A stretch of 63,670 nucleotides of DNA, counting the filler, from Sphaeroforma arctica JP610 (Eukaryota), in the NCBI RefSeq assembly GCF_001186125.1. It is 7 parts of 3 records of this genome, joined end to end, with 100 filler letters (N's around TTAATTAATTAA, not from the genome) between each part and the next. Parts side by side here need not be neighbours in the genome. Positions count along the whole stretch, not along the records: positions 28,577 to 47,077 come from NW_014040555.1; 6 more parts are not named here. One strand, written 5' to 3'. A model generated the notes under the pieces. It ran no database searches and had not been told where the DNA came from. It was given only the letters and a program-made list of their open reading frames with translations. The translations under genes and the position numbers were made by a program. This document shows, in pieces, positions 1-63,670 of this stretch (position 1 is its first letter; every line of letters starts with the position of its first letter).

Positions 1-12971: not shown

Positions 12972-14117
12972 CATATTTATACATATACATATAAATACAT
13001 ACGTACATACATACATATATATATGTTTATATGTATGTATATATATATATATATTTATATACCGTATCGCTGTAAGGTGAAAGGAAGCACAACAGGCAGC
13101 ATAAACACAAATATCATGGCGTCATAACTTGTTTATTTGCGAATGCCATCTACAGCAACCTGAAGGTATTTAGTTTGCACACTACCAATCCATAATCAAC
13201 GGATTCGATGTACTTGTCTGAGGATAGCTATATGCCCTGTGAAATAACGAGTAAAAGACCATGTCACGAAGGCCTTATACAATCGATGGTCGACGTTGTA
13301 CTCGAAAACACACAACCACATAAAACCTTTAAGTCACGAGATGTACCTATCTAAGAAATTGATATATTCAGAGCACAAAATAATATCGATTTATACTGGT
13401 AATCCTTTGAAAGTAGAGGTGTAGATTTAACGTAAAAACAGGAGAGTTTATGTACAGGCACTGGGAAGGTATTGGAAGTAGAGGTATAGATCGTGTACAA
13501 ACCCAGGAGAGTCTATCTTCTGTATATTGTATTTATATATTTCCACTGGGAATATTTTTTAAAAACAGTATAGCTGGTTCCAAACAAACTTAGACCCTAT
13601 GAACCGAGCACATTGTATCGATTTATACGGGGAAGAATTTGGAGCAGAGATGTGAGGTAAGGTTATCGGAGTAGAGGAGGGAAAGACCAGCGTTAGCAGC
13701 CGCGGCAATGCTGGCTCCACTAGTCTATTTCATGAATAGTGGATAGTAAATAACGCACACACGCATAAACCTATTTTCCGAGATATTATACTAGGCCTAT
13801 CACAACGCGATAAGACGAGTATCGCTCGAAGATAAACAACCCACACATATGCGCAGATCTGAATCATGAATGTACATATATGTATGGAAATATCTGTTTA
13901 AAAAAGCTGAAAACACACCCAAGTGTATACACTAGTACCTTCGTCGCCATGCCAACGATGAGTAACAAGGTATTCATAATTCAATTGACTCAAATATAAT
14001 ATATGCACCACACATATCAAACACCGTATCAGATCATCTCCATTGAGACATTTTTATATATAAAGTTTACTGAATGGGCTTCCTGCGTGCAGGCGTTTAG
14101 TCCACATAATCGTTCTC

Positions 14118-17100
14118 ATGAAGACTGTCAGATCAACCAGGACTGGACTTATATGGCAAATAGTCAAAGCTTTGTCTGTGACAGCGTTAATCATCGGTGT
14201 ATACACTCAGTTGCCGTCATCACCAGAGTCTCCCATCGTACAGACCAACGAACATGGTGTACCAGGTATTGAGAAGGGATAACAGTCCAATTAATGAGAT
14301 GTGACGATAAAGTTAGTCAGTGAAATGCAACGATAGAGTTAGTTAATGAAATGTGGCAATAGTTCAGTTATTAAAATGTGAATACACCAGTTATGAGCCA
14401 GTTATGAGACGTGGTACTAGACCCAAAAGCATGGTAGCATACCCATGAAACGGTATATGCCTTTAGAACAGTCAATGAGGTGTGATGGGCCACTGAGATG
14501 TGTAATGTCGTACATCTTGTTGTAAGCACGCCGAGTATATGGAATGTATTGGTATTCTGCTGTACGGAGGTATTTCCGATTCCCAAAACGGTTGCTGCCA
14601 CTATTATATGCATTTGCAAATAAAGTGAGTTCGAATGTACAGTACACGACGATAGGCATCTAACACCTGACACTATCAGAATTTCTAAATCATTGTATCT
14701 TACTGAAGAATATATGGTTACAAAATAAATGTCGAAATATTAGCAGTAANNNNNNNNNNNNNNNNNNNNNNNNNNNNNNNNNNNNNNNNNNNNTTAATTA
14801 ATTAANNNNNNNNNNNNNNNNNNNNNNNNNNNNNNNNNNNNNNNNNNNNGTGGTACCTATACATGCAGGGCTCCCTATAACACAGTCGTGGTACCTATAC
14901 ATGCAGGGCTCCCTATAACACAGTAGTGGTACCTTTACATACAGGGCTCCCTATAACACAATAGTGGTACCTATACATGCAGGGCTCCCTAAAACACAGT
15001 CGTGGTACGCATACATACAGAGCTCCCTATAACACAGTAGTGGTACCTATACATACAGGGCTCCCTATCGATTTGGAATTCGGCACAGCTCTCCAGAATC
15101 GGAAAGAAAGACTAAGTGTTCCCAAGTACAGCCATAAAGAGGCTATGTTGCAGTGGACAAAACAAACAAGCCTCGAGGAGACTAATAAGCAGTGGACAAA
15201 ACAAACCAGCCTTGAGGAGGCTAAGAAGCAGTGGACGAAGAAAACAAGCGCCCACACCATGTCGGATCTACTTATCGAGCCTACGGAGATCGGAAGGGTA
15301 TGTGTGGCGTGCAGAAGCTGCGCGTATGATGTGTGTGGGGTGCTCACTATACTGCACAGCAGCACACCCACAAACACATAGGTACAGACGCGTATACAGG
15401 TTACTCTATCATGTATATTTTCCCATTTACCTGATTTGGTTTTAGGGTTTTAGGGTTTCCTTTCTCACCACTCGTATTCTCACAGTCAGTATGTTTCATT
15501 CTCTCTCTCCTCCCAACACACCTCGTAACACCGCAGGGCACCCCCAACCGCAACCTGCCGTGGCACGTGCCACCATGCACAGACTTTCCGGAACGGCCCA
15601 ACCTCAAACCATCGGCACTCCGACCCAACCAGTAGGTGAAGAGTGTACCCAATGATCATCGCACTATACAGCGCATAAGCACGTCCTCTATCGAAACTTA
15701 GATCCAGCTGAGTCGTGAATCTACCTGTCAGCGCTTTCCAGATACCTCGCTTAGTGGGTTTAAAGAAGGGCTGTCTCACATGTTTATATGGCATACAACT
15801 CGGAATGGGCTCATACTTACACATCAGTAAAACATCATACATACCAATACTTATACATCAGTATAACATCATACATACCACTGTCCGCGCAGATACGGTT
15901 TAGAAAATTTTATCAGCGAACCAATGGTACATTTCGAAATTTTAATTTAAACCCACTGAATCGAGGGCTTGCGCACATACAGGAAGTCAACGCACAGTCT
16001 GTACATCATAAAGGCCCTCAACGAGCTAGGCGTGTACTATCGGTTGGATGCCGGATCACTTCTGGGCAGCTACAGACACGGAGGGTTCATCCCTGCCGAC
16101 AAGGACTTAGACATTGTACTACCCGTGCGACGCAATCTGCATCTCGTCGGTGCGGACCACTATTGCCAAGGTATATTTGAATGCCGGTTGTAGTATGGGA
16201 AGAATGTATGTATGATCAAGGTATTTGAATAGACTGTCCGAAAGCTTTAAATGATCGTATAGTTGGAGGTGCGCGTGTCGTAGACAGTACCTATAGGTTA
16301 TGTGATACGTGTATATGAGACGACGTACATAATACATATAGTATACGTGGCATGTGTTGTATGCTAACGTAGCTATCTATGCAGAAAGCAGAATTAATCT
16401 GAATTGATCTTTTTCGGTACAATCGCTGTGGTCTCATGTGGTACAGGCTGTTGGTTGTGTCACAGGCTGTGTGTTGAATGGCGTAATGGGTGTAGTCTCA
16501 TGTGGTATAGGCTGTTGGTTGTTGGTAGTGTCACAGGTGGTGTGTTGAATGGTGTAATGAGTGTCGTGTCATGTGGTATAAGCTGTTGGTTGTTGGTTGT
16601 CTCACATGTGGTATGTTGAATGGGGGTGTGTTGAATGGTGTAATAGGTGTAGTCACATTTGATATAGGCTGTTGGCTGTTGGTTGTGTCACAGGTGGTGT
16701 ATTGAATGGGGGTGTGTTGAATGGTGTAATGGGTGTAGCATATGATATAGGCTGTTGTTTGTTTGTTTTGTCACAGGTGGTGTAATGAACGGTGTAATGG
16801 GTGTAGTATCATGTGATATTGACTGTTTGTTGTTGGTAGTGTCACAGGTGGTGTGTTGAATGATGTAATGAGTGTAGTCTCATGTGGTATAGGGTGTTGG
16901 TTGTTATTAGTGTCACAGGTGGTGTATTGAATGGTGTGTTGAATGGTGTAATGAGTGTAATCTCATGTGATATAGGCTTTTGGTTGTTGGTTGTGTCACA
17001 GACGGTGTGTTGAATGGTGGAATGGGTGTAGTCTCATGTGGTATAGGCTGTTTGTTGTTGGTAGTGTCACTGGTGGTGTGTTGAATGGTGTAGTGAGTGT

Positions 17101-20100
17101 AGTCTCATGTGGTATAGGCCGTTGGTTGTTGGTTGTGTCACAGGTGGTGTGTTGAATGGTGTATTGGGTGTAGTCTCTTGTGGTATAGGCTGTTGGTTGT
17201 TGGTTGTGTCACAGACGGTGTGTTGAATGGTGGAATTGGTGTAGTCTCATGTGGTATAGGCTGTTTGTTGTTGGTAGTGTCACAGGTGGTGTGTTGAATG
17301 GTGTAGTGAGTGTAGTCTCATGTGGTATAGGCTGTTGTTTGTTGGTTGTGTCACAGGTGGTGTGTGGAAGGGGGGTGTGTTGAATAGTGTAGTGAGTGTA
17401 GTCGCATGTGGTATAGGCCGTTGGTAGTGTCACAGGTGATTATTCTCTGCTCGGTGGTGAGTGATACATACAAAGTAAACTACAAGGTAAAGTAAAGTAC
17501 AAGGTAAAGTAAGTTACAAGGTAAAGTAAAGTACAAGGTAAAGTAAAGTACAAGGTAAAGTAAATTACAAGGTAAAGTAAACTACAAGGTAAAGTAAATT
17601 ACAAGGTAAAGTAAAGTACAAGGTAAAGTAAAGTACAAGGTAAAGTAAATTACAAGGTAAAGTAAATTACAAGATAAAGTAAACTACAAGGTAAAGTAAA
17701 GTTCATTGTATAGTAAACTACAAGGAGCACGAAGGGTGGCTCAATACACGTGCGTGTCAGAGAATGTTCCGATTGGATAATGAAGTAACCTGCGTGTTGT
17801 GTGTACACTTCATGTTGCGAGTACCGTCATCGGTACAGGCATCTGTTCGATAGAGGAGAATACTTTAGACCTGCTGATATAGTAGAATATCTTATTTGTA
17901 TATATATATATATAGTAGAATAGCTATTTTATATTTATATATATATATATATATATACATATATATAAATAACTATACCAATTGATCATAGTATAGTCAT
18001 ATGGCCTTTGAGTCTGTGCAAAGTTGTATGCACCCATTTGTTTGGCCCGAACGCATGCGGAGAAGAAGATGGTAGTAATACAATTAAGGAGTACATAAGC
18101 TTTTAGAAAATAAATACGGACAACATAAGCGTATTAAATAATAGATATGGACAAGATAAGCATGTTAAATAACAAATACGGGCAAGATAAGCGTAAAAAA
18201 TAACAAATAATGACAACACAAGCGTATTAAATAACAAATAAGGACAACATAAGCGTATTAAATATCAAATAAGGACAACATAAGCATGTTAAATAACAAA
18301 TACGGACAAGATAAGCGTATTAAATAACAAACAAGGACAACATAAGCGAATTAAATAACAAACAAGGACAACATAAACGTATTAAATTACAAATAAGGAC
18401 AACATAAGCGTATTAAATAACAAATAAGGACAACATAAGCGTATTAAATAGCAAATAAGGACAACATAAACGTATTAAATAACAAACAAGGACAACATAA
18501 TCGTATTTAATATCGAATAAGGACAACATAAGCGTATTAAATAGCAAACAAGGACAACATGAGCGTATTAAATAACAAATAAGGATAACATAAGCGAATT
18601 TAATAACAAATAAGGATAACATAAGCGTATTAAATACTGAATAAGAACAGCATAAGCGTATTAAATAAAAATTGAGGTCAACATATAAAGCGTTTTTCGT
18701 CGCGATTCAACGGTAACGGTAAAGTTGGTCGCTATAATCGACAACGCTCGAACTAAAAGTGCCATACCACTTTTACTACACCCCTGCGAACAGAGATGGA
18801 GGAAGGATCAGACACCAACACAACGACAAAGGTAACGTAATGTGTGCGGATATGTGTGTTGGAAGGAGCCTTTTCATAACTAGACATCACGAATGCACTT
18901 TGAGAGTGCTCTATGTAGGTTGTGGCGCTCCTTCTTCGGTATCCCGTGCAGCTACAGTGTGTCTTCGCGCGGTAGTACTTTGTGCGAAAGTGACACAGTA
19001 GAGTTGGCATGGCTACTTTGTGCGAAAGTGACACAGTAGAGTTGGCATGGCTACTTTGTGCGTAGGTGACTTTGTGCGTCAGTGACACAGTAGAGTTGGC
19101 ATGGCTACTTTGTGCGTAGGTGACTTTGTGCGTAGGTGGCACAGTAGAGTTGGCATGGTTACTTTGTGCGTAGGTGACTTTGTGCGTAGGTGACACAGTA
19201 GAGTTGGCATGACTACTTTGTGCGTAGGTGACTTTTTGCGTAGGTGACACAGTAGAGTTGGCATGCGCCCCGTCTAATCTGTATCAACCTGACTGGCAGA
19301 ATACGCCTACAGGTACCCATCGTTCTGCGAGAACTCACTTAAACGATAATGTAAACGTATCAGATTTTCAAAGATTTTCTGCGCAAAATCTCTTAAACGA
19401 TACTATAAACATATCCGATTTCAAACGATGTTATAAACGTATCAAATTTTAAACGATAAAATAAACGCATCAGATTTTCAAGGAGACAGGTACGCTCTGC
19501 GGCATGACTGACTACCAATGGGCCGAGAAGGTTTTCGTCCCCGTTTTACAATCGTTTCTGAACGAAACCGGCATAGAAGTCAGGTATGTATGTCACCATA
19601 GAAGTCAGGTATGTATGTCACCATAGAAGTCAGGTGTGTATGTCACCATAGAAGTCAGGTATGGATGTCACCGACGGGTTCCCATATACAGTATGAGTGG
19701 CCGGGTATTCTCGGGTGGAGATTAGGCACGCGCTGTATAGTCACAGCTGTGTCGACTCCAGAATATTCGCCAGGATGTGTCTACTATGTCTACTATGTCT
19801 ACTATGTGTACTATGTATACTATGTGTACTATGTGTACTTGCTCCTATACTAGGGTATCATCTAGATATCACGGCTGTTACGTATGCGTCCGCCATACCC
19901 TGTAGGGTGTTGTTTTGTTATCTACACCAACAACTCTGCCGTGACCTGTATGTTAATGTGCGACACTCCACTGTTTTCTCGATGTGTGTACGGGATACGC
20001 GTACGAGAAAGAGTTCGGTACGCTCTTCACTTGCAAGTACGCCCGATGCTAGCAACGCACAGTACTGGCACCAGTTGCAACAGAGAGTTATCTCGATATC

Positions 20101-23100
20101 AAATGATGTTATTGTTGTTGTTGGAGTATGCACACGATTCTCCGTATATACACATGCGGACGGCGCGTGCCACAGCATTTTCGGGTGGCAACTTCCCAAA
20201 AGCCAATGCTGAAGTATTGGAAAGGTGGCGGTTGTAGTTTGGAAGTTCACTTGGTAGTTCTGTGCTTGAGTCTTCTTTGGGACAATTCCTTATTCCTTTA
20301 AATATATGCCAACTATAACAGTAGATGAGGATTGCAGCACCACCACAGCCTATTGTAGTTTGAAAGTTCACTTGGTAGTTCTGTGCTTGAGACTTCTTTG
20401 GGACAATTCCTTATTCCTTTAAATATATGCCAACTATAACAGTAGATGAGGATTGCAACACCACCACAGCCTATTGTAGTTTGAAAGTTCACTTGGTAGT
20501 TCTGTGCTTGAGTCTTCTTTGGGACAATTCCTTATTCCTTTAAATATATGCCAACTATAACAGTAGATCAGCATTGCATCACCTCCACATGTCAAGTCTG
20601 TACCCGAACAGGGCACGAAAACGGTAGCGGTACACCAGACACGAGCCGTGGTAGTACTGTGCCATAACACATTATACATTAATATCGTTACAAAACAAGC
20701 ACTCAAAGCTCATATGTAAGCAGAGTTAGATATACAAGCATTGGCGGTTAGAATAGTAGGCATGCATGTGTACTTGCACGTATCCGTGGTGTACAAGACG
20801 GTTCGTGCTATGGTATGATTTTTCTGTCGATTCCTTCTCCGCTCAGACACGAGAAAGCTCTCGCCGCATTCCATACCACAACCTCTACCTGAAATACACA
20901 TTGCGGCAAGGATAACCACCTGAGTTGACTGTGTCTTGGTACATACGATGTACAGGCAGTAGCATATGCGGGTGTATGTGATACAGATACCGATGTAGAT
21001 ACAACACGCATGAGACCTGGACGTACCCCATAACCATATGCCCACCCTTCCCGTCGCACTCAGACTAAGGCTGCCAGAGCATAAAGGTCAACTCAGGCTG
21101 ATTACACGCTGTGCTTCGGAAACCTTCAATGTGGAAACCCTCGGAAACAACACAATGTGGGGAGGTGCCTGGAAGCCGATGACATGTGTGCGCATGGCGG
21201 CTGAGATATTCCTGGAATTCAATTCGCATCAAGGGGATGGGCTGTGCACATGTCCCTGGTACAACACGCACGCTCTCTGTCCGCTCGATAGCAAACAGCA
21301 TCTCATTAGGAAGTATGTAGGATTGAATAAAGCCTGTTCCGCACACTGTCGAATATATATATATATATATATATCACACTATCGCATATATAAATATATA
21401 TATATATATATATCAGTGTTTATACACACATATATATATATATAACACAAATGTCTGTTAAGGCGAATCGGAAATACATGTATACGCATACAATAGACAC
21501 ACACTGTAAACAGTATACCTACATACATATAGCTCTTAAAATATGTACTTGCATATAACTCTTAGAGAAACATTGTCTACATTTATATTTCTACATACTG
21601 GATGCTGCAATCCTTGTAGGTTCACCACGGGCTTTGAAACACCCGACCACCAACTCGATGACGCGCTCGAACGGAGACACGACCCACAACCGGTTGACCT
21701 GGAACTGGTTAAGCAAGAGCGGTTGATGCCAAAGTGCTCTGTCCACGAGGAAGAGGATAAAGGTACAAGCTCTATGGACCGGTATATAGTTTGGTGCATA
21801 TTAAGTAGATACGTACAGTTATGCAGTCGGATTGCGAGAGAAGTGGGTTTGCATATCCAACATCCATAAGGATGTGTATACTACGCCTGGAGAAGATCTA
21901 AGCCTAAAACACACACCCTGACGGGGGAGATATAGGAGTGATTGTATGTTTACTCATGCCCTCATGTATATGTAGAGCCACTTGATTCTATCCTGCGGTG
22001 GGGCTAGGGTTCGTACTTCCCTCGTAGTTCGGTATAGGGTGGAAGTGTACATCTTTATATATGTGTGTATCAATAATCCATACATATCTACGTCACAAAG
22101 TGTTTTAGTGTACAAGTACATTACATGTTTAATACAGGTGTGTATCAGGTGTGTATCAATCACCAATACATATCTGCATTAATCGTTCAGTATCAAGGAG
22201 ACAAGTATGTGATGGGCAACTACACAGCACACACTTAGATGCGTAGTGCACGGGGTCGATTGTACGATGCATCACACGTGTTTCAGTGTACACATACCAT
22301 TACATGACATGATTATACATGTGTGTGTCGATCATTCCTACACATCTGCATGGCACGTGTTTCAGTGTACACATACATTACATGGCATGTTTATACATAT
22401 GTGTGTCAATCATTCCTACACATCTGCATCACACGTGTTTCAGTGTACACATACATTACATGGCATGCTTATACATATATGTGTCAATCATTCCTACACA
22501 TCTGCATCGCACGTGTTTCATTGTACACATACATTACATGACATGTTTATGCACGTGTATATCAATTATACATACACATCTGCATCACCAGTGTTTCCGT
22601 GTACATACATCGTATCAAATAGAAGCTGTACTATGGAGTGATATCGCATGTGCGTGATATGCAGGGTGTATATCTAAGCCACGGACGTTCACTTCCAACC
22701 AATAGGTGAGCGGCAACGAATGAAACAGAGTACGGCGATGTACCGCCCATTACTCAGGTATGTTGCTACGGCGTTTGGATTGGAGGGTGTTGAGAGTGTC
22801 TGTAAACACAAAGCCGGGCTGGCTGCCGCACATGGTGCTAGGGTGTTACTAGAGTGGTTCATTGTCATAAACATGGTGCTAGGGTGATACTAGAGTGGTT
22901 CATTGTTATGAACATGGTACTAGGGTGTTACTAAAGTGGTTCATTGTTATAAACATGGTACTAGGGTGTTACTAAAGTGTTCTATTGTTTTTAAACATGG
23001 TGCTGAGGTGTTACTAAAAAAATTATTGTTTTAAACATGGTGCTAGAGTGCTACTAGAGCAGTTTATTGATTTAAACATGGTACTAGGGTGTTACTAAAG

Positions 23101-24292
23101 TGGTTCATTATTATAAACATGGTACTAGAGTGTTACTAAAGTAGTTCATTGTTATAAACATGGTGCTAGGGTGTTACTAAAATGTTTTATTGTTTTAAAC
23201 ATGGTGCTAGAGTGATACTAGAGTAGTTTATTGTTTTAAACATGGTACTAGGGTACCTATAACTATAACAGACATATTACTATAACAAAACACATACAGC
23301 GGATCACACCACTACATAGCGCGATGGCTGCTCTACTGATAATATCTATATGTTTATAGGCAAGTCTTTACATCATTGCGACGGGATATTTTGGGCGCGA
23401 CAGAGACATCGATAGACACGTGAACTCACGTTCACACAGGACGCTTCAATATAGAATCATGTAGACGAATACGTTCACATTCCATACAAATATATCTTCA
23501 AGCAACCGAAGTATATACATAGAAAAGACTTGTTTAGCATTTGTACCAAATCTTTGATGAAGTATATGGGCAAACCCTGCACGCCACAGCTTTAAAGATG
23601 CTCAACGAGCGTACGCTGAAGCGGGGATCACATTCGACTACCTGGATGTGTCCAAACCACGGGCGAATCTACGGCATCACATTGACCGGTTGAGGACTGT
23701 TAAAACGGCGTTGAACGCAATGAGGTGAGTCTCTCTCGCATGCACGGTAACTACAACCTCGGCCTATGCACGTCATCGCCAGTGGATGCCAGACCAAACC
23801 TTAATCAATCCTAATATTAATTTAAAGTTTACCGGCTCGGTGTTGTTTCATCTGTGGCTGGTAACTTTTTAAGATTCCTGCCGTGTTCTTCTCTCCGTGA
23901 TCCGTGTCATGTATGTGCTGCACTCAATCACACACTCTGCTGACACACACGCACACGTTACGTGTCACATATGTACTACAGTCAATCACACACACGTTAC
24001 GTGTCACATATGTACTACACTCAATCACACACTCTGCTGACACACACACACACGTTACGTGTCACATATGTACTACACTCAATCACACACTCTGCTGACA
24101 CACACGCACACGTTACGTGTCACATATGTACTACACTCAATCACACACTCTGCTGACACACACGCACACGTTACGTGTCGCAGATCGGAGCGAAGGCGGA
24201 GGCAGTGGGAACAGCACCTGAACAACACACCTCAGCCAAGGAAAGCCAAGAGGCTGCTCAAAGCGGGCGAGAAGCGACACCAGTCTGACATG
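14118..24292 (+). CDS. LicD-family (fukutin/FKRP-like nucleotidyltransferase fold) type II membrane protein, multi-exon; 3' end uncertain
   Basis: Phase-consistent exons 14118-14265 (MKTVR...signal anchor IVKALSVTALIIGVY), 15059-15297, 15537-15631 and 15983-16170 (LicD motif YRLDAGSLLGSYRHGGFIPADKDLDI). Further exons: probable microexon 17436-17456, ~19490-19583, 21064-21312, 21620-21762 (LCPLDSKQHLIRKFTTGFETP resembles the LicD C-terminus), 23590-23724 and 24184-24292. Linking exons at 17990-18830 and 22190-23420 are unresolved, and the first intron crosses an assembly spacer. Confidence 0.78.
14850..15068. repeat. 38-bp minisatellite whose last unit supplies the splice acceptor at 15058
   Basis: Unit GTGGTACCTATACATRCAGGGCTCCCTATAACACAGTM, about 6 copies. 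Confidence 0.9.
16420..17435. repeat. ~60-70-bp GT-rich intronic minisatellite
   Basis: Recurrent GTAGTCTCATGTGGTATAGGCTGTTGGTTGTTGGTTGTGTCACAGGTGGTGTGTTGAATGG units. Confidence 0.92.
17472..17724. repeat. 17-bp minisatellite
   Basis: Unit AAAGTAAA(C/G/T)TACAAGGT, about 14 copies. Confidence 0.95.
18108..18670. repeat. 31-bp minisatellite
   Basis: Unit AAATAACAAATAAGGACAACATAAGCGTATT, about 18 copies. Confidence 0.95.
18977..19265. repeat. 39/54-bp compound minisatellite
   Basis: Units CTTTGTGCGTAGGTGA and CACAGTAGAGTTGGCATGGCTA in tandem. Confidence 0.9.
19572..19672 (+). repeat. 25-bp tandem repeat of an exon end plus 5' splice site (4 copies)
   Basis: Unit CATAGAAGTCAG|GTATGTATGTCAC. 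The first copy carries the inferred real donor at 19584. Confidence 0.9.
20232..20580. repeat. 121-bp tandem repeat (3 copies)
   Basis: TTGTAGTTTG(G/A)AAGTTCACTTGGTAGTTCTGTGC... starts at 20232, 20353 and 20474. Confidence 0.95.
22268..22610. repeat. 78-bp tandem repeat (~4 copies)
   Basis: CACGTGTTTCAGTGTACACATACATTACATG...ATCATTCCTACACATCTGCAT units. Confidence 0.9.
22830..23256. repeat. ~41-bp minisatellite
   Basis: Unit AAACATGGT(A/G)CTAGGGTGTTACTAAAGTGGTTCATTGTTAT, about 10 copies. Confidence 0.92.
23905..24180. repeat. ~58-bp minisatellite abutting the acceptor at 24183
   Basis: Unit CACGTTACGTGTCACATATGTACTACACTCAATCACACACTCTGCTGACACACACGCA. Confidence 0.9.
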
Positions 24293-24906
24293 GTAAGTAA
24301 CACACCCACCAGCTGATACGCTCAATTGTGATCAATGGCTGGGCTGTGGGGTGTGCGTGCATGCATGAACAACTACACTGACAAGCACCCTAGCCACGTA
24401 AGGTGCATGCGAACTGTTTTTGTTGTATTACTAGTCTAACGGTTAATATGCTTCGCAAACCCCACATAATTGCCGGCCACCATCCTAGTCAAGCTCGCTT
24501 CATTATTACATCTGGACGTATTTTTGTACCTGTAGCGGGGTGTGAACCTCGTATAGTTATAGTTACCATAGTTACCGGCAAGCATTCCAGGTACCCTCGA
24601 ACGGTTCTAGAATACATAACAGTTTACACGTATACGATGACACTCCATAAAGCATCGGCCAGCACCCCTGTTATTCTGGATCCATTATAGTATCTGTTGC
24701 AGCTCATACCTACACGTCGCAGGCGTACCGCTTGACACGTGACATTCGCTTTTAGATTGTAACACTGTCGCTTCCTACTGATTGTTTGCAGGGCAAAGTG
24801 ATAGTGGACAAGTGCGTATGGCAGTGGGGTGGTATGCACTGGGATATGGACTAGAACCATGCGGAGCGTACACAGTCAATGCGGAGCTTGGTTTAGAGAC
24901 ATGCAT

Positions 24907-24947
<41 letters not shown>

Positions 24948-26917
24948 ATGTATATATGTATATATATATATATATAAGTATATGNNNNNNNNNNNNNNNN
25001 NNNNTATATATATATATATATATATACAATTGGTTTAACGTGGACCACTCGAGTGTGACTTGCACTCAGATAGGGCCTAGAATTGTGCAGAAAGCACTCT
25101 TCCGAAGGGGTGGCAATGCACTGAGATGCGGACAAATGATATGCGCGAGGTTAACACCCAATAGGGTGGCCCCGTCATGAGAGACAGACAGACAGAGTGA
25201 GCAGCTGTGCTGTAATGGCACACTCAATGCAGCGGTACCCACTGGAAGATGTACCAGAACTATGCGAAAAGCGCACACTGGATGTGCATGCACGGCCCAC
25301 CTGTAGGTGCAAAAAAGCTGCAGTGTACGGAGAGTGGACGCCTATTGGCATTATATTGTACCGGATTTCTGCTTGACAGCTGTACTGGAATTCGGGTCTG
25401 AAATCGGGAAAAGCATACGCCGTTCATCGCAAAAGTCCCTGATTCCTGCCTTGTTTCTAAGTACGCATGACAAAAGTGCCTTGTGGCGGGTCGGAGCAAG
25501 GGCACATGCAAATGTTAATTCATCTGTAGAACAACATACACTGAACGCACTGACAGACTGCGACGATCGAGAATCTTCGTGTAAGTGCTGTGTAAATACT
25601 ACAATCTTCATTATAACGTGTGAATCACTACTTGTGACTCTTTCGACTTTCTAATTTCTACGCGAGGTGTCGACAGTATCTTGTTCTTGACCAGATCCCC
25701 ACTCAGACATACGAGTGAGTGGTTGGCTGTACTGTTGGCTAGTAGTAGTTCATTTGCCACGAAAGTGACAAAACCGAGTTAGTGAACGGGAATCGTGCAG
25801 ACATCCAAGATATAAAGATATACCTACCGAACGTACGGAAGTGTAGAGGTGATTTGCGTACATGAAAGCGCCAAGAAAGGAGGATTCCAGTCAGGCGCCG
25901 AGGTTCATTCTCCCAACTGCTATATTGTCATTGTTGGGCGACTAAAACAAGAGGGAAATAACCAATATATATTCACCTGGTGAAATCACATCCTTCATAC
26001 AAGCGGGGAGAGAGGGCATGCGTATAACACGTCGAAAGGCACTATAACTATATTAACGACGCCTACAGGCCAACGTACTTGACTTGCATCGTGTGTGAAT
26101 AGTTATGTCGAGGTGCATGTACTAGGATTTGCACGTTTACGATCACGTGCCTGTTTGCTATCCCAAGTAAATTTGCACCGTTTACGATCACGATTAGTTC
26201 CGACGATCACCTTGTACTGTGCTGTATATTCTTATTGTAGTGCATCAATCTGAAAGAACTCGAAAATATTTTTACAGAATAACTAACAGCACACGCGTGC
26301 CATTCTTATTGTAGTGCATCAATCTGAAAGAACTCTAAAATATTTTTACAGAATAACTAACAGCACACGCGTGCCAATGTACCAGCACAAAAATATGCAG
26401 CTAATAATAGGCGATTGTGGCAGGTGTTACAAAAGAAACCATGGAACTATGGCTGTTAAAAAGTCTCTACCTGGACAAGTGCACAGGTTCATTGGTACTT
26501 CGAACAACATCCACTCCGAAGTAGCATGCGTTGGTAACAAGTAACAAGTCACATGCAACTAAAGTGTCCCTTTCGAATACAAGTTGCACCGGTGTACAAT
26601 AAATCAATTCCTAACTAGTTTTGTTAAATAGTTTATCACTGGGACAGTCGCAATCTCGTCCGTTGTTCTATGTAAAAGGCTATATTATATATACATGGTT
26701 CACACAGGTTTTCCTTGTATTATCTTCATGATTCTAAATATGGAAGCGACCATGACCACCAGCCCCTTCCGTATTCAACTCAAAGCGCAAGACCGAACAC
26801 CATCGGTGTACGGAGAAAAGAACCTAGTTTCATCCTCCGAGGTTTTTGCACATCTCCGCTGAGTGCCAACAAGTGCTTTATTGCTATATATTATGAATGT
26901 GGAAAGGTACGATTGAG

Positions 26918-27070
26918 AGGTGCCGAAGCACCGTATCAAACGAATTCAGACGCACACAAAGACATTTGTCGATGTGTAAAAGGGATCGTAAGCCTCAGTG
27001 CGAATGGCGAACACCTCCCTTCTAAACCTTGGACTGCATGAGCTCCAAGGAATCCGCCCAGGTATGTACT
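26918..27070 (-). ncRNA. U1 snRNA variant, second copy (5' AGUACAUACCUG)
   Basis: The reverse complement of 26935-27074 is identical to 7012-7151. It then carries SL4 GGUGC-UUCG-GCACC (26919-26932), as in the canonical copy. Confidence 0.88.
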
Positions 27071-27091
27071 AGATACAAAGACATGTTGTCA

Positions 27092-27130
27092 GTATTTATA
27101 TGAGAATAATCCGGTTCGCAAATGTGGGTT
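27092..27130 (-). promoter_or_regulatory. snRNA promoter on the minus strand: AACCCACA (-60) plus CATATAAATAC (-32)
   Basis: Plus-strand GTATTTATATG at 27092-27102 and TGTGGGTT at 27123-27130. Confidence 0.8.
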
Positions 27131-28576
27131 TGTGTCAACTGTCAGTCGCCAACATACAAGTCAAGACAAAGGGTGAAGGCCAGTGACTCGGTGAGTGAGC
27201 AGTGAGCACTGACAGTCTGACACACGCGCTAAAACACAGTCTAAAATAGAAAAACATTTAGAAATAGAAAAACATTTAAAAATAGAATTATGAGTAGCAG
27301 TCTAAAAATAGAAAGTTTGGACTTTTCTTATATAGAAACTATAAATTAGCGTTTTCTTCATGAGTGACGAGTCTATGCCGGCTGCCGCTATGGTTTATAT
27401 ATATATTTTTTGAAAGAGTTCTAGGAGTCTTGATCGTGTAAATACATCGAAAATATGAGACATGGCAACTAGCATCCTCTTCTGGAGGCTACAGTTAATG
27501 TCAGATGTCATGATTATGTACAGTTAAATATATCTTTTGGTTGGCTGTAGTGGCATCCCATCAACGAGTGTTTACCGTTTACTTAGTCGTTGCAAAGCTT
27601 CGTGTATTTACCAAGTAGCCGCCTTGAATCAGCTATCCAATCGCCTCCAAATCACTACACTTAGCGCATCACGAAATTGTCCGTATTCGATTTTTAATTA
27701 TGTAGCTCCGGGATTAAGATATTTTGAGCGTTGATGTAGCTGAACACTGAAAGTACCACGTTGGTAGTGAGTAATCAGCGAAACAATTATTTAATATCCT
27801 CCAAAACGCCACACTCTGAGCGCATCACGAAACTGTTCTCTATTTAATCTCAGTTAGATTAAAGAAGATCCACTGGGATTGAGGAATTTTATTTATGTAA
27901 TTATCATAGTTTTCTAAATCAAACAACGACTCTGTAATTATAGATAAACAAACTTCATTATATTTATCAACTGTGTAAAAAAAGACATTTGGGTCCTCTG
28001 TAGATTCAATAAAAACGTGTATATTCGAGTTTGTAATTCATATCGTGACTCAGCTTCCATTAGGATTACTGGTGGCTTGAATATCCTCAAATAAGTACTC
28101 CAGTCTCTTGTACTAGCCTTGCTGTTAATACCGCTCGCTATAGGGTATCCTCGAGAAGTGAACGATAAAATACAAAAGAAAAATTCAATACATATCTACT
28201 CGGGGTGAAGGATCGTGTACTTCTCGTTCGCTATGTGCGTATGTCATACTTTACTGTTCACGACTCTGCTGTGCTCCAAACGAAAATTTACAAATTAAAA
28301 CATTCATACACACATATTTACGTACATAAATACAGAAATATACACCCGCATACACATATTTCCATACATAAATACGAATATATACACCCGCATACACATG
28401 CACGCGCACACACCACACATACACACACACACACAAAGCATACGTATTACGCACATAGACGCAAACCTATACACACNNNNNNNNNNNNNNNNNNNNNNNN
28501 NNNNNNNNNNNNNNNNNNNNTTAATTAATTAANNNNNNNNNNNNNNNNNNNNNNNNNNNNNNNNNNNNNNNNNNNN

Positions 28577-31214
28577 TAGCGGACTTAACCTGGGCTGAAT
28601 TTTACTCGAGAGCGAATCAGACGTTTACCAAACGCCTTAGTTCCGTGGTGAAAGTCACTAATGCTCAGAGGAAGGTAGGCGGCAATCTTACCGGGGGATC
28701 AGGCAATGGTCGAGACTCTCAGTACACTAATGGAGGTCAGAAGGTAAACAAAGGGGGTGACAAGGGTGGCAATAAGAACAAAATACAAATGGTTCTGAAA
28801 GCCACAAGAACAATGTCATCCCTAAGGGTAACCAGACCAACAGAAATGGACCGCCGGCAGGCAACCCTAAGCCCAGGCATAGGGAGGTCAAGAATTGTAT
28901 TGAGACTGATTGCAATTGGCGAATGACCCAGTATGAGCCGAATGGCAGATGGAATGGAAGGCACGCAGAAAAGTGTAAGCACTTTATCGAGAAGTGTGCC
29001 GACTGTACCGGGACTGGAGGTTACCACAAGCATGGATGTACAGTGAAACCAAAAGTTGAAGTTAAGTGACAAACATACCGGGTCTTGTCACTAAGACAAA
29101 AGGACGCACCTCAAGACGAGCGTGTAATCCTAGATATACGAGTTAACGGACATGAAATAAAAGCGTTGCTGGATCCGGGCTCGCAAATTTCATGTATATC
29201 CTCTAGATTCTGTAAAATGGCAGACGTAACTCGTAAGTCAGAGCCGACTATGTTGGAACTGGCTGATGAAAGAGAGATCACTTGCAGAGAAATGGCAATC
29301 GATCTTAGGTTTACATTGACAGACTAACGTACTACAGTTACTAAGGCAGTCATATGTAACACTTCACCAGACTATTATCTCATAGGTATGAGTGATTTAT
29401 TGTCATTAGGTATCACAATTACAGGCTTACCTACTAACATTGAACCACAGAAGGATCAGTCGGACGACAACTTGTTGAAACCGGTATAGAAACCTTCGAA
29501 AACTGTGAAGGAGATTATCCCTCACTTCACAGAGAAACTCAAGGACTTGATTTTCGAGAACGACAAGATTCAGATCACTGACTGGGCTTAAGTTCAAAAT
29601 CAATAACGGATACGTTAGTCTAGACCTGACAAGAGTAGATTTCTCGAAGCTGAAGTGTCCTACACGTAACTATGTTGCATGGCGTCATGAGCAGGTCGTA
29701 CGAGAACAGGTGAAAGCATGGTTAGATGACGTAGTGATCGCAGTCAACTACGAGCCGACTCCCGTCAACCTAGCGCTTTTAGCCGTCGACCAATTCAACT
29801 CTGACGGGACGCTGAAGAAAGTTCGGGTGTGTTTGGATATGAGCCCAATTAGCGCTTTGATACCGACAAATGATTGATGGGAAACCAAGATATGTACAGT
29901 TCTTTAGCAGGGCTATGAATTCGTCTCAGATCAATTACCCAACCATGCAACAAGAGCTTTTGGCTATTGTTACTGGACTCACTCATTTTAAGGACTATCT
30001 ATATGGCACGCACTTTAACGTGCTATGTGATCAGAAGTCATTGCAACACCTAAAAGACATGAAACCTAACTCACAGTTAGTCAGTCGGTGGCATGACACG
30101 ATCGCGAAATGTTCTTTCGATATAACACATATAGCGGGTATTCACAATCACTTACCCGACATGTTGTCTCGCTTCGTACCAGGCTTTAACACGATGGTTA
30201 GGGAGTTACTAGCTATAGATTGGATGACCAACCTTAGGTGGTTTAAGATCGCTGACAACATATATGGACCACGTACCATAGATATGTTTGCCGCTCATCA
30301 TAATGCGCAACTGCCGAGGTACCGGACACTGGAACATCCGGAAGGAGATGGATTCCAGATAGACTTGTCTCACGAGAATGATTGGGCAAATCCACCATGG
30401 CTATTAACACCACGGTTGCTAAATTGTGTACATATTCAAGATGCTACCAGCACGGTGCGTTGTCCCCTAAGACACTCAGATAAATGGCTACCACAATTGA
30501 TCTCAATGATACAATGTGAGCCGATCTATGTGGATAGAGAGGTAGATACTTTTCTTTACCAGGGTACCCGTGCAGTCCAAAAGTCGCCTTGGCGACATAC
30601 TATTACATGTCGAATAGGTCCAGTTGGAACAACCAAGTGGACACCATCCGATACTTTCAAACACGAAGGTTGAGGAATCCAAGATTCCACTCTTGAATCC
30701 CAAGTCTCAATCAGAGACTGGGACAACACGAGCACCTGCAGTATGTGTTACCGAGATACAGCCAAATTCAAAGGAATCAAAATAGAGCGCAACACTAGCG
30801 AAAGCCTTCTACAACAAGATACGGTCTGACAGGGAAACTGCATACCAAGCAGAAACTCGATTGCTTAAGCAATTGATGAATGACTTTCCCGAGGTATATG
30901 ATCATGTGACTCAACTAATGGATATATCAAATTTTAGTCGGATTCACGATGTAGAAGCTTTAAGCGAGATTGTACAAGACGAGTCTTCGAGTCCAGGTGA
31001 TGACGCGGTGGAATCCTCACCTCCTGATTTCAATGTAACAAGTAGATCACAGGAGGCAATTCTGAAGTGGTTAAGACAAAATCATGCTCTTAAGCACATG
31101 GATAAGGTTAGAACTGAGAAAGATTGCAAAAGGTACGGAATCGTACACCCGAACCTCAAGCAATATATATCTCAGGTGTATCACGAATGTAACAACTGCG
31201 AAGTTAACCGGATC
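28577..31214 (+). mobile_element. Decayed Ty3/Gypsy-type LTR retrotransposon internal region: gag C-terminus, protease, RT (mostly deleted), RNase H, adenine methyltransferase, integrase Zn finger
   Basis: Two CCHC-like knuckles at 28896-29039; protease ALLDPGSQIS (~29165); RT start KKVRVCLDMSPI joined directly to RNase H FFSRAMN...NYPT..QELLAIV..LTHF (ORF 29870-30673); MTase DMFA (30281) and NPPW (30389-30400); HHCC motif NHALKHM...ECNNC (~31080-31200). Contains stops and frameshifts. Confidence 0.9.
30212..30620 (+). other. Dam-like DNA N6-adenine methyltransferase domain within pol
   Basis: DW...F......YGP.TIDMFAAHHNAQLPRY.......DGFQIDL......WANPPW...RLL.......T...P.....W.PQL matches the phage-Dam/DIRS MT pattern: SAM-binding DxFA followed by catalytic NPPW. 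Confidence 0.85.
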
Positions 31215-31665
31215 CAAGAGCTATTAGCCATAGTGGCAGCTCTAACACACTTCCGAGACTACTTATACGGAACAGCATTTACGCTGATGTATGATCAGAA
31301 ATCTCTTCAATATATGAAAGAGATGAACCCCGACTCTCAATTACTGAGTCGCTGGCATGATACAATATCAAAGTTTCATTTTGATATAAAACATCTGCCA
31401 GGTATACATAACCATTTACCGGATATGTTATCACGCTTCGTACCGGACTTTAATAAATCCGTACGTGAGTTACTAGCCACTGACTGGAAGTGTAATCCCA
31501 GGTGGTTTGAACTGGCTCAAAAGATATATGGGCCACATACCATAGATATGTTTGCTGCACATCATAATGCACAACTATCGAATTAAAGGACTTTAAATCA
31601 TCCTATGGGAGACGCCTTTCATATAGACCTCTCCCAACATAATACGTGGGCTAATCCACCATGGT
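31215..31665 (+). mobile_element. Second, divergent RNase H plus adenine methyltransferase fragment of the same Gypsy family
   Basis: QELLAIVAALTHFRDYLYG...NHLPDMLSR...DWKCNPRWF...YGPHTIDMFAAHHNAQL..*..DAFHIDLSQHNTWANPPW, then runs into an N gap. Confidence 0.88.
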
Positions 31666-32227
31666 NNNNNNNNNNNNNNNNNNNNNNNNNNNNNNNNNNN
31701 NNNNNNNNNNNNNNNNNNNNNNNNNNNNNNNNNNNNNNNNNNNNNNNNNNNNNNNNNNNNNNNNNNNNNNNNNNNNNNNNNNNNNNNNNNNNNNNNNNNN
31801 NNNNNNNNNNNNNNNNNNNNNNNNNNNNNNNNNNNNNNNNNNNNNNNNNNNNNNNNNNNNNNNNNNNNNNNNNNNNNNNNNNNNNNNNNNNNNNNNNNNN
31901 NNNNNNNNNNNNNNNNNNNNNNNNNNNNNNNNNNNNNNNNNNNNNNNNNNNNNNNNNNNNNNNNNNNNNNNNNNNNNNNNNNNNNNNNNNNNNNNNNNNN
32001 NNNNNNNNNNNNNNNNNNNNNNNNNNNNNNNNNNNNNNNNNNNNNNNNNNNNNNNNNNNNNNNNNNNNNNNNNNNNNNNNNNNNNNNNNNNNNNNNNNNN
32101 NNNNNNNNNNNNNNNNNNNNNNNNNNNNNNNNNNNNNNNNNNNNNNNNNNNNNNNNNNNNNNNNNNNNNNNNNNNNNNNNNNNNNNNNNNNNNNNNNNNN
32201 NNNNNNNNNNNNNNNNNNNNNNNNNNN

Positions 32228-35200
32228 NTGTTTAACAGTTGGATAATTCAACTGTGAAGCATTCATTGCTCGACTAAAGAATTGTATATATCTAGGTTTG
32301 TTATCTATAACCTGATATAATACTCCTCCTAAGGCTAAGTCTGATGCGTCCGTTGCTATTTCAAACGGCACGCCATCGACTGGCCCTTGTACAACTGGGG
32401 CTTGTTGGACTGCGTGTTTGAGCGCTTTAAATACGTCATCACACTCTTTAGTCCACAAGTCTCCTAGTTTGCCTTTATGACATCTTAAGTGTCCAAAAGG
32501 TTTAAGGTAGTCAGCTAAGTGTGGTACTTCATCTGAAAATAAGTTTACAAACCCACACATGCTGTTAACATCTCTTCCTGTAGTTGGTGTTCGCCAATCT
32601 AATAGGGTTTCCACCTTACGGGGGTCGATTTTAACACCTTCCCCAGATATACGGTAGCCTAAGAGCTGTATTTCGCTCATAGCGAAGTGACATTTCTTCT
32701 CGTTAATCTTGAAGTTTTGTTCGTTGAGTCTCTTAAGAACTCGTCTGACTAATGCGACATGTTCGCCCTTAGGTTAAGAAAAGATGACTATGTCATTTAT
32801 ATAGACTTGCACGTTGGGCATGTCTGCAAACATTTCCTCCATTACTTGTTGGAATAATGCTGGTAAAGAGTGTAACCCGAAAGGTGCACCTCTGAACCTG
32901 TATTGTTTACCTTTCCACTTAAAACTAAAGTATTTACGATGTGGTTCATATATCTACATTTGATGGTATCCTTGTGTAAGGTCTACAGTTGTAAATACTG
33001 TAGCACCTTCCATCCTTCGCAGTAGCTCGTTAATACGAGGTAGGTGAAAGCTATGAGTCGGTAATAATTTATTTATCGGACTCATATCTAAACATACTCT
33101 AACTTTCTTAATCGATCCGTCAGAGTTATGTTGGTCTACAGCTAGCAGTGCCAAGTTAACTGACGTCTGTTGATAGTTAATTTCTAACACTCCATCTGCT
33201 AGCCATTTCTCAACTTGTTCTTCTACCACAGCCTCGTGTCTCCAGGATACATAGTTCCTTGAGGGACACTTCAACTGTGTAAAGTCCAACTTGGTTAAAT
33301 CAAGGCTGACATATTCGTCGTTAAAACGGAATTTTGCCCAATCTGTGATATCTATCTTCTTATTAACTAGAATCAGATCTATGGTTTTGTTCGTATAGTC
33401 AGGTGTTAATGCCTTGACTGTGTCTGACGGAGGCTTATATGGATTCAGACAGTTATCGTCTGATCGATCCTTTAATGGATCTATGTTAGTTGGTAAACCA
33501 GTTACGGTTATACCTAGAGTGAGTAAATCGATCATTCCGACTATAATGTCGTACTTCTGTGACATATTAACTATCACAGCTTGAGTAGTGATACTCCTAT
33601 CATCGGCCAGAGAGATTTTAACATCTGTGGCCATGGTATCACACTTAGAAGTTTTGTCTTCTGCTAATATTAGGTGAGTAGTTTGAGTTCGCCTTTCAAT
33701 GTCTTTCATTAATGCAAAGCGATCGTAATACACGAAATTTCTGAACCAGGATCAATCAACGCAAGGATTTTATTTACATTGGAATATACAGGGATTATTA
33801 CACGCTCATCTAAAGAGTCGTTGTATTGTCTGTGTAATGATTGTACCTGGTAGTACCGTCACTCCAACTAAATGTTGGGCTTTCGGTCACAAGACTTAGT
33901 GTGATAACCATTGGTCTTCTCACACTTGTCACACTTAATAAGAAAGTGTGTACAGGTGGGTGCATGCCTGCCATTCCAATAACCGTTAGGGGTCAATTGG
34001 TACATGTCATACCCACACTTTGCGTCGGCACATTTCTTAATCTGCTTAAATGGAGGTTCCTTATCCTTCGCCTCCGCGCGTGAACGTTTATAAGGTCGCG
34101 TGGATAGAGTGGAGTCTGTTGGGGTCTCTCGTTTGAGGTCTGCCTGAATACGTACCCGTGATCGGTTTGCTCCCGCGGTTTCTTAACAGCCGCTTATGTC
34201 TTCGATGTTACTCGGTGCACGGGGGAAAGGGTGGATACAGTATCATAAAACTGTTCCCACGTAAGTCGGGATAAATAAAACTTTGTTTCATGTCCCTTGT
34301 CTCGAGCCTCAGTAGCGTATTTACGTCGCAACTCGGTGTACAGGCTCTCACGGTCGTTATTCCCTATGTTCTCACAGAACACGTGCATAACCAGGAACTC
34401 ATACCATCGCTGTGCCTTGTCCTTTGTTATATCTGGACGTTTAAGGTCAGCATCAAGCTTTAGAATATAACTCTGAATCGGAGTATTCTCAACTGTAAAA
34501 TTGAAAGTCCTGGGCTTCGCATGTCCTTACTTAATAAGGACNNNNNNNNNNNNNNNNNNNNNNNNNNNNNNNNNNNNNNNNNNNNNNNNNNNNNNNNNNN
34601 NNNNNNNNNNNNNNNNNNNNNNNNNNNNNNNNNNNNNNNNNNNNNNNNNNNNNNNNNNNNNNNNNNNNNNNNNNNNNNNNNNNNNNNNNNNNNNNNNNNN
34701 NNNNNNNNNNNNNNNNNNNNNNNNNNNNNNNNNNNNNNNNNNNNNNNNNNNNNNNNNNNNNNNNNNNNNNNNNNNNNNNNNNNNNNNNNNNNNNNNNNNN
34801 NNNNNNNNNNNNNNNNNNNNNNNNNNNNNNNNNNNNCATTAAAGCGGAAATCCATTGCTGGGGAGCGATATCATACGTCTCCAGTATGACCGTAAACGCA
34901 TTAAGCGTACGGGTTAGCATGTCAAGGTCATGGTTGTTTATAAACTCGACCTGCTTACTGTTGGCATCCCAGTTCGACTTAAGTCGACCGATCTGTCCCT
35001 TGTACTTCTGGTTATCCCTGTGGTCTTGTCCACGTTGGGCCTGAAGTAGCTGAATCGATGCGCTTGTGCTTAATCGCGATCATATTAGCAAAATATGATA
35101 CATCACAGGATGTTTCAGGTCAGCGTCTAACTTCAGAATATAACTCTGAATGGGCGTGTTCTCGGCTGGTTCATTTAAAATTGAACTCAGCCCAGGGCTA

Positions 35201-36640
35201 CGCAAATCCTTACTTAACAAGGATGTGACCAACCAACACACAGCTGGCCAGTCACGACAAGTGTCTAGCTCATGCTGGTGTCGCTGCAGGATCAGATAAC
35301 TGGTACCTGCATTGCTGGGGAGCGATATCATTCGTCTCCAGCATGACCGTAAACGCATTAAGCGTACAAGTTAGCGTGTCGATGTCATGGTTGTTTATAA
35401 ACTCGACCTGCTTGCTGTTGGCATCCCAGTTCGACTTAAGTCGACTGATCTGTCCCTTGTACTTCTGGTTGTCCCTGTGGTCTTGTCCACGTTGGGCCTG
35501 AAGTAATTGGTCTATGCGCATTTGCTTAATTGCAATAATATTCGCATAGTATGCTACGTCATTAGCATGATGCGCAGCATGGGCGACTTCCATTTTATTG
35601 GTATAGTCGTCGACCAATTTATTAAGGTCGTTCACCTCGTCAGAGTGGAAATCCTCTGCGGATGGTGTAAAGCCGTGCGGTCGAAGCGATTAAACTCGAC
35701 ATCGTTCACACGTCTGCGGGGATGATTAATATCCCTTGGCGTCGGAATAACATACCTGGTCTTAACTGGTTTCCGACGATTGTCTTCCCAATTGGGTACC
35801 TCGGTCTATAATACCTTTGAGGACAGGTAACTCACGACCAGGTGTCAGAACAGGCGAATGATTAGCCTGTTCTTCTGGCAGTAATGCCTCGTACGGTATA
35901 TCGACGCTGTGCACCTCTGGATCATATGATTTAGGTGTCGAGCTTGAGTCTTTGGGCGTAATTGCCTGTCGACGTTCTGTCCACTTCTGTAGGGCTTCAG
36001 TAATGCCCGGGGAAACATGCTCGCGAAAGCGCTGTGTATGATTTCCTGATCTTTCTAATTGATCTACATGCTTAACAGTCAAGTCCTTCATAATAATAGC
36101 TAACTGATTCTTAAGATCAGCGTATATAGTAATTAACTTACTTATGTGCTTCGGCTTAGAAGTCTCGGACGTAGATTCGGTTTTTCTACTTGAGCTTGCC
36201 TCCTCTTCTGGTTCCATAATAGGTTCCTTCTGAGATCTGTCCTTGTCCCCTATATTTGGGGACGCCCTCATAACTGGGGACTTTCCTTTTTGATTTTCGT
36301 CAGAAGAATGGTCTGGGGCGTCTTGAGATGTATCCCTTGTATCACTTCTTGGCTTCGTTAATGCAAGCTTTGAAGTCGAGGCAATAGTTGGCCCTCGGGC
36401 TCTGTCAGAATGAGTAGCCTCCTTAAGCGGAGTGGTTACTTACTTATCTGAAGCATTGCCCTTTTGACTATAATTGTCAGAAGCAAGTACTTTGGCTACC
36501 GTGCGCTTAAATGCATCAGCAGCGGCGTCGGTTGCTTGTGCAGCAGTAATAGCTGCGGCAGCGCTAGCGACTTCTCTCTCTATCTTCTTCTTTTCAGCTC
36601 TACGCTTCTTAGAAGGAGTATTTTCTTTCTTGGTCATAAT
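32228..36640 (-). mobile_element. Decayed Ty3/Gypsy-type element, same family, opposite strand: gag, protease, RT, RNase H N-terminus
   Basis: Gag-like ORF pieces at 34194-36637; knuckles at 33889-34032; protease LALIDPGSEIS (~33740-33770); RT KKVRVCLDMSPIN, TTVDLTQGYHQ, GAPFGL and YINDIVIF (mutated YIDD); RNase H FEIATDASDLALGGVLYQ...FFSRAMN...NYPT. The leader/LTR probably lies at ~36640-37800, but its edges could not be fixed. Confidence 0.92.
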
Positions 36641-37404
36641 CTTAACTTATGACTACTAGCTTGCCTCATAACGACTAGCTTAAACAAGAGAAAAAAATGT
36701 TGTGGTAGTTAACTTACCTTTACGCTTAAGTAGTCTAAGTAATTAATACTTTTGCTAACTTTAAAATGTGTAAGATTCGGTCTAATAAAGGCGATACTAA
36801 TGCCTTAGAATAAATAAACGCGTAGGTAAATTCTATATATCGTGTAAATATCGATATAAATAAACGAAATGAGACGTTTAATAAAGTTATGTTTGCCTCG
36901 TGAAAACAGCAATACTCTGAAGGATTGTGAGGCTGAGACATTGCCAATATATAATCCTCTCAGTACTGTTTCCGCCGAAAGGATTTAATTTAGTGTTTCG
37001 TTGTCGCTCTATTCTGGGGCGAATCCGATAGACTCATAAAATCCTATCTTTAGAAAAAATAAATAAAAATAAAAATACTCTTGACGTCTTTAGTTATTGT
37101 CTTAACCAATAACTTGCCACTATCAAGAATTACCGACTTAGCCCTCATCAGACTGGCACATCTGGCTGGCTTATCAGAGGATCAACTAGGTAACGTTAAT
37201 AGTCCCTAGAAATCTATATTCGGTTGAGCCATCTCGCTACCGAAGTATTCAGATATAAATAAAATTGGAAAGTAAATAAAGCTCTATTATTAGAACGAGA
37301 CCAACTCTTTTATGTTTGGTATTTTACTGAGGCCTCTTAATGGCCTCATCCAAATATCTGATATGTTAAATGGAAAAGGTTTAATTAATAAAACCATTGA
37401 AAAC

Positions 37405-37556
37405 CATTTTAGGAAGCTTGAGTTCCTCGTGCTATTAAGAGCACATTTAGGAGACTTAAGTTCCTCGTACTATTAAGAGTACATTTAGGAAACTTAAGTT
37501 CCTCATACTATTAAGAGTACGTTTATAATTTGCGTACTGCTTAAGAGTACGTTTAT
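37405..37556. repeat. 38-bp double-hairpin tandem repeat (3.5 copies) in the presumed LTR/leader
   Basis: AGGA(A/G)RCTTRAGTTCCT plus GTRCT-ATTAAG-AGYAC units at 37411, 37449 and 37487. Confidence 0.85.
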
Positions 37557-38392
37557 ACATAGAGTTTAATGTGGAGGCCCGGCTTATTACAGTTAGGCGT
37601 GTTAATAGTTTCTACTACGCAAACGTCAAGCAAACGTACACTACTAGACTATATGTTGTTTGTTTACTGTGTAATAACTATAATAGCGATAAAATTATTG
37701 TTGTTACTGTGTGAACTATCAACTATCAAGCACCGCTTCAAAGCTTTTCGGCAACTTCTCAATTGTTAACCCGTGCTATAGAGCTTTTGACCGGGGGTTA
37801 ACGATCGTTGAGCACCGATCAACCTTTGTGCCGTTATAGTACAGTTGATTCCCGGTAGGATTTGGTACGATATTGTTTAAGAGATATAACCTAGATGCAC
37901 ATGGTACTGTGTTGGTATTTTTTAGGAGAAAGGGCAATTTCGTTGTTGTCAGTTGCTGATTGTGATTAGTTCATAGTTAATCGCATAGCCAATAAACCCC
38001 TCTGAATACATATAAGTTGAAGTATATTATGAATATCTCATTGGGTGAATTTTTATTTTTTCCAATTTATTCCCGTCTCAATTCACTACTAGTTGGCTTC
38101 TAATGGCCATTTAAATCGTCTTCTGTGCCAGGCTCAAACCGGAAGCATGGGGTGACGTCTCGCCAGAATATCTAGAAACGACAATACTTGGGGGAGTTGG
38201 GGCTTCTTGAAGTCATTCAAAAAAGAACGAAGAACAATCTGCTTTACTAATTTTACTCGCCGTCAATGAATGCGAGATAAAATATGAAAATCCACCGCGC
38301 TGGACAAAGCTACATTATAATATCGAAAGTTCGGAACTTTACGTGTATACATTCTTGTGTGAAATAGAAAATAGAAAATTCGGCTATCAACG

Positions 38393-38486
38393 GTTCAGGA
38401 CTTCAGGAAGTTCAGGACTTCAGGAAGTTCAGGACTTCAGGAAGTTCAGGACTTCAGGAAGTTCAGGACTTCAGGAAGTTCAGGAC
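38393..38486. repeat. 17-bp perfect minisatellite
   Basis: GTTCAGGACTTCAGGAA, about 5.5 copies. Confidence 0.95.
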
Positions 38487-39510
38487 ATCATGATCAGGGA
38501 ATGGTCAGTGCCCAGTTAGTTGTGAATGGTTCCATACATTCCAGAGTTCCGTTGCCTCGCGTTCTTTTGTGAAAATACTTAAGTTCTCAAGCCTCAAGGT
38601 CTCAGGAATCAGGACAACTCAGTTTTACTGAGCCACAGACTCACAGAGTCGTATATAAATAGCTTCCCGTATTCTATTGGCTATACTGCGACTGCCATAC
38701 TTACATTATTTATTGTTTACATATTTGATTTGTTTTTTAATTTTAATTTTGGGTTGTTTTAAATTTTTTAGAACAAGTAACGTACATACTAGGCGACTGA
38801 CTGACTACGTTCGTATGTATTTTGTTTTTCAAAAAATACTTTCAATACGTTTTGCGTTGAAGCATAAGCCCTTCTAGACAATATTCTTAACGTTTATTAT
38901 TTCATGAGAATTTCCTACTTTTGACTCGTATTTATAAACGATTTGTAACGAATCATAGCCTTCTGAAAAAATTCCATTTTCCTTTTTTGTTTTCTTAAAA
39001 ACAAATTTATCGGATTGAAGTCTTATTTATATTTATATTTATTTATCCTTGTTGTGGGCACTGGGGCCTGGGGCCCTGGGCTGTGGCATTATTTTTTCTT
39101 CTTCTGAATATAATAGTCTTAGTTAGGCGTGAGCCGTGAGTTGGTCCCAAACCTTCAGCTTAGTATGGCAGGTTTGCTATCTTGAAATAAAAAAATAGTA
39201 CGTGTGTAGCACATCGTTCACTACTCTAGCATTCACGTAGTTAGTTCCTGTTTAGATACACATTACACAGCGAATTTTTTATATTGGCCGGAGAGCTTGA
39301 TTATATAAAAATCGTACAAGGGTTTTACCATCTTGTGTAGTCTGCTTTGCTGTTAGCCATCTAGTTTAAGAAATCTCTAAAAGAATCTCTAATAAGTAAT
39401 ACTTCGGTGCAACTACCTGTACTCAGTTGCAGTAAATTTCGGAAAATCTAAGAGTTGATATAGTTATCATAGGTTACCATCCACGCAGTTATTGTAAATA
39501 CTGTGACATC

Positions 39511-41029
39511 ATGGGGTTGACAATGACTGACTCTGCGCGTACTATGAATGGGCCGGGCCATCGGTTGCGCAAGTCTACATCACAGTCAAATGCAAGCGAT
39601 GATAGCACGTTCACTACCAGCAATGTAAGGGACAGCACGAACAATATATGGAAGCAGAGTATATCTCCTATTGCCAGGGGAACGAAACAGTTAATGAGTT
39701 TATCGCCTGAGTTAGCTAAACATATAATAGACAAAGCCAGTCCGAACATCAAAAGTGGGCGCACAAAGCACTTGAAGAAAAAACGCGCGACCTTAGAGAG
39801 TGAGCTGTGTGGTGATGGTAATGAACACGAGCACGAGGAGGTAGCAGTGAAAAGAATGGAATCGGCAGATGGGATAAAGACTAGGATAGCTGCAGACAAT
39901 AATGCACACGCTGATACTGGTTGTATCATAGCAATCACACAACGTAGTTTTACGACAGACGAAGAAGAGTCTCTCGACGCTTGCGCCTCTCCCGGTTCAC
40001 CTCGTCTTCCCACGGCTTCTAGACGACCACGGACTTCAAGCATGCAAACTAAGCACTACCAGTATAAGAACACTCTCACGAACATACTTGCAGAGAAGAA
40101 GGCCAGTCACATTACTATTAACAGTGAATCCACCACACAAACACAAACACAAATACAAACGTTCCACCAGCCCTTAGAATTGTTCGAAGATACTAAGACT
40201 CTGAGTTTATCTCAATCATTAAACGATGTAGCCCCCATTTCGTTCAGCGAAACATCGGAAATGAATAAGTTTGAAGGTGGCGTATCTGATACCTTCTCGA
40301 CACATAGTCACATGCGATTACATGCACAACAACAAAAAGCATCTGATATTGGTATGGATCAAGGAGGTGGTCGGCCGTTTGTCACGGAGAGTGTCGACAG
40401 TAGTGAGCTCTCAACCTTGTCTCTAGACAGTTTGAACCAGCCCAGAAGGAAGCGCAGTATAAAAACTCAGGACAATACGGAGGCATTGATATATGAGTGC
40501 AGCGACGACGAGGATGATAGAAACATGCGTGAGTTAATCAAGAATCACATGGCGGCTAATGGATACTCTACTGAGTGCTTGGGTAATAACTGGGGCAGCG
40601 GACAGAGTTCACAGGCTGGGTCCCGGGAGATGTCACGCACGCCCTCTTTGAAAGTGACGGACGTGGATGCGGAAAACGTCATGAAGGCTACCAACCAGCC
40701 CGAGCATAGGAACGAGTCATTACATAAGCGTGTCCTTAACAAGCACATAGAGGATTTGCAAGTGCACGCAGACGTATGTGGTATTGCAGTGTTAGGTATA
40801 GATACTCGAGGAAGATCGAACTCAGCGGTCTTCATAGCCGGCGGTAAGGATATGTCCTCCATGCCTACGAGAAGGAGAGCTGATTCAGTGGGAGTAAAAC
40901 GAAGGAATGCCAGTCACGCCGTAAGTTATAGTTTTGTTGTGAATAACGGTTAGATTATCCAACGCATAGACACATCTACACACATACACACACATAATCG
41001 TCTACATAGGCACACACACGCAAATGAAT

Positions 41030-41085
<56 letters not shown>

Positions 41086-42684
41086 NNNNNNNNNNNNNNN
41101 NNNNNNNNNNNNNNNNNNNNNNNNNNNNNNNNNNNNNNNNNNNNNNNNNNNNNNNNNNNNNNNNNNNNNNNNNNNNNNNNNNNNNNNNNNNNNNNNNNNN
41201 NNNNNNNNNNNNNNNNNNNNNNNNNNNNNNNNNNNNNNNNNNNNNNNNNNNNNNNNNNNNNNNNNNNNNNNNNNNNNNNNNNNNNNNNNNNNNNNNNNNN
41301 NNNNNNNNNNNNNNNNNNNNNNNNNNNNNNNNNNNNNNNNNNNNNNNNNNNNNNNNNNNNNNNNNNNNNNNNNNNNNNNNNNNNNNNNNNNNNNNNNNNN
41401 NNNNNNNNNNNNNNNNNNNNNNNNNNNNNNNNNNNNNNNNNNNNNNNNNNNNNNNNNNNNNNNNNNNNNNNNNNNNNNNNNNNNNNNNNNNNNNNNNNNN
41501 NNNNNNNNNNNNNNNNNNNNNNNNNNNNNNNNNNNNNNNNNNNNNNNNNNNNNNNNNNNNNNNNNNNNNNNNNNNNNNNNNNNNNNNNNNNNNNNNNNNN
41601 NNNNNNNNNNNNNNNNNNNNNNNNNNNNNNNNNNNNNNNNNNNNNNNNNNNNNNNNNNNNNNNNNNNNNNNNNNNNNNNNNNNNNNNNNNNNNNNNNNNN
41701 NNNNNNNNNNNNNNNNNNTCATATTGCAGCAGCACAGATCAAAGCAGCACTTCACTTTGTAAAAAATTCGCTATGTAAACGAGGCATTAAGGTATATTGC
41801 TAAACTATTTACCTCCTATATTCCATGATAAACAGGCGGTCTCTGGCTTCACAAAAAATATCATAGGTGGTCTAACTAGTTCGAATTTCTGTTTGAACGA
41901 GAATGTGGAACAAGGTGATGAGAGAAGTGGATTGTGCGATAAGGAAGCTGCTTTTATTTCTGAGATCATGGCACAGAAAGGTATTTATTAACAGACAACA
42001 ATAGTTTGCACGACTGAATGTTATCAACTGCTTTAGTTGTATTGCTTTTCATCACTAGTGGTCAAGTACTTGGCTGCGTTCGTATGATAGCATATATACA
42101 GTGGCGAAGTTGGAACTTCCAACTTTTACGTGTACGTTCTGCTGCGCGTGCTCTAGCACCCTGTAATGGTGGTTTATACGGTCGAAATACCACAACCACA
42201 TATATACAAATATATTCAATTAGAATCGTTCAACTGGAAACTTTACCTTAATCAATTTGTACTTTCACATATAGATTTTAAATTGTTTTTGAATGTGCCA
42301 AGTTATACCCTAGTGCCGTTGATTTCATTACTGGAAGTACCTAATCTGATCTCTTTCCCCGATCACAACCTATTCCGATATTCAGGCATTAGTTTTGACG
42401 AAGCTCGCTTCGAATTGACAAAGCGACGGATGAGAGAAAATGGTATCGACCCTGAAACGGGACTACCGCTGGACGAACGTGCTGTACACAGCTTGAGCGA
42501 CCATTCGTTCGATAATCTTCACAAACACACAATAAGTTCCAATACTGTTGACAAATCCGAAGACGAGGTTTCGATAAAAACGAATAGGCGAGGAAGCAAT
42601 ACCGGCTCGATGTACAGAAAAGCTACCAAAAATTGGACTTCCTGGTGGTCTGCCACTCCGGTTTCTCACGATGGCCTGGCCTAG
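39511..42684 (+). CDS. Protein with a long Ser/acidic low-complexity N-terminus and a C-terminal DUF2015 (UPF0357/YCL012C-like) domain
   Basis: Exons 39511-40920, 41836-41980 and 42386-42684 are phase-consistent; an extra exon could hide in the N gap. GLTSSNFCLNEN...DERSGL...ISEIM..KGISFDEARF...RENGIDPETGLPLD resembles the DUF2015 consensus, recognised by eye. Confidence 0.8.
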
Positions 42685-43561
42685 ATCTTAATGGCAGGAA
42701 GTGAAGAAAAAGCAGGAAATAGAAAGTTTAAAAACAAACCGACGATCGAAATGAACGAAACCGACGATCGAAATGAACAAAAAAGATATAGTGAAACCCC
42801 TCGAACGATGCGAACAACGGCTGAGTAATTTACCAGGAAAATTTGACGTGGTATGAGTGCTCATCACGTTGGTATGTAGCACAAAATAAGTCAGCTCCTT
42901 ACAAGCAAAATATTAAGGGCTGCTACTTCCCACAGTCTTGAGGGTAAAATATTTTTTACTTATAACCGGACGCTTTCCACTTTTAAGCAACCCGGTTTAG
43001 GCCATTTGCGCCCATAATATATGCAGGGAACAAGCAAAGACTTCCACACCCTCTAGCACCTATTACCTTTCGGCTACACCGCCCCAACTGCTGTGCGATG
43101 GTGCGGCAGTAGATTTGCAAAGCAAGGTACACAAGATAAAAGCAATACAGGCCGGCTTGATTGTTTCGTTCGTACTATTTATTTCGTTTTTTATATCATA
43201 AATATCACCTTTTTCCCTTCTACATCTTTGTAGCTGATCTTTTACAGTCGACTACGTTTGTGCCAGTTCTAGCATCGCCGAAAATGCAGCTCAGCTTACT
43301 AGCACAGCTAGGATAAGTGTAGCCTCAGACACTAGTGTGAGTTGCACTGCATAAGAACATCATCAGAGTGCAGCAACCAATGTCTTGATGTGTGACAGCA
43401 ATATCGCCTTGGCTAGATATAGATATATTGGGGGCTTTCTGAGCGGCGAAGTACGATTCAACCGCGACTTCAGCCTGTACATGCACTGCGTGACTACATT
43501 TTGGACAAATCATGCGCGACTTCATTCCACTCCCATTGTATACTCTATCTCACTTTGCTTT

Positions 43562-44158
43562 TCACTCGCCTCCTGGGGGAACCTCATCATTGTCGAAGTC
43601 CAATCGTTCGCTCAACTCTGATCGAAATCGTGTTCGGCATATCTGCCCGTTTTCAATGAATTTGCAGTAAGGCACATTCCGGCACATGGATCGGAATGGA
43701 TATGTATCACACAACTCATTCACCTCCTCGTTAAGAACGTCAGGCTGACATCCTTGCAAGTTACCATCGGAACCAAACCACTTACAGTAGTAAGTGCCCC
43801 CGAAGGACTCTCCGTACATTTCCGGTGTCTCGCATAATTCCTGGTCGTCGTACTGTTGACAAATACGCTCCCACTGATCCGCGGCTAAAGCTACAGCGGC
43901 GTCGGGAATACAACTGTACCCTGTCCATGAACACTGTATATCATCGTCGCACCACTGCCTAGAACCGTAATCCTTGCATCCGGACTGTTGGATAACATCC
44001 AAGACGCTGGGACTCAGTTCCGTCAATGGGCCCACACTTTGTCGGCGTTCTCGGATTCTTAACATCACCTCTTCTTTAGTATGGGTAGAGATACCATTCA
44101 CAGCTGTGAATAGCATAACAGTCATTGTAAGAGCCGAGGCTAATTTTGAAACACTCAT
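43562..44158 (-). CDS. Intronless secreted cysteine-repeat protein (198 aa), function unknown
   Basis: ATG at 44158; signal peptide MSVSKLASALTMTVMLFTAVNG; basic RERR site; three four-Cys modules. Confidence 0.8.
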   Translation of the reverse strand: MSVSKLASALTMTVMLFTAVNGISTHTKEEVMLRIRERRQSVGPLTELSPSVLDVIQQSGCKDYGSRQWCDDDIQCSWTGYSCIPDAAVALAADQWERICQQYDDQELCETPEMYGESFGGTYYCKWFGSDGNLQGCQPDVLNEEVNELCDTYPFRSMCRNVPYCKFIENGQICRTRFRSELSERLDFDNDEVPPGGE

Positions 44159-45857
44159 ATTTCTAACTTCTATTTTTCCAATTTGTACGTCGATGATAAA
44201 GCTATGAATGTGATTGTAACTTTTATACAAACTTTTCTGCTATTTTTTTGTGCTTCGTATTTAAAGGTAGCGTATGATCTGTAGTCTGTACCCAATGTAT
44301 GTATTGTGTGATCTGAACGAATTTGTTATGAGAAAGCAACTATATACTCGAAACAAAATCACAAATTTTGATGACCATAAATTCACCGTACAGAATGGGA
44401 AGGTTGCTTTGCTTCAACTTGATACAACCGCTTATCAGTCATCTGTGATCTGGCATATCACATTTGACGGTTGGTCAACCAAGGATGTTCAAGTAAAAAG
44501 AAAAAGGCATTTTAGAATAGTAAAGCAACACGATTGAATAAAATTTTAGATGTAAATATTTACACTTCATGTGTTTATAGCGTATTTACATTTTACACCT
44601 GTAGTCATTTTACACGCGCAAATACTCGATATTTTACTTTACATTTTATTTATCTCATTTTTACTCAATAGAATTGACCCAGATCCCCCAGTCGGCTGTC
44701 TGGCAGTCAGACGGCCCACTGGCCCAGAGACTCTCTCTAAAGTAGAGAGAGAGACTGAGAGTGGCAGACACGGGCGACGGGCCCAGATTTATTTAATTAA
44801 ATATCAGCCTTCTGAATTAAAACAAAAACAAAAACGGCGATCTGTAAAAAAAATAGCCTTCTTCTGAAAAAAAACAACTATTTATTCTCACGACAGAAGC
44901 TCAGGCCGACAGAAGCTCAGGCCGACAGCCGCTCAGGCCTCAGGTCCAGGAGGCACCGACCCACAGACCACAGTCACCGTGCAGCGAGCGCAAGGCTCAG
45001 ACCTGTCACCTGAGCCCTGAGCCCTCAGGCCTCAGCTGGGTTGGTAAACGACGCCGACATTTGTGCAAACGACATGTCATAAATGTCGCGGCGACATTCT
45101 TTCAGGGGTGTCTGTGTCGCTGTCGTATCAACCCAGGGCCTCAGGTCTCCGGCTGAGTGGCTGAGTGGCTGAGGAGTGAGGACTCTCAGCCAGCAAGGTA
45201 TGTAGTGAGGGCAGAGTGCCAGAGCCTCAGGGACAGCCTGTGACTCACTCGCTGTGACAGGGCTCAGACGTCAGAGCTCTCATATATATTAAAAAAAACA
45301 TACGTCTCATAATACACATATAAGTAAAAAAAAGGCTATGCACATTCAGTTTATTGGTGATAAAAATATAAAAAACGATAGCACAAGTCATAGCCCTCTA
45401 AATTGAACAAACAAGTACCTATTTTAGTGTTTCTAGAATAGTCAGAGGTTTAAAAAGCAAACACACACAGCTACTTATTCCCCTTCAAAAAAACAAGGTT
45501 CTGTACGTGTACACACATACACACTCATACATTCATATACACACACAAACACACAGGAAAAGACATACACACACATACACANNNNNNNNNNNNNNNNNNN
45601 NNNNNNNNNNNNNNNNNNNNNNNNNNNNNNNNNNNNNNNNNNNNNNNNNNNNNNNNNNNNNNNNNNNNNNNNNNNNNNNNNNNNNNNNNNNNNNNNNNNN
45701 NNNNNNNNNNNNNNNNNNNNNNNNNNNNNNNNNNNNNNNNNNNNNNNNNNNNNNNNNNNNNNNNNNNNNNNNNNNNNNNNNNNNNNNACACACACACACA
45801 CACACACACACAACAACGCACACACAACACACACATTACACACACACAACAACACAC

Positions 45858-45913
<56 letters not shown>

Positions 45914-46036
45914 AAATATATTATACACATACGCATACGCATACGTACACTCGTACACATGCACATAAGACATATATATATATAGATATAGAGGTAGACA
46001 TAGACATAGACATACACACAAACACACATATATAAG

Positions 46037-46068
<32 letters not shown>

Positions 46069-48094
46069 CAGATATAAAACATACCAACATATCCACACAC
46101 ATCAACATACACATACGGAAACACATACTTCTACACATACACATACACATACATATATACAGAGGCTCCAAATAGTGATACTGACATTGAAAAAAAAAGA
46201 ATTATTCATAGATTAAACAATTTTGGTTGAACAGTTTTGTCGATGTCGTTTTGTACTCCAGTCATTACACATCCTTAAGCTCTGGCAATAGGCCCATCAG
46301 TTGTATTTAGGATACTGAAACATTTGTATGTGTTTATACCGTGCTTGTGAGTGCAAGAATATATTAACTGTGACTCAGTTGGGTTCTCAGTTACGTACCC
46401 ATATAAATCCAGTCCCCAGTCCCCAGACTAAGTCGCTGTTTTTTTAATAATAATAATAAAAGTGAACCTGCGAGATTCTGCGACAGTAGTCAGTACACCC
46501 AGAATAATTTATTATGATTGGTGGTCAGAGTAGCGACAATCTTGTGAGTAATCATTTTATCAAAATAAAAAATTCTCTCAGTTTTTATAGTGCATTTCAT
46601 ATGTACCTAAAACGAATTCAGTAATCAGTATGTAGGAAATGAGAAGTAGATTTGTCAATACTGGCCTACTGGTTATCTTACTACTAGTAGTAGAGACTTT
46701 TGTTTTTGTTGTTGCATAGAGTACGCACATCGTGCTGCATTGCTGAGTGCTTACCACACAAATTTATCCGAATATATATCGCATTCTAGCTAATATATAC
46801 GGCATACGCTTCATTTGCACTTAGATCTGTATCTAGCTACGCATTTTGTTAGACCAATCGTTTTGAAATAGTAATTTTCTACCTGGAACGAGTAAGTACT
46901 CACAACATGGTTTGCGCAAAAGCAAACATCGCGATCTTATCAATGGTTGGATGTGCACTTGCCAGACGAGATGATGATCCGTCGCGACTAACTAAAGACG
47001 AACAAGAAGGGACTAAAGAAATGTTAGGCATAATGATAGGTATGAGTTGACAATAAGAAGTGGAAAGATAATATGACNNNNNNNNNNNNNNNNNNNNNNN
47101 NNNNNNNNNNNNNNNNNNNNNTTAATTAATTAANNNNNNNNNNNNNNNNNNNNNNNNNNNNNNNNNNNNNNNNNNNNTATATACACACACACGTATGATT
47201 ATAAATATGTATTTCTGGGCTAGAGTACACCAGACGACCCAGACTCCAGACTCCAGACTCCAGACTGCCATAGAACTTGAACTTTTGAAGGCAGGGAAAA
47301 AAAGTGATAAAAATTGTAGAGAAAAAAACATCTTGCAGTACACTGAGTTCAGATTTTTCATTTCAGGGCTCCTGGTTCTTTTGTTGTCCCATGTCTGATG
47401 TCGGGCTTGTCGGCCGTCGGGCATGTCCCAACAACTGAAAGTTTTGTCTAAAAAGAACACCAGGCCTGTGGCCTCAATATTTATACGTTAGGGCTTTACA
47501 GAATAAACGACATTCCGTTAAACGCTACACGTCGTCTTCTATACATGTTCCTGGCTGAAAATCGAACTCGATATAGGCTGGTGCCTGGAGAACTCATACA
47601 TGTCTCTACCAACCGGCGAAAGCGTTAAAAGTTATTTGAATGTGGTAACGCTGAAGATTTGAAAAGACGAGATACGTCATTCGTCGTGGCATAAAATGTC
47701 TCACTTCGCAAGTTCACAACTTCACATGGCCTGTTGGTATTAGTTGTTACCTCTGCTTCGGAGGCGAACTGAGTCAGCCGGATTAACTTGAACTACAACT
47801 TTCAAAAATGCGACATCTTTTATATTTAATATAGCGGTATGTGTGGGGTTGCTTTCCCCTAGAACCACATCAGCAAAAACCAATTGTACATATGAGGGAT
47901 TCAAATTTTTTATTATCGGTGCTGTGGAAGTTCAGGAAGGGAAACGACTTACTTTTTACGTATATATGACAATACAGAACGATGGTAAGTTCGGTAGTAA
48001 CTCAGTTACAACTACAGTTGACAACACGGAAATCACAGTGGTTTCCCGATACTCACGATGAACCATAGAATGACTGTTTTACTATCATTTGTTC

Positions 48095-48580
48095 GCCTGA
48101 CCTTCATACCGTTGACATCTTTTCGAGCAACAAATCGGCGTATGTAGTTAAAAATCATGGTCCTTAAGTAGCCAGAACTGCGCTATAAATATGTTATAAA
48201 CTGCAAGTCAACCACAAAAGTTTAAGAAATTCATACAGCCAAGAAAGCAATACAATTTCACTAAATTGTACGCTTGACCTTCCTACCGTTGTCGTCTTTT
48301 CGGGCAACAAATTGGCGTAGTGGGTTAAAAATCATGGTTCTAAAGTAGCAATGACTGCGCTATAAGTATCTTATATACTGCAAGTCAACCACATAAGTTT
48401 TAGAAATTCATGCAGTCAAGAAAGCAATACAGTTTTACTAATTCGTAAGCCTGACCTTCCTACCGTTGTCGTCTTTTCGAGCAACAAATCATGATTCTTA
48501 AGTAGCAATGGCTTCGCAATAAATATCATATACTGCAAGCCAACTGCAAAAGTTTAAGAAATACATGCAGTCAAGAAAGT
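48095..48580. repeat. ~175-bp degenerate tandem repeat (3 copies)
   Basis: TGACCTTC(A/C)TACCGTTG...AACAAAT...ACTGCAAGTCAAC...CAAGAAAG recurs near 48098, 48275 and 48452. Confidence 0.85.
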
Positions 48581-50229
48581 TATGTAGTGAATTCCGAAAG
48601 TACAGGTTGTAAGACGGAGATGGTACGTAAATTATAAGAGCACATCCACACGAGGTGTCGGGGTGATGTGTTATGTAGCAACTAGCAACTACCCAGCTGT
48701 TGCCTGTAAAAGAACTCGTGCAACAAACTGAATGGGGCTTGGACTCTGGTGGGGAGTACTGGAGTCTAGAGAGTAAATAGAGGGTCCTGCCATTCTGGGG
48801 TCTGGGGACTGGTGAAACCGTGAAAGGGGTCTGGGAGTGGTGGGTGATAGTTTTTAAAACTTTTGGCGGTCAGGATCGTATGTTCTCATTGGTGCGATGG
48901 GAACGATAAACTAAAAACTAAAAATCGTATAAAAAAGTTTGGGGATTTTATTCATTTTTTTAGTTGACAGTAAAAAACTAAAAAGCCAAACGGAATGATT
49001 GACTTACAACCATCAAACCAGAGCCAATACAAAGCAAGCAGTAGTTTTTAACCCAATCAATCCAACAGGCCATAAACAAGCATGTATCCAATTCAAAATC
49101 TATGAAGATTAACGAAACAAAACATAATGCTACTGAAATGTAATGGCAGGCACAGGCGCACAGCCTTCACGCGTCTGCGCTTTTTTTATTAGTGTAATGT
49201 GGGACTCAAGCAGGACTGGCCATGCAACATGTACATCAACACCTCCGGGTGTAGAGTGCATTTTAATCGAAATGTACTGGCGCGCTCGATTCGGTGAGAC
49301 TAATATATAGTTATTGCACAAAGAGTGCAGCGTTATTCTTGTCCACTTCGGCCTTAGACGCTTGTCACCCACCATACCTGTGCTGTTGCGGAGTATCTAT
49401 GTTATTTATCTACAATACACGAATAGAGATAGACCAGAACTACGAAAGAACATCAGAAGTTATAACTTTTTGAATTGTTTATTTTCAGTTTAGTGAGCTC
49501 ACTACAGTCATCGTAAGTCAAACTCTTTTCTGCCACTTAAGGGGAAATATACATAAACGTCATCATGGTTCAATCGTATGGACCAGTCGGTGCAATCGCC
49601 ATGCAGCACACAAGGTATTGGTTGAAACTAGTCTACATGAGCAGATTTCAATTTGGCGCAACACGCAGTTATACTGCTAGTGAGAGATGTCTAAACATAC
49701 AACACATAGCTTCAAAATAGTCAATTAGACGTGTGATCGGTGCACAATTGTAGTGTATGTGTCGTATGTTGGACTGTTGAAGCCGCCGATTTGCAGTTGG
49801 TAATAGATGAAAAGGCAACTGTGTCTTATTACTGAGGTGTATGTATGTCGTGTTCTGCATATATCGATTAGTGGAAATACTTATGCAGTACTTTATGTGA
49901 ATTACACATTCAACTATAAGTAGTTGTTGCCCGTTACTTCTATAGTGGTTGCAAGTCAGGCTGAGCTATTAACAACTTGTATCAGAACAAGCATTTCACC
50001 AAAAAAATCTGCGCACTCAACATAAGTTGCAATACACGGACTACGCGCGCAATATATGGATGTAGCGTGTACAACACACAGCAACAATAGTGAGCACGTA
50101 CTGGCACCTTTCAATTGGTATTCGTAATGCACCAATGCTAGCCATTAGTACACATCTACCCACAAATATATAGAAATTCAATGCTAACAATTATTATACA
50201 TTTGCCCTCAAATATATAGAAATTTTCAG

Positions 50230-52549
50230 AAAGCTGTTCCCCTGCCGCCTGTATCGCCTCCGGGTTTGCAATCTGGCAGCGACGATTTTATTTCTCCCAA
50301 GGGTATGTACAATCGGATTAGTTGTGCTCTATTGTTTAGTTTCTAGGTTCGTGATTTGATGAATTCATGTAGTAGACGCTATCAACTATGCAAAAGGCTA
50401 CCTATAAAGGACGCACTGCGCATGTCTAGCATTCTCAATGTAAGTGTCTAGCAACTTGCTAGCTGACAGTTTGTATCAGTTTAAATTTTACTGACGTATA
50501 TGGTTTTAGCGGCGGGTAGTACATGCAAGCCTAAACAAGTAGCATGTGTACCAGCGTAGAATAAACTTGATTAATTTGATTCTCTATCCGTCGACAGTCA
50601 GTTCATATTATCTCGTTTATTTTTCTTTGTAGCCCTGCTGGAAAGTGAGGGGGAATTCATGGCCCCGGAAGAACTGGCTGAGCTCGAGAAATGTCACAAG
50701 GTATGTGTGGACAACGTAAAATGACATGTACTTCTCGCCTGTGTGTGTTGCGCAGCGCCGCCACGAGGAGGTATATAGATGATAGTAAAACTAAGTATGC
50801 TTAAAAGCATCAGGATCCGAGCAAGGATACGGCGTTATAGCGCTGTCAAGCAGATACACTATCCTGTGACCTTTTCGCTCGAGTAAGAATCAGCCTTTGC
50901 ATTGGCTACACTTTATATGAATATAACATAAACTGACATATTCGATCATTCACAAATGTACATGATTTGCGCATGCTAATATGAATGCGAAACATGCTAT
51001 TCTGATCCAGGTGTACTACTATGGCCAATTTGCGCGGTGTGGTTCCAAAATATTCGATCCACCGCTGTTCCCAAATTCAAGAACGGGTATATTTCCGTTT
51101 CGAATGTTTGCGCATATGAACTTCCGATATGAGATCATCTCAGGCCTGGGCGAGGGATCGTTTGGCCATGTAAGTGAAACATGTACTACCTCGTTAAGAC
51201 ACCTCTGTGTATTTACGCACACAAAAGCACGCGGCGTTTGCTTTACCATGGTGCAATAAAGGATACTACTTCGAACATGCATCTATACCGCTGCACCACT
51301 TTCAAAAACGTCGGGAAAATGGTTCTAGTCATCACCGTGTGCACACATTAGAAATACGAGGCGAATTTGCCGGTAGAGGAGCACACCGCACATGCGCACC
51401 ATCTCTTGATTCTGACGCGTACAATCATACTCATACACTTCACAACATCCAGGTGGTCAAGGCATACGATCACAAGACCAAGACCTTTTGTGCGGTCAAA
51501 ATAGTACGGAGTGATCCCACCATCCTCGCACAAGCCGAGGAAGAGCGGAAGATTCTCCGACACCTCAACAAAGTGTCGCAGAAGCACCACAATGTGGTGC
51601 AGTTGCTGGACTCGTTCCAGTTCTACGGTCACCTGTGCTTTGTCTTTGAGCTGCAGGGCGATAGTCTTTACGATGTGCTTAAGAAACGGAACTTCAAAGG
51701 CCTTAGTCTGACGGCTGTGCGTCGGTAAGTGTGGTAGTATTGATGTGTACACAAATTAGTAACAGGTACTGGATATGGTAGAGAGTCTGGATGCTTGTGT
51801 GGAATTGGTGCATATTTCGTTTTCTAGTTGTCTTAGAAAATAGTGATGTGAAACAGGGCCTTATCCCAGCTCTACTCTACGGCGATAGTCTGTACGATTT
51901 GTTAGAGAAACGCCACTTCAGTCGGACAGTAGTTGTACCGTAAATGTGGTGGTGTATTTGTGTGGTTGTGAACGTTTTGAAAGCTATCTTTTTTTGCAGT
52001 CTCCGGCGAAGTAAAGTCATTAACACGTTATAAGTAAGGTGCTAACACGTTATCGATAACACAATAGAAGTAAGATGCTAGCACGTAATCGATGATGCAT
52101 GCTCTGTTGAGTGAGTGTCGAGTCACACAAAGCAGATATTTGCAGTGTCTCGCCCATTTTCTTTCTTATATGCGATATGGGCGATAGCGCTGTTGGCATT
52201 TATGCGGAGCCGTTTAGACTCGCTATAAAGCATCACCCATCTTTGCTGACATACTACACCCGTGTCACACGCCCCCCGTCTCCATCTACCTACAGCATCG
52301 CGCACGATGTGCTCAAGTGTCTGCTGCTACTGTCCCAAGAAAATATAGTACACACTGACCTCAAGCCAGAGAACATTCTGATCAACAACCACACACGGAA
52401 TAAGAACCAGCTATTGGATTGTTCGCTGGCTACGCTGCGCACAATGACGCGCTTTGATGTGGCGTCTCCCCTGCCAGCGATCACGTCGCAGGAAGTGTAC
52501 AATGCTACGGTGATTGATTTCGGCTGTAGTGACTTTGTGGGCAAGACAG
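50230..52549 (+). CDS. CMGC protein kinase, class II DYRK-like; partial (subdomains I-VII)
   Basis: Phase-consistent exons 50230-50302, 50633-50700, 51011-51169, 51453-51724 and 52296-52549. They encode VYYYG, RYEIISGLGEGSFGHVVKAYDHK, AVKIV, HLCFVFEL, FKGLSL..VRR, HTDLKPENIL and IDFGCS. The start and C-terminal exons were not found. Confidence 0.9.
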
Positions 52550-52931
52550 GTATGTATTCGAGTATGTAGAAAACGCATGCCTGTGTATGTGCGTGTGTGT
52601 GCACTGTCGGGGACCAGCGCATGTGTGTGCAGGACGAGAACTTGCGAGTATATGGTGATGGTGAATAAACAAGATAGCGTTGTTGGGTAGTCTAAGATAG
52701 TGAGTGTAATTTGTTATGCGGCTATCAAAGCCAGCTCGTCCCTTGACACTCTTGTTCAAATAATGAAAACAATAATAATGATAATGATAGTAATGATAGT
52801 AATTATAGTAATAATAACAATAGTATATCATNNNNNNNNNNNNNNNNNNNNNNNNNNNNNNNNNNNNNNNNNNNNTTAATTAATTAANNNNNNNNNNNNN
52901 NNNNNNNNNNNNNNNNNNNNNNNNNNNNNNN

Positions 52932-53485
52932 TTTGTGGGTAGCTCATACGAATTTGTAGTAGGGATATAGGACAAAAGTCGGATTTGTGGGTAGCCTCAT
53001 ACGAGTATGTAATAGGGATATAGGACAAAAGTCGTAGTTGTGGGTAGCCCATACGAGTATGTAGTAGTGATATAGGATAAAAGTCGTAGTTGTGGGTAGC
53101 CCATACGAGTATGTAGAAGGGATATAGGACAAAGGTCGTATTTGTGGGTAGCCCATTCGAGTAAGTAATAGGGATATAGTACAAAAGTCGTATTCATGGG
53201 TAGCCCATAAAAGTATGTAGTAGGGATATAGGACAAAAGTCATATTTGTGGGTAGCGCATACGAGTATGTAGTATAGATATAGGACAAAAGTCGTATTCG
53301 AGGGTAGCTCATACGAGTATGTAGTAGGGATATAGGACAAAGGTCGTATTTGTGGGTAGCCCATTCGAGTAAGTAATAGGGATATAGGGCAAAAGTCGTA
53401 TTCGTGAGTAGCTCATACGAGTATGTAGTATGAATATAGGACAAAAGTCGTATTTGTGGGTAGCTCATACAGGTATGTAGTAGGG
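52932..53485. repeat. 52-bp minisatellite
   Basis: Unit TTGTGGGTAGC(C/T)CATACGAGTATGTAGTAGGGATATAGGACAAAAGTCGTA(G/T), about 10 copies. Confidence 0.95.
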
Positions 53486-54351
53486 GAAGTACTACCGCAC
53501 AGGAGCGCAGTGAGCCACAGACCCTCCAGACATCCTCAAGAGGAATGGGTCGAATGAATGTGGAGTCTGCAATGTCGGACATCACTACATATGTGTAAGC
53601 TTCTAACAGGTATATGCCAGTACAACGAATGGGAGTCTTCCTTAAACCTAAACCCAAGTCGACATAGGCCTCGCAGATGATTTGTATAGATCTTCACTGC
53701 ATTTCATAGAAGCAGCTTGTAAAGGCGAGAGAACAGCAATTGATCTGAATGTGTACGTGCTATAAACTTCGGTGAGGCTGTGCGTCGTTATGAACAAGTA
53801 CATGTGCACTGAACTATAGTGGCTACCCACATGCCTGGTGTTAGGGTTTAGAAACCCTACTCTAATACATGTAAATGTATGCATCTGGATTCGTTATGTA
53901 TACATTTATCGTGGTGCCCATGCCATATACAAACACTACTCATGCGAACGCACACACATGTACTACTACATGCAGAACTAGTCGCATAGACCGATACAAG
54001 GCATAGGTTCGGTAAAAACTTACGGTTTGTGTGGGGTTTCCGAGGCGGGAACAGGCTGAATTTGATTGGCCGCGCCCCAACACCTTTCGCAATGGGCACC
54101 AGCGGTGCAGACATAATCTGTTAATGTGATGTGATGTTAAAGGTCAAACAGTTGACTGTGAGTACATGAGCCGTCGACAGGTCAGTTAGGCAGACATAAT
54201 CTGTTAATGTGATGTGATGTTAAAGGTCAAACAGTTGACTTTGAGTACATGAGCCGTCGACAGGTCAGTTAGGCGGACGATACAGGTCTGATGCTAAAGC
54301 GACCCAAGACTTCTATTGCCATAGCATATGTGTATATGTCCAAGACCCCGG

Positions 54352-55285
54352 CACACACATAACACGTGCTTTATACCACCCCAGCACACAAACAACACAT
54401 GCTTTATATCACCCCAACACACAAACAACACATGCTTTATATCACCCCAGCACACAAATAACACATGCTTTATACCACCCCAGCACACAAACAACACATG
54501 CTTTATATCACCCCATCACATAAAACAACACGTGCTGTAAATCACTCCAGCACACAACATANNNNNNNNNNNNNNNNNNNNNNNNNNNNNNNNNNNNNNN
54601 NNNNNNNNNNNNNNNNNNNNNNNNNNNNNNNNNNNNNNNNNNNNNNNNNNNNNNNNNNNNNNNNNNNNNNNNNNNNNNNNNNNNNNNNNNNNNNNNNNNN
54701 NNNNNNNNNNNNNNNNNNNNNNNNNNNNNNNNNNNNNNNNNNNNNNNNNNNNNNNNNNNNNNNNNNNNNNNNNNNNNNNNNNNNNNNNNNNNNNNNNNNN
54801 NNNNNNNNNNNNNNNNNNNNNNNNNNNNNNNNNNNNNNNNNNNNNNNNNNNNNNNNNNNNNNNNNNNNNNNNNNNNNNNNNNNNNNNNNNNNNNNNNNNN
54901 NNNNNNNNNNNNNNNNNNNNNNNNNNNNNNNNNNNNNNNNNNNNNNNNNNNNNNNNNNNNNNNNNNNNNNNNNNNNNNNNNNNNNNNNNNNNNNNNNNNN
55001 NNNNNNNNNNNNNNNNNNNNNNNNNNNNNNNNNNNNNNNNNNNNNNNNNNNNNNNNNNNNNNNNNNNNNNNNNNNNNNNNNNNNNNNNNNNNNNNNNNNN
55101 NNNNNNNNNNNNNNNNNNNNNNNNNNNNNNNNNNNNNNNNNNNNNNNNNNNNNNNNNNNNNNNNNNNNNNNNNNNNNNNNNNNNNNNNNNNNNNNNNNNN
55201 NNNNNNNNNNNNNNNNNNNNACATAACAACACTTGCTTTATACCACCCCAGTACACACACAACACATGCTTTATACCACCCCAGC
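54352..55285. repeat. 39-bp minisatellite spanning an N gap
   Basis: Unit CACACAAACAACACATGCTTTATA(C/T)CACCCCAG on both sides of the gap. Confidence 0.85.
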
Positions 55286-55340
55286 AGGCAAGCGCGGCTA
55301 CTGTCTAACGCACAGCTCAATAGCCCAACAGCACACTTAC

Positions 55341-57375
55341 CCAATCAGTGCGCATGGCTGCAGGGTTGGTGTGGTAGTTCTGTGGGGCATTAATCTCATC
55401 GCCCAAATCATCAACGGGATCGTTCATGTCCATCGCTACAATCGGAAACTCGTCGCCTGTGAACTCATCGTCTGTGCCTTCGCCTCCTACGGTGGTCATT
55501 GCGAAGCCCGCCGCGCTGTAAGTGTTTGAACGTTGTAGTTTGAGGAGAGTGGGGCGGTATACGAACATATATATGAGCACGAGTGCATGTGTGTCTGCAG
55601 ATTTTGATTGTGATCGTGTATGTGTCTGTGTCAGCGTACGTGAGTATATCTACTTGCACTACATGTGTATGTATTTTATAAGGAATGTATGAATATGTAT
55701 ATAAATGTACGTATAAGTATGTGTGTGTATGTGTAGTATGTGTATGTATATACATGTATATGCATGTATATGTATGTATATGTGTGCATATGTATGTATA
55801 TGTGTGTATCGTATGTGCCTATGTCTGTGTACGTGAGAATATACTTACTTGCAATATATATATATATGTGTGTATACTTTTGTATATGTTTGGATATGTA
55901 TACATATGTGTGTATATGTATGTTTGTGTATGTACCATGTCCAGATGATATTGGTGTAGCATATGTGTATATAGGGGTATATACATGCGTGCCCATGAAG
56001 CGTACGTGAATTGTCAGGGGCATGTGTAATTCTGAGAAGCATGAAGAACACACCCACGCAGACATATAGGCAGCCCGGCACATGTCGGAGGCAGCGCCCT
56101 CGACTCACATTCCTGAACAGAAATTGGACTATGGCACAAAACATGACCACACAACATGAAACTAGAACGCAGGGTCACGCCTCGCACTTACAAGGCGAGC
56201 GTAGATCAAGCTCTCATACTATCTACATACTGCAGTCCATTGCACTATAGTTTTAACATGTTAGACAGGTTTGCGTGTGCATGTACCTTCCTACAGAGTC
56301 CCTGTTGTCTTCCACTGATTTGCTAGTATGTTCGCCAGTTGTAGTCAAATCCGGCGATGGACAATATGCAGTAGGTCTCGACTTGAGTTTGGCATGGGCT
56401 CTACAGTAATCGCAAAGGTATTTATATTAAAGTAGGTACGCTGCAGTTGTTCATGATAGGCTGCGCTTGACAAAGCAATGATAACAGATACGAAACAATC
56501 ATATATATATATATATATATTTCATTATATACATATATACATATAGACATATATATATATAGATAAATACATACAAACACATACACACATACATACATAC
56601 ACACATACATACATATANNNNNNNNNNNNNNNNNNNNNNNNNNNNNNNNNNNNNNNNNNNNTTAATTAATTAANNNNNNNNNNNNNNNNNNNNNNNNNNN
56701 NNNNNNNNNNNNNNNNNGCACCCCTATCGCCTCGTTTTAATAGAGGTCCGAAGTGCGCTAGTGTGGGAGAACAATGGCGAACATACGACACGCCTGATAC
56801 ACCCACAATAAATTTATACGATCCCCATAGGCCTCCTAGTCGTGTCGATTAATATGTCCTCAATGAAAGCAGCAGACACACTAACTGATCACAGTGATGT
56901 ACAGACATAAAATATCAAGCAGTAGACACACTAACTGATCACAGTGATGTACAGACATAAAAATACCAAGCAGCAGACACACTAACTGATCACAATGGTG
57001 TACAGACATAGGAATACATACACATGCGACACCCATGTATACACGCTGTTTTCCACTCACTCACCAACATAGCCTTCTGCGCATTCGAGTCGAAGGCCAC
57101 CACCATGTACCCGGTGTTGCCAAGCACCCCGCGAACAGAACACAACCAATTCTTCGCCAACTTCAGGTACGAGTCCCCGGTGAACCCGATAACAATGGTG
57201 TTGTCTACCGCTCTCTGTGAGTGATATGGGTTTAAATAAGTGAAAGATTCAGTACCACGTGTAGGCTCGATCAACTGCAGCTGGTTGGGGGGTGCAAACA
57301 GTTCCTCGGCAGTTACATTCACATATGTCCGTATCCCACCGGAAGTATCGCTCGAATTGATTGGATACCGTGTAC
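55341..57375 (-). CDS. Nucleotide-diphospho-sugar transferase (GT77/Nucleotid_trans-like) exons, partial
   Basis: The exon ending at 57065 (starting at 57214 or 57375) encodes RAVDNTIVIGFTGDSYLKLAKNWLCSVRGVLGNTGYMVVAFDSNAQKAML, which resembles the family's N-terminal tivv..n..y....NW..s....lvvAlD pattern. A further clean exon lies at 55515-55341. No DxD exon was seen (gap in between). Confidence 0.6.
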
Positions 57376-57983
57376 CTGTGAGTTAAGCCTATACGTATTA
57401 GATACACGATCAGGTCGTCACAAGCCGCCCGACTGTCTCTGTATCCCTTATGCGTGCTGTTTCTCGCTACTGTCACCAATCGTCACGAGCGCTTCATTGA
57501 CACACTCGGCAACGTGTGCTTTCTCGCGAGCCACTGTTTTGGTGTGCACGATATCACAACCCTATAAACCCTTACAACAGAAGTTGTTCGCACGGATGCA
57601 ACCGCACCGATACCATCCGAACCAAAGACGGGCATTCGGCAAATACATATACATGCCCACACACGGTTGCCTTCAAAAGTCTGAGATCTTCTTATTCGAT
57701 GAGGACACCGACAGGCATGCACATCGCCTGGACATAGAACATACAGATGACAGTACACGGCATACCACGCAAACTTACCTCTGTAAGACCAATAGTACAC
57801 CCTCAGCTTTTGTGTCTTGTTTTTGCATCTACCATATAAGACATGCGAGTCACCTACGTTCACTGTTTTAGATCTTAGTGAAGCCATCAGCACCACATAC
57901 CTATACCTACAACGACATACCCAAACACACAGACTTCGGTATACCCACAGTGTGCACACAGCAGTCATTCAGCTCACACTGAC

Positions 57984-60900
57984 CTGTTTCAGATGGCCAA
58001 GGAGCAGATCTTCATCAGGCGTGGGGCGTTTGAAACTATTGTCTGGGTCGCAAACAGGCACCACGGGCTCCTTCTTGATGTACACGGGTAGTAAACCCTG
58101 GTTTACACTGTGCAGATGACATTAGTTTGAGTGTGGGGTAGGTGGGCATTTTGTTCACACTATGGTCTGCACGGGCTCCTACTTCATAAACACGGGTAAT
58201 AAACCCTGGTTTACACTGTGCAGACGATGCTGGTTTCAGTGTAGGGGTAGAAAGGTAATTTGTTCGCACTATGCTTAGAAAAAACGATCATGAATGCTAG
58301 ATTGTGCTGTCGTCTTAAACGAAGTGGCGCATAACGACATATTCACAGTAACATGTCCATTATCAAAATAAACAATCCCGATATGAACGAGATAGTCACC
58401 CGCTTAGAGTGTATGGGATGAGACTCGAATTATTCTGTCCGCTGGTTCCAAATTGCACATAGTGCTTCATCTAGAACGACATATGCGTACTTCCGTGCCA
58501 AATGCAAAGGCACAAGTGTATGTATATATCCCACACGTACACTCAGTTAAACAAGCCCAACAATCCCAATTAACGAACCTAGATGTACATGTATCGTATA
58601 TATATATATATATATAGTATATCATACATATATATATATATATNNNNNNNNNNNNNNNNNNNNNNNNNNNNNNNNNNNNNNNNNNNNNNNNNNNNNNNNN
58701 NNNNNNNNNNNNNNNNNNNNNNNNNNNNNNNNNNNNNNNNNNNNNNNNNNNNNNNNNNNNNNNNNNNNNNNNNNNNNNNNNNNNNNNNNNNNNNNNNNNN
58801 NNNNNNNNNNNNNNNNNNNNNNNNNNNNNNNNNNNNNNNNNNNNNNNNNNNNNNNNNNNNNNNNNNNNNNNNNNNNNNNNNNNNNNNNNNNNNNNNNNNN
58901 NNNNNNNNNNNNNGAAGTATTGAGTACAAACACAGAGATTGTATATATTGTTCGCGTAGGTGTAACACTTTCAGATATGGCCCCAGTGTGCGTGTACATA
59001 AAATACGGATTATAAATAGTTAACATAAAAAAAATATGCGTAGGAGTCCATATGTATCTACATATACACAGCTAATTCATACTTGTAGTTGTTGTGGTGT
59101 GCGTATATCCTCATCTTATCGGAGTGTACGGAGACGACTACGGGGATAATGGCCTTCACTCGCTTGCCAGATGCAAGCACAGAATAGCGATAGACCCCTT
59201 CGACCAAGCCCATGCATTTGGCTTTCCTCCTCTATCATAAGAACATGCATGATATAATATTACAGGTGTAAATGACGGGTATATATTCAGGCATTAATGG
59301 CATCAGAATATAATATTACAGGCATAAATGGCATAAGAATAATAATATTACAGGTATAAATGGCATAAGAATATAATATTACAGGTATAAATGGCATAAA
59401 AATATAATATTACAGGTATAAATGGCATAAGAATACAATATTACAAGCATAAATGATATAGGAATATAATATTACAGGCATAAATGGCATAAAAATATAA
59501 TATTGCAGGTATAATTGGCATAAGAATAGATTACATATGGCATAAGAATATAATATTACAGGTATAAATGGCAAAAGAATAATAATATCACAGGAATAAA
59601 TGGCACAAGAATATAATATTGCAGGCATATATGGCATAAGAATACAATTATTACAAGCATATATGGCATAAGAATATAATATTGCAGGTATAAATGGCAT
59701 AAAAATACAATATTACAGGTATAAATGGCACGAGTATACAATATTACAGGCATTAATGACATAAGAATATAATATTACAGGCATAAATGGGCATAAGAAT
59801 ATGATATTACAGGCACAAATGGCATAGAAATATAATATTGCAGGTATAAATGGCATAAGAATAGATTACAAATGGCATAAGAATAGATTACAAATGGCAT
59901 AAGAATATAATATTACAGGAATGAATGCCTTAAGAATGCGGTATTAGGTGAAATCGTATCCCCGTTCTGGAGGAGACGACTATGCTAATATAGACGCGAC
60001 AGTTTGAGTTATACATACTTATGAGTAAAGAAATTATCATACACAGAAACCTGAAAGTTACATACAAAAAATGCACTCGTGTATATGTACAAAAATCTAG
60101 CATACTGCTATGAAGCACACAAAGGGATATACAAGTACACATACCCCACTACGCTGTTGCACATCCTATACACTTAAGCAAGCTATAGCACCTCTCACGC
60201 GTTCTTATGTTTAAGGGGTTATTGCCGCCCTTTCAGAAGCGCATGTAGAGTTCCTACCATAGTAATAGGTTTAAACAAGTCCATAAACCAAGACACTTGT
60301 CCACCATGACTACCGTTGCTCTCGGTTATACTATAAACAAAACGAAATGCACAGAACATGACATACCATATGGACATACCTGGCCAATACATTTGCCATC
60401 CATAGGGCTGTTACTGCCTTTCTCCCACACAAAGGTGTCCCTGCCATGTTCTACCTTAAACAGCCAATAATCTACTATACGGACATACCTGGCCTATACA
60501 TTTGCCATCCATAAGACTGTTACTGTCTTTCTCCCACACAAAGGTGTCCATGCCATGTTCTACCCTAAACAGCCAATAATTTACTACATGGACATACCTG
60601 GCCTATACATTTGCCATCCATAGGGCTGTTACTGTCTTTCTCCCACACAAAAGTGTCCATGCCGTGTTTCTTGGCCATCTGCTCGTCCACTGCGGTGACT
60701 TGAGCGGTAGTCTCGGGTAGTGTGACAATCAACCGTTTGCCTAGCTTTTCCTGACGGTATTTGACATTGTCTGTGGTACAAAACATGGACAGCAAAGGTA
60801 TCAGAATGCGTGGCGTAGAACAGTTCATAGACGCATGCATTCGACAATATACGGGCGCTGGAGTGCAGACACATACCCGTTGGAAGGGATATTTGATGCC

Positions 60901-61102
60901 ACAAGTATAAACGTACCATCCTAAGGCTAATCCACATGCGTACTATACTATGACATGCTTAGAGCACACCTTCAGACGAGATGAGTGGCGTTCGCTTCTT
61001 CACATGAATGGCTACGTCGTCGGAGGCTACATGGCCATCCTCATCGCTTATCGTGAACTCGAAAACGTAGACACCTTCGTCAATACCCCTTAGACCACCC
61101 AC
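57984..61102 (-). CDS. PKD/Ig-like repeat protein (KIAA0319-like modules), internal exons
   Basis: Phase-consistent exons 61102-60970, 60770-60598, 59231-59083 and 58107-57984. They encode GIDEGVYVFEFTISDEDGHVASDDVAIHV and FVWEKDSNSPMDG...GLVEGVYRYSV...VVVSVH. The 3' end is ambiguous: a stop at 57673 via exons 57828-57779 and 57727-57673, or continuation. Confidence 0.7.
59250..59920. repeat. ~33-bp minisatellite
   Basis: Unit ATAAATGGCATAAGAATATAATATTACAGG(C/T), about 20 copies. Confidence 0.95.
60370..60668 (-). repeat. 109-bp triplication of an exon 3' end plus donor
   Basis: GGACATACCTGGCC... (reverse complement CAG|GTATGTCC) at 60372, 60481 and 60590. Confidence 0.9.
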
Positions 61103-61871
61103 CTACAGAGGAATGTTAGATTTGTTGTATGAGAATTCGGGGTTTCCAAGTCCAATGGGTAGCCAGGGCTCAAACAAACGCTGACAATCAGTTTATAGAA
61201 CTACACCTGCTTATCGCAAGGCAAAAAGAAGCTGCAGTATGCCGGAATATTGAACTCGATATACCAATACGCGAACGTGTGGGCACGACCTCGCCACCAG
61301 GCAAACATATACGATTTGCTGCCATGGAATTCACTTATACTTTGCTGTGTTTCTGGATTGTTTTACATATATGTGAAAAAGATGAATGGTAGTATAAAAT
61401 TTCGGCGCGAGCATACGATTCACATACAAGTGCATATAAACTTCGTACTATTTGCTACTAACCAATAGTCGTATCATTTCGTGGAAATTGCGATACAAAA
61501 CAGTACCGATAAACACAAGCTTATGACTATTTCAACAAAAATACTACACGCACGTACAGGTGCTTGTACACATGTGCAAATCTAGATGTACGTAAATACG
61601 TAAGTATACATACACGATACAGACATACGACTTGTGAGCAAGAAAATGAATCCATCATTTGACCTCTGTATAAATTAATTTGTGCTCGAGTACAATCGCT
61701 CCTGCGGTATATGCCGCGAACGTGCATTTCCGAAAATGTGGATTAACAATTGATATTCATTTATATAGATTNNNNNNNNNNNNNNNNNNNNNNNNNNNNN
61801 NNNNNNNNNNNNNNNTTAATTAATTAANNNNNNNNNNNNNNNNNNNNNNNNNNNNNNNNNNNNNNNNNNNN

Positions 61872-61941
<70 letters not shown>

Positions 61942-61947
61942 ATATAG

Positions 61948-63495
61948 ATGAAGCCCTTCTACCAGCCCACGCTGGCAGAAGGGGTGCGTGCGCTACGGAC
62001 TTGGATAGGTATAAGGTGGTACTTCAATCCGAAGTGCTCTGATCTGGGCAGGATAGTAGCGAGAGAATCAGGAGGGATAAGGCGACTGCACCGTTGGTGT
62101 GCCTTTATGCTCCTGATGATCGATGGTTCAAAGAGATGGTTCCGCTTCCCTCGACTGATCCGATGGTCATATACCCGAAGGAAGGTGTCGTCCTAAGTCA
62201 TGGGTAGGATTCTATGCCGGCGCCCAATTTCGTGACCTTAGTATGCCACATGAGTCCCTACAGACCGCACGTAAGCTGCGTAAGACTTTTGGGGGAAGTT
62301 GGAAGCCGAATGACCCCACTTTGAGAAGTTAGCTGCGGCGGCAGGGGCTCTCCTGCGCGCCTAGTGATGGATGCGGACAAGAAGTTCCAGAACAGAGACG
62401 TGGCGACATTATGTGAACGCCGTAACATTGAGCCGCATTGGATCACAGTGGATCGTCATCAGAGTAATGGGCGCCAGAGACACTCCTCATGACGATGAAG
62501 GATTGGCTTCGCAGAGAGATCGAGGCAGCGGATAATTCTCCGCATGCGTGGCTCCACTTGGTATATGAGATGGAGTGCATTTACAACGCCACGCGCAACT
62601 CAGTCACGGGGTTCTCGCCATATTTCTACATGATAGGCAGGGACTTCAACGGTCAGAAGCGCTTAGAGCTGCAGGACAGATTACTGTCCTTGCTGGAGTC
62701 TGAGAAGGGTACGGAAGCCATGGTCCGTGACGCTGTAGCGGCTGTTCATGATCGACGAGCTCAGCTGGAACAACAGAGCCGCGCCAATATCAGACGCGAG
62801 GACGTACCATTGTTGCCGGTCGGTTCTCAGGTTTGATATCAGCTGCGTGGCAAGTCGCATGATTTGTCTGCACGGTGGGGTGGTCCGGCCAAGGTGGTGT
62901 CAGTACAGGCACCACTTACGCACGTGGTAGAAATGGCCGACGGTACACACTCATGTGGGACACAGCTCTCGAGAAAAGCGAATGCTCGGACTACGGTCAG
63001 GTACAGGCAGGCCGACTGGTCCCTTCGAGGATTGGTTGCTATATCATTCACCGTTTTGTGACTCCAAGGATGGTTACTAGCAAGCGATTGGTTATTGCCT
63101 GAGGCGTGCAAAGAAGGCACGCATATGGTCCACCGCTATGAGCTCGGTCTGGGGTCGGCGGCAAATGTGGTGTGATGAAGCGGATTTGGAGTGTTACGTA
63201 CCGCTGGTACCTGGATCTGGCACTAAATATGTGCTTCCTACGCAGTATAATGGACTCTTGAAGCGCATGTTCCCGGATAAGGATAAGCAGACACATTTCA
63301 AACAGCAGGTTGAGAAGTGTTTTGCTTTCGTACAGTCGGCGAAGTACCGTGGTGGACGCATTCGAGTGTGGGGTGAGCTACAGTTGTCCGAGAATGGAGT
63401 TGAGCTGCCGGCACGACGTTAGTTCTGGTAGAAAATTATCCAGGATGGAAGTAGAAGGACCGAGCTCCACCTCCCACGAGGGGTTGGGGAGATAG
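61948..63495 (+). mobile_element. Decayed Ty3/Gypsy integrase region (different, GC-richer family) next to a (TA)n tract
   Basis: LVMDADKKFQNRDVATLCERRNIEPHW...HQSNG; W...VYEMECIYNATRNSVTGFSPYFYMIGRD; GPY/F-like RWGGPAKVV. Contains frameshifts and stops. Confidence 0.8.
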
Positions 63496-63670
63496 TCTCT
63501 CTTGCATGTACACACGAGGTGTACATCGGTAAACAGTTTTTTCTTTTCTCTTTTTTTAGACGTCTACGGAGCAGAGGCCGCTAGGCGGCGGTGCTCAGAA
63601 GTGGATACGGTGGCAGACATGACGGTCGTGTGGCATGCAACCGTAGCGGATATTGTGATTATATATATAT

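What the first reader, a model, noticed from the sequence alone, without database searches (positions are those of the whole stretch)
29870..31665. Gypsy-type LTR retrotransposon carrying a Dam-like N6-adenine methyltransferase between RNase H and integrase
Seen: in-frame after RNase H (NHLPDMLSR) lies a domain with TIDMFAAHHNAQL and WANPPW, followed further downstream by an integrase HHCC finger (~31080-31200). The element also has an aspartic protease. A second, clearly diverged copy (31215-31665) conserves the same motifs, so the domain was under selection in the family. Known: a Dam-like MT domain after RNase H is typical of DIRS tyrosine-recombinase elements, which lack protease and DDE integrase; NPPW is an intact amino-methyltransferase catalytic motif. 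Inference: a Gypsy lineage captured an MTase, possibly from DIRS, that could 6mA-mark its cDNA or insertion site, for example to mimic active chromatin or evade host silencing. I cannot establish from here whether this architecture has been reported.
Basis: partly seen in the sequence, partly recalled or inferred. Interest (0 to 1): 0.85.

Follow-up and report, generated by a model that had tools for sequence, protein, structure and literature searches.

The report
Broken gypsy retrotransposons with adenine methyltransferase
These are broken copies of a gypsy-type jumping gene that carry a predicted adenine-methylating domain between RNase H and integrase; a 2026 preprint already described this design in the likely host group, and the domain is thought, but not shown, to mark new copies so that they stay active.

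Summary
Window 28579-36660 holds decayed pieces of one Ty3/Gypsy family. A Dam-like (PF05869-type) domain with DMFA and NPPW motifs follows RNase H in frame. It folds as an N6-adenine methyltransferase and is under purifying selection between copies (pN/pS 0.29). Intact relatives encode protease, RT, RNase H, this domain, HHCC finger and DDE integrase in one ORF. RT and methyltransferase trees both place the window with Abeoforma whisleri elements, and the nearest named fragments are from Sphaeroforma arctica. The scan has met DAM-LTRs on other DNA before. The local copies are dead: stops, frameshifts, a roughly 740-nt RT deletion, no integrase core. The substrate is open. Phage Dam models are the best viral fold matches, but the best solved match is the RNA cap methylase PCIF1, which the preprint's text never mentions.

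The parts
28579..29069 (+). Copy 1: gag-like C-terminal region with a Cys/His cluster, frameshifted; 5' end lost in the assembly gap
   Evidence: No Pfam hit; 42% identical to the matching region of copy 3; gag inferred from position
29115..29400 (+). Copy 1: aspartic protease (active-site motif DPG at 29172), stop at 29325-29327
   Evidence: Pfam Asp_protease_2 E 5.5e-6; tblastn with P0002; translation
29590..29868 (+). Copy 1: N-terminal part of reverse transcriptase, ending at a deletion of about 740 nt
   Evidence: 76% identical to P0003 129-223, next block starts at residue 469; contig X5 record 25 has 741 extra letters here
29867..30202 (+). Copy 1: RNase H, lacking its N-terminal part
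   Evidence: Pfam RT_RNaseH E 3.6e-20
30203..30658 (+). Copy 1: Dam-like N6-adenine methyltransferase domain, uninterrupted; DMFA at 30281, NPPW at 30389-30400
   Evidence: Pfam Dam E 1.3e-4; model pLDDT 90; fold matches
30666..31082 (+). Copy 1: poorly conserved linker after a one-base frameshift, stop at 30783-30785
   Evidence: 68% identical to S. arctica SARC_02119
31083..31214 (+). Copy 1: integrase HHCC zinc finger; copy breaks off just before the integrase core
   Evidence: sister contigs continue into the core at 31214
31215..31665 (+). Copy 2: C-terminal half of RNase H and first 66 codons of the methyltransferase, stop at 31584-31586, ends at a gap
   Evidence: pN/pS against copy 1 0.18 (RNase H) and 0.29 (methyltransferase)
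32229..33867 (-). Copy 3: protease, whole RT (catalytic motif reads YIND; two stops) and N-terminal half of RNase H, ending at the gap exactly where copy 2 begins
   Evidence: 64% identical to P0003 1-496; RT trees
33868..36660 (-). Copy 3: broken gag-like region with a gap (34542-34836) and an internal 253-nt duplication (34853-35105 / 35310-35561, 90%)
   Evidence: no Pfam hit; gag inferred from position

Best explanation
These are dead, rearranged copies of a Ty3/Gypsy retrotransposon family whose polyprotein carries a Dam-like domain between RNase H and integrase, and in active copies that domain likely methylates adenines in the element's own new DNA so that the inserted copy would stay transcribed. 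Shown here: the domain order, the motifs, the predicted fold, purifying selection, and grouping with Abeoforma DAM-LTRs (identity as an ichthyosporean DAM-LTR: about 0.9). Inferred: as part of Pol the domain enters the particle with RT and integrase, binds SAM through DxFA, and uses NPPW to methylate N6 of adenine on nascent cDNA or the RNA:DNA hybrid. After integration, host AMT1 would maintain the mark at ApT, giving promoter-like chromatin. No step of this chemistry has been shown, here or in the preprint. The copies in this window cannot do it themselves.
For: Single-ORF relatives P0002, P0003, P0005 with protease and/or RT, RNase H, Dam and rve; P0002 and P0003 keep YLDD and the integrase D-D-E. 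Of 29 long or top-ranked proteins scanned out of 149 new profile hits, 9 had RVT_1, RNase H, Dam and rve or H2C2. RT of copy 3 lies in a 13-row DAM-LTR clade (SH-aLRT 99, 119 rows; 9 of 34 rows at 100/99) that holds Abeoforma P0131 and P0133; the methyltransferase lies in the matching 17-row clade (99, 72 rows). Model pLDDT 90; best named viral matches are phage DNA N6-adenine methyltransferases (E 1e-8, TM 0.66-0.75). NPP[WFY] in 133 of 165 homologues. pN/pS 0.29, bootstrap 0.17-0.47, 65 codons; between P0002 and P0003 the domain is 68% identical against RT 62%, integrase 57%, linker 31%. Preprint: DAM-LTR insertions in S. arctica and A. whisleri carry more 6mA and are more expressed than other LTRs; 9 of 13 DAM-LTR species have AMT1.
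Against: The preprint's dam- E. coli assay showed no 6mA gain. Its 6mA is counted at ApT, AMT1's own target, and 6mA follows transcription, so cause and effect are not separated (my inference). The best solved-structure match is an RNA enzyme, PCIF1. One of the two closest intact relatives, P0002, reads CPPW rather than NPPW. Iyer et al. judged DIRS1-type domains inactive. DIRS elements keep the domain in hosts without AMT1. The AU test did not reject holding the window RT with the DIRS-like RTs (p 0.072). Host, LTRs and methylation of these copies were not established.
Confidence: 0.5

Rival explanations
1. The domain is an RNA adenine methyltransferase of the PCIF1 kind: it methylates the element's own genomic RNA (cap-adjacent or internal adenosine) to aid stability, translation or packaging. 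The 6mA on DAM-LTR DNA would then be a by-product of transcription, laid by AMT1.
For: Best match among solved structures is PCIF1/CAPAM: Foldseek E 1.4e-4, TM 0.63; VIA-align Z 10.2, rmsd 3.3, 136 aligned, against 7.8 for M.TaqI, 7.3 for T4 Dam and 7.1 for E. coli Dam. Iyer et al. place DIRS1-type domains in the PCIF1 clade. It would explain the negative DNA assay. The preprint's text has 0 mentions of PCIF1, CAPAM or m6Am.
Against: Predicted phage DNA methyltransferases match better (E 1e-8) than viral PCIF1 proteins (E 3e-4), so PCIF1 may lead the PDB list only because no closer phage-type structure is in it (inference). No sequence-level match to PCIF1 at E up to 10. The PCIF1 chains are about 480 residues and the match covers only their core. 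A shared fold shows no substrate.
Confidence: 0.2
2. The domain is kept without catalysis, as a nucleic-acid- or SAM-binding module or structural spacer that helps reverse transcription, particle assembly or targeting.
For: Negative E. coli assay; Iyer et al. call DIRS1 copies likely inactive; CPPW in P0002 and in 3 of 165 homologues, no motif match in 29 of 165; earlier scan notes report a conserved but motif-less version in Rozella (not tested here).
Against: In the 26-row alignment both prolines of NPP, the Asp-x-Phe-Ala motif and flanking aromatics are at least 90% conserved across Gypsy- and DIRS-borne copies; NPP[WFY] in 133 of 165. Such conservation of catalytic motifs is expected of a working enzyme.
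Confidence: 0.18
3. The domain methylates the cDNA, but to protect it (from nucleases, deaminases or autointegration) rather than to recruit AMT1.
For: DIRS elements keep the same domain in hosts without 6mA or AMT1, and 4 of 13 DAM-LTR species had no AMT1 found. A similar protective role was proposed for retrotransposon-borne cytosine methyltransferases.
Against: DAM-LTRs, unlike DIRS, co-occur with AMT1 (P 1.5e-4) and their insertions are 6mA-enriched. No direct evidence.
Confidence: 0.1
4. The element is a DIRS element, or a DIRS methyltransferase fragment nested in a Gypsy element, or the fusion is an assembly artefact.
For: The region is rearranged and flanked by gaps; the AU test on RT was not significant (p 0.072).
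Against: The fusion occurs in two diverged copies and in independent intact ORFs. Contigs of runs X1, X4 and X12 bridge the RNase H-domain boundary. RT scores 178 bits on a Gypsy profile and 105 on a DIRS-like one; Ty3 RT is the best solved hit (E 1e-18). No tyrosine recombinase found.
Confidence: 0.02

Closest known systems
Ichthyosporean DAM-LTR lineage (Pirum gemmata, Abeoforma whisleri, Sphaeroforma arctica); Fernandez-Moreno et al., bioRxiv 10.64898/2026.05.21.726589
   Same: Ty3/Gypsy RT, DAM domain with NPP motif in Pol, conventional Gypsy organisation; RT and DAM clades include Abeoforma proteins; nearest named fragments are S. arctica SARC_02119 and SARC_08637 (68-74% identity).
   Different: The window's copies are dead fragments. 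The preprint says the lineage lacks chromodomains, yet relatives including the Abeoforma protein have a degenerate chromo-like tail. I could not compare with the preprint's own sequences, as its supplements were not available.
DIRS1-like tyrosine-recombinase retrotransposons with an MT/DAM domain
   Same: Homologous domain in the same place, directly after RNase H, with DxFA and NPP[WF].
   Different: DIRS have a tyrosine recombinase instead of a DDE integrase (listing) and no protease (recalled); their RTs form a separate clade.
Phage Dam-type N6-adenine DNA methyltransferases (Pfam PF05869, PHROG 111)
   Same: Best sequence family and best named predicted-structure matches; several are 130-180-residue proteins aligned over most of their length.
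   Different: Free-standing phage enzymes at 14-20% identity. T4 and E. coli Dam match less well (Z about 7), so no GATC specificity should be assumed.
PCIF1/CAPAM, cap-specific m6Am RNA methyltransferase
   Same: Best solved-structure match (Z 10.2); same clade according to Iyer et al. (PMC4738411).
   Different: A cellular enzyme of about 480 residues or more with a WW domain; 10-16% identity; no profile match by sequence.
Gypsy and DIRS elements carrying cytosine methyltransferases (de Mendoza et al. 2018, PMC5890265)
   Same: Retrotransposons that captured a DNA methyltransferase.
   Different: C5-cytosine enzymes in dinoflagellates and charophytes.

Membership tests
Ichthyosporean DAM-LTR lineage | Ty3/Gypsy-type RT | tested here: met
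   Copy 3 RT on the Gypsy side of both trees; 178 vs 105 bits; Ty3 best solved hit. The AU test was not significant (p 0.072) but only moves the attachment of the long DIRS branch.
Ichthyosporean DAM-LTR lineage | Eukaryotic DAM domain with NPP catalytic triplet inside Pol | tested here: met
Ichthyosporean DAM-LTR lineage | Conventional Gypsy order with protease and DDE integrase | tested here: met
   Window: protease, RT, RNase H, DAM, HHCC in order. Core present in P0002, P0003, P0005 and in sister contigs, absent from the window.
Ichthyosporean DAM-LTR lineage | RT and DAM group with elements of Abeoforma, Pirum or Sphaeroforma | tested here: met
   Clades at 99-100 include Abeoforma P0131 and P0133.
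Ichthyosporean DAM-LTR lineage | Ichthyosporean host | tested here: inconclusive
   The only named near relatives are S. arctica fragments at 68-74%; no genome held; host genes were not placed taxonomically.
Ichthyosporean DAM-LTR lineage | No chromodomain | tested here: inconclusive
   The 3' end is missing from the window. No Pfam Chromo above cut-off in relatives, but a degenerate chromo-like tail is present (hhalign 97.5%, partly circular).
Ichthyosporean DAM-LTR lineage | Long terminal direct repeats and primer-binding site | tested here: inconclusive
   None found, but element ends lie in gaps or are deleted.
Ichthyosporean DAM-LTR lineage | Raised 6mA and expression of insertions | not testable with these tools
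   Needs modified-base long reads.
DIRS1-like elements | Tyrosine recombinase instead of DDE integrase | tested here: not met
   HHCC finger in the window, rve in relatives; no recombinase hit
DIRS1-like elements | No aspartic protease (recalled) | tested here: not met
   Protease present in copies 1 and 3
DIRS1-like elements | DIRS-type RT | tested here: not met
   My DIRS-like set is labelled by architecture and tree position; no member carried a DIRS name (10 proteins looked up, 7 from this set).
DIRS1-like elements | MT/DAM domain after RNase H | tested here: met
PCIF1/CAPAM RNA methyltransferases | Shared methyltransferase core fold | tested here: met
   Z 10.2, rmsd 3.3, 136 aligned; Foldseek E 1.4e-4
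PCIF1/CAPAM RNA methyltransferases | WW domain | tested here: not met
   No WW hit in the window ORF or in intact relatives; the domain is about 150 residues inside Pol
PCIF1/CAPAM RNA methyltransferases | Activity on capped RNA | not testable with these tools
   Needs an in vitro assay.

The most novel reading that the evidence does not exclude
The 'DAM' domain of DAM-LTR and DIRS retrotransposons is not a DNA enzyme but a PCIF1-like RNA methyltransferase that modifies the element's own genomic RNA: a retroelement that writes its own RNA mark. That would explain the failed E. coli DNA assay and the domain's survival in hosts without genomic 6mA. The uninterrupted copy at 30203-30658 and intact relatives make it testable.
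Probability: 0.2. Interest if true: 0.65.

Novelty: already known. Interest (0 to 1): 0.2.

Why it matters
As a discovery, little: the architecture, the lineage, the likely host and the proposed mechanism are in a May 2026 preprint, and these copies are dead. It is an independent confirmation. What remains open is the biochemistry: in what I read, no one has shown what this domain methylates. If it marks cDNA, a transposon would be borrowing the host's active-gene mark. If it marks RNA, as the PCIF1 likeness allows, the preprint's model would need revising.

Tried and rejected
No whole genome is held, so no copy census or LTR search beyond the window. LTR and primer-site searches found nothing convincing. 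tblastn with three integrase cores and with four C-terminal tails of domain-bearing proteins (one with a Phage_int_SAM_1 hit) found nothing in the window; this is a thin recombinase probe. tblastn with 204 long proteins found no hit outside 28500-36700 (0 of 559 hits). Sequence searches of the PDB with three alignments of the domain gave no methyltransferase. The AU test on RT (16 vs 18 rows) gave p 0.072 and decides nothing; the 119-row tree is the quick version and the 34-row bootstrap had not settled. ApT, CpG and GATC counts in the element show no clear signal (GATC 1.64-fold in copy 1, 1.08 in copy 3). Sequencing runs: no RNA holder listed, so no expression evidence. The two local junctions (29868 and 31214/31215) are each spanned by a short identical contig of run X1, but with fewer than 31 letters on a side, and that run may be related to the window's source: not counted as support. 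The Atlas gave unnamed eukaryotic clusters at 0.93 and one with Dam in 14% of members; it did not answer for a host gene. Synonymous sites are saturated in RNase H and RT, so pN/pS is given rather than dN/dS. Earlier scan notes on this genome: none.
Full report
Setting. The window is a gapped eukaryotic draft assembly, about 40% GC and rich in microsatellites. No whole genome is held.

Observation. ORF 29861-30673 carries RNase H (Pfam E 3.6e-20) and, in the same frame, a domain of about 150 residues with TIDMFAAHHNAQL and WANPPW. Alone it matches Pfam Dam PF05869 at E 1.3e-4, below the curated cut-off, and PHROG 111 at E 3.3e-4. The motif pair appears twice in the window and 0 times in 200 shuffles.

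Anatomy. Three pieces of one family lie between 28579 and 36660. Copy 1 (+) runs gag-like region, protease (motif DPG), start of RT, RNase H, methyltransferase, linker, HHCC finger. It has stops at 29325, 29487 and 30783 and extra bases near 29588 and 30664. Against intact relative P0003 it jumps from residue 223 to 469, and a sister contig has 741 more letters there: the RT core is deleted. It stops at 31214, where sister contigs go on into the integrase core; no core exists in the window. Copy 2 (+, 31215-31665) is half of RNase H plus 66 codons of the methyltransferase with an internal stop. Copy 3 (-) has gag-like region, protease and a full-length RT with two stops and YIND in place of YLDD. 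It ends at the gap on the codon just before the one with which copy 2 starts, and sister contigs run through that join. Copies 2 and 3 are thus probably one subfamily, split by an inversion or facing each other as an inverted duplication across the gap; I cannot tell which.

The fusion is a family trait. A search with the domain among longer proteins gave 4 hits of 85 candidates. P0002 (1400 aa) and P0005 (1288 aa) are single ORFs with protease, RT, RNase H, Dam and rve; P0003 (1376 aa) has the same without a Pfam protease hit. P0002 and P0003 are 61-63% identical to the window's domain and keep YLDD and the integrase D-D-E. A profile search of 1.84 billion representatives gave 7852 hits at E 0.001; of the best 150 I scanned 29 long or top-ranked ones, and 9 had RT, RNase H, Dam and rve or H2C2. 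P0131 and P0133 are EukProt proteins of Abeoforma whisleri; P0133 aligns with P0003 through RT, RNase H, the domain and integrase. Contigs from runs X1, X4 and X12 bridge the RNase H-domain boundary; these may not be independent of the window's source.

Gypsy, not DIRS. Of 131 sequences with an RT hit, 119 covering at least 75% of the profile went into a tree. Copy 3 falls in a 13-row clade of DAM-bearing elements (SH-aLRT 99) with both Abeoforma proteins, on the side holding named Rhizopus and Cucumis Gypsy-type proteins, apart from 45 short RT-RNase H-DAM proteins (100) (quick tree). A 34-row careful tree agrees (clade 100/99, split 100/100), but an AU test forcing the window RT with the DIRS-like rows was not rejected (p 0.072); that constraint only moves the attachment of one long branch. 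The RT scores 178 bits on a profile of 54 Gypsy RTs without the domain and 105 on the 45 DIRS-like ones; best identities are 42% and about 30%. Ty3 RT is the best solved hit (E 1e-18). My DIRS-like label rests on architecture and tree position, not names. The RT tested is copy 3's; copy 1's remaining RT is 69% identical to it. In a 72-row tree of the domain, copy 1 groups with P0002 and P0003 (100) in a 17-row clade (99) made only of Gypsy-RT or rve-bearing proteins, Abeoforma included; other Gypsy-borne domains sit elsewhere, two beside and one among DIRS-like rows. That fits repeated capture, but the tree is unrooted.

Fold and selection. The model (62-row alignment) has pLDDT 90 and pTM 0.86. 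Best named viral matches are phage DNA N6-adenine methyltransferases (E 1e-8, TM 0.66-0.75); viral PCIF1 proteins follow at E 3e-4. Among solved structures PCIF1/CAPAM leads (Foldseek E 1.4e-4; Z 10.2, rmsd 3.3, 136 aligned, next 8.7; M.TaqI 7.8, T4 Dam 7.3, E. coli Dam 7.1). The preprint treats the domain as lacking parts of T4-type Dam; the near full-length match to 130-180-residue phage proteins suggests to me a compact, complete PF05869-type enzyme (inference). NPP[WFY] occurs in 133 of 165 homologues, CPPW in 3 (P0002 among them), and no match in 29. Between copies 1 and 2, pN/pS is 0.29 (0.17-0.47) for the domain and 0.18 (0.11-0.27) for RNase H; between copies 1 and 3 it is 0.21 for the RT start. 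Decay after insertion inflates these values.

Host. The only two hits of similar length are S. arctica JP610 fragments, SARC_02119 and SARC_08637, 68-74% identical to the window. The host is likely Sphaeroforma or a close relative; this is not confirmed from host genes.

Prior work. A search for retrotransposon + adenine methyltransferase + gypsy + DIRS returned 2 papers. I read the whole main text of bioRxiv 10.64898/2026.05.21.726589; its supplements and figures were not available, which bars a sequence-level match. It reports DAM domains in Ty3/Gypsy elements as new, at least four transfers from DIRS, an ichthyosporean lineage in Pirum, Abeoforma and S. arctica, raised 6mA and expression of these insertions, association with AMT1 (9 of 13 species), a negative assay in dam- E. 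coli, and the model of cDNA marking maintained by AMT1. From PMC4738411 I saw passages: DIRS1 domains belong with PCIF1 and are likely inactive. From PMC5890265, PMC6338049 and PMC12695648 I saw passages; the DIRS papers as listings only. Eight earlier scan notes name the same preprint as closest known, on other DNA; I had found it independently.

Mechanism and verdict. Most likely (0.5) the domain travels in Pol and methylates adenine on the new cDNA or hybrid, seeding AMT1-maintained 6mA and open chromatin; all chemistry is inferred. Rivals: RNA substrate (0.2), no catalysis (0.18), cDNA protection (0.1), DIRS or artefact (0.02). The finding is real and correctly read, already described for this lineage, and the local copies are dead. 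Interest 0.2.

Noticed in passing
P0237 (619-684) and P0250 (656-727), unnamed Logan/JGI records; Copia-type polyproteins (RVT_2, Pol_BBD, SH3_retrovirus, zinc knuckle) carry the same Dam domain above Pfam's cut-off (35 and 42 bits) with NPPW, once before and once after the protease-like barrel; the two are sisters in the domain tree (99). The preprint's text has no mention of copia and a five-term paper search found none. Possibly an undescribed DAM-Copia lineage; host unknown.
   Followed up: partly
P0144 and P0169; Polyproteins with the order endonuclease/exonuclease/phosphatase, Dam, RT, RNase H, H2C2, with a very long RT branch: another placement of the domain.
   Followed up: no
C-termini of P0133, P0142, P0134, P0146, P0137, P0280, P0005, P0002, P0003; The clade holding the window's family, Abeoforma included, ends in a degenerate chromodomain-like tail (hhalign 97.5%; stretches were partly picked with a chromo profile), although the preprint says the ichthyosporean lineage lacks chromodomains.
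   Followed up: partly
window 29172-29180 (+) and copy 3 protease near 33750 (-); P0002: The protease active-site motif reads DPG in both window copies and in intact P0002, instead of DTG (Abeoforma P0133) or DSG (P0005).
   Followed up: no
window 31215-31665 against 28579-31214; Summed contig depth over copy 2 is several times that over copy 1 in all four runs, hinting at a larger subfamily; the tool warns that this is no copy number.
   Followed up: no
window 51198-52569 (+): Exons of a protein kinase (Pfam Pkinase E about 2e-7); looks DYRK-like by recall.
   Followed up: no
window 42157-42684 (+): Match to DUF2015, listed as a fungal family (E 3e-11).
   Followed up: no
window 43562-44239 (-): 225-codon ORF with a signal-peptide-like start and cysteine-rich repeats; no Pfam hit; the Atlas did not answer.
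   Followed up: partly
window 6951-7155 and 26931-27135: A 205-nt dispersed repeat in inverted orientation, 92% alike; probably a small mobile element.
   Followed up: no
window 62468-62836 (+): ORF that reads like the end of an integrase core of another element; no Pfam hit and no tblastn hit with the fetched polyproteins.
   Followed up: partly
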